Shown: positions 1-64,000 of the stretch, piece after piece
How the letters are laid out: each line of letters begins with the position of its first letter
Numbering within the stretch: the stretch's first letter is position 1
Assembly (NCBI GenBank): GCA_963820525.1
Contig: CAWGAA010000003.1
Span: 928,001 to 992,000 of the forward strand
Origin: an uncultured Spirochaetota bacterium
GTDB lineage: Bacteria > Spirochaetota > Spirochaetia > SZUA-6 > Fen-1364
Direction: 5' to 3'
DNA: 64,000 nucleotides
Program-made: the position numbers and the translations under genes
Notes under the pieces: generated by a model
What the model was told of the DNA's origin: nothing
What the model saw: only the letters and a program-made list of their open reading frames with translations
Databases searched by the model: none

Positions 1-209
1 GAAGGAGTATTACGGCCTCTTTTTCGATAAGCCCTGATAGCCTGCCCCTGCGCCGCCTGCTCATGTATACGTTTTGAATTTCGCCGATTCTCATACCGTG
101 CGCCATGCCGAGAGCGTATCCTGCACGTGGGTTTATGCTGGCGTACCGGCTACTTGCGCCGACCCGGCACGCAGGTATACGCTCCCTATCGGGGACGGGA
201 GCGATCAAA

Positions 210-1364
210 ATGATTCTCAAAAACGGGACTCCGGAAGAAGTCGGCATGTCAACGGCGGGAGTAAGGCGGGCTGAGGCCGCCGCCGAAAGACTCGTGGCGA
301 TTGGAAACACGCCGTCGGTCGTTACCCTGATTGCACGTAAAGGCGTGATCGTGTCTCATAAAGCCTTTGGGACAGACGGCTCAGAACCCGGTTCACCACC
401 GCTGAAAGTCGATGCGTTGTTCCCGGTTTGCTCCATTACCAAGGTTGCTACGGCCACGTGCATCATGATGCTTGTGGAAGAAGGTCGCGTCGGTCTGAAC
501 CGGCGAATTACCGATTATTTGCCCGAGTTCAAAGGCGACGGCCGGGACTGCATATGCGTTCACCACCTGCTCACCCATACATCGGGGCTTACGGATGAGG
601 ATGTAGAAACTCATATTCATAAAAAGGAAGGGTTGGAGGTGCCGCCCTGTGACGGCAGCCAGGAGCCGTATTTCCACAAAAAGATATTCCTGGGCTGCGA
701 TACGCCGCCGCGAAACAAGCCCGGCAAAGTCATGTCCTATTTCAGTTTTGGCTACGAGATGCTCGGAGAAATAGTGAGAAGAGTAAGTGGAAAACCCTAT
801 CACGTATTTGTGAGGGAACGGATATTCGAACCGCTCGGGATGAAGGATTCATACCTCTGCGTTCCCGACTCCTTGAAGGAGCGTGTTGTCAAACGAAGCG
901 CGCCGGCAATTTTCCATGAATGGCTGACCAGTGATGACTGCCTACGTTCTACATCGGCTGCAGGGGGAATGTTCACTACCGCTTTGGACCTGGCCAAATT
1001 GGGTTGCATGTTCCTCAACAGAGGTTCATACAATGGGAGAAACATGTTGAGCCCGGTGTCTGTCGCCGAAATGACCAAAAACCAGGTACCCGGCGTGTCC
1101 TCGGAATACAGGGGAGAGATCTTTCCGGAAGCATACTGGGGCTATGGCTGGGGGATAAACGGCACCAAGAAAGACGGTGGAGACTTGTTCTCTCCTTATG
1201 CTTACTCGCACTGGGGCGCTGCCGGACCTTTTCTCTGCGTAGATCCTGTCTATGAGACCATACTGGTATTCCTGTGCGTCGAGGTTGATCATCACAACCC
1301 CTTTAAAGATATCTATGCGGATGCGTTCAATAACGCAGCTCTGTCTGCTATCGAAGTATTGTGA
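210..1364 (+). CDS. Serine hydrolase, beta-lactamase class C / esterase family
   Basis: SxxK motif (CSITK), HLLTHTSG, Y-x-S (YFSFGY) and HWG. Start moved to ATG 210 (MILKNGTPEEVGMS). Confidence 0.9.
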   Translation: MILKNGTPEEVGMSTAGVRRAEAAAERLVAIGNTPSVVTLIARKGVIVSHKAFGTDGSEPGSPPLKVDALFPVCSITKVATATCIMMLVEEGRVGLNRRITDYLPEFKGDGRDCICVHHLLTHTSGLTDEDVETHIHKKEGLEVPPCDGSQEPYFHKKIFLGCDTPPRNKPGKVMSYFSFGYEMLGEIVRRVSGKPYHVFVRERIFEPLGMKDSYLCVPDSLKERVVKRSAPAIFHEWLTSDDCLRSTSAAGGMFTTALDLAKLGCMFLNRGSYNGRNMLSPVSVAEMTKNQVPGVSSEYRGEIFPEAYWGYGWGINGTKKDGGDLFSPYAYSHWGAAGPFLCVDPVYETILVFLCVEVDHHNPFKDIYADAFNNAALSAIEVL

Positions 1365-1384
1365 AAGCGGTAATGGCAGGCAAA

Positions 1385-2292
1385 CTATGATTTGGATATG
1401 CCAGTTGCGGAAGAGAGCGTTTCTTTGACGATTTTCATGAATGCTTCTAAGATGGGAGGATGCCATTTATTCTTCAAATGGATCATTATCATATTCGCGC
1501 TCAAAGGCCCTTTTTCAAAAGGAAGCTCCACGAGCAACCCATTCGCTATTTCCTCGCGCACGGCAATCTTTGGAAGAAGGGCTGCCCCGTTGCCCGCAGA
1601 AACGTTTTGCTTTATTGCTTCAATGCTATTGATATGGTAGAGAGTCGAAAATTTGATCTTTTCGTCTATAAAAAGACCTTCCAGAATATTGAAATAGCTG
1701 CAATCACTAGAAGTCACAAAGATGGGCTCTTTTCTTAATTCCATAACCTGTACGCAGGATTTTGCTGCAATTGGATTATCCGGGTAGGTAGTCATCACTA
1801 AGGGAATCTCCATTAAAACATGCGTCTCCAAATCAACATTCCTGAAATCCTTGGCTATCAAAAATGCGAGATTTATTATTCCGGAACGCAGTTCCTCGGG
1901 CAACCCATAATAAGAACAGGAATTAAAATGGAAATCAACGTGAGGGAAGCGACCCTGAAATATCTTAAGAATGGAGGCAAATAGTACGTGATGATGGTTT
2001 CAGGAATTCTGATCGATAGCGACCCATGAATTTCTTCGCTTCCTTGTATTTCAGTCCGTACCTCTTCTTCAAGATTTATCATTTTTTGTGCGTATTGCAA
2101 AAAAAGCTCACCGGCAGGCGTGAGAGTAATATGCTTTCCATCTCTATTGAATAGTTTCACATTCAAATCTGCTTCAAGTGCCTTGATCTGCTCGGATACA
2201 GTTGATTGGGCGTAATCAAGCAAGTCCGCGGCTTGATTGAAGCTTCCAAGCGTTGCTATCGCTCTAAAGGTATATAGTTGCCTTAAGTCCAT
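1385..2292 (-). CDS. LysR-family transcriptional regulator, frameshifted as assembled
   Basis: HTH (MDLRQLYTF...AQSTVSEQIKALE) is in ORF 1876-2292 and the substrate-binding domain in ORF 1385-1903. Adding one C to the ccc run at 1953-1955 joins them (FRGRFPHVDFHFNSC). Confidence 0.85.
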
Positions 2293-2333
2293 AGTGATAG
2301 CTCACCATCCGGGCATGGGCACCATCTATATTA

Positions 2334-2350
2334 TATCGGAAATTCCGATA
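2334..2350. promoter_or_regulatory. Probable LysR recognition site
   Basis: Perfect inverted repeat TATCGGAA-A-TTCCGATA containing T-N11-A, between divergent genes. TTGACG -35-like hexamer follows at 2372-2377. Confidence 0.7.
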
Positions 2351-2434
2351 AAAGCTATCGTATTCAGCTTATTGACGCGGTTTTTCCGAATGGGTTAAGG
2401 TGGGCATGGCATCAACAATTCAAGGAGATGGAAC

Positions 2435-2886
2435 ATGAAAAGAAAAGACATTGAACAAAAGGCCTTTCAGAATTTTAGCTCGGGATTTCATTGTGCTGAG
2501 GCAATTTTAAAAACGTTTGTGGAATTGTTCAGTAAAGAACCGGATCCAAGTATTACAAGATTTGCCTCCGGCTTTGGCGGAGGAATTGGCGCATCCTGCT
2601 GTGAAACATGTGGCGCTTTGACCGGCGGCATTATTGCCATAGGCTGTCTATTTGGATGAAAGGATCCCTCTGATGACAAGCAGAAAGTAGTCTCTTTGTC
2701 AGCTGAGCTCAGGACCAATTTCTGAAGAAATTTGGCGGCCCAAATTGCAGAATGATTCTGGATCTATTGGGAGACCAGGAAAACAGTCTGAAGTGCAAGA
2801 AACTGACCGCCGAAGCCGCTGGCATACTCTATGAGATTCTTCAGAAAGAAAAAGCACTTTGGCTCGTTGATACGCTGCGCGATTGA
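2435..2886 (+). pseudogene. C-GCAxxG-C-C family redox protein, disrupted
   Basis: FHCAEA, GFGGGIG and TCGALTGG motifs. In-frame TGA at 2657-2659, then a frameshift at 2712-2713. The other frame continues FLKKFGGPNCRMIL...KCKKLT to TGA 2884-2886. Confidence 0.85.
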
Positions 2887-2924
2887 ACTGTGCATCGGTC
2901 GACTTCATGGCAGCCTGTACCGCG

Positions 2925-3371
2925 TTACCGGCCAGGCGAATCCAGTCGAAATCGCAAACGAAGCACCCTGTCTTTCCAATCGCGACCGATGATCCTAAAA
3001 CCCCCAATCGACTTGGTGCTGGGCACGTGAGTGCCGATGCACGGACACGCATCGTAGTCGCCCATGGATATTACGCGCACCTGTCCGTCCACGGATTCGG
3101 GAAGTCTGGATAGATCGAATAGTACGGCAGCCTCCTCGCGGGCCAAATAGGACTCACGCACGGGATAGTCCGCGGCGATGGCAGTGTTGACGGCCTGCTC
3201 AACATCGCGGACTTCCTGGTCAGTAAGGTCACGAGGGAATCGGTAGTCGCATTTACCCTTGGGGCCATCCAGATGCGCGGAGAATGCGCGGGAGCTGCTA
3301 AAGAGACGAACCATAGTTCCGTTCAAGAGATGCTCGGCCGAATGCATGCGCGGATCCGAATCAGTACCCAT
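2925..3371 (-). CDS. Stand-alone AlaX-like aminoacyl-tRNA editing protein (tRNA_SAD fold)
   Basis: Zn-binding HxxxH (HSAEH) and CxGxH (CIGTH), about 148 aa, no synthetase domain. Confidence 0.8.
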   Translation of the reverse strand: MGTDSDPRMHSAEHLLNGTMVRLFSSSRAFSAHLDGPKGKCDYRFPRDLTDQEVRDVEQAVNTAIAADYPVRESYLAREEAAVLFDLSRLPESVDGQVRVISMGDYDACPCIGTHVPSTKSIGGFRIIGRDWKDRVLRLRFRLDSPGR

Positions 3372-3552
3372 GGCGGGATGCTCCCACGCATCCCACACTC
3401 GGGTCAAGCTCGGGAGGTGGCCCCCACCGGTACGCTGTAGCGCGCTGCGCCGCTCCACGTGAGAGCGGCGAAAAAAGAGATGGAATGGCGCTGACTGCCC
3501 CCGATGATACTGACATACTCAAGAGTTTTTTCCAAACATGATTTATGCAAAT

Positions 3553-3598
3553 AGGTTGACCAGACAACTAATTGTCTTTATAGTTGCCACGTCAACTA
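3553..3598 (+). promoter_or_regulatory. Sigma70-type promoter overlapped by two MarR-type operators
   Basis: TTGACC (3556-3561), 17 bp, TATAGT (3579-3584). Inverted repeats GTTG-N6-CAAC at 3555-3568 and TAGTTG-N6-CAACTA at 3581-3598. Confidence 0.75.
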
Positions 3599-3615
3599 AT
3601 AACTCAGGAGGCGTA

Positions 3616-4056
3616 ATGGACACGATCGCCAGGTTCATTTGGCAGATAAATAAAAATAATCAAATTTACATGGCGGCGAGGCTGGAAAAATACAACATTG
3701 GCAGCGGGCAATACCCCCTCTTGATGCTGTTGTTTTCCAAAGAAAGCCTCTGCCAGGAGGAGCTTTCGCGGTTTCTCAACATTGATAAAGGCGCCACGGC
3801 AAAAACAGTCGCGCGGTTGATGGAAGGCGGCTACATCACGCGCCGGACGGATCCCAAGGATAAGCGTCGCTATCAGATCTGTCTCACCCCAAAAGCCAAT
3901 CGCATCAGAGGCGATCTGGAAAGCGCTATCGAGCATTGGCACCAGATGCTCCTTCAGGGATTGCGCAGAGGGGAGATCATACTCGTGCGCCGCCTGCTGG
4001 AAATAATGAAAGAAAATTCGAAACACGCTCATCGGAAAAAGCAGGAATCCAAATGA
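3616..4056 (+). CDS. MarR-family transcriptional regulator
   Basis: QEELS...IDKGATAKTVARL...DPKDKRR winged HTH; AGGAGG RBS before ATG 3616. Confidence 0.92.
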   Translation: MDTIARFIWQINKNNQIYMAARLEKYNIGSGQYPLLMLLFSKESLCQEELSRFLNIDKGATAKTVARLMEGGYITRRTDPKDKRRYQICLTPKANRIRGDLESAIEHWHQMLLQGLRRGEIILVRRLLEIMKENSKHAHRKKQESK

Positions 4057-5264
4057 CGAAAATTCTCTATACCAATGGGAATGGTGCAGATAAGGGTGCG
4101 CTGGGACCGCTGGTACGCATGATTGCGGTGGGCGAAGAGGTCCAATCCATCGATCCTTCGGCCCAGGTGGCGTTCCGTGCTTCCACGGCGGAAAAACCAT
4201 ATCTGGAAAAAAGTGGATTCACCGTCTTCGACGGCTACAAACCGTACCTTTTCGGCCTTCCCGCGTTGATCGGAATGTGGATCACCATTTCCCTGGAGCG
4301 CAACCCTGGACGCCCCATTCCAGAAGTCCCCAACATGGAATTCGTGCTCCGACTCAAAGGCATGCTGAACCGGAAATACGTAGAAGCCACATTCCGCGAA
4401 GAAACCGCTCTGTTGGAGAAATTCCGACCGGACGTCATCTTCGGCAGTATGGACCTCATCATGCCCATTGTCGCTAAGCTTGCCGGTATTCCCTATGTGG
4501 TGCTGGGCACCGCCGTGATGCTGCCCGGATACAAATCGCCCTTGTTCCCTTCGAAAGAAGCGCAGGATTACACTGGCCTGATAAACCCTTTGCTCCGGCG
4601 GCAGGGGCTGCCACTGGTGCGTGATATCAAAGAGCTGTTGTGCTCGTATTTCCCCGCGCAGGTGGTCATCCCAAGCATTCCGGAGCTTGAGGATATGCCG
4701 CCGGATGGGAAGAATCTATTCATCGGTTCACTGCTGCCAAACCGTATTTTGAATCAACCCTTTGCGTGGGAAAAGAAACGTCCCCTTGTGTTTGTCTATC
4801 TCAGTATCGGGCAATTGACCCCTCAGAAGTATATGAAAGTGCTCGTGGAATCATTTGCCCGGTCCGAGTTCGATGTCGTGGTGGCGGCGGGAGACCATCC
4901 TGCCTTCCAGGGAAAAAAAGTCATCACCGAAGGGAATGTCCATTTCTACCGAGTCATTCCTTCGGAAGAAATACTCCCCCTGTGCGATTTGGCGATCCAC
5001 CATGGGGGTCAAAACACGACCGTGCAATGCATCCAGCATGGCGTGCCGGCGCTAATCTTCCCCGGAATGCATTTTGAGCGCCACTATAATGCAACCAAAG
5101 CGGCTGAGGCCGGCTGCGCGCGCTGTCTGCCGAATGCGGATTTCCGCGTGGAGGTTCTCCTGCGCCTGGCGCGGGAGGCGAGCTGCGATCCCACCATGCG
5201 CGCACGGCTTCAGCTTGCAACTATGGGAGACGATGGTTGTTCGAAGTTATCTTGCAGAGTATAA
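4053..5264 (+). CDS. GT1 / MGT-like UDP-glycosyltransferase
   Basis: ATGA overlap with marR; FRPDVI, VYLSIG, and sugar-nucleotide motif IHHGGQNTT...GVPALIFP. The C-terminus looks irregular. Confidence 0.85.
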   Translation: MTKILYTNGNGADKGALGPLVRMIAVGEEVQSIDPSAQVAFRASTAEKPYLEKSGFTVFDGYKPYLFGLPALIGMWITISLERNPGRPIPEVPNMEFVLRLKGMLNRKYVEATFREETALLEKFRPDVIFGSMDLIMPIVAKLAGIPYVVLGTAVMLPGYKSPLFPSKEAQDYTGLINPLLRRQGLPLVRDIKELLCSYFPAQVVIPSIPELEDMPPDGKNLFIGSLLPNRILNQPFAWEKKRPLVFVYLSIGQLTPQKYMKVLVESFARSEFDVVVAAGDHPAFQGKKVITEGNVHFYRVIPSEEILPLCDLAIHHGGQNTTVQCIQHGVPALIFPGMHFERHYNATKAAEAGCARCLPNADFRVEVLLRLAREASCDPTMRARLQLATMGDDGCSKLSCRV

Positions 5265-5286
5265 TCGTGATGGCGCCGTCATTGAT

Positions 5287-6633
5287 ATGAACACGAAACG
5301 CTGGTTTTCACCTCGTGCCATAGGAATAGCGGTCTTATTCTCCCTGCTTCTTAGCCTAGCCGTTTGTGGGCACGAAAAAGCGCCTGAACCTACCCGAACA
5401 CCAGTTCCGCCAATGACTGCGCCGACGCGGTTGCCTGCACTCTCTTTTTATGAAACATCCGCAAGAGAATTCGCGGTCACGGATTTCAGCGCGGTGCATT
5501 CTCCGGTCGACGGCGATGCCAATAGGTATTTGATCCTTGGCAATTTGCCGGTTTCCAAGCCCGCCACGGATCTTCCCGCTGAGCTGGCAGTCTTCCTGGG
5601 AAGGTGGGAAGGGTACAGTTATAACCCTCCGGTCAAAAAGGATCGAAAAGTCGTGCTTGTCATTCAGGAGATTACAACGCAAGGGGGGAAGGCTGTCGGC
5701 TGGTCAGGCACAAATCTCCAATATCCCGACGTGGTCGGTGAGCTCCACTTCTGGGTTGTCCCCGGTGATGCTCCTTCCATTCAGTGGAAAGTTGTTTGGC
5801 CCGATGGCAGCAAACAAATCGACACGTTTACGTATGATCGCGACAAAGGCCGTATCCGGGGTTGGTCGAAAAACCCATCGGACAATTCTACCTATGGCCC
5901 TTGGGAGCTGAGCCGGGATCGATCTTTCATTGTCTACAGGGATTATGCCCAATATCTGGCTGGCAAGCGTATATACTCCAAGGAATACCGGCACGGCGAA
6001 TTGCAGCACTACGGCAAGGGGTATCTGCTCTACCTCCCCGAAGGCTATGAAGATCATCCGGAAAAAAAATGGCCGCTTGTCATCTTCCTGCACGGCTACG
6101 GCGATCGGGGAGGCAATGTATTCCTGCTGGCAAAAGCCAGTCCCTTCATGTTTATCCGCGAGAAAGGGCCCCTGCCCTTCATAATCGCCGCCCCCTTGCT
6201 GAGCTCCTTCGAAGGTTATTCGTCATTTCCAGACGCTTACATGGCTGGCGTTCTGGCAGAAATTCAGGCGTATTACCGCGTGGATTCGAAGCGGATGTAC
6301 GTGACCGGGCTGAGCATGGGCGGGGAAGCGACCTATCGCTTTGCCGTGTACCATCCCACACTATTCGCCGCCATTGCGCCCCTGTCCGCATACGTCGATT
6401 CAAAAACGTATTCCATGATCGGGCGCATCAAAGATCTACCGGTATGGGCGGTCCATGGCGCCGACGATACAGTCATACCCTTATCTAAAGCCCAACAACC
6501 TGTGGATGCCCTGAGAGAGGCAGGATCCAAGATAAAATTTACTGTTCTTTCTGGTCACGATCACGATACCTGGACGGATACGTACTCGGACCCGGCGTTC
6601 TATGACTGGTTCTTGCACTACCAAAGACCATAG
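5287..6633 (+). CDS. Exported alpha/beta hydrolase (esterase / predicted peptidase) with unknown N-terminal domain
   Basis: Signal peptide ending in possible lipobox LAVC; PLVIFLHGYG, GLSMGG nucleophile, HGADD and GHDH. Confidence 0.8.
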   Translation: MNTKRWFSPRAIGIAVLFSLLLSLAVCGHEKAPEPTRTPVPPMTAPTRLPALSFYETSAREFAVTDFSAVHSPVDGDANRYLILGNLPVSKPATDLPAELAVFLGRWEGYSYNPPVKKDRKVVLVIQEITTQGGKAVGWSGTNLQYPDVVGELHFWVVPGDAPSIQWKVVWPDGSKQIDTFTYDRDKGRIRGWSKNPSDNSTYGPWELSRDRSFIVYRDYAQYLAGKRIYSKEYRHGELQHYGKGYLLYLPEGYEDHPEKKWPLVIFLHGYGDRGGNVFLLAKASPFMFIREKGPLPFIIAAPLLSSFEGYSSFPDAYMAGVLAEIQAYYRVDSKRMYVTGLSMGGEATYRFAVYHPTLFAAIAPLSAYVDSKTYSMIGRIKDLPVWAVHGADDTVIPLSKAQQPVDALREAGSKIKFTVLSGHDHDTWTDTYSDPAFYDWFLHYQRP

Positions 6634-6744
6634 AGAAAAATCACGTCGTTTCTCTGTTGGCTGGGTTCCCATGTACAAGATATCCCGGTCTTCGGACGCG
6701 CAGGATCTCAACGAGGACGCCGGCGACCGCGTGAGGCACAGAAA

Positions 6745-7968
6745 TCACGGAGTGATCTCCCGGCCCACGAGCTGTTCCACCTGCTGCAGGAAGGCGTTGA
6801 CGATCGCATCCCTGCCCGGCAGCGTCATCTCAACACCCCCCGTGAGCTGCACAGGCTCGTACTCCTGCCATGCCTCCCGCAGGGGGTAAAAGCCCACCTG
6901 GTTTCTCGCCGCGTTTTCCCGCCATTCCTTCGCTCCGAGTTCCCAGGCCTTGAGGAATCCGCCGCTGATTTGAGTCACCTCCACGGGAACCCAGCTCTTG
7001 TCGCCTCGGAAAATCAAGTTGTCCACATGGGTGAAAAGCCCGCGAGCCTCATCCGGCTTCAAGCCAAGGGAAAAGGCCATAGAGATGTGCCCAGGGACCG
7101 TGATGAAGGCGGTCTCCACCCCAACGGATTCCAGGAGCGCGGAATAGAGAATGGATAAATCGGCGTAGTCCCCTGCCTTGTACTCGAGGGTTTGGCGAGG
7201 AAATTGGAGGAAAACAACCGCGTCCGTGTTGCTTGTGCGCTCCGCGAATGTGGGCTTGGGGGCGGATACATAGGCAACACCGAAGAGGTCCAGCGCAGAG
7301 AACACTCCCATCGCCGTAAGGAACTTCGCATTTATCGCTTCGGGACTCTTATCACGGATATCGCCCATCACGTTCCTGGAGAAGCTCATTATTGCGGGGT
7401 CTTTGGCTGTTACAAAAACAGCCAGCCGACGGTTGTCTGCCAACGTCATGGAATTGCGGTTCAGGAGACGCAGGGTCACTGCCGTCACGTAACTGTAGTT
7501 CTGGCCATTCATCCTGTACCCGAGCACGATATCCGCTGCAACGTTCGTGGCTTCCGTCACCCCCAGCACTCGATCGGTAAACAGCGCAAAGATATCCACG
7601 TTCTTGCGCTCTCCCGGCCCCGGTTCCGCGAGAGCCGTGCACTGCTTGGGACTGTCCATGTAGTGCTTCACAAAGAAGCTCAGTCTGATGTTCTTGATTG
7701 TAGTCTTTTCTTTGCTGATGAGCGTCACCATGCCCAAAGGGTGATTGTCATAGTATTTGTAAAAGACAGGGAAGATCTCGTAGAGAACGACGCTGGCAAT
7801 CTCAATCCCCGGTCCTTTCTCCACGGTCGACTGTTGCGCCGAAATCGGCGCCTGGGCGAGGCCCAAGCAGGAAAGCAGCAGAAGAAGAACAATGGGAACA
7901 ACGACCAGGAATGAAAGACGTGAGACATACTTTAACCGTAAGTGAGCCACACATCCCTCCGGATACAC
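6745..7968 (-). CDS. Exported hypothetical protein with transglutaminase-like domain, probably truncated
   Basis: QFPRQTLEYKAGDYADLSILYSALLESVG...PGHISM...WVPVEVT resembles a transglutaminase-like core. Start position uncertain. Confidence 0.6.
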   Translation of the reverse strand: MYPEGCVAHLRLKYVSRLSFLVVVPIVLLLLLSCLGLAQAPISAQQSTVEKGPGIEIASVVLYEIFPVFYKYYDNHPLGMVTLISKEKTTIKNIRLSFFVKHYMDSPKQCTALAEPGPGERKNVDIFALFTDRVLGVTEATNVAADIVLGYRMNGQNYSYVTAVTLRLLNRNSMTLADNRRLAVFVTAKDPAIMSFSRNVMGDIRDKSPEAINAKFLTAMGVFSALDLFGVAYVSAPKPTFAERTSNTDAVVFLQFPRQTLEYKAGDYADLSILYSALLESVGVETAFITVPGHISMAFSLGLKPDEARGLFTHVDNLIFRGDKSWVPVEVTQISGGFLKAWELGAKEWRENAARNQVGFYPLREAWQEYEPVQLTGGVEMTLPGRDAIVNAFLQQVEQLVGREITP

Positions 7969-8167
7969 TATTTCAAGCGCACCTATGAATGTCGATTCGA
8001 TAACTCTACATCATGAAGGGCAGAAGTCAAGGGTGTGAAACCACGCGCTTCGCCAGATGCCTCGCTTTTCTCACCACATCGTATGCTTGCGAGACATTGT
8101 ACGACACAGGCCCTGTATAGTATAGTCTATCGTGATTCCGAATGAAGGACTCGGGCAAAGGACAAAA

Positions 8168-8608
8168 ATGAAACAGAGAATCTCTTTTGAGAAAATCTGG
8201 TTTGATGACGATATTGTCGAATTGAAAATCAAAGCTGATAATGGCAATTCGAGTTTCTCAAACACGGTATATGTTGGACATCAGCAATTAATCGATCTCG
8301 TCAAGAGTCTGTCCAATTTTAAGGACCATGTGTACGGCGGTCTTTTTGATATTGAGCTTGGCGAGTTCGGACCCGAATATGGAAATGGGGCATTCAGCGC
8401 GCGCTTGCATTTTCAGGAAAAAGGAAAGCTCTATCTAAGCATTAGAATGCAGTCGGACTTCTTCAATTTTGGCAAAAAGAATGTTGCCAGTGAAGCGTAT
8501 TTGTATTTGATTTCGGAACCCGCACTACTTGATAAATTTATCATTGAATTACAATCACTGGATGGAGAGATCGGCAGTACTGCACGATTGGAATGCATAG
8601 GTGATTAA
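8168..8608 (+). CDS. Hypothetical protein in an AT-rich segment
   Basis: Clean 146-aa ORF with globular composition; no motif recognised. Confidence 0.7.
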   Translation: MKQRISFEKIWFDDDIVELKIKADNGNSSFSNTVYVGHQQLIDLVKSLSNFKDHVYGGLFDIELGEFGPEYGNGAFSARLHFQEKGKLYLSIRMQSDFFNFGKKNVASEAYLYLISEPALLDKFIIELQSLDGEIGSTARLECIGD

Positions 8609-8835
8609 GATGCATGTCGCTTCCGCGGCGCTGTCGCGCCCTTCAAACACTCGGCCTTCGTTGCCTCGTGCCACGTCATGTACGCTGACCAGTACGCGCC
8701 AGCTGAGTGAGACCCAGGCGTGCGCAGAACGTTAGCCGCTAAAGATTATCCCAATCAACCACCCATTCAGGAGCTTGCGCAAATAAGGCTTCCCGGCGTA
8801 TCCTGAAGATCACACCTCCCCCGCAAGGAGAAAGT

Positions 8836-10551
8836 ATGAACCGGAGCATGGGCGCGGATGTCCTCGTCAAATGCCTTCTCCAAGAAAAGGTCTCCTTCAT
8901 TTTCGGCATCCCCGGCGGCCAGCTCTGCCCCATCCTTGATGGAGTTCACCGCCTTGGCGCGGATGCGGGCCTGAGGTTTGTCATGACCCGCCACGAGCAG
9001 GCGGCCGCCCACATGGCCGACGCATACGCGCGGGTCACGGGCAGGCCGGGTGTGTGCATGGGAACGGTCGGGCCGGGAGCGGCGGACCTCGTGCCCGGGG
9101 TCTACGCGGCCTGGGCGGACTCGATCCCTATGGTCGTGCTCACCGCCCAGAACCAGACCTGGAAGAGCTATCCCGAGCGCGGCTCGATGCAATCGCTGAA
9201 TCAGATCGACCTCATGGCACCGATCACCAAGTGGGGCGCACGGGTGACGCACTGGAAGCGCATCCCGGAGCTGGTGAACCGGGCATTTCGCACGGCCACC
9301 TCGGGGCGCCCCCGGCCCGTTCATCTCGACCTCCATGTGGACGTCCTCGTGGATACGGGCGATGAGGCGGAGCTGGAATGGGGGGCGCCGCTGCCTGAGT
9401 CGCGGCCTGTCGCCGATGCCGAGCTCATTAACAAGGCCGCAAAGATGCTGATCGAGGCGGAGCGCCCGCTGATCCATCCCGGCGGCGGGGCGGTGCGCTC
9501 CGGGGCGTGGGACGAGATTCGCGAGCTGGCCGAATACCTGGCTGCGCCGGTGACGACCAGCCAGGCGGCGCGGGGCATCATCCCCGAAGACCATCCCCTC
9601 TGCCTTATCGCCGGCGGATACGGCGCCCTGGGCGCCCAGGCCGCGGCCGACGTCGTCCTCCTTGTCGGAGGACGCCTCGGTGACGTGGACTTCTGGGGGC
9701 GGCCGCCCTACTGGGGTGAAGCCGCAGTGCAGAAGCTGATCCAGATCGATATCGAGGCGGAAAACATCGGGTTGAATCGCCCGGTGGATGTCGCGCTGCT
9801 TGGGGACGCGCGCTCGACGCTGAGGGCGTTGGCCGCCGAGGTGCGGCGCCTGGCCAAGCCCGCGCGCGAGCGTCCCTGCCTCTCGGAATACCGCGCCACG
9901 CAGGAAGCCTGGCTGGCCCAGTTCGAGGAGGGCGCCGGCTCGGATCGGCGGCCGATTCACCCCCTGCGCCTGGTGCGGGAGGTGCGCGCGGCGTTCCCCC
10001 GGGATGCAATCTGCGCCGTGGACGGCGGCAACATCAACCTCTGGGCGCACTACCTGAACCGTTCCTACACGCCGCGCGCGTTCCTCTGGGCCGCGGACTC
10101 CGGCCACCTCGGCACCGGGCTTCCCTACGCCATCGGCGCGAAGCTTGCCGCGCCCGGCCGCTCGGTCTACGCGATCTGCGGCGACGGCGCCTTCGGCCTG
10201 AACATCCAGGAATTGGAGACGGCCGCCCGCCTGGCAACTCCGCTCGTCGTCATCGTGGCCGACGACGGCCAGTGGGGAATGATCAAGGGGGCCCAGCGCT
10301 CCGGCTACGGTGCGCGCTACGTGGGCACAGACTTCTGTGACGTGCGCTACGATCAGGTCGCCCGCGCCATGGGGTGTTTCGGTGAGCGCGTCGAGGACCC
10401 GGGCGAGCTCGCCCCGGCACTGGAGCGCGCGGCCGCCTCGGGCAAGGCGGCGGTCCTCGACGTGATGATCGACCCGACCGTCAACCTCGCCCCGCCGGAC
10501 CTCGAGAACCTGGACGCCGTGTGGATGGAAGGCTGCGAGCTGCCATGGTGA
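8836..10551 (+). CDS. Thiamine-diphosphate-dependent enzyme (ALS / hydroxyacyl-CoA lyase / benzaldehyde lyase superfamily)
   Basis: FGIPGG, RHEQAAAHMAD, GPG, and ThDP motif GDGAF...DDGQWG; AAGGAG RBS. Confidence 0.92.
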   Translation: MNRSMGADVLVKCLLQEKVSFIFGIPGGQLCPILDGVHRLGADAGLRFVMTRHEQAAAHMADAYARVTGRPGVCMGTVGPGAADLVPGVYAAWADSIPMVVLTAQNQTWKSYPERGSMQSLNQIDLMAPITKWGARVTHWKRIPELVNRAFRTATSGRPRPVHLDLHVDVLVDTGDEAELEWGAPLPESRPVADAELINKAAKMLIEAERPLIHPGGGAVRSGAWDEIRELAEYLAAPVTTSQAARGIIPEDHPLCLIAGGYGALGAQAAADVVLLVGGRLGDVDFWGRPPYWGEAAVQKLIQIDIEAENIGLNRPVDVALLGDARSTLRALAAEVRRLAKPARERPCLSEYRATQEAWLAQFEEGAGSDRRPIHPLRLVREVRAAFPRDAICAVDGGNINLWAHYLNRSYTPRAFLWAADSGHLGTGLPYAIGAKLAAPGRSVYAICGDGAFGLNIQELETAARLATPLVVIVADDGQWGMIKGAQRSGYGARYVGTDFCDVRYDQVARAMGCFGERVEDPGELAPALERAAASGKAAVLDVMIDPTVNLAPPDLENLDAVWMEGCELPW

Positions 10552-11579
10552 CAATGCAGGCCGCGGTGTTTCGCGCCGCAGGACAGATCGAGATCGGAGA
10601 GGTTCCCCGGCCCCAGCCCGGCTCGGATGAGGCGTTGATCCGCGTCGCGTACTGCGGGATCTGCGGGTCGGACCTGGAGGCATATCAGACCGGGATGTAC
10701 GAGCCGGGGATCATCATCGGCCATGAGCTTTCAGGGACCATCGAGGCGGTGGGAACGGCGGTGACGGGCTGGAGCGGGGGCGACCGCGTGGTGGTGAACG
10801 ACGCGATTCCCTGCGGCGAGTGCGCGCCCTGCCGCGAGGGACGGCTCGACGCCTGCGAGAGCCTGACCCTGATCGGAATCACGCACAACGGGGGCTTTGC
10901 CGAATATACCACGATCAGCGCGCGGGGCCTCCACCGCGTTCCCGACGCCGTGAGCCTCCGCCAGGCGGCGCTGGTGGAGCCTCTCGCGGTGGCTCTCCAC
11001 GGCTTGACGAAGTCGCGCCTAAAGCCCGGCGATCACGCCCTCGTCATGGGCGCGGGCCCGATCGGGCTCATGGTGCTCCAGTGCGCGCGGCTTGCCGGGG
11101 CCCGCACGGTCGCCGTCACGGAGATCGATCCCGCCCGCGCAGCCTGCGCCGCGCTTCTCGGGGCGGCGCGCGTGCTCGATCCCCGCCGCGAAAACGTCGG
11201 GCTCGCCCTCGCCGACCTGACGGACCACCGCGGCCCCGACGTGATCTACGTGTGCACGGGGGCGCCGGAGGCGCTCGAAGCGGCCGTTTCCCTCGCGCGC
11301 AAGGGAGGCCAGATTTTCATTCTGGGGGTGTGCGTCCAGCCCGTGCCCGCAGATTTCATGAGCGTCGCGATGAGCGAGTTGTGCATCGAAGGCAGCTTCG
11401 CGGGACGAAGCGGCTTCCCCGCCTCCATCGATTTCATCGCGCAAGGGCGCGTGAAGGTCGACCCGCTCATATCGGAGGAGATTGCGCTGGACCAGCTGCT
11501 CACCCGGGGATTCGACAGGCTGACCACGGAGGGCTCCGGCGCGATCAAGATTCTGGTCCGCATAGGAGGAAGTGCATGA
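10545..11579 (+). CDS. Zn-dependent medium-chain alcohol dehydrogenase
   Basis: CGICGSD, GHE, structural Zn CGECAPC...C, and GAGPIG Rossmann motif. Confidence 0.92.
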   Translation: MVTMQAAVFRAAGQIEIGEVPRPQPGSDEALIRVAYCGICGSDLEAYQTGMYEPGIIIGHELSGTIEAVGTAVTGWSGGDRVVVNDAIPCGECAPCREGRLDACESLTLIGITHNGGFAEYTTISARGLHRVPDAVSLRQAALVEPLAVALHGLTKSRLKPGDHALVMGAGPIGLMVLQCARLAGARTVAVTEIDPARAACAALLGAARVLDPRRENVGLALADLTDHRGPDVIYVCTGAPEALEAAVSLARKGGQIFILGVCVQPVPADFMSVAMSELCIEGSFAGRSGFPASIDFIAQGRVKVDPLISEEIALDQLLTRGFDRLTTEGSGAIKILVRIGGSA

Positions 11580-12037
11580 AAATGGCGACCCTCGAGTATC
11601 TGCAGGAAGTCAAGAAGCGGAGCAACTCCGATCCGCGGTACCTGGAATTGGCCAAGGGCAACAATGAGTCGTACACCCTGGTGCTCGAGGCGGAGCCTGC
11701 CCAGGGCGTGACGGAGACCACCGTCCTCGGCTTCGACAATGTGAAGGGCAAGATGAACGAAGTCTGGATCGGCCAGCGGCCTACCCTCTTCACCCTCTCC
11801 GGCTCGTATGGCGTGTGGGTGGACATCCTTCGCGGCAAGATGGGCGCGACCAAGGCTATCACCATGCGCAGGCTCAAGACCCAGGGCCCCTTCCTCCAGC
11901 TCCTCCAGGGCGGTCCGCGCATCATCCACTGGGTCGAGATACTGCGGACCATCCCCACCGAGTTCGAGGGATCGTACTCCCGGTACAACCTCTCCGCAGC
12001 GCCCCCAAGCGCCGCGGACGGCGGCCATGATTCTTGA
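11576..12037 (+). CDS. SCP2 sterol/lipid-binding domain protein
   Basis: ATGA overlap with the ADH; LSGSYGVWVDILRGKMGATKAITMRRLKTQG matches the SCP2 pattern. The real gene is the 3' part of ORF 10820-12037. Confidence 0.75.
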   Translation: MKMATLEYLQEVKKRSNSDPRYLELAKGNNESYTLVLEAEPAQGVTETTVLGFDNVKGKMNEVWIGQRPTLFTLSGSYGVWVDILRGKMGATKAITMRRLKTQGPFLQLLQGGPRIIHWVEILRTIPTEFEGSYSRYNLSAAPPSAADGGHDS

Positions 12038-12186
12038 CCGGGCCACCGACACTGCCCGGCTTGAACCAGCACGCTCAATTGAACTTCACATTGGAAAATG
12101 GTATCCTTGTGACGCCTGACGCTGTACTGGTGTTTCAATGTACGGGCAAGGGAGAGCTCGCGCCGTATCAATGGCCAAAGGATAAA

Positions 12187-13122
12187 ATGCAATACGTTTT
12201 CATCTTCCTGCTCATTTCATCCCTTTCCGTCGGCATCGTCACCAACGTACTCGCCTTCGCCGTTTTTTTTCGGAATAAAACCGCTCTGGAAAAACTGTTT
12301 CTCGCGTTCCTTACCTGCTTCACCCTGCGCATGCTGGCGGATACGGTCATGTTTTACGTCCTCCCGCTTCTCCCCTCATCGGGCACCCCGCTCTATATTT
12401 CGCTCTTAGCTGGTCGGATTACGATGGTGGGGACGATCGTCTTTATCACTCTTTTCATGCACAAATTGACGGATATCTTTCAGTCGAACAAAAGCCGCCG
12501 CGTCATATATCCGCTCTTCGGAGGTCTTTTTCTTTTCTTTGTAATCCACTTCATACTCAGCCGCGCGTATCAGCCGCCGACATTGAAGGATCTTGACGCG
12601 TTTTCTCCGGTGGATTTTTTATTTTTTATTTTGCCCTTGTATCCCATCGCGATTTTCTTCCTATTCTCAAGGAGAATCAAAAACGTCACTCTTCATAAAA
12701 TGATCCGCAGTTTCATTATCATGATTCTTCTCACCTTCCCCATACTGATATTGGAAGACGTATTTGGAAGCTTCTCGATCATTTTCGATTTCGCCCGTGA
12801 TAACCCGGTGGATATGCGGCTGTTTCCCGTTATCTACCTCATGATCTATCTTTTTCTCCTGTATGAGGGATTCAAAAACGTCATTCTTGAAAAAAGACTT
12901 TCTCATACGCCGCACCGGATCAGCGTTGCCTTCATTACTCATTTCGGCATCACGGAGCGGGAACAGGAAATCATCGCCATCATGATAGAAGGCGCCAGCA
13001 ACAAGGAAATCGGCAAAAAACTCTTTATTTCCGCGGCCACGGTCAGGAACCATATCCATAATGTTTTTGAAAAAACTCACGCGACCAACCGCGTGGAGCT
13101 GATCCGTATCGCGACCTCATAG
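12187..13122 (+). CDS. Membrane-anchored LuxR-type regulator (multi-TM N-terminus, C-terminal HTH)
   Basis: About 7 hydrophobic segments, then GITEREQEII...GASNKEIGKKLFISAATVRNHIHNVFEK. Confidence 0.88.
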   Translation: MQYVFIFLLISSLSVGIVTNVLAFAVFFRNKTALEKLFLAFLTCFTLRMLADTVMFYVLPLLPSSGTPLYISLLAGRITMVGTIVFITLFMHKLTDIFQSNKSRRVIYPLFGGLFLFFVIHFILSRAYQPPTLKDLDAFSPVDFLFFILPLYPIAIFFLFSRRIKNVTLHKMIRSFIIMILLTFPILILEDVFGSFSIIFDFARDNPVDMRLFPVIYLMIYLFLLYEGFKNVILEKRLSHTPHRISVAFITHFGITEREQEIIAIMIEGASNKEIGKKLFISAATVRNHIHNVFEKTHATNRVELIRIATS

Positions 13123-13204
13123 AACAAACGTTCCATTCCTTCCTTTTTTACGAAATGAAACATTGATACCATGTTCTTGAACCTTCTTCCGGGGTTATTT
13201 GTTC

Positions 13205-14332
13205 ATGATGCGGAAATGCAGGACTACTCTCATCATTGTCTTTTTCATCCATACCCTCGCCCCGTTCGCCTTCGCAGGTGAGTCTTCCGAGGTGAACCCT
13301 TTCCTTTTCGACGCTGAATTCGATTGGATCGGTCTGGGAGCCAAGGTAGGGTACACGGGATTGAGCCTTTCCCCGTTCACGGACACGATTCTTTCTCTCT
13401 CGCTCCTCGGCGTCTATGATACCTATGGATATTTCAGGACACCCCTTGACCTGCCGTATGACGGCGCACTGCCTGGCTATGACAGCGCGAAAGCCCCCTT
13501 TGTTTCCCGGTTGACGGTCCGGTCTGGGCTCGAGCTCGCCCAGGGGCTTCTCTGGAACGAACGGGACCAAAACAACAAGCTGGAGTTTTTCCTGGCCTGC
13601 AAATTGCGCTATGAAAAGAATATGGAAGACGTTGGCACAAACCAGCTTCTCTTTGATTCAAACCTCCCCGACCGCGATCGGATTCTGCAAAACTCGGTAT
13701 TCATCGGGCTGGAATGGAAGGATATCGACCGTAGAAATCCGCACCGCCTGTTGTTCGGGGTTGGTGCGGAAACGTCCATGGAATGGGGGCCGGAAGGATT
13801 CCTCAACGATTATATCGGGAAAGCCGACTTTACGCGTTTCAATCTTTCAACACGAGCCTTTTTGCCTCTCTTTGACATCGACCCGGGATCGACCCTGAAT
13901 ACGCTTTCCGCCTACATGGGTTTTTTCCTTGCCCTTGATTACGCGACGGGAAACAGCATACCGCTCAACGTTCGCGAGACCTTCGGCGGGAGGTCTCCCC
14001 GCAAGGGACTGGGCTACGCCGTGCGCGGCCTGGAGGACTGCCGGTTCGACACCCCCTTCAAGGCCGCTGCCAATTGGGAGGTGCGGCTTAATCTGCCCGC
14101 AATCGCGGATCCGGGGCTCATTCCTGGCCTGCTCTATTTCATCGACGGCGGGTACTACAATTTCATCAGTTTTCCCGATTCGGGATTCATTTTTTCAACA
14201 GGCGGGGGAATCTTTCTGTCCCTCTTCGACGTTTTCAATCTTACGCTCACCACGCAATTTCTTTTGAACAAAACAAGGGTGACGGGAGAGTATTGGGCTC
14301 CTCTCTTTTTTACCTTTATTTTTCATTTTTAA
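13205..14332 (+). CDS. Putative outer-membrane beta-barrel, Omp85/TamA barrel-like
   Basis: Signal peptide, amphipathic strands, FGG...AVRGL lid-like motif, FIDGG, C-terminal Phe (FTFIFHF). Confidence 0.6.
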   Translation: MMRKCRTTLIIVFFIHTLAPFAFAGESSEVNPFLFDAEFDWIGLGAKVGYTGLSLSPFTDTILSLSLLGVYDTYGYFRTPLDLPYDGALPGYDSAKAPFVSRLTVRSGLELAQGLLWNERDQNNKLEFFLACKLRYEKNMEDVGTNQLLFDSNLPDRDRILQNSVFIGLEWKDIDRRNPHRLLFGVGAETSMEWGPEGFLNDYIGKADFTRFNLSTRAFLPLFDIDPGSTLNTLSAYMGFFLALDYATGNSIPLNVRETFGGRSPRKGLGYAVRGLEDCRFDTPFKAAANWEVRLNLPAIADPGLIPGLLYFIDGGYYNFISFPDSGFIFSTGGGIFLSLFDVFNLTLTTQFLLNKTRVTGEYWAPLFFTFIFHF

Positions 14333-14349
14333 TTTTACGGAGGCATTTG

Positions 14350-15015
14350 ATGAAAAGGCTTTTTGCGCTGGCAATCCTTTCTGTCTTGTGCGCCTGTCTC
14401 TGGGGGGATGAGATTTTCACCTACCGGATGCAAAAGGAAAATGAGGTCGATACGTTCACGATGACCGTGACAGATACCGGCGATGGCTACATCGTCAGGG
14501 AATCCCAGAATCAAGAAAAAGAGGAACGGATTGTGACAGCCAATCCATCCTATTCGACTCAGACGTTTCGTTTCCGCAACGCTTCAACCTGCACGGATTA
14601 TATAGCCGAGCGCACGGGCAACAAAATCTCGGTTACAGGCATGCTCAATAACCGGACGCTCAAACGCGAGTTTTCTATAAATGAAAATCCCTGGTATCAA
14701 TCCATGGAACAGGCTCTCGGTTATTTCTCAGGCCTCGCTCGGGACAACGTCAAATTCTGGCTCATCAATGCGGACGAGTGCGAAATCCATGAAATGGAAG
14801 CCGCCAAAATAGGCGCGGAAAACATCTCGATTATGGGCGCGTCGGTTCAGGCACAGAAAATAAGAGTCACCCTGACAGGATTTGCCTCGCTTTTCTGGAG
14901 CGCGGCCTATTGGTTTGGATCGGTGGATTGCGTGTATCTACGCTATGAGACGACCGAAGGCCCGGGCGGTCCGAAACTTGTCATCGAGCTCCTAAAAATT
15001 GGCGGGAAAACATGA
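14350..15015 (+). CDS. Exported hypothetical protein (DUF3108 / LolA-fold-like)
   Basis: Signal peptide; beta-rich; tail pattern IRVTLTGFASLFWSAAYWF...YLRYE. Confidence 0.6.
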   Translation: MKRLFALAILSVLCACLWGDEIFTYRMQKENEVDTFTMTVTDTGDGYIVRESQNQEKEERIVTANPSYSTQTFRFRNASTCTDYIAERTGNKISVTGMLNNRTLKREFSINENPWYQSMEQALGYFSGLARDNVKFWLINADECEIHEMEAAKIGAENISIMGASVQAQKIRVTLTGFASLFWSAAYWFGSVDCVYLRYETTEGPGGPKLVIELLKIGGKT

Positions 15016-15059
15016 ATTCTCGCGTCTAAAAAAGAGCGAAATACCGTGGAGGTAATATC

Positions 15060-15812
15060 ATGAGCTATATTCAGATATTGTCTTTACTCCTGATCCTGCC
15101 GGCACTGGCGGCCTTTGGCATGACGCCGGAAGATGTGCACGCTCTGGTGGAACGGGTGGATAACAATTCCTCACCTATTCAATATGAGTCCGACCTGGCC
15201 ATAAAGAATTACGGGCCCGGCGGCAGTTTGACGGAACAGCAGGCCCATGTCTTCAGAAAAGGCGATAAAGTCCTTATCGCCATTACCGCCCCCGCGATTC
15301 AGAGGGGACAGGCCGTCATCAGAAACACGGATGATATGTGGATGTACCTGCCCAATTCGGGCAGGGTTCTTCGCATCGGGGCCAAGGAACAGTCCATGGG
15401 AGGCGAGGCATCCAATACAGATCTGCTGCGCGTCGATCTGGCAAAAGACTATAACGGCGCGTATGGGGGAGAAGAAAGCATCGACGGCGTTCCCTGCTAC
15501 AAGCTGGAATTGCTGGCGAAAGACCGCACCATCGCCTATGACAGGGTGGTCTACTGGGTCAGCAAAGACAGGGAGCTCCCCGTGAAGAGGGAATTCTATT
15601 CCCTTTCCGGGAAACTCCTGAAAACCATGTATTTCAAGGATGTAAAAAGCTACCAGGGGCGAATGCGGCCTTCTTTCATGCTGATCCAGAACGAGAAGAA
15701 TCAGCAATACAAGACCGAAATCATCCTCATGGACATGATCGAGGTCAATAATCTCCAGGATTTCATGTTCACGCCCTCATACGCTCAAAGGGGAATCTTT
15801 GGGAACCGTTAA
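15060..15812 (+). CDS. Outer-membrane lipoprotein-sorting (LolA-like) protein
   Basis: MWMYLPNSGRVLRI, SNTDL, CYKLEL, YWVSKD...REFYSLSGKLLK patterns; signal peptide. Confidence 0.85.
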   Translation: MSYIQILSLLLILPALAAFGMTPEDVHALVERVDNNSSPIQYESDLAIKNYGPGGSLTEQQAHVFRKGDKVLIAITAPAIQRGQAVIRNTDDMWMYLPNSGRVLRIGAKEQSMGGEASNTDLLRVDLAKDYNGAYGGEESIDGVPCYKLELLAKDRTIAYDRVVYWVSKDRELPVKREFYSLSGKLLKTMYFKDVKSYQGRMRPSFMLIQNEKNQQYKTEIILMDMIEVNNLQDFMFTPSYAQRGIFGNR

Positions 15813-15826
15813 GAAGGAGAAATCAT

Positions 15827-16513
15827 ATGGCATCCATACGGCTGATAGATTTGAAAAAAGATTACGATCTTGGCAAAACCAAGGTCCGAGCACTGCAAGG
15901 CGTCAGCATTTCAATCGGCAAGGGGGAGTTCGTCACCATTGCCGGACCTTCGGGAAGCGGTAAATCCACGCTCCTCAATCTCATCGGCTGCCTGGATTTT
16001 CCCACATCCGGCGAAGTCTGGATTGGCGACATGCCGGTAAGCTCTCTCAACGAGAGGCGGCTCAATAGAATACGTCTTCGCACCATCGGTTTCATTTTCC
16101 AGTCTTTCAACCTTATTCCGGTGCTGAACGTTTACGAAAACATCGAGCTGCCGCTGCTGATCCATCCCGACGTGTCCGCTTTTGAACGGAAAAAAAGAGT
16201 CGAAGCCTTGATCGATGCCGTTGGCCTGTCTCTGCAGAAAAAGCAAAAACCGGCCGAGCTTTCCGGGGGGCAGAGACAACGCGTTGCCGTCGCCCGCGCC
16301 CTTGTTACCAAACCGGCCATCGTGCTTGCGGATGAGCCCACGGCGAATCTGGACTCCAAAACCGGAATTGAAATCATCGATCTCATGCACAATATCAACA
16401 AGAGCGACTCCACCTCTTTTATCTTTTCCACCCATGACCCGAAAATCATCCAGCGGGCGGATAGAGTGTACTACCTCCAGGACGGCTGCCTGATAAAGGA
16501 GCAACGGTCATGA
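15827..16513 (+). CDS. ABC transporter ATP-binding protein (LolD/MacB type)
   Basis: GPSGSGKS, LSGGQRQRVAVARA, LADEPTANLD, STHD. Confidence 0.95.
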   Translation: MASIRLIDLKKDYDLGKTKVRALQGVSISIGKGEFVTIAGPSGSGKSTLLNLIGCLDFPTSGEVWIGDMPVSSLNERRLNRIRLRTIGFIFQSFNLIPVLNVYENIELPLLIHPDVSAFERKKRVEALIDAVGLSLQKKQKPAELSGGQRQRVAVARALVTKPAIVLADEPTANLDSKTGIEIIDLMHNINKSDSTSFIFSTHDPKIIQRADRVYYLQDGCLIKEQRS

Positions 16514-17802
16514 AGCTGCTGATGTTTGCCCTGAAGAACGCGCTCCGAAGCTGGTGGCGCACGATCATTTTTGGAATATTCATTTTCCTGATCAGCTTTA
16601 TCGCGATATTCGTGGGCTCGTTCAGTTCTACGATCCGCAATCAAATGGAAGATGCCATCATAAATGGGCTGAGCGGTCACCTTCAGATACGCGCGGGGAA
16701 TTCGGAGAACGATGATTTTGCCCAGCAGTTGAAAAGCCGCTGGAAGGGCGCGGCATATCTGGACGCCGAACAACAGAAGAGGGTCGAAAATGTCCTGCAG
16801 TCGCGCCTTGATTCCGTGGTTGTCACTCCACGCGTGCGGCACGGGGGCCTTTTCATATCCGACAAGGACAAGGCTTCTTCCCTTATCATCGGGATCGATC
16901 CGGTCAATAGGAATTATCAGGATGCCCTGATCCTCGTTCAAGGGAAAATGCTCGACCCGGACGCCAGCCATGAAATCGTGATTACGGAATCCCTGGCAAA
17001 GAAATTGAAGGTGCAAGCCGGAGCTGAAATCGGTGTCCTGAGCCGAACCAAAGACGGGTATACAATCGATGCGGCGGTGACGGTGGCGGGGATCGTTCAA
17101 TACCGCATGCTCTCCCTGTTTTCCTTTTCCGCCGTGTACACCGACATCGCTACGGCGCGTGAGCTGATCGGCTACTCACATAATGAAGCGTCGGACATCA
17201 TTCTCTATCTGAAAGACAAGGACAAGACTCCAAAATTGTATAACGAGCTTTTGGCGGCGTTCCGGCAAGATGGCATGACGGTCGTGAGCGAGAAAACAAA
17301 GCCGATTGCGGGCGAGGGAGTAAGGCTTTCAACATACAAAAGCATGGGGGGATTTTACATGGGAATCGTGTCCGGATTCATTCTTGTTTTTTACGTGCTG
17401 ATCGTTCTCATGCTCCTTATCGTGAGCATCCTTATCAGCAACCTTGTTTTCATGATGGGCATCGAACGCTACAAGGAAATCGGAACGTTACGCGCCATCG
17501 GTTTTTCCAAATTTAAAACAATCCGCATCTTTATGATGGAAATATTCTGCGTGACGGGCTTTTTCGGCCTGTTGGGCATTCTTTCAGGCACGGCGCTCAA
17601 TATCTATTTCAGCATTGCCGGCATGCCCTCCCCCTCCCCGGCCACGGATTTCATCATGGGCAAAAGGCTGTTCTTCCGCATCGATTACCCGCAAATCCTC
17701 GCTACGCTCGGGCTCCTCTTCGGGTTCACCTTTCTGGCCTCCTTTTTCCCAGCGTATAAAGCCTGCTCTCTACGGCCGGTTGAAATACTCAAAGACGCAT
17801 GA
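16510..17802 (+). CDS. FtsX/LolE-type ABC permease
   Basis: One N-terminal TM, large periplasmic domain, ERYKEIGTLRAIGF, three C-terminal TMs. Confidence 0.92.
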   Translation: MKLLMFALKNALRSWWRTIIFGIFIFLISFIAIFVGSFSSTIRNQMEDAIINGLSGHLQIRAGNSENDDFAQQLKSRWKGAAYLDAEQQKRVENVLQSRLDSVVVTPRVRHGGLFISDKDKASSLIIGIDPVNRNYQDALILVQGKMLDPDASHEIVITESLAKKLKVQAGAEIGVLSRTKDGYTIDAAVTVAGIVQYRMLSLFSFSAVYTDIATARELIGYSHNEASDIILYLKDKDKTPKLYNELLAAFRQDGMTVVSEKTKPIAGEGVRLSTYKSMGGFYMGIVSGFILVFYVLIVLMLLIVSILISNLVFMMGIERYKEIGTLRAIGFSKFKTIRIFMMEIFCVTGFFGLLGILSGTALNIYFSIAGMPSPSPATDFIMGKRLFFRIDYPQILATLGLLFGFTFLASFFPAYKACSLRPVEILKDA

Positions 17803-17824
17803 ATCGAGATCAAGGAGGACCCGG

Positions 17825-19170
17825 ATGAAGAAGCTCGCCAAAATCGCTTTCCGCAACATCATCAAGAATAGGAAGAGATCCCTGTTTATCGGGCTGGCGA
17901 TATTCATTTCCTGTCTCATTCTCCTTCTCAGCGACGCTTTCGGCAACGGCACGGCGGCCGCCATCATAAACGAATACTATTACCAGCAGGCCGGAGACGT
18001 GGTATTGCTCTGGGAAAAGGCGTTGGAAATCGAAAAAGACAGCCCTTCCCGGATCTATCTTTCACAATTCGAATCTGAAAAGGTCAAGGAGAACAAGAAG
18101 GCGCTTGCCGGCTTAAGCGCGTTTCTGCGGCAGCATGGATCTGAAATCGAGAACAGTTTCCAGGTTGTCAGGCGCGCCGCGGTGGTGGTAACGGCGGAAG
18201 ACATGATCGATGTCAATGTCTATGGATTAAGCCGGGACGAATGGCTTTTTTTAGGGCCGAAAAAGACCGTCAATCTTGAAGAAGGCGCTTTTGAAGCCGA
18301 ACCGGATTCATCGGTTATCGTCAGCCGGCTCATTGCAGACGCCGATAATCTCAAAGTCGGAGATTGGATAACCCTCGAGGTGACAACGGCGTACGGGTCA
18401 AAAACTCGCTGGATTACAGGATATCAGGAATCTACAAGAACGGGGTTCCCTGGAACAATGACTACGTTTACATGTCGGCCCCGGACGCACGGGTGCTCTA
18501 TGATTTCGACCCTGAAGATTTCGATTCAATGCGGATCTATTTGAAGGATCCGGACATAAAAGGGCCTTTCACCCGCGAGCTCAACGCGGCTCTCGGCCTC
18601 GAAAGCAAGGTTCTGCAGGCGCTTGAAGGCCCGGAAGCGAGCTCGTTTTTTACCCGGCAGGCTGAATTCTTCAAAAACATATTCACTTTTTTCGTCGTAT
18701 TCCTGATTACGATCATAGGATTCGGAATTCGCGCAACCGTCAGAATGAATCTGTTCGAACGAATGAGCGAGTTCGGCACTCTTCGCGCCATAGGCTACAA
18801 CAGAATGCAGATTTTTTTCATCATTTTTTGCGAGATCTTCCTGCTGGCGCTTTTCGCTCTGGCGTGCGCGCTTGCCAGCTCAACCGTTATTGTGCTCATA
18901 GCAAGCCGGACAGGCATCCACGTTGGATCCGAGGCGGCAAGCTATCTGTTCGGAGGCGATTACCTCTACCCCATATTCAAGCTCAAAGACGTGCTCTTTG
19001 CCTTCGCCATCATTCTTGTTTTGTCCCTCATGGCGCCGTTCAAGCCGGCGATGAAACTCTCCTGGCAGAAAATAAGCGATATCCTCCAGAAGCGGCAGGA
19101 CCGAAGCCCGCTCACGATCATGATGATAAAAGTTTTTATTTCACGCAGGAAGCGGGCAGCGACGTCATGA
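17825..19170 (+). CDS. Second FtsX/LolE-type ABC permease, frameshifted as assembled
   Basis: MKKLAKIAFRNI... joins ...NSLDYRISG...ERMSEFGTLRAIGY if the A5 run at 18400-18404 is A6. Confidence 0.88.
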
Positions 19171-20378
19171 GAAGACTATTCGTGATCTTTTTGTGGACTT
19201 CGATTCTGGCCCAGGCGTTTGCTGAGAATATTTCAGCATACGGTACCGCTCAAGGCAATTTCACGGTGAATTCTTTTCAAAAAGACTCCCCATTGTACGC
19301 AAGCACAATGGGGGACTACAGCCTCGACAATTATATTTTGTTCAATGCCAATGCAAAGCTGTCCGCGGGCGCGGGGGCCTTTGTGGCGATCAATGCCGAC
19401 GTTCTCTTTCAAGAGCTGTTGGCAAGTGAAAACAACCAGGAATTGCAGACAATCGCTCCAACTCTCAACGAAGCTTACCTCAGTGTGCCTATTGCCGATT
19501 TTCTCTTTTTTACCCTGGGCAAAAAGCGCATCGTCTGGGGCACCGGCTTATCCTATAATCCAAGCGATTTCATCAATCCGCCCAAGGATCCGCTCAATCC
19601 GCGGCTGGAAAAGCGCGGCGTCTATTGCGCCATGCTCGAGCTTTTCACGGAAGCCTTGAGCGTTACCCAGGCAGTGGTGCTCTACGATCAGCTTGATCAT
19701 TTCGGTTACGGGACGAAACTCTCCACCTCCAGGCTCATTCCCTCCACGGACGTCTCACTCATCTTCTATTATTCAGATCACGCAAGATTCAATCTCGGAG
19801 CCGCATTCGACTCCACACCCTTCGGGCAGGTTCCGGTATTGGAAAACCTCGCCCTCCATGCCGAGGTGGGCTTCTCTCAAGTCTCGGAACGCCTGGTCTC
19901 CAATAACGATGTGCCTTTTCTCACCGTGCGCGAGTCACGTACTGATTTCTATAAGAACTTTTTGACCGGGCTGCGCTATACCATACCGGGCTGGGAAACG
20001 CTCATCGCGGTCGAATATTTCCATATCGACGACGGATACAGCCCTGCCGAGCTCGACTCGATCCTGAACCATGGATTCATCGCCCAAATCAACTATGAAC
20101 CGGGGCTCATGTGCCGCAATAATCTGATGATTTCGATCATGCAGCAGCAGCTTACCCGGCGTTCCAACGCCTTTACAGACGCTCTCGCTTTTTCCGCCAC
20201 GATGCTTCTCAACCTCGAGGACTCGAGCTTCATCATAACGGCGAAGATTGAAAGCTCCATAATTACAAACTGCCTGTTCGCCCTGGAAGCCGGATACTTC
20301 GCCGGCGGAAACGCGACTGAATACCGCATCTCCCCTAGGGAATTTTACGTCGGATTTTCAACAACTGTCGGGTTTTAG
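19167..20378 (+). CDS. Putative outer-membrane beta-barrel protein
   Basis: ATGA overlap; signal peptide; LNEAYL...GKKRIVWGTG...NPSD pattern; C-terminal Phe. Confidence 0.7.
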   Translation: MRRLFVIFLWTSILAQAFAENISAYGTAQGNFTVNSFQKDSPLYASTMGDYSLDNYILFNANAKLSAGAGAFVAINADVLFQELLASENNQELQTIAPTLNEAYLSVPIADFLFFTLGKKRIVWGTGLSYNPSDFINPPKDPLNPRLEKRGVYCAMLELFTEALSVTQAVVLYDQLDHFGYGTKLSTSRLIPSTDVSLIFYYSDHARFNLGAAFDSTPFGQVPVLENLALHAEVGFSQVSERLVSNNDVPFLTVRESRTDFYKNFLTGLRYTIPGWETLIAVEYFHIDDGYSPAELDSILNHGFIAQINYEPGLMCRNNLMISIMQQQLTRRSNAFTDALAFSATMLLNLEDSSFIITAKIESSIITNCLFALEAGYFAGGNATEYRISPREFYVGFSTTVGF

Positions 20379-21262
20379 GGGGTCGCGGTTTCCAAGAACT
20401 CCATTATTCTCTTATCCACAAGTTCAGGACGATCCATGGTGAGCGCATGCCCGGCGTCCGGAATGATTTCAGCGGTAATATCAGGAATCAACCGCCTGGC
20501 TCTTTCAATGCTTTTGCCGTCGTTAATGACATCATGATCCCCGATCAGCAATAATACCGGCAAATCCAGCGATTTCAGCTCGTCATCGGTGAACAGAGCC
20601 GGGGTGACGCCGATACCGGCCTTCAGATTGAAATATTTCACGGCTTTGAGATGCTGGTCGGTGAACGTCTTATCGTTTTTTTGCAGATTGACGGAAACGC
20701 TGTTTAGTATCCTATCAATAATTCTTTTTGTCGGGAACACCATGAGACGAAGGACATCCTTGATGAAGCCTGAGCTGGGAAAGGTGAATGTTACCGCCGG
20801 GCTCAGCAGCGCAATTCTGCTGACCCTGTTTCTGGAAAAAAGCGCCAGGTTGATTGCAAGCCATCCTCCGCGTGACAAACCGACGACTGCGGTTTTCTCA
20901 ATATGAAAATGGTCGAATATCCCGGTCAGCCAATCGGCCAGTTCCTTTCTGCTCTTGATTTGCCTGTCCGGAACGCTCTTCCCCGGCTCAATGATGGAAT
21001 CGATTGCGTAGACACGGTATTTGCAGGCCAAGTCCTTGATATTCGGATACCACATGGTCGAGCTGGCGTCCAGGCCATGCAGCAGGATCAGTGGTTCCGA
21101 ATTTTCCGGCCCGCTGATGATGATATGTGTTGTACCAAAGCTGGTTTTGACATCCGCTTCCATATAGGGAACAGGCCATAGCGCAAGCGTCTTCTCATAC
21201 GCTTCCAGGTATTCTCGTTCACCTTTCTCTGATTTGAATAGCGAGTAAGGTTTTTTGCTCAT
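20375..21262 (-). CDS. Alpha/beta hydrolase (carboxylesterase-like)
   Basis: LLHG, GLSRGG nucleophile, GDHD, AGH. Confidence 0.9.
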   Translation of the reverse strand: MSKKPYSLFKSEKGEREYLEAYEKTLALWPVPYMEADVKTSFGTTHIIISGPENSEPLILLHGLDASSTMWYPNIKDLACKYRVYAIDSIIEPGKSVPDRQIKSRKELADWLTGIFDHFHIEKTAVVGLSRGGWLAINLALFSRNRVSRIALLSPAVTFTFPSSGFIKDVLRLMVFPTKRIIDRILNSVSVNLQKNDKTFTDQHLKAVKYFNLKAGIGVTPALFTDDELKSLDLPVLLLIGDHDVINDGKSIERARRLIPDITAEIIPDAGHALTMDRPELVDKRIMEFLETATP

Positions 21263-21353
21263 GACTTCGCGGCCCCCCTACTATAGCCTCGCTTGGCCCG
21301 GGATGACAACGGCGGCCCTTGCCTCGATTCGCCTTCGGCACTATGGTGCAGCC

Positions 21354-22652
21354 ATGATCCGCCCGACCCCCTCGAAGCTGCGTTCGGCCTCGATCTACCA
21401 GATTTTCACCAGGAATTTCAGCAAGGAAGGCACTCTCCAGGCCGCCGCCTCCCGCCTTGCTGATGTGAAGCAGCTCGGCTTCGACTATGTATACCTCACA
21501 CCGGTCCACCCCATCGGCAGGCAACGGCGCAAGGGGAGCCTGGGCAGTCCCTACGCGATAGCGGATTACCGCTCAGTGGATCCCCTCCTCGGCGGTGAGG
21601 AGGGCTTGCGGCTCTTCATCGATCGAGCGCACGAGCTCGATCTCGGGGTAGTCATGGACGTGGTCTACAACCATACCTCGCCGGATTCGCTCCTCATGAA
21701 GAAGCACCCTTCCTGGTTCTGGAAAGGCCCGGACGGCACGCCGGGGCCGCGCATCGCGGACTGGTCTGACGTCGCAGACCTCGACTACTCGAACCGCGCG
21801 CTTTGGGACTACCAGATCGAGAGCCTCGAGGCCTGGGCGCGGTTCGGCGCCGACGGCTTCCGCTGCGATGTCGCGAGCCTGGTCCCCGTCGAGTTTTGGA
21901 TCGAGGCGAGGCGCCGGCTGTCCGGCGTGAAAGAGCTCCTCTGGCTCGCCGAGAGCGTTCACAAGGAGTTCGTCATCGAGCTCCGACGCCGCGGTCTCTA
22001 CGCCGCCTCAGACCCGGAGCTCCACGCGGCCTTCGACCTGACCTACGACTACGACGGCCGCGAGGAGCTGGAGGCGGCCTGGAAGGGCGAGAGCTCGCTC
22101 TCGTCCTACTTGAAGCACCTTCAGACACAGGAGGCCCTCTATCCCGAGCGCGCGGTCAAGCTTCGCTTCCTCGAGAACCACGACCAGGCGAGAGCTGCCT
22201 CGCGCTTCGGGACGGGAGCGCGCCTCCGCAATTGGACTCTGTTCACGATGCTCCTTCCCGGGACCTTCATGGCCTACATGGGCCAGGAGCTCGCGATGGA
22301 CAGGAGAATCGATCTCTTCGACGCTAAACCCATCCTCCCCGGCGAAGGGGACGGCTCCTTCAAGCCCTTCTTCGCGAAGGCCCTTTCAGTCACGCGGGAA
22401 ATCAAGGAATCCGCGCCACTTTTCGACGCCCGCCTCCTTGCCGAAGGCCTCGTCCTTATCCAGAGGCGCTCACGCAGCCAGGCCGGCGGAGGCTATGCCG
22501 TCCTCCTCAACCTCGACGGCCGCTCGGGCAGACTCAACCTTCCCGAGCTCGCCGCGATGCGCGGCGAAGACCTGATCTCCGGCTTGCCGGCCGAAATGGG
22601 ACCTTCCCTGGAGATAGGCCCCGAGCCGCTTGTTATCAGGGTGGCTTCCTGA
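21354..22652 (+). CDS. GH13 alpha-amylase family glycosidase
   Basis: Conserved regions DVVYNH, GFRCDVA, LAE and FLENHD. Confidence 0.92.
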   Translation: MIRPTPSKLRSASIYQIFTRNFSKEGTLQAAASRLADVKQLGFDYVYLTPVHPIGRQRRKGSLGSPYAIADYRSVDPLLGGEEGLRLFIDRAHELDLGVVMDVVYNHTSPDSLLMKKHPSWFWKGPDGTPGPRIADWSDVADLDYSNRALWDYQIESLEAWARFGADGFRCDVASLVPVEFWIEARRRLSGVKELLWLAESVHKEFVIELRRRGLYAASDPELHAAFDLTYDYDGREELEAAWKGESSLSSYLKHLQTQEALYPERAVKLRFLENHDQARAASRFGTGARLRNWTLFTMLLPGTFMAYMGQELAMDRRIDLFDAKPILPGEGDGSFKPFFAKALSVTREIKESAPLFDARLLAEGLVLIQRRSRSQAGGGYAVLLNLDGRSGRLNLPELAAMRGEDLISGLPAEMGPSLEIGPEPLVIRVAS

Positions 22653-23484
22653 ACCTCTCCGCGGCGCGAAGCACGGAGAGCGCATCGACGGTAACGAAGG
22701 GATTGGACACTCTCCTGCCGATCGGACCCCACTCTGCGAAACTCCCCCTGGTTACAAAGGTGTTGGATGTCCTACAGTTCCCCGTTTCCACGGGGAATCC
22801 GCCGTCGGGAAGTTGTTTCGAGGCAAGCAGGTCGAGTGCGTCCGCGCATCGGTCATCAGTCACCAGCCCGATCTCGGTCATGACCATAAGGGCGAAGAGA
22901 ACGTCATAGAAACGGATGGGATAGTGGATCCTGGTTATATCGCCACCCCATGCCGGCCGTATGAGAGCACCGTCACGCATCCGATAGAGCAGCTTACGCT
23001 TGAGGAGAAAACTCACAGTCTTCCGTGCGCAATCTATGGCAGCACCGTAGTCAAATGTGCGGCCGTACAGCATCAACGCTCGAAGAGGGATCAGGGTCTC
23101 AATGACCGATGAGCTTCGGGCATCCGGCCGTTTGTCACAGTTCCACCCCCCGTCGGGCCACTGCAGATCTATGAGCCGGTCCACAAAGAGCCTTGTGCGG
23201 TCATCGACAAGCCCCAGGACCATCGAGTACCAGATGGCGTTGCCTTCCTGGGAGGCGCAGCGCCGCACCCGGTCCTCCTGGCCGGGTATCCTCAGGCTCC
23301 GCGGGAATTGCATGTGCTCCGGAGCAAGCAGCCATTCATACACCTGATCGCGCAGCGGCCGGAGCGTTTCGTCCCCCGGCGGATAGTCGATCAGGGCGAG
23401 GCTGTAGAGTATCCAGTGAGGCCCTTGCCACTTCTTGTAGGGGTTTGCGGGAATCGTGCCGTCCGGGCCGCGGTGACTCGACAA
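22636..23484 (-). CDS. Prenyltransferase / squalene-cyclase-repeat-like alpha-alpha barrel protein, possibly 5'-truncated
   Basis: QW-like repeats QWPDGGWNC and QLPDGGF; weak TTG start with no clear RBS. Confidence 0.6.
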   Translation of the reverse strand: MSSHRGPDGTIPANPYKKWQGPHWILYSLALIDYPPGDETLRPLRDQVYEWLLAPEHMQFPRSLRIPGQEDRVRRCASQEGNAIWYSMVLGLVDDRTRLFVDRLIDLQWPDGGWNCDKRPDARSSSVIETLIPLRALMLYGRTFDYGAAIDCARKTVSFLLKRKLLYRMRDGALIRPAWGGDITRIHYPIRFYDVLFALMVMTEIGLVTDDRCADALDLLASKQLPDGGFPVETGNCRTSNTFVTRGSFAEWGPIGRRVSNPFVTVDALSVLRAAERFRKPP

Positions 23485-23691
23485 GTCTTTCGGCGATCAC
23501 CCGTATTTACCCTACTGATTGCCCTGATGGTAACGTTCCAATGTTGCCATTGTCAACAAAAAGCGTGCAGAGAGAGCTCGGAACAGCCTCAAGCTTTTCG
23601 CTTCACTCCGGATTGGAGTCTTGAGTACCTTATTCAAGTTATCACCATCGCCGATCTTCGGCGTTACAAGGATTTGAAGGAGACTTCACGA

Positions 23692-25107
23692 ATGAGTGAA
23701 GGCGCAAGTATTTTCATGGAGCCGCACATTGATAATAAGCGGTGGTGGGCGCTCATTGGCGCATCTCTTGCCGTATTCATGGCCGCGCTCGACGGCAATG
23801 TCGTCAATGTCGCGCTTCCGATCATGGCGCAGATGTTTCACGTCACCAGGGACATCCGGTGGGTTTCCCTGAGCTATTTTCTTCCAACGACTGCTTTCTT
23901 GGGGATATTCGGCGCCCTCTCGGACCTCGTAGGTCGGAAGCGGGTGATCCTTGCGGGGGTCCTGCTTTTCATTGCCGGAAGCGTTCTCTGCGGGACCGCG
24001 GGATCACTCGGGCAGATGATACTGTACAGGGTGATCCAGGGGATCGGTGGATCGTGCATCGGCTCCGCGATAATAGCAATCGCGACGGTCAATTTTGCGC
24101 CCAAGGAGAGGGGAAGGTCGATGGCCGTGATAGGCCTGATCGCACCCCTGGGCGCCGTCGTGGGACCGGGCGTTGGAGGATTGCTCATCGGCGCCCTTGG
24201 CTGGCCCGCGATTTTTTTCATCAACGTGCCTTTTGGCATTATTTCTTTCCTCCTGATCGCGCGGCTGCTCCCGAAAGACCAGCCCGGGCAGGGGCACGGT
24301 TTCGACGTGCCCGGAGCCGTTCTCTTCTCCGCGGCGCTTTTCTTGCTTCTTTTGGGGCTTGCCCCCGGAGCCAATGGGTTGAGCATGCTCGACTATGTTC
24401 TCCTGGCGGGCTCGGCGGCGGCCGTGCTCGGCTTCCTGGCCGTGGAACGCAAAGCGCGTTTTCCCCTCGTGCCGCTGTCGCTTCTGCGCCGGAGCCGGTT
24501 CTCGATCCCCCTTGCCGGGATCTTGACCTCTTCTATCGTGGGAATCGGCCTCGGATTCATCATGCCCTTTTTTCTGGAAGAGACTCTCCGTTTCGATCCG
24601 GAGCACGCGGGGCTCACGCTGCTGTTCTTTCCGCTCGCGATGGCGCTGGCCTCCCAGGCGGCCGGGCGGCTCACGGACCGCTTCAATCCCATCCTGCCAG
24701 CATCCATCGGGGCGGCGACCTGCCTTTTCGGGCTCTTGATGCTCTTGCCCCTGGACAGCCACTGGCGGATGGCTGACGTGGCGCTGCGGTTTGCCATTGG
24801 AGGTTTCGGCACGGGGCTTTTTCTTTCTCCAAGCAGCGTCGCGGTCATGGCTGCCGCTCCTCCTGAGCACATCGGAGTCGGAGGGGCTCTCACGAATACC
24901 GCGCGCTACCTCGGCTTTGCCCTCGGGCCCACGTTGGCAACGATATTCTGGAACCCCGGCCTTCACGGCGCCGCGAGCGTCTCCGCCATGCGCGTTGTGT
25001 TGTTCATCCTGGCCGCCATCCAGGCCGCGACGCTCGCCACGGTGCTGAGCTACAGGGTGGAGAGGAAGGACGTTTCGACCCGGCCGCGCATTGAATCGGC
25101 CCTTTGA
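23692..25107 (+). CDS. MFS DHA2-family efflux transporter
   Basis: LDGNVVNVALP, SDLVGRK, RVIQGIG, GWPAIFFINVP; about 14 TMs; GAAGGAG RBS. Confidence 0.92.
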   Translation: MSEGASIFMEPHIDNKRWWALIGASLAVFMAALDGNVVNVALPIMAQMFHVTRDIRWVSLSYFLPTTAFLGIFGALSDLVGRKRVILAGVLLFIAGSVLCGTAGSLGQMILYRVIQGIGGSCIGSAIIAIATVNFAPKERGRSMAVIGLIAPLGAVVGPGVGGLLIGALGWPAIFFINVPFGIISFLLIARLLPKDQPGQGHGFDVPGAVLFSAALFLLLLGLAPGANGLSMLDYVLLAGSAAAVLGFLAVERKARFPLVPLSLLRRSRFSIPLAGILTSSIVGIGLGFIMPFFLEETLRFDPEHAGLTLLFFPLAMALASQAAGRLTDRFNPILPASIGAATCLFGLLMLLPLDSHWRMADVALRFAIGGFGTGLFLSPSSVAVMAAAPPEHIGVGGALTNTARYLGFALGPTLATIFWNPGLHGAASVSAMRVVLFILAAIQAATLATVLSYRVERKDVSTRPRIESAL

Positions 25108-25281
25108 TCGCTACGCGATCCCTGCCAAAAACTCCTTCGCCTTCTCCTCACTGTCGCACACCTTGAGGTCAATTATCGGTGCGCTTTCTGCCAGGGACGG
25201 GCGAGCCTGGCTGTGCCGCTAAACCCTCCGCCGGCGGGGGAGGCCCACACGCCTCTGTCGCCAAGTCCCCGACGCGATGTT

Positions 25282-26698
25282 TCACGTCCGCCCCAAGCGG
25301 CCGCGTAGGCCGCGGCTGAGAATCGCCACCCCTTCTTCGATCTGTCCGGCGCTCAGCATCCCATAGCCGAAAATGAGGGTGTCCTCGAAGCGCCCTTTTC
25401 GGATTGCGTGGTCTTCCACCGGATAGAGCCCGACGCCGCCCGCCTCGATCCTGCTTATGAGCTCGGGGGTGAAGCAAACGCCGTGAAACCTGGCGCAGAG
25501 ATGCAGCCCAGCGGGGCTTCCCAGCACCTCCACCGCATCTCCAAGATGACGGACAAGGGATTCGACCAGGGTCTTGCGCCGCGCCTGATAGATCTTCTTC
25601 ATGACATGCACGTACCTGGCGAAATGACCGTCTGCAATGAAGCGGGCAAGCACGAGCTGCTCAACCGAAGAGTTGTGCAGGTCTGTGAACCATTTGACCT
25701 CCCTCCCCCGGTTGACCAGCTCCGGGGGAAGCACGATGTATCCGATCCTGATTGACGGGCAGAGGGTCTTGCTGAAGGTGCCGATGTATACCACCCGGCT
25801 CGGATCCAAGCCCTGGATAGAGCCGATGGGCGGGGAGTCGTACCTGAACTCGCTGTCGTAGTCGTCCTCCACGACGAACGCACCGAGCGCGCTCGCGCGT
25901 TCCAAAAGTCGAACCCGCCTTTGGATGGGCATCGTGGCGCCCAGGGGAAACTGATGGGAAGGAGTCACGTAGATGAATGCGTGACGCGCATTCCTGGGCA
26001 GCGCATCGATCTCCATGCCATGAGCGTCCACGGGCGCGGCCGCGATCCTTGCGCCGTTTGCGGCCACGATGCGCTGGATGTCCGAGGTGATCGGATCTTC
26101 AAGCACGCAGCTGCCGCGGCCGCCCAAAAGCAGGAGCCTGCTCACGATCCCCACCGCCTGCGTCGTTCCCGCGGTCACGATGATCTGCTCCGGGTGGCAG
26201 CGGACCCCGCGCTGGGCCGCGATGGAACGGGAGATCTCGGCTCGAAGCTCCGGGCGGCCCTCGGGCTGGCCGTAGGAGAGGTCAAGCGGTGTGAGCTTCT
26301 CCCACACCTCCCGGCTCAACCGCTGCCAGGTTCCTCACGGGGAAGCGGCTCAGCTCAGGCAGGCCGGAGCGAAAATCAATGCGGTCGGTGCGCAGCGGCC
26401 GAAAACCCCTTTGCCGTATGCTTGAAATGTCCGGCATCGGGGTGGGTGAAAATGACGCGCCCGCCGCCACAAAGCTTCCCGAGCCTGCCCGGCTCTCGAG
26501 GTACCCCTCGGCCAGGAGCTGGTCGTAGGCGTTCATGACGATATTGCGGGAGACCTTGAGCTCGCGCGCCGTCTCCCTGGTGGAAGCGAGGCGCTCCCCT
26601 GGAGGGAGCGCTCCAGAGAGGATCAGGTCCCGCAGACGCGTGTAGATCTGGCGGGTGAGCGGCTCCCGGGCGTTCCTGTCCACTGCAAGGAACGACAT
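25282..26698 (-). CDS. MocR/GabR-type regulator (GntR HTH + PLP aminotransferase domain), frameshifted as assembled
   Basis: HTH (LASTRETARELKVSRN) and YVTPSHQFPLG, EDDYDSEF, GTFSK (PLP Lys). One extra base at ~26331 separates the two ORFs. Confidence 0.9.
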
Positions 26699-26711
26699 TT
26701 TCTGCCCCTCC

Positions 26712-26759
26712 AAGTGGCTCCATCGATTATTCATATAAGTGGCGCTACTGTAAACCAGT
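26712..26759. promoter_or_regulatory. Probable MocR-type binding repeats
   Basis: Direct repeats AAGTGGC at 26712-26718 and 26737-26743 plus an inverted-like AACCAGT at 26753-26759, in the divergent intergenic region. Confidence 0.55.
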
Positions 26760-26784
26760 CTTTTCCTCCAATATTTCAAGCGCC

Positions 26785-27753
26785 ATGAGTGAGATGCCAA
26801 TGAGGGAGGAGGCGCGGGGTCCTCACCGGAGGGGCAGCGAGAGGACATTCGAGGAGGAGGCGCTCGCCCTTCACCGCAGCAGGAGCGAGCTGTGGGGACT
26901 GCTGGAGATCACGCTCGCCATGACGCTGGCCGGAAGCACCGTCGTTGTCGGCAAGATCCTGTCCGTGCGCGTTCCCGTGTTCCTCTCCGCGGAGCTTTCC
27001 CTCTGCGCCGCCTTCCTCGCGGTGCTTCCCGCGCAAGTGGCTCACTGGCGGGAGCTCCGCCTTTTGGGCGCGCGAGAGCTCGGCTACATGCTCCTCCAGG
27101 CCCTCTTCGGCATCGTGCTCTTCCGAGCGCTCACGCTCTATGGCCTGCGCTTCACGTCCGCGGTCCACGCGGGGCTTGTCACGAGCGCAGCCCCGGCGCT
27201 GATGGCCGTTTTCGCGGGCGTGTTTCTCAAGGAGCGAATCGGCGGCCGCGGTCTTGTCGGGATAGGTTTCACAATGGCCGGCCTTCTCGCCATCAACCTC
27301 CCCGGGCTCCTCGGAACACCGCAGCCGGGCTTCCTGATGGGAGATCTTTTGGTCCTCGGCGCGACTGCGTGCGAGGCGTTTCTGACGATCTTCAGAAAAT
27401 CCTCGGGAGGGCGAATCGGCTCCGTCACCAATACGACGGTCCTGGTTGCGATGAGCGCCGTGATCCTCCTTCCTTTCGCCATCTTGGACCTCCGAGCCTT
27501 CCGCCTTCAGGCGATCGACCTTGCGGGATGGATTTCAGTTCTCTATTATGGAGCGGTTGCCACGGTCATTGCATATATTCTCTGGGGCGACGGAGCGCTT
27601 CGGATTCCGGCCAGCAGGACGGGGATTGCCTCGGCTGCCTTGTCGGTGAGCGCTCTTGTTCTGTCCGCGCTCATCCTGGGAGAAAGGCTTGACGCCGTGC
27701 TCGTGACAGGATGCTCCTTGGTCGTAGCGGGCATCGTGATAGCGAGGAAATAA
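26785..27753 (+). CDS. DMT / EamA-family transporter
   Basis: About 10 TMs in two repeats (FLKERI, ILGERL). Confidence 0.9.
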   Translation: MSEMPMREEARGPHRRGSERTFEEEALALHRSRSELWGLLEITLAMTLAGSTVVVGKILSVRVPVFLSAELSLCAAFLAVLPAQVAHWRELRLLGARELGYMLLQALFGIVLFRALTLYGLRFTSAVHAGLVTSAAPALMAVFAGVFLKERIGGRGLVGIGFTMAGLLAINLPGLLGTPQPGFLMGDLLVLGATACEAFLTIFRKSSGGRIGSVTNTTVLVAMSAVILLPFAILDLRAFRLQAIDLAGWISVLYYGAVATVIAYILWGDGALRIPASRTGIASAALSVSALVLSALILGERLDAVLVTGCSLVVAGIVIARK

Positions 27754-27770
27754 GAAGGAGGATGCAGGAG

Positions 27771-28442
27771 ATGATGAACGTCTCACAGAGCTGGAAGGAC
27801 GCCTACCCCGGAGCGGTCATTGGATTGCTCGTCATGCACGGCGCCAGGAATCCCACCGGCCATGCCGGGCTTGAAGATCTCAAGACGAAGCTGGAAGGCG
27901 AGCTGCGCGAGCGTTTCATGGCCGGCAGCAAGGAGGCGCTGAAAGCCGAGCCGGCCATGGCTGCATACATTGGCTATTATAGAAAATTCAAAAAAAGCTA
28001 CCACGTCGCCCTGCAGCTCGAATCCATCATCTGGAAAGGGCGCTCGATCCCATCCGTGAGCTCCCTGGTGGAAGCGATGTTCATGGCCGAGCTGAAGAAC
28101 ATGCTCCTCACCGCGGGTCACGATCTGGGTGCGCTTTCCCTCCCCCTAACGATAGACGTTGCTGCGGGAACCGAGCGCTACACGACGATGCGGGGAGAGG
28201 AGCAGGTCCTCAAGGCGGGTGACATGCGGATCAGTGACTCAGGGGGAATAATCTCCTGTATCCTCTACGGTCCGGATCAGCGCACGAGGATTTCAGAGCG
28301 GACGAGGGACGTTGTATTCACGGTCTACGCGCCGGCAGGCGTTGGAGATCAGAGGGTCCGCGCGCATCTCGAGGACATCCAGGGCTTCGTCAGGGTTGTC
28401 TCCCCGGATGCCGCAACGGAGCGCCTGGAGATTTTTTCGTGA
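27771..28442 (+). CDS. Stand-alone B3/B4 (PheT editing-like) domain protein
   Basis: AYIGYYRKF, IPSVSSLVEA, AGHDL, GPDQRTRIS patterns; AAGGAGG RBS. Confidence 0.85.
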   Translation: MMNVSQSWKDAYPGAVIGLLVMHGARNPTGHAGLEDLKTKLEGELRERFMAGSKEALKAEPAMAAYIGYYRKFKKSYHVALQLESIIWKGRSIPSVSSLVEAMFMAELKNMLLTAGHDLGALSLPLTIDVAAGTERYTTMRGEEQVLKAGDMRISDSGGIISCILYGPDQRTRISERTRDVVFTVYAPAGVGDQRVRAHLEDIQGFVRVVSPDAATERLEIFS

Positions 28443-28528
28443 AATGAGCCGCTGGCGGCGGCCCATCTCAGCAGGCTGAGCGTCAGATGGTTGACGGATG
28501 CCGCGGCGGATCGTAGGATGGTTCCCCT

Positions 28529-29281
28529 ATGGAAGAACGGGGCATTCTGGAAGGAAGGATCGCATTCGTCACCGGCGCGGATAGGGGGTTGGGCGCCTCG
28601 CTCGCAGCCGCTCTCCTGGCGCGGGGATGCCGTGTTTTTGCTGGAAGATTATCTTCCAACTCCGGTGCGCTTGAAGCCCTGGCCGGCCGCTTTGCCGACA
28701 AGCTTCTTATCGTCCCCCTGGACATTGCGAGCGATGAAAGCGTGGCTCGCGCGGCCCGGCGCGCCGGGGAAGCGGCAGACAGGATCGACATCCTGATCAA
28801 CAACGCCGCCATCCTGGGTGACATCGAATCCAGGCTTGGCGGCTCGATAGACTTCCCGGACATCCTCCGCGTCTTTGATGTAAACGCCGTTGGGCCCTTG
28901 AGGGTCACCAACGCGCTGGCCGGGCTCCTCCTTGCGGGGGACTCCAGGCTGGTCGTCAACATTTCATCAGAGTCGGGCAGCATCGGCTTGTGCAGCCGGG
29001 ACGGCTGGTTCGCCTACTACATGTCGAAGTCTGCGCTGAACATGCAGTCAGCCCTGGTTCACAATGACCTGCGCCCGCGCGGCGGGAAGGTCGTCGTGAT
29101 CCACCCGGGCTGGATGAGGCCCTGGATGCGCGGCGCGCTGGACAGCGCAGCGCCCAACTCTCCCGACCAGTCAGCCGAAGGGATCATCGCGATCATCGAG
29201 CGCGCCATGAGCGGAGACCCAGCCTTCAGCGCGGATCGCCCCGCCTATCTCGACTTCCAGGGCAAACCCCTTCCGTGGTGA
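28529..29281 (+). CDS. Short-chain dehydrogenase/reductase (C-factor-like)
   Basis: TGADRGLG, NNAA, YYMSK, HPGW. Confidence 0.92.
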   Translation: MEERGILEGRIAFVTGADRGLGASLAAALLARGCRVFAGRLSSNSGALEALAGRFADKLLIVPLDIASDESVARAARRAGEAADRIDILINNAAILGDIESRLGGSIDFPDILRVFDVNAVGPLRVTNALAGLLLAGDSRLVVNISSESGSIGLCSRDGWFAYYMSKSALNMQSALVHNDLRPRGGKVVVIHPGWMRPWMRGALDSAAPNSPDQSAEGIIAIIERAMSGDPAFSADRPAYLDFQGKPLPW

Positions 29282-29294
29282 GAAGGGCCGCGGT

Positions 29295-29365
29295 GTCGGC
29301 GGCCGGCTGAAGCTCGTTCACGGCATCCGGCCGTTGTCGTCGGCGGCCGGCTGAAGCTCGTTCAC
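29295..29365. repeat. 27-bp direct repeat, two copies
   Basis: gtcggcggccggctgaagctcgttcac at 29295-29321 and 29339-29365. Confidence 0.85.
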
Positions 29366-29491
29366 CGGCCGATGACGCCGGCGGCCGGCCTCTTGGTTCC
29401 GCGATCGACGGCCGCGTACCGCGGGCGCCGGGTGTTCACGAGAAGCAGCCTGCTCCTTGAACCGGCACAGGGGGGAAAGTACACTTTGCGC

Positions 29492-32128
29492 GTGGACCTT
29501 TCGGGCTCCGGCCTTCCCCTGGTTCCATACCTTCCCCGGATCAGCTCGACTCTCGAGCGAAGCCGCTGCCTTGTGCTAACGGCCGAGCCCGGCGCGGGAA
29601 AGTCGACCCTCGTCCCTCCGTATCTCATGGAAACCTCCTGGCTGAGTGGCGCAAAGATCGTGATGCTGGAGCCGCGACGGCTTGCCGCGGCCGCGGTTGC
29701 CTCCCGCATTTCCGAGCTGCTGGGCGAGCCGTTGGGACGGCGGGCGGGCTACAGGGTGCGCTCGGCCGCGCACGTGAGCAGCGAGACCCGCATCGAGGTT
29801 GTGACCGAGGCCCTCCTGACGCGGAAGATCCAGGAAGATCCGCTCCTGGAGGGCATCGGCCTCGTCATCTTCGACGAGTTTCACGAGCGCTCAATCCACG
29901 CCGATCTTGCCCTTGCCCTGGCCATCGAGGTGAAGCGGGCGCGGCCGGATCTCGCCCTCCTGGTGATGTCCGCCACCCTCGACCCGGGCCCCGTAGCGTC
30001 TCTTCTCGGCGGCGCTCCCGTGCTCTCCTGTCCGGGGAAGAGCTTTCCCGTGGAGACCCGCTACCGGCCTCCCCGAGGGCGCACGCGATGGGAGGAGGAT
30101 CTGGCGGATGACGTCGCTCTCCTGTTCGACGACACGCAAGGCGATACCCTCGTTTTTCTTCCTGGCGTCGGGGAAATCAACCGGGTGCGCTCGCGCCTGG
30201 AGGAATCCCTCGGCGCCCGCGCCGAGGTGCTCGCACTGCACGGCACACTCTCCCTGGAGGAGCAGCGCAGCGTCATAAAAGGCGAATCGGAGGAGCCGGG
30301 GCACGGCGCGCGACCGGCCGATTCAGACGGAAGCCGCGGCACGAAAGGCGCGCGGGGCGCCGGCGCAACGTTCGACGCACCTGACGCTCAACCACGCAGG
30401 ATCGTGCTTTCCACCTCCATTGCCGAGACGAGCCTGACCGTTCCCGGCGTGCGCGTCGTAGTCGACTCGGGATGGGCCCGGGTTTCGCGTTTCCACCCCG
30501 CGACTGGCCTCGATCGCCTGTTTACAGAAAGGGTGAGCATATCCTCCGCCGACCAGCGCCGAGGGCGGGCGGGCCGCCTCGGTCCGGGGCTGTGCGTGCG
30601 TTTCTGGAGGGAAACAGAGCCCCTGCAGCCCCACGTGCAGCCGGAGATCCTCCGCTCGGATTTGGCGGGCCTGGTGCTGGAGTGCTCGCTGTGGGGCGCG
30701 GCGGAGCCGGACGCCCTGCACTGGCTGGATCCCCCGCCGTCGGCAACATGGCGGCAGGCCTCGGATGTTCTCGGCATGCTCGGCCTGGCGGAAAGAGGCA
30801 GAGTGACGGAGCGGGGCCGTGCTGTGGCGGCCTTGGGCCTTCATCCCCGGCTGGGAATCCTGGCCCTGGAGGGAGCGAAGAGCGGCGCCGCCGGACTGAC
30901 CGCGGCATGCGCCGCAATCCTCTCGGAACGCGACGGCTCCGAGATCGGCAAAGACCCCGATCTTCGCCTCCGCCTGGAGCTGATCCGGCACGGAAGCGGC
31001 GGCCGCCTTTCCTGGCGGAGGCTGATTGAAAAGGAAATGAGGCGCATCCTGTCCAGGATGGCGGGCGCGGGAAAGAATCCGAATCGGGCGGAAAATCGAC
31101 CCCGCGGAACCGCGCAGAATGCCGAACCCGACATTGGCCCTCCATGGCGCTGGACCGAGGACCAGGAGCTGCGAGCGGGAGATCTTCTTGGCGCCGCGTT
31201 TCCCGACAGGATCGCCAGGCGCGAGCCTGACGAAACGTACCGCTTCGTCACGGGTCGCTCGGCCCGTCTTGCTCCGACGTCTTCGCTCGGGGATTGGATC
31301 GTCGCCCCCGAGACCGACGCCGGGGTAAGCCTGGCCACGATAAGGCTGTGCGCGCCGATGGATCGTGCTGCGGCCGAGCGTGCTCTCCAGGGCGTCACGC
31401 GCGAGATCCATGAGATCCGCTGGAGCGGGCTCACGCCGAAGGGATGGAAGGTCCGCCTGGCAGGCCGCCTTGTCCTGGCCGAGACTCGGATAAAGCCCGC
31501 GGCCGAAGAGGTGGCCGCTTCTTTTGGCGAACGCCTGCGGGGCTCGGGAATCGACACCCTTCCCTGGGACGAGAGATCCCGATCTCTGCTGGCCCGAATG
31601 AGATTCTTCGCCCGGCACATTGCCGGATCGGATGATGATCTTATCAGCAGGCTGTCAGTCGAAGGGTTGGCCGGCGGAGACACCCGGTGGCTACTCCCAT
31701 ACGTCGAGCTCTCCGGCGGCCCCGTCCTGACGCCTGACCGTCTTTTGCGAGCTCTGCGCGGGCTCTTGGGCAGGCGGCTCGGCGATCTGGAGAAGAGCGC
31801 TCCTGAAGCGATTGTGCTTCCAACGGGAGGCAGGCGGAAAATCGACTACTCCTCGGACGCCCCGGTGGTAGAAGCGCGGATCCAGGAGGTCTTCGGGCTT
31901 GCCGAAAGCCCCCGCCTCTTGTCGATCCCGATTGCATTCAAGCTCCTCTCCCCCGCCCATCGCCCCCTGCAAATAACGAGCGATCTTGCAAGCTTCTGGA
32001 GAGACGGGTACTCGGAGGTTCGAAAACAGATGCGGGGGCGCTATGCCCGGCATTATTGGCCGGAAGACCCCCTGGCTGCAGAGCCGACCTCGCGGGTCCG
32101 GCCGAAGAAGAAAAAGTCTGGGGAGTGA
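29492..32128 (+). CDS. hrpB: ATP-dependent RNA helicase HrpB
   Basis: AEPGAGKST, EPRRLAA, DEFHERS, MSAT, QRRGRAGR, and HrpB C-terminus (LLSPAHRPLQITSDL...HYWPEDP). Confidence 0.95.
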   Translation: MDLSGSGLPLVPYLPRISSTLERSRCLVLTAEPGAGKSTLVPPYLMETSWLSGAKIVMLEPRRLAAAAVASRISELLGEPLGRRAGYRVRSAAHVSSETRIEVVTEALLTRKIQEDPLLEGIGLVIFDEFHERSIHADLALALAIEVKRARPDLALLVMSATLDPGPVASLLGGAPVLSCPGKSFPVETRYRPPRGRTRWEEDLADDVALLFDDTQGDTLVFLPGVGEINRVRSRLEESLGARAEVLALHGTLSLEEQRSVIKGESEEPGHGARPADSDGSRGTKGARGAGATFDAPDAQPRRIVLSTSIAETSLTVPGVRVVVDSGWARVSRFHPATGLDRLFTERVSISSADQRRGRAGRLGPGLCVRFWRETEPLQPHVQPEILRSDLAGLVLECSLWGAAEPDALHWLDPPPSATWRQASDVLGMLGLAERGRVTERGRAVAALGLHPRLGILALEGAKSGAAGLTAACAAILSERDGSEIGKDPDLRLRLELIRHGSGGRLSWRRLIEKEMRRILSRMAGAGKNPNRAENRPRGTAQNAEPDIGPPWRWTEDQELRAGDLLGAAFPDRIARREPDETYRFVTGRSARLAPTSSLGDWIVAPETDAGVSLATIRLCAPMDRAAAERALQGVTREIHEIRWSGLTPKGWKVRLAGRLVLAETRIKPAAEEVAASFGERLRGSGIDTLPWDERSRSLLARMRFFARHIAGSDDDLISRLSVEGLAGGDTRWLLPYVELSGGPVLTPDRLLRALRGLLGRRLGDLEKSAPEAIVLPTGGRRKIDYSSDAPVVEARIQEVFGLAESPRLLSIPIAFKLLSPAHRPLQITSDLASFWRDGYSEVRKQMRGRYARHYWPEDPLAAEPTSRVRPKKKKSGE

Positions 32129-32135
32129 GCGGCCT

Positions 32136-32516
32136 TCAGGTGGCCTGGATCTGGACCGCCGGTCTTGGGATGCCGCAGCCCACGCACTTCTGGTCCCAGC
32201 TCGTGTTTCGCACTCCGCACTGCGGGCACTGCCACTGCTGCTGCGCTACCGATGTGATGCCTTCCGGCATCTTGTCCGGGAGGCCTTTGACGCGAAGATA
32301 CACAATAATGGCGGAAGCGATTGCACAGAGCAGCCCCACGACGTAGCCCGGAATGGGGTCTTCGAAGAGCATGATGCCGATGATGACGCCGACAACCTCG
32401 GCACCGAACCAGAGCAGGACGGCCAGGGCGCGGTATCCACCGGGCTTGTAGCCCTTGTCCTGTACGATCTTGCCGATCTTCTTGGAAAAGAAAAGGAGCC
32501 AGAAAATCTCCAGCAT
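32136..32516 (-). CDS. Small membrane protein with C-terminal RanBP2-type zinc finger
   Basis: Two to three hydrophobic segments; WQCPQCGVRNTSWDQKCVGC. Confidence 0.75.
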   Translation of the reverse strand: MLEIFWLLFFSKKIGKIVQDKGYKPGGYRALAVLLWFGAEVVGVIIGIMLFEDPIPGYVVGLLCAIASAIIVYLRVKGLPDKMPEGITSVAQQQWQCPQCGVRNTSWDQKCVGCGIPRPAVQIQAT

Positions 32517-32714
32517 GAAGCCTACCCCCTTTTCCGATGCAAAGAACTATAGCACCGAGGAAGACAGTCATCCGGGAGCCCGTTGAGATCGACGAACACT
32601 CACGTGGCGTCAGGGCGGGCCACGCCATGCTTACGCAGGGGCGCATGATGCTGGCCGGCGGGCGCCTGAAGGTGCGGCGGATAACAGGGGGCTTTTTTCA
32701 TCCGAGATTTGCGC

Positions 32715-32772
32715 TTGACAGGATTACAATGACCATATAATATCAGGTCATCATGTCATTATAATGTCATGA
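32715..32772 (+). promoter_or_regulatory. Promoter of the deoC operon with probable GntR operator
   Basis: TTGACA 32715-32720, TATAAT/TAATAT 32736-32743, near-palindrome TCATGTCATTATAATGTCATGA at 32751-32772. Confidence 0.7.
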
Positions 32773-32818
32773 TCTAGCTTGAACGCTTCCTTTCGATTTT
32801 GGAAGCGGGCGGAGGACG

Positions 32819-33508
32819 GTGATGGAGTATGCGCCAAGAGATATAGCGAAAATGATCGATCATTCTCTCCTTCGTCCGAACCTGACTGTCCAGGACATTA
32901 TCCATGGGTGCGAGATCTCCAGGAAGTACGACGTTGCGGCCGTCTGCTGCGCGCCTTCGGATGTCGGGATGGTCAAGAAACAGCTCGCCGGCAGCGACGT
33001 GAAGATCGCCGTGGTGGTCGGTTTTCCCCATGGGTATTGCACCACCGCCACCAAGGTCTTCGAGGCGGGGCAGGCCATCGCGGACGGCTGCCACGAGATC
33101 GACATGGTTCTGCATATCGGCAGGCTCTTGAGCGGCGATTACACGTACGTGAGATCCGACATCAAGGCGGTGGTCGATGCGGCTCACCCCCACGGTGTTC
33201 TCGTGAAGGTCATTCTCGAAAACGCCTACCTCACCAACGAGCAGAAGAGAGCCGGATGCGGACTTTGTGAGGAGGCGGGAGCGGACTTCGTGAAAACTTC
33301 GACGGGTTTCGCGAAAAGCGGGGCGACGATCGACGACCTGATTCTCATGAAGAACTCGGTATCCGCGAAGGTCCAGGTCAAAGCGGCCGGTGGGGTGAGA
33401 GACCTGGACACGGCACTCAAGGTCAGGGAAGTCGGGATAACGCGCTTCGGCGCGACCGCGACCGAAGCGATCATGGAAGAGGCATATCGTAGGAAGGGCA
33501 GGAAATGA
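32819..33508 (+). CDS. deoC: Deoxyribose-phosphate aldolase
   Basis: IDHSLL, VVGFPHG, EIDMV, KVILE, FVKTSTGF (Schiff-base Lys), VKAAGGVR. Confidence 0.95.
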   Translation: MMEYAPRDIAKMIDHSLLRPNLTVQDIIHGCEISRKYDVAAVCCAPSDVGMVKKQLAGSDVKIAVVVGFPHGYCTTATKVFEAGQAIADGCHEIDMVLHIGRLLSGDYTYVRSDIKAVVDAAHPHGVLVKVILENAYLTNEQKRAGCGLCEEAGADFVKTSTGFAKSGATIDDLILMKNSVSAKVQVKAAGGVRDLDTALKVREVGITRFGATATEAIMEEAYRRKGRK

Positions 33509-33548
33509 GAAACGAGAGCTTAACTCTTGGAGGAGCAAGGAGAGAACT

Positions 33549-35669
33549 ATGAGCGAGACGAAGTATCCCAATCTGTTCAGCCCGATCCGTATCGGGAGCT
33601 TCGAGGTGGCGAACCGGGTCTGTCACGTCCCAACCGACATCTCCTCGGCGAACGCGGACGGATCGGTGAATCAGCGGGTCGTCACGTACCACGAGGAGGT
33701 CGCCAAGGGGGGCTGCGGTTTTATCATTGTCGGCGCCTCGACACCGGACAGGAAGAGCGGGCGCCCCACAGTGACCTGCATCGCCGTGGACGAGGATCCC
33801 CTGATCCCCGGCCTCGCCGAGCTTGCGGAGGGAATGCACCGCCACGGGGCAAAGTGCGCCGTGCAGATCCAGCATCCGGGGCGCCAGGCAGCCTGGCCTC
33901 GCAAGGACCTGATCTCCGCCACCGACATGGTGGTGGACATCCCGGGGTCGGCGGGCCACGAAGTGGTCTACGCCGAAGGCCAGGTTCACGGCAAATCCAT
34001 CCGCGCAATGAGCATTGAAGAAATCTACGACCTTATCGAGAAGTTCGCGGAAGGGGCGTGGCGGGTGCAGGAGGCCGGCTTCGACGCCGTGGAGCTTCAC
34101 GGGGCCCATGGGTATCTCATCGCCCAGTTCATGAGCCCCTACGTGAACAAAAGGCACGACCGTTTCGGCGGGAGCTTCATGGGGCGCATGCGCTTCCCCT
34201 TGGAAATCATCGCGGCCATCCATCACAAGTGCGGCTCCGCTTTCCCCGTGGGCATCCGGTATTCGGGGGAGGAATGGATCGAGGGAGGCCGCAAGCTCGA
34301 GGAAAGCGTGCGCGCGGCGAAGCTCTTCGAGGAGCACGGGGTGTCCTTCCTGGACATCAGCGCGGGCATCTTCGAAGTGCCCGGTCCCACCATGGACCCG
34401 ATGTACTATCCGCAGGGTTGGAACACCTACACCGCGGAGGAGATCAAGAAGCACGTGAAGGTTCCCGTGATCACCAGCCATACGCTGCGCGATCCAGACT
34501 ACTGCGAACGGATCCTCGCCGAGGGGAAAGCCGACATGATCGGGCTCTCCCGCCAGCTCATTGCTGACCCGTATTGGGCCAACAAGGCCAGGGCGGGAAA
34601 GAAGGAGGAGATCCGTAAATGCATTTCCTGCCTTGTCGGCTGCTGGCAGGAATCCCTCATGATCAAGCGCCATATGCGCTGCACCATCAATCCCGCAATC
34701 GGGGACGAGCGCTTCATCCATTTCGGTCCCGCGGCGAGCAAATACAACGTGGCCGTCGTGGGCGGAGGTCCGGCGGGACTGGAAGCCGCGCGGATCGCCA
34801 CCCTCAGGGGTCACACGGTCGCCGTGTTCGAGAAAAGCGGCGAGCTCGGTGGCGCGGTGCTCATGTGCTGCACCGTCCATGGGAAGAACAAGATGCGCTG
34901 GTACGCGGACTGGCTCCGCGAGCAGATCGCCAAGCTCGGCGTGGAGGTGAAGCTCAACAGCGTGCCGAAACCGGCGGAGCTCAAGAAGTACGACGCTGTG
35001 CTCGTTGCCGTGGGTGCCGCGGTAGCCAGACCCAAAGTCCCGGGCATCGACTCGGAGAGGGTCTGCACCTTCGAGGATATCCTTCGCTGCAAGATGAAGA
35101 GCTGCGAGTATTGGCCGGAGGGAGGCAAGGAGGCGCCTGTCGAGGTGGGGGACACGGTCCTTATCTGGGGCGATCACTTCGGTGCCGCTGATGCCGCCGA
35201 AAAACTGGCGGGCGACGGGAAGAAAGCCTCCATCGTCACAGAGAATCGCGAGTTCGCGGCCTGGATGGAGCCGTGCCACAGAGACGTGCTCGTGAAGCGC
35301 TTCAATGGCGGAAACGGAGAGGGGCTCACCAGCAAGACTTTCACCCATCCGGTGACCATCATCGCAAGCTCCTCCGTTCTCCAGATCGGGAAAGACGGAG
35401 AGGTGACGCTCGTGAACAACAAGTTCGAGCGCTCCATCCTCAAGGTGGACAACGTCGTGCTCGCCACCATGGTGGCGGATGACACGCTGTACCGCGCGTA
35501 TCGGGAGGCCGGGCTGGTCGTGACCAGGATCGGCGACGCCAAGAAAGTGCGTAATCTCCGCGGCGCCGTGACCGACGGTGCAAACATCGCCCTGACGCTG
35601 GACGGGGACCTGCAGGTCAACGCGAACGCGGAGATCATCGCGAATCTGCCCACGGGCATAAAACTTTGA
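33549..35669 (+). CDS. NADH:flavin oxidoreductase (OYE barrel + 4Fe-4S + FAD/NAD domain)
   Basis: ELHGAHGYL, CISCLVGC...C cluster motif, GGGPAGLEAA, IGDAK. Confidence 0.92.
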   Translation: MSETKYPNLFSPIRIGSFEVANRVCHVPTDISSANADGSVNQRVVTYHEEVAKGGCGFIIVGASTPDRKSGRPTVTCIAVDEDPLIPGLAELAEGMHRHGAKCAVQIQHPGRQAAWPRKDLISATDMVVDIPGSAGHEVVYAEGQVHGKSIRAMSIEEIYDLIEKFAEGAWRVQEAGFDAVELHGAHGYLIAQFMSPYVNKRHDRFGGSFMGRMRFPLEIIAAIHHKCGSAFPVGIRYSGEEWIEGGRKLEESVRAAKLFEEHGVSFLDISAGIFEVPGPTMDPMYYPQGWNTYTAEEIKKHVKVPVITSHTLRDPDYCERILAEGKADMIGLSRQLIADPYWANKARAGKKEEIRKCISCLVGCWQESLMIKRHMRCTINPAIGDERFIHFGPAASKYNVAVVGGGPAGLEAARIATLRGHTVAVFEKSGELGGAVLMCCTVHGKNKMRWYADWLREQIAKLGVEVKLNSVPKPAELKKYDAVLVAVGAAVARPKVPGIDSERVCTFEDILRCKMKSCEYWPEGGKEAPVEVGDTVLIWGDHFGAADAAEKLAGDGKKASIVTENREFAAWMEPCHRDVLVKRFNGGNGEGLTSKTFTHPVTIIASSSVLQIGKDGEVTLVNNKFERSILKVDNVVLATMVADDTLYRAYREAGLVVTRIGDAKKVRNLRGAVTDGANIALTLDGDLQVNANAEIIANLPTGIKL

Positions 35670-35800
35670 CGTCGGAATCGCACGGAAGGGAGGGAGAGAC
35701 CCCTTCCTTGCGAACGCACCCGGCGGAGGGGAAGGAGGTGATCGAAGGATTCATGGACGGTGAAAAGAAAAAAGTAAAAAAACCATTTCAAGGAGGCACT

Positions 35801-36847
35801 ATGATGAAGACGAAGGTCTTCAAGTTTCTCTGCGTTGCTACGGTACTGATGCTCGCATTCACTCTGTCTCTGAGCGCGGCGCCGAAAAAGCCGGTTGTCG
35901 GGATCACCACCGGCTCTTCGGGCACTTCCTGGCGAAACATCATGATCGCCGCGTTGGAAACCGTCGGTAAAGAGTACAAAACCGCGGGAAAGATCGCGGA
36001 CTACAAGATCGTGAACAACGTCACCAACGGGGACGCAACCGAGCAGGCGAATATAATTCGTGATTTCACATCCCAGGGCGTCAATATCATCCTGGTCAAC
36101 CCCAACTCCCCGGACGCGCTGAACGGCGTCATCAAGGAGGCGCAGGCCGCGGGTATTCTGGTCGTCTCCTTCGACGCCACCGTAACCGCTCCCAATGTCC
36201 TGAACGTCACCCTTGACCACTATGCCTGGAACCTGAAGAACGCCGAGTTCATCTGCTCGACGCTGAAAAGCGGTAACGCCATTCAGATATATGGCCTCGA
36301 TGGACATCCCGCAAACAACGACCGCATCAGGGCCACGGCGGATGTTCTCAAGAAATATCCCAACATCAAGTTGATCGCCAACACCACCGGGTATTGGGAC
36401 CAGACCAAGGCGAAGGAAGTCGCTTCGCAGATCATCGGCTCCGGCCAGAGGATCGACGCCGTGTTCACGCAGGACGGCGAGGCGTACGGCGTTCTCTCCG
36501 CATTCCTCGATGCCAACAAGCTGCCCAAGGTCATGTTCGGGGACCCGGGCACCGCTTTCTTCAAGGAGTGGAAGAAGCTTCGTGACGCGAAGGCCAACTT
36601 CAAGGCCTGCGCCCAGCCAAACCCTCCCGGTATCAGCGGAACCGCGTTCCGTATGGCTTTGGATCTGTACAACGACAAGGCGTTCAAGGCGGGGGTCTTG
36701 AAGAACAACACGTATTTCTACAAAGTTGGCATGTTCATAACCGACGCGAACTTCGACGAGGGCTGGGCCCTGTTGAAGGACAAACCGGACGACTACCTCC
36801 TGAGCGAGATCATGCCTCAGGATAAGGTGGACGCGCTGTTCAAGTAA
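35801..36847 (+). CDS. Sugar ABC transporter substrate-binding protein (ribose-like class)
   Basis: Signal peptide; QGVNIILVNP...AGILVVSFD; AAGGAGG RBS. Confidence 0.92.
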   Translation: MMKTKVFKFLCVATVLMLAFTLSLSAAPKKPVVGITTGSSGTSWRNIMIAALETVGKEYKTAGKIADYKIVNNVTNGDATEQANIIRDFTSQGVNIILVNPNSPDALNGVIKEAQAAGILVVSFDATVTAPNVLNVTLDHYAWNLKNAEFICSTLKSGNAIQIYGLDGHPANNDRIRATADVLKKYPNIKLIANTTGYWDQTKAKEVASQIIGSGQRIDAVFTQDGEAYGVLSAFLDANKLPKVMFGDPGTAFFKEWKKLRDAKANFKACAQPNPPGISGTAFRMALDLYNDKAFKAGVLKNNTYFYKVGMFITDANFDEGWALLKDKPDDYLLSEIMPQDKVDALFK

Positions 36848-36887
36848 TGGCGGTCTCTGACCGGTTGGTCGGATCGAATCGGCATCC

Positions 36888-36921
36888 AGGAGGCAGGCGC
36901 GTCCTGCCTCCTATTCTCTTT
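36888..36921 (+). terminator. Intercistronic stem-loop after the binding-protein gene
   Basis: AGGAGGCAGG-cgcgt-CCTGCCTCCT 10-bp stem followed by attctcttt. Confidence 0.6.
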
Positions 36922-36935
36922 ATCTCGATGGATGG

Positions 36936-38438
36936 GTGAGCGCGGTGAAGGTCCTGGAAGCAACGGGGATAAAGAAATGTTTCGGGGGAGTCGTGGCTCT
37001 CTCCAACGGAAACCTTGTCTGCCAGAGAGGCAGGATAACCGGTTTGCTGGGGGCCAACGGTTCGGGGAAAAGCACCATATCCAAGATAATCACCGGAGTG
37101 TACGCCGCGGATGCCGGAGAGATAAAGTACAACAGCAGACCCGTGCGATATCGCAATCCCTACGAGGCCAGGAAAGACGGGATCGCGATGGTTTATCAGA
37201 ACCTGAGCCTGGTGGCGGACCTCACCGTGTGGCAGAATATCGTGCTGGGGGCGGAAGAGCAGAAAGGCCTTTTTCTGAACAACACAAACGCGAAGAGGAT
37301 CGCGAAGGAGATCGTCGATCAGCTTCTTCCCGACCTGGATATGAGGAAAATGGTCACCGAGCTCAGCCCGGGGGAGATGCAGATTGTCGAGATCGCCAAA
37401 GCGATTTCGGCCGAGCCGAAGCTGCTCATCCTCGACGAGCCGACGTCGGCGCTTGAAAAAACCCAGGTGAAGAGCCTCTTCCGCTACCTGAGGCTGCTCG
37501 TGGAGAAGGGCGTCGCAATCAATTTCACCTCTCACAGGCTCTGGGAGGTGATGGAAATATGCGACGACGTCATCGTATTCAGGAACGGCGAAAATGTCGG
37601 GAACATCGACTTCGAGAAAGACGGCAGGGACCCGCAGAAGATCGTGAGCTTCATCACCGGGGACACTCCGAAGGTGAAGGTGAAGAATCATCGAAGGGCG
37701 CCGACCGCAGAGATCGTCTTGAGCATACACGGGCTGAGCTACGGGAAGTTCCTGAAGGACGTGTCGTTCGACTTGAAGAAAGGCGAGATCCTCGGCGTTG
37801 GGGGGCTCGCGGGGCAGGGTCAGCGCGAGCTCATGCTCGCCCTCGCGGGCTATTATCGCGGCGCGAGCGGAGGCGCGGAGCTGAAGGGCAGGAAGATCAA
37901 GCTCACCCGCCCCGCGAACGCGATCCGAAACAGCATGCTTCTGGTCCCCGGGGACAGGCAGCTCGAGGGCCTTTTCCTGAAGCTCTCCGTATTCATCAAT
38001 ATGATCTTCCCCAAGCTGGCCCTCCCGCGCCAGCCGGTTTTTACGCCGACCGGCAAATACCGCGCGGAATGCGAGCGCGTAATCGACATGCTCTCCATAA
38101 AGGCGGGGCACCTGGACGCGCCGGTGAGCACCCTGTCGGGCGGCAACCAGCAGAAGGTGGTCGTGGGAAAGTGGCTTTCGTTCGACACCGCCGTCCTTCT
38201 GCTCGCGGACCCCGCCAAGGGCGTCGATGTGGGGGCAAAGAGGGACTTGTACGAGTACATCGTGAATCAGGTGAAAGAAAAACGTATGAGCGTCGTGCTC
38301 TACGCGAGCGACAACGAAGAATTGATAGAATACTGCGACAGGCTCCTGATAATGTACGAGGGTCAGATCGTCTCCACCCTGGAAGGGGACGACATCAACG
38401 AAGACGCGATTGTCGCCACTTCGATGCGCGTGAGGTAG
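36936..38438 (+). CDS. Sugar ABC transporter ATP-binding protein (two domains, RbsA-like)
   Basis: GANGSGKS, LDEPT, LSGGNQQKV. Confidence 0.95.
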   Translation: MSAVKVLEATGIKKCFGGVVALSNGNLVCQRGRITGLLGANGSGKSTISKIITGVYAADAGEIKYNSRPVRYRNPYEARKDGIAMVYQNLSLVADLTVWQNIVLGAEEQKGLFLNNTNAKRIAKEIVDQLLPDLDMRKMVTELSPGEMQIVEIAKAISAEPKLLILDEPTSALEKTQVKSLFRYLRLLVEKGVAINFTSHRLWEVMEICDDVIVFRNGENVGNIDFEKDGRDPQKIVSFITGDTPKVKVKNHRRAPTAEIVLSIHGLSYGKFLKDVSFDLKKGEILGVGGLAGQGQRELMLALAGYYRGASGGAELKGRKIKLTRPANAIRNSMLLVPGDRQLEGLFLKLSVFINMIFPKLALPRQPVFTPTGKYRAECERVIDMLSIKAGHLDAPVSTLSGGNQQKVVVGKWLSFDTAVLLLADPAKGVDVGAKRDLYEYIVNQVKEKRMSVVLYASDNEELIEYCDRLLIMYEGQIVSTLEGDDINEDAIVATSMRVR

Positions 38439-38453
38439 ACGGGTGGAAAGAGC

Positions 38454-39484
38454 ATGATTGGCAAGAATGTGCACGATTCAGCCGTTCGAAAGTTTATCGC
38501 AAGGCCGGAGTTCTCCAGTCTTCTCATCCTGGCGGTGATGTTCACGATCACCGCGGTCTTGCAGAAAAACTTCTTCGATCCCAGATCCATTGTGAGGAAC
38601 ATCAACGCTTTCACTCCGTTGATACTCCTCACGATGGCGCAAGCGGTGGTGATCCTGTCGGGCGCGATCGACCTTTCCTCGGGCCCGGCCCTTTCCCTTC
38701 TCACATGCGTTCTGACCACCGTCATGAAGAGGGACAACCCGGCGACCGGGCTTCTTGCGCTCGCCATGGCGCTCGCCGTGGCCGTCATGGTCGGCATCAT
38801 CAACGGCGTGGGAATCGGCTACCTGAGGATTCCTCCCGTTATCGTCACCTTCGCCACGTCCTTCGTATGGCTGGGCGCCGGGCTGTTCCTGCGGCCGACC
38901 CCCGGCGGGGAGGCGGTCGACTGGTTCAAGGGGTTCTACGACTTCGGCGCGATGGAGGGGGCGTCGCCGGCTCTGGCCGCGTTCGGCGGAGCTCTCCCCC
39001 CGCCTTGATCCTTGTTCTCATCGGATGCGTTTTCTGGCTCGTGATCAGCGGGACGAGGACGGGAAGGTACATCTACGCGGTCGGAAGCAACAACGAGAGC
39101 GCGTATGAGAGCGGAATCGATACCGCCAAGGTGCAGATGAAGGCCTGCATCGTGAGTTCGGTTTTCATATTCCTCGCGGCCCTGTTCTTCGTGGGTCAGA
39201 ACCAGTCCGGTGACGCAAGAATGGGGGATCCGCTCACGCTGCGGGCGATCGCGGCGGCGGTTGTCGGGGGGATCGCGCTCACCGGCGGACGGGGCAGCGT
39301 GTACTTCGCGCTCGTCGGTGCGCTGATCTTGAGCTTCGTGAACAAGATCATATTCTTCGCGAATATCCCCTACGCGTACCAGACGCTCGTCGGCGGAGTG
39401 ATCGTCATCATCGCCATCGCGAGCTCCCAGGGGTACACCCTGTACAGCAGAAAGGCCATGGCGGCGGAGAGCAGACTCTCATGA
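38454..39484 (+). CDS. Sugar ABC permease, frameshifted as assembled
   Basis: IDLSSG, GRYIYAVGSN, AAAVVGG. The halves join if the C6 run at 38996-39001 is C7. Confidence 0.88.
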
Positions 39485-40464
39485 GAACCCCGATCGCAGG
39501 ACGCGCCGACGTGATAAGCGCGATATACGACAGGTACAAAAAGCTGATCATCGCTTTCCTGCTCATCATCTTCCTCTTCCTGCTCGGCCAGATAACGGTG
39601 TCGAATTTCCTGAGCCTCCCGCAGATCCTGCTCACGGTGAAACTGGCCTCTTTCATCGCGCTCTTCGGCCTGTGCCAGATGATCGTCATCGCGGGCGGAG
39701 GGAGCGGGCTGGACCTGTCCGTGGGCTACATCGCCACGATGACGGCGGTATTGACGGCGAGCATGATGGACGGGAAGAACGAAAACCTGTGGATCGCCGT
39801 AGCGGCCGCGCTCGGAATCGGGATCGCCGTGGGGTCCGTCAATGGCATGTTGACCTCCTATGTCAAGCTTCCCCCCCTTGTCGTGACGCTCGCCATGTCG
39901 CAGATCCTCCAGGGCGGAATCAACGTATACACGGCGGGCAGAAACATCACGGGGAAGCCTTCCCCGGTCCTGCAGCTTTTAGCCGCGAAATCCACCGGGA
40001 TCTTTCCCAATATCCTCTCCGTGCTGGTTGTGGTCACCCCAATCGTCATGATCCTGTTGTACAAGACGAAATGGGGGTTGATGCTGTTCGGCGCCGGGAC
40101 AAATGAAACGGCCGCGTACCTGAGCGGAGTCAGGGTGAAGCTGGTGCGCTGCGTTTCCTTCATCATCAGCGGGGTGATGGCGAGCCTCATCGGATTGCTG
40201 CTCATCGGCAACATGGGGATCGCGTTCAAGGACATGGGCTCCAACTACGTCATGCCGAGCATCGCGGCGGCGGTCGTCGGCGGGGTGTCGCTTACCGGGG
40301 GGGACGGCAACTACCTGGGAGTGATCCTGGGCGCCATTTTCCTGCAGACCCTCACCAATCTGCTCGTGGCGCTGGGCTGGGGAGACGCGGGGAAATGGAT
40401 GGGATTCGGGATCGTCCTGTTCATTCTGCTCATCGTGTACGTGAGCAATAGGCGAAGCAGATAG
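39481..40464 (+). CDS. Sugar ABC permease
   Basis: LDLSVG, AAYLSG, SIAAAVVGGVSLTGG. Confidence 0.93.
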   Translation: MRTPIAGRADVISAIYDRYKKLIIAFLLIIFLFLLGQITVSNFLSLPQILLTVKLASFIALFGLCQMIVIAGGGSGLDLSVGYIATMTAVLTASMMDGKNENLWIAVAAALGIGIAVGSVNGMLTSYVKLPPLVVTLAMSQILQGGINVYTAGRNITGKPSPVLQLLAAKSTGIFPNILSVLVVVTPIVMILLYKTKWGLMLFGAGTNETAAYLSGVRVKLVRCVSFIISGVMASLIGLLLIGNMGIAFKDMGSNYVMPSIAAAVVGGVSLTGGDGNYLGVILGAIFLQTLTNLLVALGWGDAGKWMGFGIVLFILLIVYVSNRRSR

Positions 40465-40480
40465 GAGGAGGGAGAAAGAG

Positions 40481-41626
40481 ATGCGAAAGATATCCGTCGG
40501 CGTCATCGGGACCGGCTTCATCGGACCCGCGCACATCGAGGCGCTGAGAAGGCTTCCCCGCATCGAGGTGACGGCCTTGGCGGACGTGGACGAGCCCACC
40601 GCCCGAGCCAAGGCGGACAGCCTGGGCGTTCCCGACGCATACGGCGATTACCGGAAACTTCTCGCCCGGGACGACATTCAGTCCGTGCACATCTGCACCC
40701 CGAACCACCTTCACTTCCAGATGTCGAAGGACGCGCTGAACGCCGGAAAGCACGTGGTGTGCGAGAAACCGCTCGCGGTGGACGTGGGGCAGGCCGCCGA
40801 GCTCGTGGAGCTCGCGGCGAAGAAGGGGCTCGTAAACGCCGTGCACTTCAACATCCGCTATTACCCCCTGATGCGGCAGGTCAAGCTCATGGTGGAGAAA
40901 GGCGAAGTGGGCGACATCTTCTCGATCCACGGGTCCTACCTCCAGGACTGGCTGTACTACGACACTGACTACAACTGGCGCCTTGAGCCGAAGCTCTCCG
41001 GCAGGTCCCGCGCGGTAGCCGACATCGGTTCCCATTGGATGGACCTGATTGAGCACGTCTCGGGCCTGCGGATCACGGAGGTGATGGCGGATTTCGCGAC
41101 GTTCCACAAGACGAGGAAGAAACCCCTTGTGCCGGTTGAAACGTACACGGGCAAGATCCTCAAGCCCGAGGATTTCACCGACATCCGGGTCGACACCGAG
41201 GACTACGCCACCATCCTCTTCCATTTCACCGGCGGCGCCCATGGGGCCCTCACCGTCAGCCAGGTGTCCGCCGGCCGGAAGAACAGGATCTCCTTCGAGA
41301 TCGACGGCTCCCGGGAAGCGGTGGCCTGGCAGTCCGAGGCCCCCAACAGCATCTGGATAGGCAGGCGGGACGGGAACAACCAGCTCATGATGAAAGACCC
41401 GTCCCTGGTCTACCCCGAGGTGCGCAAGCTCATCAGCTTCCCCGGAGGCCACAACGAGGCTTTCCCCGACACCTCCAAGCAGATGTTCAAGGAGCTGTAC
41501 GAGCACATAGAGGGGGGGGCGAAGGGCCGACCGACCTTCCCGACATTCGAGGACGGTCTGAGGGAGCTCACATTGTGCGAGAAGATCCTCGCGAGCAAGG
41601 ACCAGGGTTCCTGGGTGCGCATCTGA
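40481..41626 (+). CDS. Gfo/Idh/MocA-family oxidoreductase
   Basis: GTGFIG, ICTPNHLH, CEKP, DIGSHWMD. Confidence 0.93.
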   Translation: MRKISVGVIGTGFIGPAHIEALRRLPRIEVTALADVDEPTARAKADSLGVPDAYGDYRKLLARDDIQSVHICTPNHLHFQMSKDALNAGKHVVCEKPLAVDVGQAAELVELAAKKGLVNAVHFNIRYYPLMRQVKLMVEKGEVGDIFSIHGSYLQDWLYYDTDYNWRLEPKLSGRSRAVADIGSHWMDLIEHVSGLRITEVMADFATFHKTRKKPLVPVETYTGKILKPEDFTDIRVDTEDYATILFHFTGGAHGALTVSQVSAGRKNRISFEIDGSREAVAWQSEAPNSIWIGRRDGNNQLMMKDPSLVYPEVRKLISFPGGHNEAFPDTSKQMFKELYEHIEGGAKGRPTFPTFEDGLRELTLCEKILASKDQGSWVRI

Positions 41627-41644
41627 CAGGAAGGGAGTGAGATC

Positions 41645-42565
41645 ATGATGAAGCTGGGATTTGTGAGCGCCATCCTCGCGGAGCTGAGCTTCGAGGAGGT
41701 GGTTTCCTTTGCCTCGGATCACGAGTTCGCCTGCGTGGAGCTCATGTGCTGGCCCAAGGGGAAGGCGGAACGCCGGTACGCCGGGGTCACGCATATCGAC
41801 GTGGAATCACTGGGCGCCTCCGGCGCGCACGGTATCATGAAGTACCTGGCGGAGAGGAAAGTCGGGATCTCAGGCCTCGGCTACTATCCCAATCCCCTCG
41901 ATCCGGATGAGAAGAAGGCGGAGTTCTTCCGGGAGCACCTGAAAAAGGTGATCTCCGCGGCCGCCGCGTTGAAGGTCGGGGTGGTCAATACCTTCATCGG
42001 CCGGGACCAGACCAAGGGCGTGGATGAGAACTTCAGCCGGTTCGCCTCCGTGTGGCCGGGGATAGTGGCCTTCGCGGAAAAACACGGGGTGAAGATCGGA
42101 ATCGAGAACTGCCCGATGTTTTTTTCCATGGACGAGTGGCCCGCGGGCAAGAACCTCGCCATCAGCCCCGCGATCTGGCGGAGGATGTTCGCGGAGATCC
42201 CCTCCAAGAGCTTCGGCCTGAACTATGACCCGTCCCACCTGCTGTGGCAGCAGATCGACTACGTGAAGCCGATAACCGAGTTCAAGGACCGGATATTCCA
42301 CGTCCACATCAAGGACGCGAAGATCAAGAGGGACAAGCTCGACGAGGTCGGAATCCTGGCGACTCCCCTCGAGTTCCACGCGCCGAAGCTCCCGGGGCTC
42401 GGCGAAATCGACTGGGGAAGGTTCGTCTCCGCTCTGAGCGACATCGGCTACGAAGGCCCCGCCTGCATCGAAGCGGAAGACCGCTCCTTCGAGGGGAACC
42501 TTGAGGAACGGAAGACCGCTCTCAGGCTGAGCAATGCGTACATGAGGCAGTTCATCGCCGTGTAG
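41645..42565 (+). CDS. Sugar phosphate isomerase/epimerase-like TIM barrel (AP_endonuc_2 family)
   Basis: Metal ligands IENCP, YDPSH, HVHIKD, CIEAED. Confidence 0.9.
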
Positions 42566-42710
42566 CGCCCCAGGGAGGGAGCCGGGAGGCTTTCGGGGAG
42601 CGCGGCCGCGACTGCCATCTTGACCGATCGAGGGCGACGGTGAAATAGGGGCAACCCACTGGGCGATCACCGAGCCCCACGCGCGACAAGGCGGGCGAAG
42701 GGGTAAAGGA

Positions 42711-43486
42711 ATGCTTGGAACCGACAGAGAGAGTGAAGGAATACCCAAGTACATACAACTGGCGAAGATACTGAGGGACAAGATCGCGCGGCAGGAGTAC
42801 AAGGCCGAGCAGCAGATCCCGACCGAATCCGAGCTGTGCGATCAGTATAAGGTGAGCAGGATCACCGTCCGTCAGGCCATAAACAGGTTGGTCCAGGAGA
42901 ATTATCTGGACCGCAGGCAGGGAAGGGGCACGTACGTCGTGCACCAGAAGCTGCGGAGGAACATCGCCAAAGTCTACAGTTTCACGCATGACATGGTGAG
43001 CCTAGGTCTCAAGCCCAGCTCGCACACCCTGGAGCTTGAGGTGCAAGAGGCGGACCCGGAGCTGGCCGAAAAAATGAGGCTCCCGGAGAACAACCGTCTC
43101 ATGACCAAGATCCGCCGGGTTCGGTTGGCCAACGGCACGCCGATCCTCGTGGAGACTTCGCTGATCCCGGAGTTCCTCTGTCCCGGGCTGGCGACGAAAG
43201 ACTTGGAGAAAGGCTCCCTCTATCAGATCCTCACCGAAGAGTACCGCGTGCTTCCCCACCACGCGGAGGAGACGTACGAGTCCATCATCATGTCGAAGAA
43301 GGATGCCGAGATTCTTGAATGCGGCACCGGCCGTCCGCGGCCTGCTTTCTCGATTCAGCGCATCACGTACTTGGAAAACGGAGCTCCGATCGAGCTCACC
43401 AGATCCGTCGGCAGGGGGACCTGCTCACGTTGGCGATCAACATGGTGGCGGATAAGGCGGATTTCCAGAGAATCGTGGAGTTCTGA
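42711..43486 (+). CDS. GntR/HutC-family regulator (HTH + UTRA), frameshifted near the 3' end as assembled
   Basis: PKYIQLA...PTESEL...VSRITVRQA...QGRGTYV. Extending G5 to G6 at 43414-43418 gives the ending RGDLLTLAINM...VEF* at 43486. Confidence 0.9.
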
Positions 43487-43607
43487 GCGCGGCGCCAATT
43501 CATCTTCTTCTCCCTCGCGCTCATCAAGGGGATCACTGAGGCGGCCTTTATCGCGCAAGCGGCGCGGGAAAGCCGGACCTCCCGGCCAGGAGAATGGGAG
43601 GCCCCGG

Positions 43608-43771
43608 GAGCCACTTGATGGCCGCGTCGCGGTGGGGGGCTCCCTTGCGCAGGCCGAACGAATCGGAGAGCATGATGAACGTGCCCTGGGTCCCCGGTGA
43701 GGGCGCCCATCCGAAATCGACGTTCGGCGTCAGTTGGAGCGGTGGATGTTGACCGGGATGCTGTAAACCTC
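43608..43771 (-). pseudogene. Remnant of a glucose/mannose-type ABC binding-protein gene
   Basis: Fragments [13 protein letters not shown] and [41 protein letters not shown] abut in different frames. Confidence 0.7.
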
Positions 43772-44157
43772 TGGTTATGGGCTCCATCTTGTTCGCCACG
43801 ACCCAGGTATCGGCAATGCAACCGTCGCGGGAGACGCCGGCTCCAGGGGAAACACATTAGAGCCTCCAGGCTTAAGGGGAGTGGCAAATGCCCGATGCTC
43901 TCTCAACTGGCTGTCTGCCGCTGCCCACCCTCTCCTATTCTTGTGTGAAATGACCGGAGGGGTTAAGTTCTCATATGCTGGTTGGCGGATGCAGGCTTCT
44001 GGGTTGAGCATGGAGAGCATGGCCATGCCCAGGAGGCTGTGCGGCTTTTTTTATAGCGAAACGTTCTCGTGCGCCTGAAGGCGCGGCGAATAATTTCTAC
44101 TATCAATTGGTGTTGCTCCCGTGCGAAAGCCGTCAAAAGCGAGGACAGGAGGACGCC

Positions 44158-44832
44158 ATGAAAGCAAAGGGCGCTGCAGGGTATGGATACCAGTGGTGGC
44201 TGCGGAAGGACCCACCCCGGTTCGAGGCTCTCGGGCGGGCAGGCCAGAGGATCACGGTCATCCCGCAGCTGGACACGGTCGTGGTATTCACGGGCGGGGG
44301 ATTCGAGCCGGGGGACGTCGGCGCGCTCATCGGGAAGGCGCTGCGCTCGGATCGCCTGATCCCCGAGGACCCGGCAGGCTACGCGATGCTGCAGGCAAAG
44401 ACTGCCGCGGCGGCCGCTGCGCCGGCTGCGCAGCCGGTGCCGGCATTGCCTTCGACCGCTCGAGAGATCTCCGGGAAGCGATATGCGCTGGAGAAAAACG
44501 CCCTCGGTCTCGTCTCCATCGGTTTCACCTTCGACGGGGGTGACACGGCCCGGCTCGACCTGGAAGTCACGGACCGCCGCGAGTCACGGCCGATAGGGCT
44601 CGACGGCGTCTATCGCGTCTCACGGGAAAGTCCCGAAGAGCAGCCCGTCGCGATCCGTGGCGAATGGCTGGGCGAGAAGGAGTTCGGCTTCACCTACAAC
44701 GAGTTCACCACGGCGCAGAACACGATCGCGCGCGCGGCCTTTGCAGCGGACGGCATCACCCTCAAGCTGAGAGACCCCGACGACGACCTGGACATGACGA
44801 TCAGAGGCCATACTGAGGAGCAACTGCGATGA
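44158..44832 (+). pseudogene. C-terminal part of a beta-lactamase-like serine hydrolase, catalytic region missing
   Basis: GYGYQWW...ALGRAGQRITVIPQLDTVVVFTG directly follows the start; no SxxK motif. Confidence 0.7.
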
Positions 44833-44919
44833 AATAAGTCCGCGTCTCGCTGCTGCCGCAGCCACTGTCAGCTGAGTCCGACAGCGGAGAGTCAGCCCTG
44901 GCCGCCCGGCAGGCCCACG

Positions 44920-45294
44920 TCAACTTCCGGCGGGTTTCGCTACCTGCAACTTCAAGCTGTCAATGTCGACGGCGATATCGAAAACGCGTTCGAGGCGCGT
45001 GATGGAGAAAACGGAGCGGACCTGCTCGTTCATGCCCGCCAGCTTCAACGTCCCGCCCGCTTCCCGCGCGAGCTTGTACCCCGAAACGAGGGCCGCCAGC
45101 CCGGAGCTGTCGATGAAGGAAGTCGCTGAAAGATCGACGAGGAGGGTGCTTCCGCCTTTTCGTACCTGCTCCTTGAAGGCGGTTTTCACTTCGAGCTGGC
45201 TGGCGGCGTCGAGCCGCCCCGTAAGAGTGAGAACCACCACCGACTTCGTCACCTGTTCGGCCGATACTATCATGCTCATGGGACTTGTCTCCAT
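44920..45294 (-). CDS. STAS anti-sigma-factor antagonist (RsbV/SpoIIAA-like)
   Basis: GRLDA, VDLSATSFIDSSGL with the phosphorylatable Ser, VFSITRL. Confidence 0.93.
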   Translation of the reverse strand: METSPMSMIVSAEQVTKSVVVLTLTGRLDAASQLEVKTAFKEQVRKGGSTLLVDLSATSFIDSSGLAALVSGYKLAREAGGTLKLAGMNEQVRSVFSITRLERVFDIAVDIDSLKLQVAKPAGS

Positions 45295-47285
45295 TATTGC
45301 ACCTTTGAATCATACGTGGGGAAAAGAAACGCGGGAGGTCTCGGGTTCCATCCCGTGGGCGCCTTGTACAGGGCGGCGCGCAAGATCACCGAGAGTGTGG
45401 CGATATTGTAGATCGCCCATCCGACATTCACAAGAGCTCCCACGTTCGCGGCCTGCGCGCCGATAGCGACCCGTATGACGGTCACCGCGATCGCAGCGAA
45501 GGAGATTGCCACCGTGACTGCCTGCACGCTCACCCGGGAGAGGTAGTTGCCGCTCTGGCGCTGCTTGGGCGTCACCTGGAAATGGACCTTCCTGCTGAAG
45601 ATCGAGCCCAGGACCGCGCGGATCCACAGCGGGAACAGGCACAGGGTGTACTGCTCCGTGCGCCGCGTCGAGAGCCCCGAGGTGACCAGGCGGAACATTA
45701 CCTTGTTCACAATGAAGAAAGGGATAAACCGGATGCCGAAGTCGAGCGTCCAGCCGATCACGGGGGCAATGCCGGTGAGCAGGAAGAAGACCGGAGAAAA
45801 GACGTAGAGAAGGTGGGCGAACCCGCTGAAGTACGCGAAAATGGTCGTGAAGTACTGCAGCCGTTGGGCGAACGAGAGACCCCCACGAAAAAGCAGAGAT
45901 TCGCGGAAAAGAACCTGAAGCGTTCCTTGCGCCCAGCGCAGCCTCTGGGTGAGCGCTGATCCAAGATCTTCCGGCGCGAGCCCGTATGCGAGGATCTCAG
46001 GGTGGAAGACGCTCCTCCACCCCCGGGCGTGCAGGCGGATCGCCGTCGCCATGTCCTCCGTCACGCTGATCGTGGACATGGCATTGACTGCGATCGCCTC
46101 GTTTTCGCGGGCGAGCACCCTCCCTTCCTCGAACCGCCCCGCGAAGGACTCGGGCCCGGCGGTTTCCTTGGCAAGGGTCTCGGAGAGCGAGGGCAGCTCC
46201 TCGAGGATGGAACGGCCGGCCTCCCGCGCCGCCTCGTCCCCCTTTTCGCCGAGCTCCGCCAGCTCGCGGCCGATCACCTCGAGGTTCCTTTCCGCCTGGA
46301 TGCTGTCTGCTCTCTGTCCCCCCTGCCGGAGCGCCTCCGCCGCCTTCTCCAGCGGCTCCCCGGCCGCCAGCATCGCGCGGGCTCGGCGCGCTGCCTCCGA
46401 AAGTACGAGCTTTGCCGCCCTCCCCGCGGTCGGCGTGACACCGGCGCGCCGCGCTTCCTTCCGCATCCGCGCGATGGCCGCTTCCATATCCTTCTCGGCT
46501 TCCTCGGCGTATTCCGCCAGTCCGATCTGCATCAGAGCCTCCCTGCGCAGCACCGCGTTGGAGCCGCAGAAGAAGGCCGCGTTCCATCCGTCCTTCCCCT
46601 GCATGATGGGCCCGTAGAACAGGGGGGCGTCGGAGCCGAAGGGATCCCCGGGAGGCAGGTTGTAGAAGTATTGGGGCGTCTGGACGAAGGCGAGCTTGGG
46701 GTCGCGGAAGTAGCCCATGATCCTCTTGAGGATCTGCGGCGTGGGAATCTGATCCGAGTCGAGAATCAGGATGAACTCGCCGCTTGTCTGGAGCAGGGCA
46801 TTGTTCACGTTCCCCGCCTTCGCGTGGCGCGGCTTGCCCTTCCACTCCTCCCCCCGTGTTATGTACCCGCAGGAGAGCTCCGCACAGAGTTCTTTCATCT
46901 CCGGGCGCGATCCGTCATCGAGGATGTAGACGCGTTTGGGCTCCCAGTCGATGCGCAGAGCCGCCTCCGCGGTCAGTCGGACAAGATCGACCGGCTCGTT
47001 GTACGTCGTGATGAAGACGTCGACTTCCTTGCCCTCGAGGGGCTCGGGCGGTTTTCGCCGCTGGGGTTTCCACATCATCAGGATGAACAGCAGGGAGTCA
47101 ATGAAACTGTAGGTCTCCGCCGCGACGAGGAGCAGGGAGAACCAGACCGCACGAGGATCGAAGTTGAGGCTGGCCGTGTAGCGCCATCCCAGATAGACGA
47201 TCCCCGCGGCAATGTTGGCAAACGCGAGTATGCGGAAGACAAACAGGCGTCGGGCCCGGCGCGTCTCGGAGCGATTCTCATTCAT
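45294..47285 (-). CDS. Cellulose-synthase catalytic subunit-like processive GT2, no PilZ domain
   Basis: YNE, DDG, HAKAGN, DSD, QTPQ, FFCGS, TED, QRLRW, FQVTPK; N- and C-terminal TMs. Confidence 0.9.
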   Translation of the reverse strand: MNENRSETRRARRLFVFRILAFANIAAGIVYLGWRYTASLNFDPRAVWFSLLLVAAETYSFIDSLLFILMMWKPQRRKPPEPLEGKEVDVFITTYNEPVDLVRLTAEAALRIDWEPKRVYILDDGSRPEMKELCAELSCGYITRGEEWKGKPRHAKAGNVNNALLQTSGEFILILDSDQIPTPQILKRIMGYFRDPKLAFVQTPQYFYNLPPGDPFGSDAPLFYGPIMQGKDGWNAAFFCGSNAVLRREALMQIGLAEYAEEAEKDMEAAIARMRKEARRAGVTPTAGRAAKLVLSEAARRARAMLAAGEPLEKAAEALRQGGQRADSIQAERNLEVIGRELAELGEKGDEAAREAGRSILEELPSLSETLAKETAGPESFAGRFEEGRVLARENEAIAVNAMSTISVTEDMATAIRLHARGWRSVFHPEILAYGLAPEDLGSALTQRLRWAQGTLQVLFRESLLFRGGLSFAQRLQYFTTIFAYFSGFAHLLYVFSPVFFLLTGIAPVIGWTLDFGIRFIPFFIVNKVMFRLVTSGLSTRRTEQYTLCLFPLWIRAVLGSIFSRKVHFQVTPKQRQSGNYLSRVSVQAVTVAISFAAIAVTVIRVAIGAQAANVGALVNVGWAIYNIATLSVILRAALYKAPTGWNPRPPAFLFPTYDSKVQ

Positions 47286-49623
47286 CGGGTTCAATCCCCT
47301 GAGCCTGTTTTCCCGCAGATGCCACCCGCTTGGAGATACGCCAATGGTTGCTGCATCTCACGCCGTTTTCATGAGAGAGCTCGTCCGTGCATCTCCTGAT
47401 GATGTGCAGCCCATACCCTCCTTCGGGGATGAGATCCAGGTCAGGGGCATGGACAGAGTTAACGTCGAACGGCAGGCCATCGTCGAAAAAGTCGATTGTG
47501 ACCCCCTCGGGCAAAAGCCCGATCTCCAGCCGCACGGCTCCCCGGGTCCCCTGGTAGCCGTGCCGTAGTATATTCGTGACAATTTCCGAGGCTGCCAATT
47601 CGATTTCTCCCGTAAACTTTTCCCCATAGGAGGCGACCGTCTTCGGCACGAAGGCGACGACGTCCTCGAGGGTTTCCATACTGAGGTCAAAGGAGGATAT
47701 GACGCGCCGGGGCAGGGCCTTCAGGACGATCAACGTCACATCATCGGACAGAGGCGCGCCTCCCCGGAACCTTTCAACCTCGTCGAGGATGGACGTCTTG
47801 ATAAGCGACGCCGTCTTCCGCCCATACGCGCACACGATGTTTCGAAGCCTTTCGGCGCCGAAGAGCTTCTCTGCGGGGTCCTGCGCCTCGGAGATACCGT
47901 CGCTGTACAGAACGACGGCATCCCCGGGGAGAAGCACGGTCTGCTCATCCTCCCACTCGCCCGTGGAAAAGATGCCGATCGGCAGCCCCGACGTTTCCAT
48001 CTCTTCGCACGCCCCGGTCAGGTTCCGGTACACAAGCGGCCTGCAACTGCCCGCGTTGGAAGCGATGAGTCGTCCGGAGTCCTCTTCGAGCCGCATGACC
48101 AGCATGGTCACGAAAACCTCCGTTTGGGACAAATCTTCGTGGAGGGCGGCATTGACCTTCGTGAGAATGCGCGCGGGAGAGATCTCATGGGCGCTCTCCA
48201 CGCGGAAAAGCGTTCGGGCCGTCGATGTAAGCAGGGCTGCGGAGATACCCTTGCCGGAGATGTCCCCGAGGGCGATCGTGTGCACTCTCTGCTCCGGCGT
48301 CGAAAAATCGTAGAAATCACCGCTGACGATCCGGGCGGGGAATGCCGCGGCGTCGAAGGAGTATCCTTCGGGGGAGGGGAGACGTCGGGGCAGGAGACTC
48401 TGCTGCACCTGCGCGGCGAGGTCGATCTCCTGTTTGAGCCTCTGCTGGGAGAGCAGCTCCGATTGGGCTTCCTCAAGCTGCCGGGTCCTCTCGATGACCC
48501 CCCGCTCGAGCTTGTCGTTCGCCTCCTGCAGCCATTTCTCGTACTCCTTCTGGGACAGTTCGGCCTTTTTCCTCTCCATCGCGTCCGCTATGAACGTGGT
48601 GACGATTCTTTCGTTGCCCACCTCGACCGCATTCAACCCGACGTCCACGGGGAACTCCGATCCGTTTTTCCTGCGCGCGTAGAGGTCAAGGCCGATGCCC
48701 ATGGGCCGAGGCTTGGGTTCAGCAAGGTACGAGGCGATGTATTTCCTGTATTCCTCCTGGAACCGCTGGGGAAGGATCGCTTCGAGGGTTGCGCCCAACA
48801 GTTCTCCGCGGGTGTATCCGCACATTCTTTCGAGCTCCAGATTGGTGTAGCGGATCACGCCTTTGTCGTCGAAGAGGACGACGCCCACGGGCGCGCTCTC
48901 CATCAAGGAGAGGAAGCGCTGCTCGCTCTCCGTCCGGGCGTCCTCGGCGAGCTTGCGGTACGTGGATCCTGATGCGAACACGGCGCTTGAAACGGTGAAG
49001 GCGAGCGGCGCGAAGTCTACCCAGCTCATATGAAACAGGTAGAAGCTCATGCCGATCCAGGGGAGGACCGCCCCCCAGAGCACGGACCAGAATTGCCGTT
49101 GTTGGAGACGGGGAGAACCGAAGAGGGCCCGGATCAGGAGGATCGTCGCCGCGAGAATGAGGGCATAGGAGTACGCCGCATGAACCCAGTACAAGGGGCC
49201 GTAGACGGCGCGAAGGAATGAGTACGACCCCCGTTGGGCGAGTTCGAGGGAAACGTAGAACCGGCCGTGGCCGCTGTTCGTCCATACGACGGCGTTCACC
49301 ATGAGCGGTTCGATGGCGAACAGGAAGAGACGGCCGGACGTCACCCATCTGTCCCGCTTGAGGTAACTGGCGATGAACAGCAGCCAGAGCGCGGGCGCCA
49401 GCGCGCTCCCCGCGTATTGGAAGTTGGCCCAGAAATGCTTTGACGCAAAGCCGGAAGATGCTTGCTCGAGAATGGTGAAAAAGGTCCACAGGATGACGGC
49501 TCGCAGGAAGGGGGCAAGGTACCGGGAGGGTTGCTTCTTCCTGTGCAGCAATGTGTACAGAAAAACTCCGCAGGCGCTCAGGAACGTGAGAAAGGTGGGG
49601 AAAGTATAGGGCTCAAGCTGCGT
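47278..49623 (-). CDS. 7TM sensor - PAS - PP2C/SpoIIE phosphatase - RsbW-like kinase fusion
   Basis: HisKA_7TM-like N-terminus (WTNSGHG, GPLYWVHAAYSY); PAS; SGDFYD, GDISGKG, YSDG, DDVT; EIVTNILRHG, DDGLPFD, GGYGL. The frame stays open upstream of TTG 49551 to ACG 49623. Confidence 0.9.
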   Translation of the reverse strand, partial: TQLEPYTFPTFLTFLSACGVFLYTLLHRKKQPSRYLAPFLRAVILWTFFTILEQASSGFASKHFWANFQYAGSALAPALWLLFIASYLKRDRWVTSGRLFLFAIEPLMVNAVVWTNSGHGRFYVSLELAQRGSYSFLRAVYGPLYWVHAAYSYALILAATILLIRALFGSPRLQQRQFWSVLWGAVLPWIGMSFYLFHMSWVDFAPLAFTVSSAVFASGSTYRKLAEDARTESEQRFLSLMESAPVGVVLFDDKGVIRYTNLELERMCGYTRGELLGATLEAILPQRFQEEYRKYIASYLAEPKPRPMGIGLDLYARRKNGSEFPVDVGLNAVEVGNERIVTTFIADAMERKKAELSQKEYEKWLQEANDKLERGVIERTRQLEEAQSELLSQQRLKQEIDLAAQVQQSLLPRRLPSPEGYSFDAAAFPARIVSGDFYDFSTPEQRVHTIALGDISGKGISAALLTSTARTLFRVESAHEISPARILTKVNAALHEDLSQTEVFVTMLVMRLEEDSGRLIASNAGSCRPLVYRNLTGACEEMETSGLPIGIFSTGEWEDEQTVLLPGDAVVLYSDGISEAQDPAEKLFGAERLRNIVCAYGRKTASLIKTSILDEVERFRGGAPLSDDVTLIVLKALPRRVISSFDLSMETLEDVVAFVPKTVASYGEKFTGEIELAASEIVTNILRHGYQGTRGAVRLEIGLLPEGVTIDFFDDGLPFDVNSVHAPDLDLIPEGGYGLHIIRRCTDELSHENGVRCSNHWRISKRVASAGKQAQGIEPDE

Positions 49624-49806
49624 ATGGCCTCCCGTGCCTCTCCTAGGCTGATTCTCGACTTTGCATGCGCCCGAGTCGTCCGAATCCCGTCACATTTTGC
49701 TCATTTCAAAGTATTGGCGAAATTTCGCCACAAAGGCAACGCCTCGTCAAGAGGAATGATTATCCTCCAAGAGCCGATCGAAGTCGCACCCCGTCAAGGA
49801 AGAGAT

Positions 49807-50616
49807 CTATTTAATCGTAATGGATTGGCCGTGGATTTCAACGTTTCCGGCGCCGCGGACGATCTCATTGCCCAACTCAATGCAGGTTACGTAGTGGTTG
49901 TTGGTGATCAGCCCCTTTCCGAGGAGATAGTCGAAGAAAGCGCTCAGATTCAGGGGACCCTTGAGAATGGGTTTCCGCGCCACGAATGCGATGTAGTCCC
50001 ATGTATTCGCATTTTGCCCGGAAACGTCCCGATGTGCCTTGAGCACCCACACGTCGTAAGTCGCCCCGCCCAGCACCACGGTGTCCTGTCGGGCGCCCGC
50101 CGGCTGCAAGCCGTTATTGAAGTTCCAGATCATGATCTCGTGCGTGACGCGATCTCTGGTGGCGGGCAGAGCGGAGACGGCCCAGAAAGAGAAAGCCATA
50201 TTGCAGACGCCGTTGACGTCGATGGTGATGTCGAAATCTGCCGTCATGCTTCTCGAGCCGACTCGAAAAGGCATCTGATCCGTGAGGCCCAGAGGTTCAC
50301 TCCAGGGCGAGTCTCCGTAAACAACCTCGGGATACGCCACGACTACGAAGCCGGCCGGCCACGACCATTGCCAGCCAAAAGCTCGCTCGCCTTCCTTCTC
50401 CGACTCGAAGACGAACTGCTCGTGAGGGCCCAGCGCGGCATTCTTGTTCCAGACATTGTTCACGACAACGGACCCGTTCCCGAGCAGGATCTGTCCGCCA
50501 TCTTCCGAAGTCTGCTGAAGAATTCGGCTGCTTACAGGGGGAGTCCGGATGGAGGCGCACCCCGCCAGAAGAACCAGGAAAACCAAAGGCAAGAGGCGAA
50601 TCCACGGGAACTTCAT
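49807..50616 (-). CDS. GH12 endo-beta-1,4-glucanase, lipoprotein
   Basis: Lipobox LAGC; NNVWN, AYPEV, EIMIW (nucleophile), IELGNE (acid/base); AGGAGG RBS. Confidence 0.88.
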   Translation of the reverse strand: MKFPWIRLLPLVFLVLLAGCASIRTPPVSSRILQQTSEDGGQILLGNGSVVVNNVWNKNAALGPHEQFVFESEKEGERAFGWQWSWPAGFVVVAYPEVVYGDSPWSEPLGLTDQMPFRVGSRSMTADFDITIDVNGVCNMAFSFWAVSALPATRDRVTHEIMIWNFNNGLQPAGARQDTVVLGGATYDVWVLKAHRDVSGQNANTWDYIAFVARKPILKGPLNLSAFFDYLLGKGLITNNHYVTCIELGNEIVRGAGNVEIHGQSITIK

Positions 50617-50786
50617 ATTCCGACCTCCTGAATCGCAGGCGTTGCGAGCCTCGAAAAATGGCGGCAATCCCCGTGTCGTATCATCCTTCAGCCCGAGCCT
50701 GCCAGACGCAAATTTCGCGCATCCAAGCCGTGCTCGGCAACTGAACGCTATGCTAATGCGGGGCGGCCGAGGGGGGAGGGCCGGCC

Positions 50787-51068
50787 TTATCCCTCCTGCG
50801 GCATGTCGTCCAATCCGCCGGCATTGATGACATCTGCGAAGCCGGCCTGCTTCAACAGCCGTGCCGCCTGTCCGCTGCGCGCGCCGGATGCGCAGTACAG
50901 CACGATGGGAGCGCTTTTCGGCTCCAGCTCGTTCATGCGAAGGGGAAGCGCTGCCAGGGGGATGTTGATGGCCCCGGGATAGCACCCATCGGCGTACTCC
51001 GCGGGAGTCCTGACGTCCACGACTCGCGCTCCCGCCTTGATCTTTTCCTTTACCGTATTGAAAGCCAT
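50787..51068 (-). CDS. Single-domain rhodanese
   Basis: DVRTPAEY, GAINIP, YCASGARS. Confidence 0.92.
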   Translation of the reverse strand: MAFNTVKEKIKAGARVVDVRTPAEYADGCYPGAINIPLAALPLRMNELEPKSAPIVLYCASGARSGQAARLLKQAGFADVINAGGLDDMPQEG

Positions 51069-51112
51069 GACCTCTCCTTGATATACGCGACCTTTTTGGG
51101 AGCGCCTTTAAG

Positions 51113-52777
51113 TTATTCCTCGATATCGAAACCGCCGTGCGCCAGCACGGAGACGTAGCCGCCGGTCAGATTTTTTACTTTGGAGAACCCGAGGTTTTTC
51201 AATATCCGAAGCGCAATGTGGGACCTGGCGCCGGAACGGCATTGCACCACGATGGGCTTCCCGCGGGGCACTTCATCCAGCCTGAACCGAAGCTCGTCCA
51301 GGGGTATGTGAAGCGCGCCCCTCACGTGAGACGATTCGTACTCACCGAGGTTTCTCACGTCCAGGATGACGGGGCGCTCCTCTTCTCTGGCCGAGGAGAG
51401 CATGATTTTCAGCTCCGGGGCCGTGACGAGCGGGCTGAACCCGCTCACGTCGTTCAATCCCACAAAGGCCGCCACATTCAGGGGATCGTTGGCGGAGGAG
51501 AAAGGCGGGGCATAGGAAAGGTCGATCTCCGCCAGGTCGTGCAGGGTGAGCTTGCCCTGGAGCGCCACAGCGAAAGCGTCTATCCGTTTCTCGACGCCTT
51601 CCTGGCCGAACGCCTGCGCACCCAGCAGCCGCGCGGATTCCCTGTCGTAAACTATCTTGAGGACCATCTCCTTGGCGCCCGGGTAATAGGCAGCATGGTG
51701 GTCCTTGACCACCACCGCGGCGCCGACGCTGAATCCGGCGGCACGGGCGGCGGCTTCCGTGAGACCCGTGCCTGCCGCCACGGCGTCGAACACCTTGACC
51801 ACGTTGGTGCCCACGCCGCCGGCGTAGGTGAGGGACATGCCCAGAGCGTTGGAGGCCGCTATCCTTCCCTGCCTGTTGGCCGGACCTGCCAGCGGAATCC
51901 GGACCTTGCGGCCGGATACCTTGTGGGTGATTTCCGTCATATCGCCCGCGGCCCATATGCTCTCATCCGAGGTCTTGAGGCGGCTGTCCACCAGGACCCC
52001 GCCGGCCTCCCCTATCCTCAAGCCGGCTTTCCTGGCCAATTCCAGGGCCGGCCGCACGCCCACGGACACGAGGACCACCGCGGCGGGCGCCCGCGAACCG
52101 TCCGAAAGCTCCACTTCCCGGGACTGCGCGTGAACCGCCGCAAGGCCCACTCCCGTCCTCACGCGGACCCCCTGGGATTCCAGGTGCTTCTCTATCATTG
52201 CTGCGAACTCGTAGTCCATCCCCGACATGACGTGGGGGAGCAGCTCCACGACGGTGGTGGCAATGCCGCGGGCCGTGAAAGCCTCCGCCATCTCCAGGCC
52301 GATGAATCCCCCGCCCGCGATCACGGCGGATGCGGGCTTCTCGGTTTCAATGAATCGCAGGATTCCATCCATGTCGGGGATGGTCCACAGGCGAAAGACA
52401 TTGGCAGAATCGATGCCTGCAATGGGAGGCAGGACCGGAGCCCCGCCTTGAGCCAGGATGAGCGCGTCATAGGAGAGCCAGGACTCGCCCTGCGGCCCTC
52501 TGATCCTCACGCGCTTTCCGTTCCGGTCTATCTCTATCGCCTCCGTTTCCACCAGCACCTTCACCCCGTAACGGGTGTTGAAGCCCTCGGGAGTCTGGAG
52601 CAGGAGCTTGGACCGCTTCTGGATGTGCCGGGAGATGTAATAGGGCAGGCCGCAGTTGGCGTACGAGACGTACGGTCCCCGCTCCACAACCGTGATTTCA
52701 GCGTCCTCGCTTATGCGGCGCGCCCTGGCCGCCGCGGTGGCCCCTGCCGCCACCCCCCCGATGATAAGAAGCTTCAT
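51113..52777 (-). CDS. CoA-disulfide/persulfide reductase with C-terminal rhodanese domain
   Basis: GGVAAG, SYANCGLPY, GGGFIGLE, YAPPFS, then DVRN...CRSGARS. Confidence 0.9.
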   Translation of the reverse strand: MKLLIIGGVAAGATAAARARRISEDAEITVVERGPYVSYANCGLPYYISRHIQKRSKLLLQTPEGFNTRYGVKVLVETEAIEIDRNGKRVRIRGPQGESWLSYDALILAQGGAPVLPPIAGIDSANVFRLWTIPDMDGILRFIETEKPASAVIAGGGFIGLEMAEAFTARGIATTVVELLPHVMSGMDYEFAAMIEKHLESQGVRVRTGVGLAAVHAQSREVELSDGSRAPAAVVLVSVGVRPALELARKAGLRIGEAGGVLVDSRLKTSDESIWAAGDMTEITHKVSGRKVRIPLAGPANRQGRIAASNALGMSLTYAGGVGTNVVKVFDAVAAGTGLTEAAARAAGFSVGAAVVVKDHHAAYYPGAKEMVLKIVYDRESARLLGAQAFGQEGVEKRIDAFAVALQGKLTLHDLAEIDLSYAPPFSSANDPLNVAAFVGLNDVSGFSPLVTAPELKIMLSSAREEERPVILDVRNLGEYESSHVRGALHIPLDELRFRLDEVPRGKPIVVQCRSGARSHIALRILKNLGFSKVKNLTGGYVSVLAHGGFDIEE

Positions 52778-53045
52778 TGCCTTCCTTTCCGGATCACTAT
52801 GCTACGCCGCGCTTCTTCTCCGTGTCGAGATGCCGAACGGGTGGTACAGGGGGCAGAACCCCACAGCCGCCAGGGCGGCCCTGATGATCCTGTCCGAAAT
52901 CGATCAAAGATCGTGGGACAAGGATAGGAGAAAACGACGGATCTTTCGGTGACTTCAGTCACACAGGAGCAGAGCTCTCCTCCCTGCCCACGCCCTGTTG
53001 CCCCTCGGTCCCTATCGACCTATAATGCCGGCGTTCAAAGGTTTC

Positions 53046-55223
53046 ATGATGCGCCGTCAATCAAAGATCCGCGAAGCCCTCAAAGCGTTCGAGAGCCACA
53101 AAAAGGGGCTTCTCCTTCACATCGCCGAGATCGCGTGTTCCGGACTCGCGCTGGCGTGGTTCTTCCTTCCCCTCTTCTCGAACGCGCGAGGGGGAATGGT
53201 TGCCCCCCTCCTGCCGCTCTCCTTCCTCGACTCCGCCCGGCGGGAAATCGTCCCCTTCCTCATCGTCACCTGCGTCGTCTACCCCGTTCCCCTCATCTGC
53301 CTTTTCAAGATCGCGTCCGCCTTCCTGGAGACAGCCGTTCCCTCCATCGCCGATCCTGCCCGCATCCCGGCGATCGTCCTCGACATCCTGGGCTCGGCGC
53401 TCGTGCTGGCCACGCTCATGATCCAGCTGGTATCCTTTGCCGACGGCCCCGATTTTTTCGCCGCGCTGCCGTGGCTCACCTACGCCGTCTTTTTCGCGGC
53501 CTTGGCCGCCAACGCGGCCTCCATCGCTTTTCTCATCTCGGCTGTGAACAAGAACGATCCCGCCTACCAGGAGTATCTCGCGTTCAAGCGCAGGGGCGAT
53601 GCCCGGGGACGCGGCCTGCTGGGACTCCTTCGGGGGCGGGGCATCATGAAGAGGCTCGCGCTCACCCTCTTTCCATTCCTCCTTCTCATCATCGGGGTCC
53701 CCACCGCTGTGTTCATGCGCGATTTCAGCTCCACGCTCCTGGCGGAGGCGATCGCGGATGGAAAGACAAACGCCGAACGCACGGCCAACGTCGTGCGGGC
53801 CAACCCATCGGAGCCCGGCATCATCGACGACTACCTCAAATTCGAGGCCAGGAGAAACGCGGATTCGCCCGTTTCCTTTCGCGCCATCAGCTTCATGCGC
53901 CGGGATGGGAAGACCGACACCTTTGAAATTGCCGCCAGCACGGACCGCTGGAGGATAGGCAGGCGAGTCCAGCGGCGGCCCTCGACGCTCGCATACCCGA
54001 GCTATCGCGTTCCGGATGATTCGGATTCAATCGAGTTCATCGCGCCCGTAGCGGTCTCGGGGAGCCTCATCGGCTTCGTAAGCGTCATGTATGCGCGCGA
54101 GGTGATCTCGGCTCCGTACTTCCGCGCCGAGGTCAAGGCCATCCTCATCGCGGGCCTCGCGGTCTATGCCGCGATCTTCCTCACCTACCTGTTCGGAAAA
54201 AACATCGCGTTTCCCATTCTGCTGCTGCGCATGAGCGTCCATGCCATCTCCCAGACCCTTGCCGGCATGATGAACGGCAGGCTGCGCGTTTCGGCGAGCC
54301 TCTTGCAATACAAGGACCGGGTGAAAACGAACGACGAGATCAAGGCGCTCTCGAACGAAGTGCGCGCAATGACCTCCGTCATCCGCGGAGTGGTTCCCTA
54401 TTTATCGGCTTCCGCCCTCACCCATGCGGAGCGCCTGTCCCCCAGGACGGAGAGGAAGAACCTCACCTTCCTGTTCACAGACATCCGCGGCTTTACCTCC
54501 CTCTGCGAGGGGCACGATCCGGACTGGATCGTGGAGGTCTTGAACCGCTACCTCGACATCCAGGCTGGAATCATCCTGGCAAACGGCGGAGACATCGACA
54601 AGTTCGTTGGGGACGAGATCATGGCGATGTTCAAGGGGCAGGGAAAGGAGATCGCCGCGTGCCGCGCCGCCCTGGAGATCAACTCCGCCATCGTGGCCGA
54701 AAAGGAGCTGGCGGATCTGACAAGCCGCCACGCGGTCTCCATCGGCGTCGGTATCCATAGCGGGCCGGTGGTTTTCGGCAGCATCGGCGCCCGGGACAGG
54801 CGGGACTTCACCAGCATCGGGGACACGGTAAACCTCGCGGCGCGCCTGGAAGGCGCCACCAAGAACTACCAGACCAGGTCGCTCATCTCCGAGATGGTGT
54901 ACGAAAAAGCGAGGAAGAGCTTCCTCTGCCGCGAGATCGACCTTCTCACGGTCAAGGGCAAGCGGGAGAGCGCGCGGATATTCGAGCTGTTGCGGGAGCG
55001 AGCCAAGGCCACCGACAGGGACCATGAGACGAAGCGGATCTTCGAGGAGGGCCTGGAGCTCTACCGCAAGCGGAGGTGGGAGACGGCGGAGCAGCGCTTC
55101 GCGTTTCTGAAGGAAAAGTACCGGGACGGAGCGAGCGAGGTCTTCCTCCGGCGCGTGGAGCTCTTCAAGTCGAACCCCCCGCCCCAGGACTGGGACGGGG
55201 TTTTCAACCTCATGGTCAAGTAG
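53046..55223 (+). CDS. Membrane-bound class III adenylate cyclase
   Basis: Multiple TMs; FTDIRGFT, DKFVGDE, DFTSIGDTVNLAARLE, VKGK. Lys/Asp residues point to ATP specificity. Confidence 0.9.
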   Translation: MMRRQSKIREALKAFESHKKGLLLHIAEIACSGLALAWFFLPLFSNARGGMVAPLLPLSFLDSARREIVPFLIVTCVVYPVPLICLFKIASAFLETAVPSIADPARIPAIVLDILGSALVLATLMIQLVSFADGPDFFAALPWLTYAVFFAALAANAASIAFLISAVNKNDPAYQEYLAFKRRGDARGRGLLGLLRGRGIMKRLALTLFPFLLLIIGVPTAVFMRDFSSTLLAEAIADGKTNAERTANVVRANPSEPGIIDDYLKFEARRNADSPVSFRAISFMRRDGKTDTFEIAASTDRWRIGRRVQRRPSTLAYPSYRVPDDSDSIEFIAPVAVSGSLIGFVSVMYAREVISAPYFRAEVKAILIAGLAVYAAIFLTYLFGKNIAFPILLLRMSVHAISQTLAGMMNGRLRVSASLLQYKDRVKTNDEIKALSNEVRAMTSVIRGVVPYLSASALTHAERLSPRTERKNLTFLFTDIRGFTSLCEGHDPDWIVEVLNRYLDIQAGIILANGGDIDKFVGDEIMAMFKGQGKEIAACRAALEINSAIVAEKELADLTSRHAVSIGVGIHSGPVVFGSIGARDRRDFTSIGDTVNLAARLEGATKNYQTRSLISEMVYEKARKSFLCREIDLLTVKGKRESARIFELLRERAKATDRDHETKRIFEEGLELYRKRRWETAEQRFAFLKEKYRDGASEVFLRRVELFKSNPPPQDWDGVFNLMVK

Positions 55224-55257
55224 GGGCCGCGCACGGGACGCACGTGCCCTCGCCGCC

Positions 55258-55602
55258 TCAACGCGCTCGTACGGCGGCGAGATTCGCGCGGGCCTGGGGC
55301 GCATTCGCGTGGAAAGCCTCGAGCTTCGCACAGGCGAAATCGGGGCAGTCGGCGCAGGTAGCGTACCCCTTGCCCAGGCCGCAGAGGCGGAGCTCGCACA
55401 TCGAGCAGTATCCGATGTGCTTTCCGTCCTTCACGATGCATCCCACGCAATCCACATCCTCGGCCTTGAACTCGGCATGGTACTCCTTGGACCACTGGTC
55501 CGCCACCTTCCTCCGCTCTTCCATGGACAGCTTTTCCGAGGCGTGAAACGCCGGGCAGGCGGCGCAATCCAGGCCGCAGATCGCAAGCACGGTCTTTTCC
55601 AT
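55258..55602 (-). CDS. DUF3795-like cysteine-rich protein
   Basis: CGLDCAACP, CVGC, CSMCELRLC, CADCPDFAC. Confidence 0.82.
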   Translation of the reverse strand: MEKTVLAICGLDCAACPAFHASEKLSMEERRKVADQWSKEYHAEFKAEDVDCVGCIVKDGKHIGYCSMCELRLCGLGKGYATCADCPDFACAKLEAFHANAPQARANLAAVRAR

Positions 55603-55629
55603 TATGAAACCTCCTTGGTCGATGAGTCG

Positions 55630-55664
55630 AGTTTACGCTGGGGTACCTGACAGCAGTGTGTCAG
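55630..55664 (-). promoter_or_regulatory. Probable WYL-regulator binding site and promoter for the DUF3795 gene
   Basis: Palindrome CTGACA-N6-TGTCAG at 55647-55664, followed on the minus strand after 11 nt by TAAACT. Confidence 0.7.
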
Positions 55665-55680
55665 TGTCTGGGGAAAAAAA

Positions 55681-56622
55681 TCAGGGCTCGGAGTTGCGGC
55701 CAGCCGTGTCGAGCGCCAGGGTTCGGATCCTCACCCGCAGCCAGTCCGGCTCCATGACCGCCACCTCGGGCCCGAAGGAGAGGATCTGGCTTTCCACCCA
55801 GTCGCCGTAGGGGAAGCTGAGGGTGAAGACAAGCGAGCCGTCGGCGCATTCCTCAGGGCTCTGCCACGAAAAGGCATCGCGCGCCTTCTGCGCCGCACGG
55901 GCGGAGAAATGCAGTCGGATCCTGGTGGGCGGCTCCGCTTCCCAGCCGCCTTCCCAGGGAAACGGGCGGCGCCCCGGCTTCCTGTGGAAGAGGGCCTTCT
56001 CCTCCACCTCGAGGGCGGAAACCCGCGAGAGCCTGAAGAAACGGTAGTCCTTCTTCGACAGGTCCCAGGCGTAGAGATACCAGACGTCCGCCTGGAGCAC
56101 CAGCGTGAGGGGCTCCACGCGGCGCCGCCCCTTTTCTCCACCGCTTTTTGTGTACGTAAAGCCGATGACGCGCCGCCGCTCGATGGCCCGCCGGATCGCC
56201 TCCAGGAGCTCGGTCCATGCCGACGGCATCCCCCAGGGGATGGGGACGTACACGACGGGAGGCAGGTCTTCCCTCTTCTCCCGCGCGGGACCGGTTCTCG
56301 AGGAGAGAGCTTTCAGCTTGGCCAGGACCGCTTCGATGGTCTTGTCCTTGATCGCCGCGTTGATGCCCTTGAGCGCCGAAAAAAGGGCCAGGAGCTCTTC
56401 CTCCTTGAAGAAGGCGCGATCAAGGGTGAACGACTCCACCAGCCCATATCCCCCATCGAGGCCTGCCGAGGAGACGATGGGCACCCCGGCGAGACCGAGG
56501 GTCTCCATGTCGCGATAGATGGTCCGAAGCGTGACCCCGAAGTACGAGGCGAGCTCCCGTGCCGTGACCTTCTGGCGGGAAAGCAGATAGAGAAGAATGG
56601 CGATGAGCCGATCGATCTTCAT
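55681..56622 (-). CDS. YafY-family HTH-WYL-WCX transcriptional regulator
   Basis: MKIDRL...TARELA..F.VTLRTIYRD; RRVEP...WYLYAW...RFFRLSRV; ILSFGPEV..EP.WLR. Confidence 0.93.
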   Translation of the reverse strand: MKIDRLIAILLYLLSRQKVTARELASYFGVTLRTIYRDMETLGLAGVPIVSSAGLDGGYGLVESFTLDRAFFKEEELLALFSALKGINAAIKDKTIEAVLAKLKALSSRTGPAREKREDLPPVVYVPIPWGMPSAWTELLEAIRRAIERRRVIGFTYTKSGGEKGRRRVEPLTLVLQADVWYLYAWDLSKKDYRFFRLSRVSALEVEEKALFHRKPGRRPFPWEGGWEAEPPTRIRLHFSARAAQKARDAFSWQSPEECADGSLVFTLSFPYGDWVESQILSFGPEVAVMEPDWLRVRIRTLALDTAGRNSEP

Positions 56623-56652
56623 CGACGCCCCCTGTCAACGACGGAGGGTCGG

Positions 56653-57423
56653 CTACTGAATGGTCAGGCGGTAGTCGGAGATGTGCACGATCCCCTTCCC
56701 CTCTATTATCTCGTTTCCCAGCTCGACGCTTGCGATGTGGAGGTCCTTTGTCAGGATGCCCTGGTCTACCAGGTAATCAACGAAGCCGCTCAGATCCAGC
56801 GGGCCCTTGAGGATGGGCTCTCGCGCGACGAAGGCGGTCCCGCCGACATCGACCGAGCCCGTGAGCTCCCCCGCCGGGACGCCGCCCGACGCGTCTCCAT
56901 GGCATCCCTTCAGGTACATGTCGAAGGCGGTCCCGCCGACATCGACCGAGCCCGTGAGCTCCCCCGCCGGGACGCCGCCGTTGTTGGCGATCCAGATCAT
57001 GATCTCGTGGGTGATGTTGTCCTTGGTGCCCGGAAGAGCAGATACGGGCCACAGCTCGAACGCCATGTTGTAGGTCCCCGTCGCTTCCAGGCAGATGTCG
57101 TAATCCGCCACGATCCTCTTCTCTCCGACATGGAAGGGCATCTCCCGCGCGAGGCCCCGGGGCTGGTCCCACGGCCATCCGAACGCAGGCTTTCCCTGAT
57201 AGGTTTCCAAGAAGACGGTCTCCGTATACGGGCCGGAGGTGGCGCCCTTGTTCCACACGTTGTTGAGAACGACGTATCCTTCGCCGTGAAATATCTGAGC
57301 GTAATCCTGCGACAATTCCTTGAGAATCCGACGCGCCGAGCCCGTCGATGCCGTTGAGCTGCATCCCATGAATACGAGCAGGCAGACCGCAAGAATCGAA
57401 AGCGCGACGCGAGCTCTTCTCAT
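56653..57423 (-). CDS. Second GH12-like lipoprotein with an in-frame deletion and duplication, possibly inactive
   Basis: Lipobox FMGC; NNVWN, EIMIW, VELGNE; lacks the AYPEV segment and has a duplicated 19-aa stretch. Confidence 0.8.
   Translation of the reverse strand: MRRARVALSILAVCLLVFMGCSSTASTGSARRILKELSQDYAQIFHGEGYVVLNNVWNKGATSGPYTETVFLETYQGKPAFGWPWDQPRGLAREMPFHVGEKRIVADYDICLEATGTYNMAFELWPVSALPGTKDNITHEIMIWIANNGGVPAGELTGSVDVGGTAFDMYLKGCHGDASGGVPAGELTGSVDVGGTAFVAREPILKGPLDLSGFVDYLVDQGILTKDLHIASVELGNEIIEGKGIVHISDYRLTIQ
56829..56979. repeat. Exact 58-bp direct repeat inside the second GH12 gene
   Basis: Identical copies at 56829-56886 and 56922-56979. Confidence 0.92.
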
Positions 57424-57549
57424 GAAAAAGCCTCCCTCTGGCGGTATACTCTGCTCATCCATCCGGAAAATTCAAGCCCCGCGGGCGGTGACAAATCCGC
57501 ACCGCAGTGGTGTTGTAGTATTGAAAGTCCGTCTGAAAAGGAGCATGGA

Positions 57550-58257
57550 ATGAGACCTTCCCTGAAAGTAATCGCCGGAGCATGCCTTCTCCTGGGGGCT
57601 GCGCTCCTGCTCGCCTCCTGCGAAACCGTCAACAGGCTGGACAGGTACAGCGTCGAGGATGCCACTCTGACGGTGGACATGAGGGTGCCGCCGGAGCCTA
57701 CCATGAAGGTGGGATATTCCGTCACGTTCGATCTGCATGACCCCCTGGTCACGGTTCTCAGCGTCGGCACGAACATTGCCAAGGCGGGCGAGGCCTCCGA
57801 GGCGGAAGTCCGGATGCGTGAGGCCCTCCAATCCGTCGACGTGCCGGCGATCCTCTTGAAGGAAGCAACCTCCGCGTGCGCCCAGGCCCTTGATGCCAGG
57901 CTGGAGGACCGCAGGATCGATGCCGACTATCTCTTGAACCTGGACGTCCACGAATACGGCATCGAGGCCGATTCTCCCGGGGGTGGGGTGTCGCTTCGAT
58001 TGCGGCTCACCGCGAGCCTCTACCACAATAACAGCGGAGAGCTGGTATGGCGCAGGGGAATCGTGGTCCACAAGAACGCCAGCCCGAGCTTATTCGGCCT
58101 GGGGGACATCGTCGGCAATATCGTGAGTGCGGGGGCGCTGTCCGACATGTCCATCGAACAGATGGCGGCCGGCTTCACTCGGCTGGCGGAGGATTCCGCC
58201 CGTGTCGTGGCGCGCACCATGGAGGATGACCTGTACGCCGCCCGCTACGACGAGTAG
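57550..58257 (+). CDS. Hypothetical lipoprotein
   Basis: Signal peptide with lipobox LASC; AAGGAG RBS. Confidence 0.8.
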   Translation: MRPSLKVIAGACLLLGAALLLASCETVNRLDRYSVEDATLTVDMRVPPEPTMKVGYSVTFDLHDPLVTVLSVGTNIAKAGEASEAEVRMREALQSVDVPAILLKEATSACAQALDARLEDRRIDADYLLNLDVHEYGIEADSPGGGVSLRLRLTASLYHNNSGELVWRRGIVVHKNASPSLFGLGDIVGNIVSAGALSDMSIEQMAAGFTRLAEDSARVVARTMEDDLYAARYDE

Positions 58258-58336
58258 CGGTCAGGATCAAAGACAGGAGCGGGCGGAGAGAAGGCAAGGG
58301 CAAACCGCCCGCCCCCTTGCTTGGAGGATCGGAGCG

Positions 58337-58549
58337 TTACTTTTTCTTTGTCGCCTGACGGTATCGGTCCATGATCTCCTTCAGGCCTTCGTTCTTTCCG
58401 CCGTTCGTCTTCTCGATAGAAGCGGCCATGGCCTCGATTATCCCTTCGTCCAGAGTCTTGTCGCTCATGGCGCATAAGCCCTTGAAGATATTGTGGAGCC
58501 GGACCGGGACTCCCTTGACCAGCACATCGACCCTTTCCAGCTTTTCCAT
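58337..58549 (-). CDS. Small hypothetical protein, possibly ribbon-helix-helix DNA-binding
   Basis: VDVLVKGVP..LH..FK..C....KTL...IIEAM pattern; AGGAGA RBS. Confidence 0.6.
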   Translation of the reverse strand: MEKLERVDVLVKGVPVRLHNIFKGLCAMSDKTLDEGIIEAMAASIEKTNGGKNEGLKEIMDRYRQATKKK

Positions 58550-58779
58550 AAAGTTCTCCTCTTTCATGAAAGAAGTTGCTGCGCGGGGCCCCATGTGGCA
58601 GACCCCACAACACTATAATATTGAAGACAATAAGCGTGCCATGTGCGATTCCATGCCTACTGTTTTTAATTATTTCTATAGTAAGTAATTATTATAATTT
58701 CTGAAAGCATGAGATGCTTGAATCTGATTCCCGCCGACAGTTATGAAGTTGAATGAGGATTTCAGTTTCAAGAATGTAA

Positions 58780-61182
58780 TTACTCTGAGAGGTACCCTGC
58801 CGCTTTTACGTGCACCTTGAGTCGCGCGAAGGCGGCCGCCACTTCGCGTAGGCTCTGTTCGCTTCCGGCCTTGTCCCGATCGTGCGCACAGCGCTCCAGC
58901 CTCGCCGCGGCTTCGCCGAGCTCGCCGGCGCATAGGCCGAGGGCTCCGCCTTTCATCCCATGCCCCTCGAATGCCATCGTTTCCAGGTCTCCCTTTGCTA
59001 ATGCCCGGTCGAGCAGGGGGATCTGGGATTCGACCTTGGAAACGAAGCCGGCAAGCACCCGTTTCACCGTATCGGTCTCTCCCAGGAACGCGGAAAGCGC
59101 CGCCGGGTAATCGAACACGGCCGCATCTCCAGGGCTTTGCGCCGACGTACGCGGACTGCGGAGGGCGGAAGGTGCGCGTTTGGGAAGCCACTTGTCCAGG
59201 ACGGCTGCAAGCTCTGCTTTTCGAAACGGCTTGGAGAGAAGGTCGTCCATGCCGCTCTCCATGCAGCGGGACTTCTCCTCTTCGGTCACGCTCGCCGTGA
59301 CCGCGATGATCGGCGTGCGAACGCCCTTGTCGCGGATGGCGCGGCTGGCTTCTATCCCGTTCATCACCGGCATCTGCACGTCCATGAAGATCACGTCGAA
59401 CTCCGCGGCAAGGGCCTTTTCCACGGCCTCCACCCCGTTTCCCGCGATCTCCAGGGAATGGCCCAGCTTTCCCGCCAGCGTGGCGAAAAGCTGCCGGTTC
59501 ACCTCATTGTCCTCAGCCAGGAGCAGGCGGCCGGGCGCGGCGGCGGCCGTTTCAACCGGCAGGACGTCCTCGGGAGCGCTCTCCGGCTCCCCCGCCTCCT
59601 CCACGGTCTCCAGCTCCCCTTCGAGGCTCGCCACGCGGAACACCTCCTCGAAGAGGAGCGACTTCTTCACGGGTTTGGTGAGGTAGGAGTCGAACCACTT
59701 CAACAGCTTCATCTTCGCCTCTTCGGCGCTCAGGCCGAACGGCGTGAGGAGGATGAGCCGCGTCGCGTTGATCGACGTGTCGGCGTTCACCTCGCTGGCG
59801 AGCTGCCATCCGTCAATGCCCGGCAGGCGGAGATCGATCAGGGCGATCAGGGGAGACTCCGGCGTCCCGGCCTTTTCCCGCAGCATGGCCAGGGCCTCAC
59901 GGCCGTCCCCCGCTTCGGTGACGGCGCATCCCCAGGAGCCGAGGTAGTCCCGCACCGCGGCGCGGGCCGTTGAATTGTCGTCTACCACAAGCACCTGCAG
60001 GCCTTCGAAAAAATCCCCCCGCACGGCCGCGTAGCGGTCGGAAAGCCGCTGCCGCGCCAGGCGAACCGAAAAGATGAAGGTGGAGCCGACGCCCTGGCTG
60101 CTTTCAACGCCGATCGAGCCGCCCATGAGCTCCACCAGGCTGCGGCAGATGGCGAGGCCGAGGCCCGTTCCGCCGTACCGCCTGGTGGTGGACGAATCAA
60201 TCTGCGTGAAGGCCTGGAAGAGCATGCCCTGTTTTTCAGGAGGGATGCCGATTCCCGTGTCCCTCACGCTGAAGCGCAGCGTGACTTCCTCCGCCTCCTC
60301 CTTTTCCAGCTGGATCGATACGGCCACCTCCCCCGCGGGGGTGAACTTCACCGCATTGTTGAGGAGATTCAGCAGGATCTGGCGCAGGCGATGGGGATCG
60401 CCGTGCACCAGATGCGGCAGCCGGTCGGGGAAGTAGGTGATGATCTCCAGGCCCTTCTTGTGAGCCTGCAGGGCCACAAGCCCGACCGCGTCCTCCACCA
60501 CGTCGCACACGTCGAAGTCGATGTTTTCCAGCTGGAGCTTCCCCGACTCGATCTTGGAGATGTCCAGCACGTCGTTGATGAGCGTGAGGAGCACGTCGGC
60601 GGAGAGGCGCACCGTCTCGCCGTAGTCTTTCTGCTCCTCGTTGAGGGGGGTTTCCAGGAGAAGCTCGGTGTTGCCGATGATCGCATGGATGGGCGTCCTG
60701 ATCTCGTGGCTCATGTTGGCCAGGAATTCGCCTCGCGCCCACATCGCCTTCTCCGCCTGATCCCGGGCCGCGCGCAGCTCGGTCTCGTTCTGGGCAAGCT
60801 CCTCGTACGAGCGCTTCCACCGGGTGATGTCATCCGAGACCTTCAGGAGGAAAATGGCCTCGCCCTGCCTGTCGAGAATGGGCGTCACCGAGGCGAGCTC
60901 CCAGTATTGGCCGCCTGAACGGGTGAGCGCGGGAAGCTCCCCGTGCCATTCCCCGCCATCCGAGATCCGGTCCCGCATCTCGTGCAGGATGCCCGCCGCC
61001 TCTTTCGGATACAGCTCCTCGAGCGCGCGGCCGACCGTCTCCTCCCGGGCGTACCCCGAGAGCGCGGTGAACCTCCCGTTCACGTAGCGAACGATTCCTT
61101 GGAGGTCCGCCACGACGATGGCGTTCGGTCCCTGGTCAAGGACAACGCGGCCGATGGCCCGTTCCAGCTCCGTGCGCGTCAT
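58780..61182 (-). CDS. Hybrid histidine kinase (PAS-HisKA-HATPase-REC-REC-HPt)
   Basis: [29 protein letters not shown], two REC domains, HGMKG HPt. Confidence 0.95.
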
Positions 61183-62408
61183 CAGAAATCGGTCTTGAGG
61201 ATCTCCGCGGCCTTCCGCTGGATATCCACGGGCGTGAACGGCTTTGCCATGTAGCTCTTGATCCCGTAGCTCATGGCCTTCACCACGGTTCCCCTCTCCG
61301 AGAGCGCGGAAAGCACGATGACGGGGACTTTGGAATCCGCGCCCTTCATGTGGTCCAGGACGGCGAAGCCGTCCATGACGGGCATGCGCAGGTCCAGAAA
61401 AACGAGGTCGAACTTCCTCGCCTCCATCGCGTCCACGAACTGCCTGCCGTTCTCGAACTGAGCCAGCTCCCACCCCGTCTTGGAGAACGCCGCGGCGACA
61501 AGCTCCCGCGTCACCAGGTCGTCGTCGACCACAGCGACGGTCAGTCCCTTGTCCCCCTCGAAGTTGATCTGAAGAGATTCCGCCATGCCGCCCCGGCTGG
61601 AAAGCATGTCGTCGCGGACGATCGCATGCCCCTCCGGGATGAACTCGCTCACCTTGATTCCGAGGAGCTTGTCCATTGCCTGCGTGAGGTTGTCCACGAT
61701 TTCGATCCCCGCCAGCTTCTCATCCGCGGAAATGAAATCCTTGACGAGGTCCGAAAAGGTGAGGAGCTTGACGGCCTTGGGCGGAACGCCCGTCGCATGG
61801 AGGACGGTGCGGAAGAAGGAGGCGATCTTCTTCGTGTCCAGCTCCGCCGGGGCGATGCCCGTGACGACGACGAGGACCCCGGGAGACTGCATCTGGTAGA
61901 GCTGCATGATCTCCTCGATCCTGTAGCTCATGAGCTCGATCTTCTCCCTGTTGAATCCCTGGGCGGCCTCGATGAAGAGGACCCCTTCGTTCACGTGCAC
62001 ATCGATGGTGCACGGCGTGGTATCCAGCGAGATCTCCACGCCGAGGATCTCCGAGATCGACTTCATCAGCGCGTCGATTCGAAGCGGCTTGGCAAAGAAT
62101 CGGGTGACCTTGTACTGGCCGACGCTCCTGATCATCTCCCGATCCACCTTCGCCGTGAACAGGATCACGGGAATATCCGCCGCAGATTTGCTTTTCGCCT
62201 TCTCAGAAAGGAGCTCGACGCCGTTGATCCGGGGAAGGAGGTACTCCATGATCACCAGGTCGGGCAGGTCGTTCTTCAGCTTGACGAGCCCCTCGAAGCC
62301 GGACCGGGCCTCCAGAACCTCGAAGCCGTGCTCTTTCAGCTTGGACGTGAGATATTTCCGTACCAGATCGGAACCTTCCACGACGAGGATGGTCTTCTTC
62401 ACGGTCAC
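61182..62408 (-). CDS. Response regulator with two REC domains flanking an unknown central domain
   Basis: N-terminal atypical REC (VVEGS, IMEY, KP); C-terminal canonical REC (VVDDD, FLDL, KP). Confidence 0.88.
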
Positions 62409-62451
62409 CGCTCCCTCACTTCACTCCTAAGACGCCGTCTTCACGCCGTCC

Positions 62452-64000
62452 CTATCCTTTGAGCCGGAACTGGGAGAGGAGCACGAGCTGTCCCTTGGCC
62501 ATCTCCAGGAGGGACTGCGCGGCTTTCGCCACGCCCATCGCCTGGGCCGACATCTCCCGCGTGGATGCGCTCACCTCTTCCGCGGCCCCCCCGCTCTTTG
62601 CATTGGCTTCGGTCAGGGAGCGGACCGTGGATTCGATCTTCCTGGAGAAACGGGACATCTCCTCAACGGCTTCGAAGATGACCTTCATCCGCCGCTCGTT
62701 CTCCACGGCCAGGGAGCTGATATCGGTGAGGCTGTGTTCCGACACCTCGGCGCTCTCGGCGTTTTCCCTCGCCTGCTTCAGCCCGCGGTCCGTCGCCTCC
62801 ACGGCGGAGGCCACCCGCAGCTGCACGCCCCCGATCAGCGCCTCGATGTCGCCGGCGAGCTTGTTGGACTGCTCGGCGAGCTGGCGGATCTCCCCCGCAA
62901 TGACGGCGAAGCCCTTGCCCTGCTCTCCGGCGCGCGCGGCCTGGATCGAGGCGTTGATGGCCAGCACGTTGGTCTGGTTCGCCAGCTCTCCAATGGCGGC
63001 CACGATGGCGCCGATCTTCTTGGTGTCCTCGTTCAGGGCCTTGATGGCTCCGTCCGCGATGGAAGAGGCTTCCTGCAGGGAACCGACGGTCCGCCGCATC
63101 TGCGTCACCGCGGAAAGGCCGTCCCGGGAAGCGGTCACCACCCTGCGGGCCATCTCGGCGCTCTCGCCGGCGGCCTTGTCCACCTTCTCGACGTTCTGGA
63201 GAAGGGTTTTCAGCTCCCCTCCGGTCCGGTCCACCTCGGATACCTCGAGCTTCAGCGTCTCGGTGATCCTGCCCATCGTCTCCCCAATGGCTGCGGTGGA
63301 CTGGCCGCTCTGCTCTGCGGAGGCCGCAAGGTCCTGGCTCAGCGAGATGACCCGATCGGCATGGCTCGACACGGAAGAGAACATCTCACGCAGGCTCACC
63401 GGCTCGCTGTTGAAGGTGGCAACCGCGACTCCCCCGCGGATGATATCGTTCACCTCCGAAACAAGCTTCCTGTCGAATATGGGAAGTGCGATGCAGTCGT
63501 AGCCTTCGGCCACCAACTGCTTGAGGATGGGTTGGTAGGTGGAGGCGGCGCGAGCGTCTTCTCCCGAATGGGGAGGCTCGATCCATGTGACGTGAGCGTT
63601 CAAGCCCTCCAGCTCGCGGCCCGCATCGAGGGCGCCCTGCTTGACGGGCCGCCAGAACCCCTCCCCGCTCATGCTCACTACGGCGATGCGCAGGAGGTGA
63701 TTCGCACGCTTCTGAACCGGCGCGGCCAGCCTGCTCCGATCTCCGACGCCCGCCCCGTCTTTCGGATCCCAGAAGCGTCTATAGTTCTGCCCCGTCACCG
63801 ACTCGAGCTTTGTCAGCAGGCGGGGGGCGGCCGGCCGCCATCCTTCCACGACGCTGTTGAAAAGCCGAACCACCGGATCGTGCCCCTGCGCATAGGGGTC
63901 CTGGGAAATGGTTGCGCCGATGACGCCGCGCGCCACGTATTCCATCGTCGCCTCGGTCAGGTCGTGGGCAATCACGATTGTCTTCCCTTCTCTGCCGGCA
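62452..64000 (-). CDS. Methyl-accepting chemotaxis-like protein with sugar-binding-protein-like domains, 5' end outside the window
   Basis: [34 protein letters not shown] hairpin; upstream [11 protein letters not shown] and FWRPVKQGA binding-protein motifs. Confidence 0.9.

Follow-up and report, generated by a model that had tools for sequence, protein, structure and literature searches.

A PilZ-less cellulose-synthase-like enzyme encoded beside a partner-switching module in Spirochaetota and five other phyla

Gene content of the locus

The window analysed here is a 64,000-nucleotide stretch of DNA from an uncultured Spirochaetota bacterium. The original prediction described four co-oriented genes in the interval 44920..50616, and we find all four intact on the minus strand. 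In transcription order they encode a 269 aa GH12 lipoprotein (49807..50616; PF01670), a 781 aa fusion protein consisting of 7TM, PAS, PP2C (SpoIIE) and RsbW-type kinase domains (47278..49623), a single-copy PilZ-less, BcsA-like processive GT2 synthase of 663 aa (45294..47285), and a stand-alone STAS protein of the RsbV type that is 124 aa long (44920..45294). The predicted overlaps of 8 bp and 1 bp lie at 47278-47285 between the sensor gene and the GT2 gene and at 45294, where the STAS start overlaps the synthase stop in the sequence TAATG. The GH12 gene is 183 bp upstream of the sensor gene and does not overlap it. A weak sigma-70-like promoter match (9/12) in the 3' end of the GH12 gene (49814..49841, minus strand) may provide a separate start for the three core genes; four sites of this grade were found versus 1.3 expected in shuffled sequences.

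In the sensor protein, HisKA_7TM (PF16927), PAS (PF00989), SpoIIE (PF07228) and HATPase_c_2 (PF13581) all score above their Pfam cut-offs, in agreement with the predicted architecture, and the fusion scores below the NCBIfam cut-offs for RsbW, SpoIIAB, SpoIIE and SiaA. Pfam and motif positions place the phosphatase domain at 47719..48276 and the RsbW/SpoIIAB-type serine-kinase domain at 47368..47634 (both minus strand); the former carries the metal-binding aspartate motifs of its family and the latter the N, G1 and G2 boxes. The start of this gene had been overlooked previously. There is no in-frame ATG, GTG or TTG upstream of the first membrane helix, and the likely start is a non-canonical ACG at 49623 behind the ribosome-binding site GGGAGG (together 49621..49633, minus strand). 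Both elements are conserved in an 80% identical relative (L087), in which conservation with the sensor gene begins at GGGAGG and an in-frame stop lies 8 codons upstream. Contigs of four runs contain no variant in this region; their agreement together with the conservation in L087 rules out a sequencing error as the reason for the missing ATG.

The STAS protein matches PF01740, scores above the cut-off of TIGR00377 and has a DSSG motif with Ser63 as the predicted phospho-acceptor. In established partner-switching biochemistry, this serine is the substrate of both the kinase and the phosphatase. All components of such a switch are encoded here, i.e., a PP2C phosphatase, an RsbW-type kinase and a STAS protein with the conserved serine, with catalytic motifs intact.

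The BcsA motifs that had been read from the GT2 sequence were located at DDG123, HAKAGN154, DSD176, QTPQ202, FFCGS238, TED409, QRLRW447 and FQVTPK569, so that the protein combines the D,D,D,QxxRW signature, KAG, QxP(H/Q), FxVTxK and a membrane channel as listed for processive GT2 beta-glucan synthases (PMC6821405, section 5). Its structural model (pLDDT 82.7) matches BcsA first (Foldseek E 1.8e-26, TM 0.58-0.66) and then plant CesA. The enzyme is, however, not a canonical BcsA: it scores 356 bits against the CelA equivalog TIGR03030, for which the cut-off is 699, it falls in a separate clade, and, as predicted, it has no C-terminal PilZ domain, with no PilZ match in Pfam and a modelled last helix that ends at residue 638 and leaves a tail of 25 aa. 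A further feature that had escaped the original prediction is that the FFCGS-to-TED stretch spans 166 residues versus 20 in BcsA. Sequence comparison and the model define the difference as an all-helical insertion of ~145 aa (residues ~253-400; 46086..46529, minus strand), located where plant enzymes have their class-specific region. A counterpart of its first helix occurs in each of the three clade branches, and we regard the insertion as a candidate regulatory surface. An ESM Atlas search with the insertion gave a best score of 0.81, under the reliable range, and a complex prediction for synthase and STAS, with the STAS sequence entered without an alignment, scored 0.27 against a mark of 0.32, a value that we count neither as support for binding nor as evidence against it.

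No bcsB or bcsC had been noticed in the window, and our searches found no match to either anywhere in the 96.7%-complete genome. Likewise, none of the 15 GGDEF matches and none of the 14 sigma-70 region-2 matches of the genome fall inside the window, as originally stated; nine PilZ matches were also found in the genome. A SigB/F/G-type sigma factor was not detected above the cut-off in this genome or in three of four other carriers, the fourth being Gordonia (G103), which has one.

The synthase clade and its conserved neighbors

Phylogenetic analysis placed the GT2 synthase in a single PilZ-less clade apart from canonical BcsA (SH-aLRT 100 in the tree with insertions removed). This clade contains the cyanobacterial "plant-like" PCR-type synthases, a placement made through Nostoc and Anabaena proteins that fit the published definition rather than through the three named sequences (Alr3757, Npun_F1469 and SYNPCC7002_A2118). 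The window synthase shares with the PCR type the lack of PilZ and about seven membrane helices; it does not have the U1-U2 insertion, its DD-to-KAG distance being 32 residues versus 125-150 or ~273. On these sequence characters, it is best described as a sister branch of the PCR-type synthases, outside that group. In 98 full-length members of the clade, 65-106 aa follow the gating-loop motif, versus 227-301 aa in BcsA, so that no known c-di-GMP-binding domain remains.

The suggestion that GT2-STAS neighborhoods exist in other phyla is borne out by a gene-neighborhood survey, in which synteny is conserved and the pairing occurs across six phyla. As labelled in the records, clade members come from Spirochaetota, Chloroflexota, Actinomycetota, Cyanobacteriota and Myxococcota as well as from Pseudomonadota plasmids; the sole Myxococcota contig stops before the module could be seen, and one locus labelled Acetobacteraceae (L028), which groups with Nostoc and is probably mis-binned, was left out of the Pseudomonadota count. 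Counting the window, 78 of the 85 loci with enough flank have a STAS gene on the synthase strand no more than 1.3 kb downstream, and STAS, PP2C and kinase genes are all present in 49 of the 63 loci with both flanks, in samples that are non-random and over-represent kin and with HMMs built from in-clade genes. The seven loci scored as missing the downstream STAS include L074, whose downstream ORF reaches only 23 bits. Among 24 loci of out-of-clade synthases, from which the plasmid matches H2-H4 and H13 were excluded because they proved to be in-clade, we found one STAS gene (opposite strand, 2.4 kb off) and neither PP2C nor kinase genes. STAS is present without PP2C and kinase in six loci and the reverse applies to one, making STAS the most faithful partner of the synthase. 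The phospho-acceptor serine is retained in 89 of 91 STAS domains from these loci. Distances between GT2 sequences and between STAS sequences are correlated (rho 0.79, 54 dereplicated loci), which shows co-inheritance only. The linkage persists at 45-50% synthase identity despite gene reordering, strand changes and three different fusions. Input domains linked to the phosphatase comprise 7TM, PAS, GAF and REC, and no cyclase or PilZ family recurs among the neighbor families identified. Five other loci of the clade have BcsB.

The GH12 protein is a lipoprotein as claimed (lipobox LAGC at Cys20; Pfam Glyco_hydro_12, E 2.7e-18) and a member of the jelly-roll family whose best solved match is the endo-beta-1,4-glucanase 2JEM (E 6e-22). 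The catalytic glutamates E160 and E251 both align to solved GH12 structures; an acidic residue near the nucleophile is Asp in 2JEM and Glu in a paralogue, and Ser here and in L087. A second GH12 gene lies 6 kb away. The proposal that GH12 stands in for BcsZ as a fixed partner fares poorly. It is not a GH8 enzyme, and a GH12 gene next to the synthase turned up in just two loci, this one and that of the closest relative, L087, where the 64% identical orthologue adjoins the cassette on the other side and on the opposite strand. Elsewhere, the neighbors include GH10, GH26-like, GH3, GH16 or DUF3131 proteins, and some loci lack a recognised hydrolase. Because the GH12 HMM was built from two sequences only, distant GH12 neighbors may have escaped detection; the proteins scanned with Pfam were a selection of 67 from related loci. 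On this evidence, GH12 is an exchangeable accessory outside the core.

Kinase and STAS domains fused to the synthase

In 8 of 101 loci an RsbW-type kinase, confirmed by Pfam, is nested in the synthase itself, an arrangement seen in many cyanobacterial synthases. The nested kinase was found in all 120 homologues among the matches listed and in 16 of 44 synthases when 301 genomes from a single cyanobacterial order were sampled, and a STAS gene lies directly downstream in all six loci examined. In the structural model, a long helical hairpin projects from the catalytic domain with this kinase at its tip, and the kinase matches SpoIIAB/RsbW structures. The second kind of fusion, which surfaced only through a profile search, joins a STAS domain to the C-terminus of the synthase, where PilZ normally sits. 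It forms the P0252 cluster, one species-level Mycobacterium lineage with records 98-100% identical, in which the fused STAS scores below the Pfam cut-off and Pro replaces the phospho-serine (five near-full-length records). A lineage would hardly retain an inhibitor that never leaves its synthase, and the fusion therefore favors activation. A search for long proteins bearing the window's STAS gave four matches, none of them a GT2 fusion. Taken together, the nested kinase and the STAS fusion support direct control of the synthase, as far as domain architecture can indicate.

The insertions themselves differ. That of PCR-type synthases separates DD from KAG and can contain a kinase, whereas that of the window lies between FFCGS and TED, and hhalign gave a probability of 0.1 for homology between the two, similar to a reversed control. 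Being unrelated, they offer no single large docking domain in common. An ancestral origin of the nested kinase in cyanobacteria had support of 90-95 in a first tree and lost resolution after insertions were removed. Sequence similarity between the cyanobacterial insertion and the plant P-CR was not borne out; the best phmmer stretch to plant CesA is the catalytic core, and the two insertions match in position only.

Proposed control of the synthase and comparison with known systems

Switching of bacterial cellulose synthases is generally explained by c-di-GMP acting through PilZ. The idea that STAS state controls a glucan synthase draws support from the synteny across six phyla, and the two kinds of fusion speak for the direct version of it. 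We therefore consider it reasonably probable that the three overlapping genes form a post-translational STAS phospho-switch that directly gates a PilZ-less beta-glucan synthase and replaces c-di-GMP. The phosphorylation state of Ser63 would be determined by the phosphatase and kinase domains of the membrane sensor. The STAS protein would dock on the synthase from the cytoplasmic side, possibly at the helix behind the FFCGS-REAL segment or at the position PilZ has in BcsA. Unphosphorylated STAS would probably be the activating form, in which case a 7TM/PAS signal that favors the phosphatase turns synthesis on. BcsA missing the PilZ-linked arginine is constitutively active, with which an inhibitory partner would fit instead. 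The product would be a beta-glucan, somewhat more likely of the cellulose type than mixed-linkage or other. Given the lack of BcsB and BcsC matches, it might be deposited in the periplasm here, and an exchangeable hydrolase, which is GH12 in the window lineage, would trim it.

Control could instead be indirect, the STAS protein binding a diguanylate cyclase, or some other effector, encoded elsewhere in the genome so that c-di-GMP or a trans-acting PilZ protein gates the enzyme, as modelled on BgrV-BgrR of Sinorhizobium and SiaC-SiaD of Pseudomonas. BgrV is reported to repress the cyclase dedicated to mixed-linkage glucan, the genome has 15 GGDEF and nine PilZ matches, a stand-alone PilZ gene just precedes the synthase in one clade locus (Sphingobium, L108), and a GGDEF gene lies ~5.7 kb from the synthase in L059; the short tails of the clade, the lack of a recurring cyclase or PilZ family among the neighbors, and both fusions, which it leaves unexplained, nevertheless make this explanation unlikely. 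Rather unlikely, too, is a canonical partner switch that acts on transcription, possibly that of this operon, through a sigma factor or FlgM-type target that is encoded elsewhere and held by the kinase. All2284, an RsbW-type kinase of Anabaena, binds SigC and SigE, neither of the SigB/F/G type, which makes such a switch compatible with the missing SigB-type gene. Also in its favor, the genome has 14 sigma-70 region-2 matches, Gordonia has a SigB/F/G factor, and L073 has an ECF sigma gene near the kinase. However, cassette sigma genes occur in only three of the scanned loci, HcyC failed to bind any of the three sigma factors it was tested with, the effect of HenR is not through hep transcription, and a sigma switch needs neither translational coupling of STAS and synthase, nor retention of STAS alone, nor a kinase inside the catalytic domain.

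Linkage and fusion data carry no direction, and the modelled geometry of a kinase at the hairpin tip could signal both ways; the synthase might thus be the input, its substrate or activity state modulating the attached kinase or sequestering STAS to report UDP-glucose or envelope status elsewhere. We regard this as quite improbable, as the cassette has its own inputs, no other output gene recurs, and the PilZ-less synthase would otherwise be without evident control. Mere co-regulation of neighbors in one mobile block under a common promoter would account for the patchy occurrence of the synthase (none of 24 same-family genomes and none of 300 other genomes in the phylum sample), as expected of a transferred block; it is very improbable given that the link survives divergence, rearrangement and different fusions and is missing from out-of-clade synthases.

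A wider form of direct STAS gating, to which we give a little under an even chance, is that the whole branch including the cyanobacterial "plant-like" enzymes swapped c-di-GMP/PilZ for it, with STAS as a dissociable stand-in for PilZ and the "PCR-like" insertion as a helical stalk carrying, or having lost, an RsbW-type kinase. If so, CesA of Synechococcus 7002, the one genetically tested member, would contain an unrecognised protein kinase. The cassette names a candidate target and its regulator together, and Synechococcus 7002, Anabaena 7120 and Arthrobacter are tractable hosts with a single serine to mutate. Direct gating, if true, would give the BcsA fold a second mode of gating, would alter the interpretation of the cyanobacterial "PCR" insertion in discussions of plant CesA origin, and would provide a handle to raise native cyanobacterial cellulose output.

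The window synthase resembles BcsA of Rhodobacter sphaeroides and E. coli in fold and in the D,D,D,QxxRW, KAG, QTP and FxVTxK motifs, and differs in its insertion, its clade and its lack of PilZ, BcsB and BcsC. The cyanobacterial PCR-type synthases are likewise PilZ-less; their partners, DUF3131 and a BcsC-like barrel, are unlike those in the window, and a 2025 review leaves their mechanism and partners open. Genetic and labelling evidence for a product of the clade comes from the Synechococcus 7002 relative only, in which cesA is required for a cellulase-sensitive wall layer and cesA overexpression alone gave no marked rise in cellulose. In Anabaena, alr3758, all3759 and alr3760 encode STAS, REC-SpoIIE and HATPase_c_2 proteins, respectively; alr3758 is transcribed from a HetR-dependent promoter of its own, and its product has been interpreted as acting on a sigma factor. 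A STAS/PP2C/kinase layout is also found in cyanobacterial HcyA-D, with no synthase reported alongside. The Bacillus RsbU/RsbV/RsbW-SigB and SpoIIE/SpoIIAA/SpoIIAB-SigF switches have the same three domain types and phospho-serine motif, whereas the window has no cognate sigma gene and its domains score below the equivalog cut-offs.

The original prediction knew of no mechanistic description of such a module; we found none for this synthase clade, and related ones exist for BgrV and All4160. BgrUVW-BgrR/BgsA of Sinorhizobium meliloti is reported to be a partner switch over a GT2 beta-glucan synthase; unlike the one proposed here, it relies on a diguanylate cyclase and on binding of c-di-GMP by the C-terminal domain of BgsA. 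For HenR/Alr3423/All4160 of Anabaena, a sigma-independent partner switch has been proposed for a polysaccharide enzyme, as here; All4160 differs in that its STAS domain is fused to a Bac_transf sugar transferase rather than accompanying a processive GT2, and the genes are unlinked. SypE/SypA of Vibrio fischeri shares one protein with kinase and phosphatase domains, a stand-alone STAS protein, a polysaccharide locus and post-transcriptional action, and differs in its 18-gene locus, REC input and lack of a BcsA-type synthase. STAS proteins such as SypA control polysaccharide, and the unphosphorylated forms of both All4160 and SypA are the active ones.

Cassette genes and their surroundings

The four cassette genes lie on the minus strand at 44920–50616, where the original prediction had placed them, and Pfam identifies their products as a GH12 protein, a sensor of HisKA_7TM-PAS-SpoIIE-HATPase_c_2 architecture, a GT2/Cellulose_synt synthase and a STAS protein. 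The overlaps of 8 bp and 1 bp were confirmed, as was the lack of a PilZ domain in the synthase. All four frames are covered by contigs of other sequencing runs and, among the indels listed from that comparison, those in the cassette are confined to the GH12-sensor spacer. The sensor gene has no canonical start codon upstream of its first membrane helix; translation likely begins at a noncanonical ACG with a 4-nt spacer at 49621–49633 (minus strand). GGGAGG and ACG are kept in L087 (1209–1221), the most closely related locus, where the DNA further upstream diverges, and no variants at this site occur in contigs from four runs, some of which possibly represent the source sample itself. An ACG start would hold the level of the kinase-phosphatase below that of STAS, and automated annotation would cut off the first membrane helix of the sensor.

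The source genome (5.05 Mb, completeness 96.7%) encodes a spirochaete-type FlaA, by which the host is probably a spirochaete, and a single copy of the synthase, and a search of it found neither BcsB nor BcsC. It has matches to 8 STAS, 15 GGDEF, 9 PilZ and 14 sigma-70 region-2 domains, of which the window holds the cassette STAS only, and no SigB/F/G-type factor in it scores above the cut-off (139 versus 234 bits). Two further PP2C/STAS/kinase clusters (C2:297247–298685 and C1:2069259–2071387) are synthase-free, and cross-talk between them and the cassette is possible. A second GH12 gene at 56653–57462 (minus strand), 46% identical to the first, lacks a segment and contains a direct repeat of 58 nt without mismatch; this region is probably misassembled in the window because contigs of other runs differ at both places. 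Elsewhere, a 241-aa ORF at 44107–44832 (plus strand) matches no Pfam model and presumably, judging by its motif, resembles a serine hydrolase in its C-terminal portion. The preceding GntR gene (42711–43700) seems to extend beyond its UTRA domain, and the DNA here is possibly rearranged. At 52899, between a CoA-disulfide-reductase-like gene and an adenylate cyclase gene, three runs have approximately 30 extra bases.

Conservation of the synthase and its partners

A homolog search scored 3,842 proteins, and none of the 120 synthase homologs listed contains PilZ. For the neighborhood survey we used 101 loci, comprising the 80 top-scoring of 597 loci confirmed in genomes (a nonrandom choice), 20 metagenome loci and the window, with L081–L086 excluded. 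Synteny proved to be conserved: STAS is encoded on the same strand within 1.3 kb downstream of the synthase in 78 of the 85 loci with enough flank. Among the 63 loci with both flanks, 58 have STAS, 50 PP2C, 53 the kinase and 49 all three; a PP2C-kinase fusion of the window kind occurs in 12 loci, and the phospho-serine is retained in 89 of 91 STAS domains. For four proteobacterial plasmid synthases of about 600 aa, module genes were likewise found no more than 4 kb away (STAS in 3/4, PP2C in 4/4, kinase in 2/4). By comparison, 24 out-of-clade synthase loci of 6–10.5 kb each, three with less than 1.2 kb downstream, have no PP2C, no kinase and one STAS, which is on the opposite strand and 2.4 kb away. 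Because two of these synthases have short tails, loss of PilZ alone does not bring STAS. The HMMs were built from in-clade genes, and the STAS HMM still finds five unrelated STAS proteins of the source genome above the threshold used. The cassette is real, conserved and specific.

Window-type, cyanobacterial and proteobacterial synthases form a clade separate from BcsA (SH-aLRT 98, 58 rows, quick search; SH-aLRT 100 with insertions removed, 24 outgroups, 43 rows). Its distribution is patchy: the synthase is encoded in none of 24 same-family genomes and none of 300 others in the phylum sample, and in 2 of 301 sampled Actinomycetota genomes (one being the center of the sample). In one cyanobacterial order, 44 of the 301 genomes examined have it. 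In Mycobacterium aurum, Gordonia, Rhodococcus, Dietzia and Williamsia (L075, L053, L067, L060 and L071), GH26-like, REC-PP2C, synthase, STAS and kinase genes stand in a row, a candidate glucan synthase of environmental mycolata. L028 is labeled Acetobacteraceae yet resembles Nostoc both in its sequence and in the order of its genes, and is probably misbinned. In the same order as the source genome, L082–L085 (G035, G040) encode a different synthase, outside the clade, to which a GH5 domain is fused (frames of 1,113–1,177 aa); the STAS module is absent in L142.

The proposal that GH12 plays the part of BcsZ is weak as far as a fixed partner is meant: GH12 was found linked to the synthase only here and in L087, where it is downstream and convergent. 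L087 also has a GH3 gene upstream of the cassette, three other loci have GH10 after STAS, and among the 63 loci with both flanks 9 encode GH26-like proteins and 22 DUF3131. The synthase is therefore often accompanied by a periplasmic β-glucan hydrolase whose family can be exchanged, and this recurrence supports a β-glucan product without fixing the linkage. BcsB, OpgC or PIG-L genes are present at some loci of the clade. In proteobacterial members of about 600 aa (L108, L109, L110 and L116) QRFKY replaces QxxRW and SED replaces TED, as seen in L108–L110; L109 and L110 have DUF3131 genes and OpgC. The product of these members may differ from cellulose.

Insertions and domain fusions

FFCGS and TED are separated by 166 residues in the window synthase versus 20 in BcsA. 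The insertion is predicted to form four long helices (pLDDT mostly 70–90) at the position of the plant class-specific region by the definition in PMC12430437; outside it, BcsA is the best structural match and plant CesA the second. Three window-type synthases (P0032, P0056 and P0095) have an N-terminal extension of about 110 aa that is apparently helical-repeat-like and matches no Pfam model.

Many cyanobacterial synthases have an RsbW-type kinase nested in their catalytic domain, in the interval from DD to KAG. It was identified in 8 loci of the survey (Pfam E 1.6e-18), in all 120 homologs listed from a separate search (sources including Leptolyngbya PCC 7376, Pleurocapsa, Acaryochloris and Calothrix) and, by length and full match, in 16 of the 44 synthases of the sampled cyanobacterial order, six of them verified by HMM. 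In the model the domain is carried by a hairpin of helices, and its structural matches are to SpoIIAB and RsbW (mean pLDDT 71, with the catalytic C-terminal half poorly modeled), and the shorter cyanobacterial insertion is a kinase-free version of the same sequence (hhalign probability 100). The 229-residue DD-to-KAG insertion of P0256, a cyanobacterial-type synthase, gives no kinase match and is possibly a decayed nested kinase.

P0252, a window-type synthase, has a C-terminal STAS-like domain at the position of PilZ in BcsA. This domain scores under the Pfam cut-off and is degenerate, with proline at the phospho-serine site. Its cluster (with P0397, P0398, P0400 and P0403) comprises five near-full-length records that are 98–100% identical, together with two fragments assigned by name to Mycobacterium sp.; the fusion is confined to this one lineage.

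Regulation and comparison with known systems

The most likely reading, which we hold with some confidence, is that the membrane sensor would set the phosphorylation state of STAS and STAS would gate the synthase directly. It is favored because STAS, rather than the kinase, persists when other partners are lost (STAS alone is kept in six loci, versus one with PP2C/kinase and no STAS), and because STAS is translationally coupled to the window synthase and once fused in place of PilZ. The serine-less P0252 fusion and the precedents of All4160 and SypA favor activation by unphosphorylated STAS. Loss of the PilZ-linked arginine makes BcsA constitutively active, which counts against such activation.

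Indirect control through c-di-GMP is improbable. Control of a sigma factor by the module, next in rank, is also improbable; sigma genes were matched in three loci of the survey (L064, L069 and L073). Signaling in reverse, with the synthase as input to the module, is quite unlikely, and it is very unlikely that synthase and module have no mechanistic link.

PMC12430437, in the portions available, gives a definition of PCR-type synthases and describes both how they work and what they work with as unresolved; the term "anti-sigma" is absent from it. PMC4851311 gives A2118, the Synechococcus 7002 CesA, a length of 788 aa. An insertion, whose nature the passage leaves unspecified, makes it some 90 aa longer than its Nostoc counterpart; the available text uses neither "kinase" nor "ATPase", and the published length would fit the nested-kinase form. 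As far as the available text goes, PMC4192349 takes a sigma factor to be the target of alr3758, and PMC12267927 and PMC10673042 give annotation only. [quoted passage not shown] Sections of PMC13712970 report that All2284 binds SigC and SigE and that, among cyanobacterial clusters, the order STAS, phosphatase, kinase is the most frequent (44.4%). The word "cellulose" does not appear in its main text or in the supplements searched; accessory-domain sheets, which may lie beyond these, could record the nested kinase. Among the literature searched, from which subscription journals were mostly outside coverage, no paper ties the PilZ-less clade to partner switching. The cassette turns the acknowledged question of how PilZ-less synthases are regulated into a directly testable one. 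Its parts are already known, and for the idea that partner switching can act on a polysaccharide enzyme independently of sigma factors there is a 2026 precedent. Comparable systems, as described in the available parts of the sources, are HenR/All4160 (preprint 10.64898/2026.04.08.717354; journal version PMC13555669), in which according to the preprint two kinases bind the All4160 STAS, Alr3760 not being one of them, HcyA–D (PMC9127174), and BgrV and BgsA (PMC13438883; see also PMC6821405, PMC8256260, PMC4517449).
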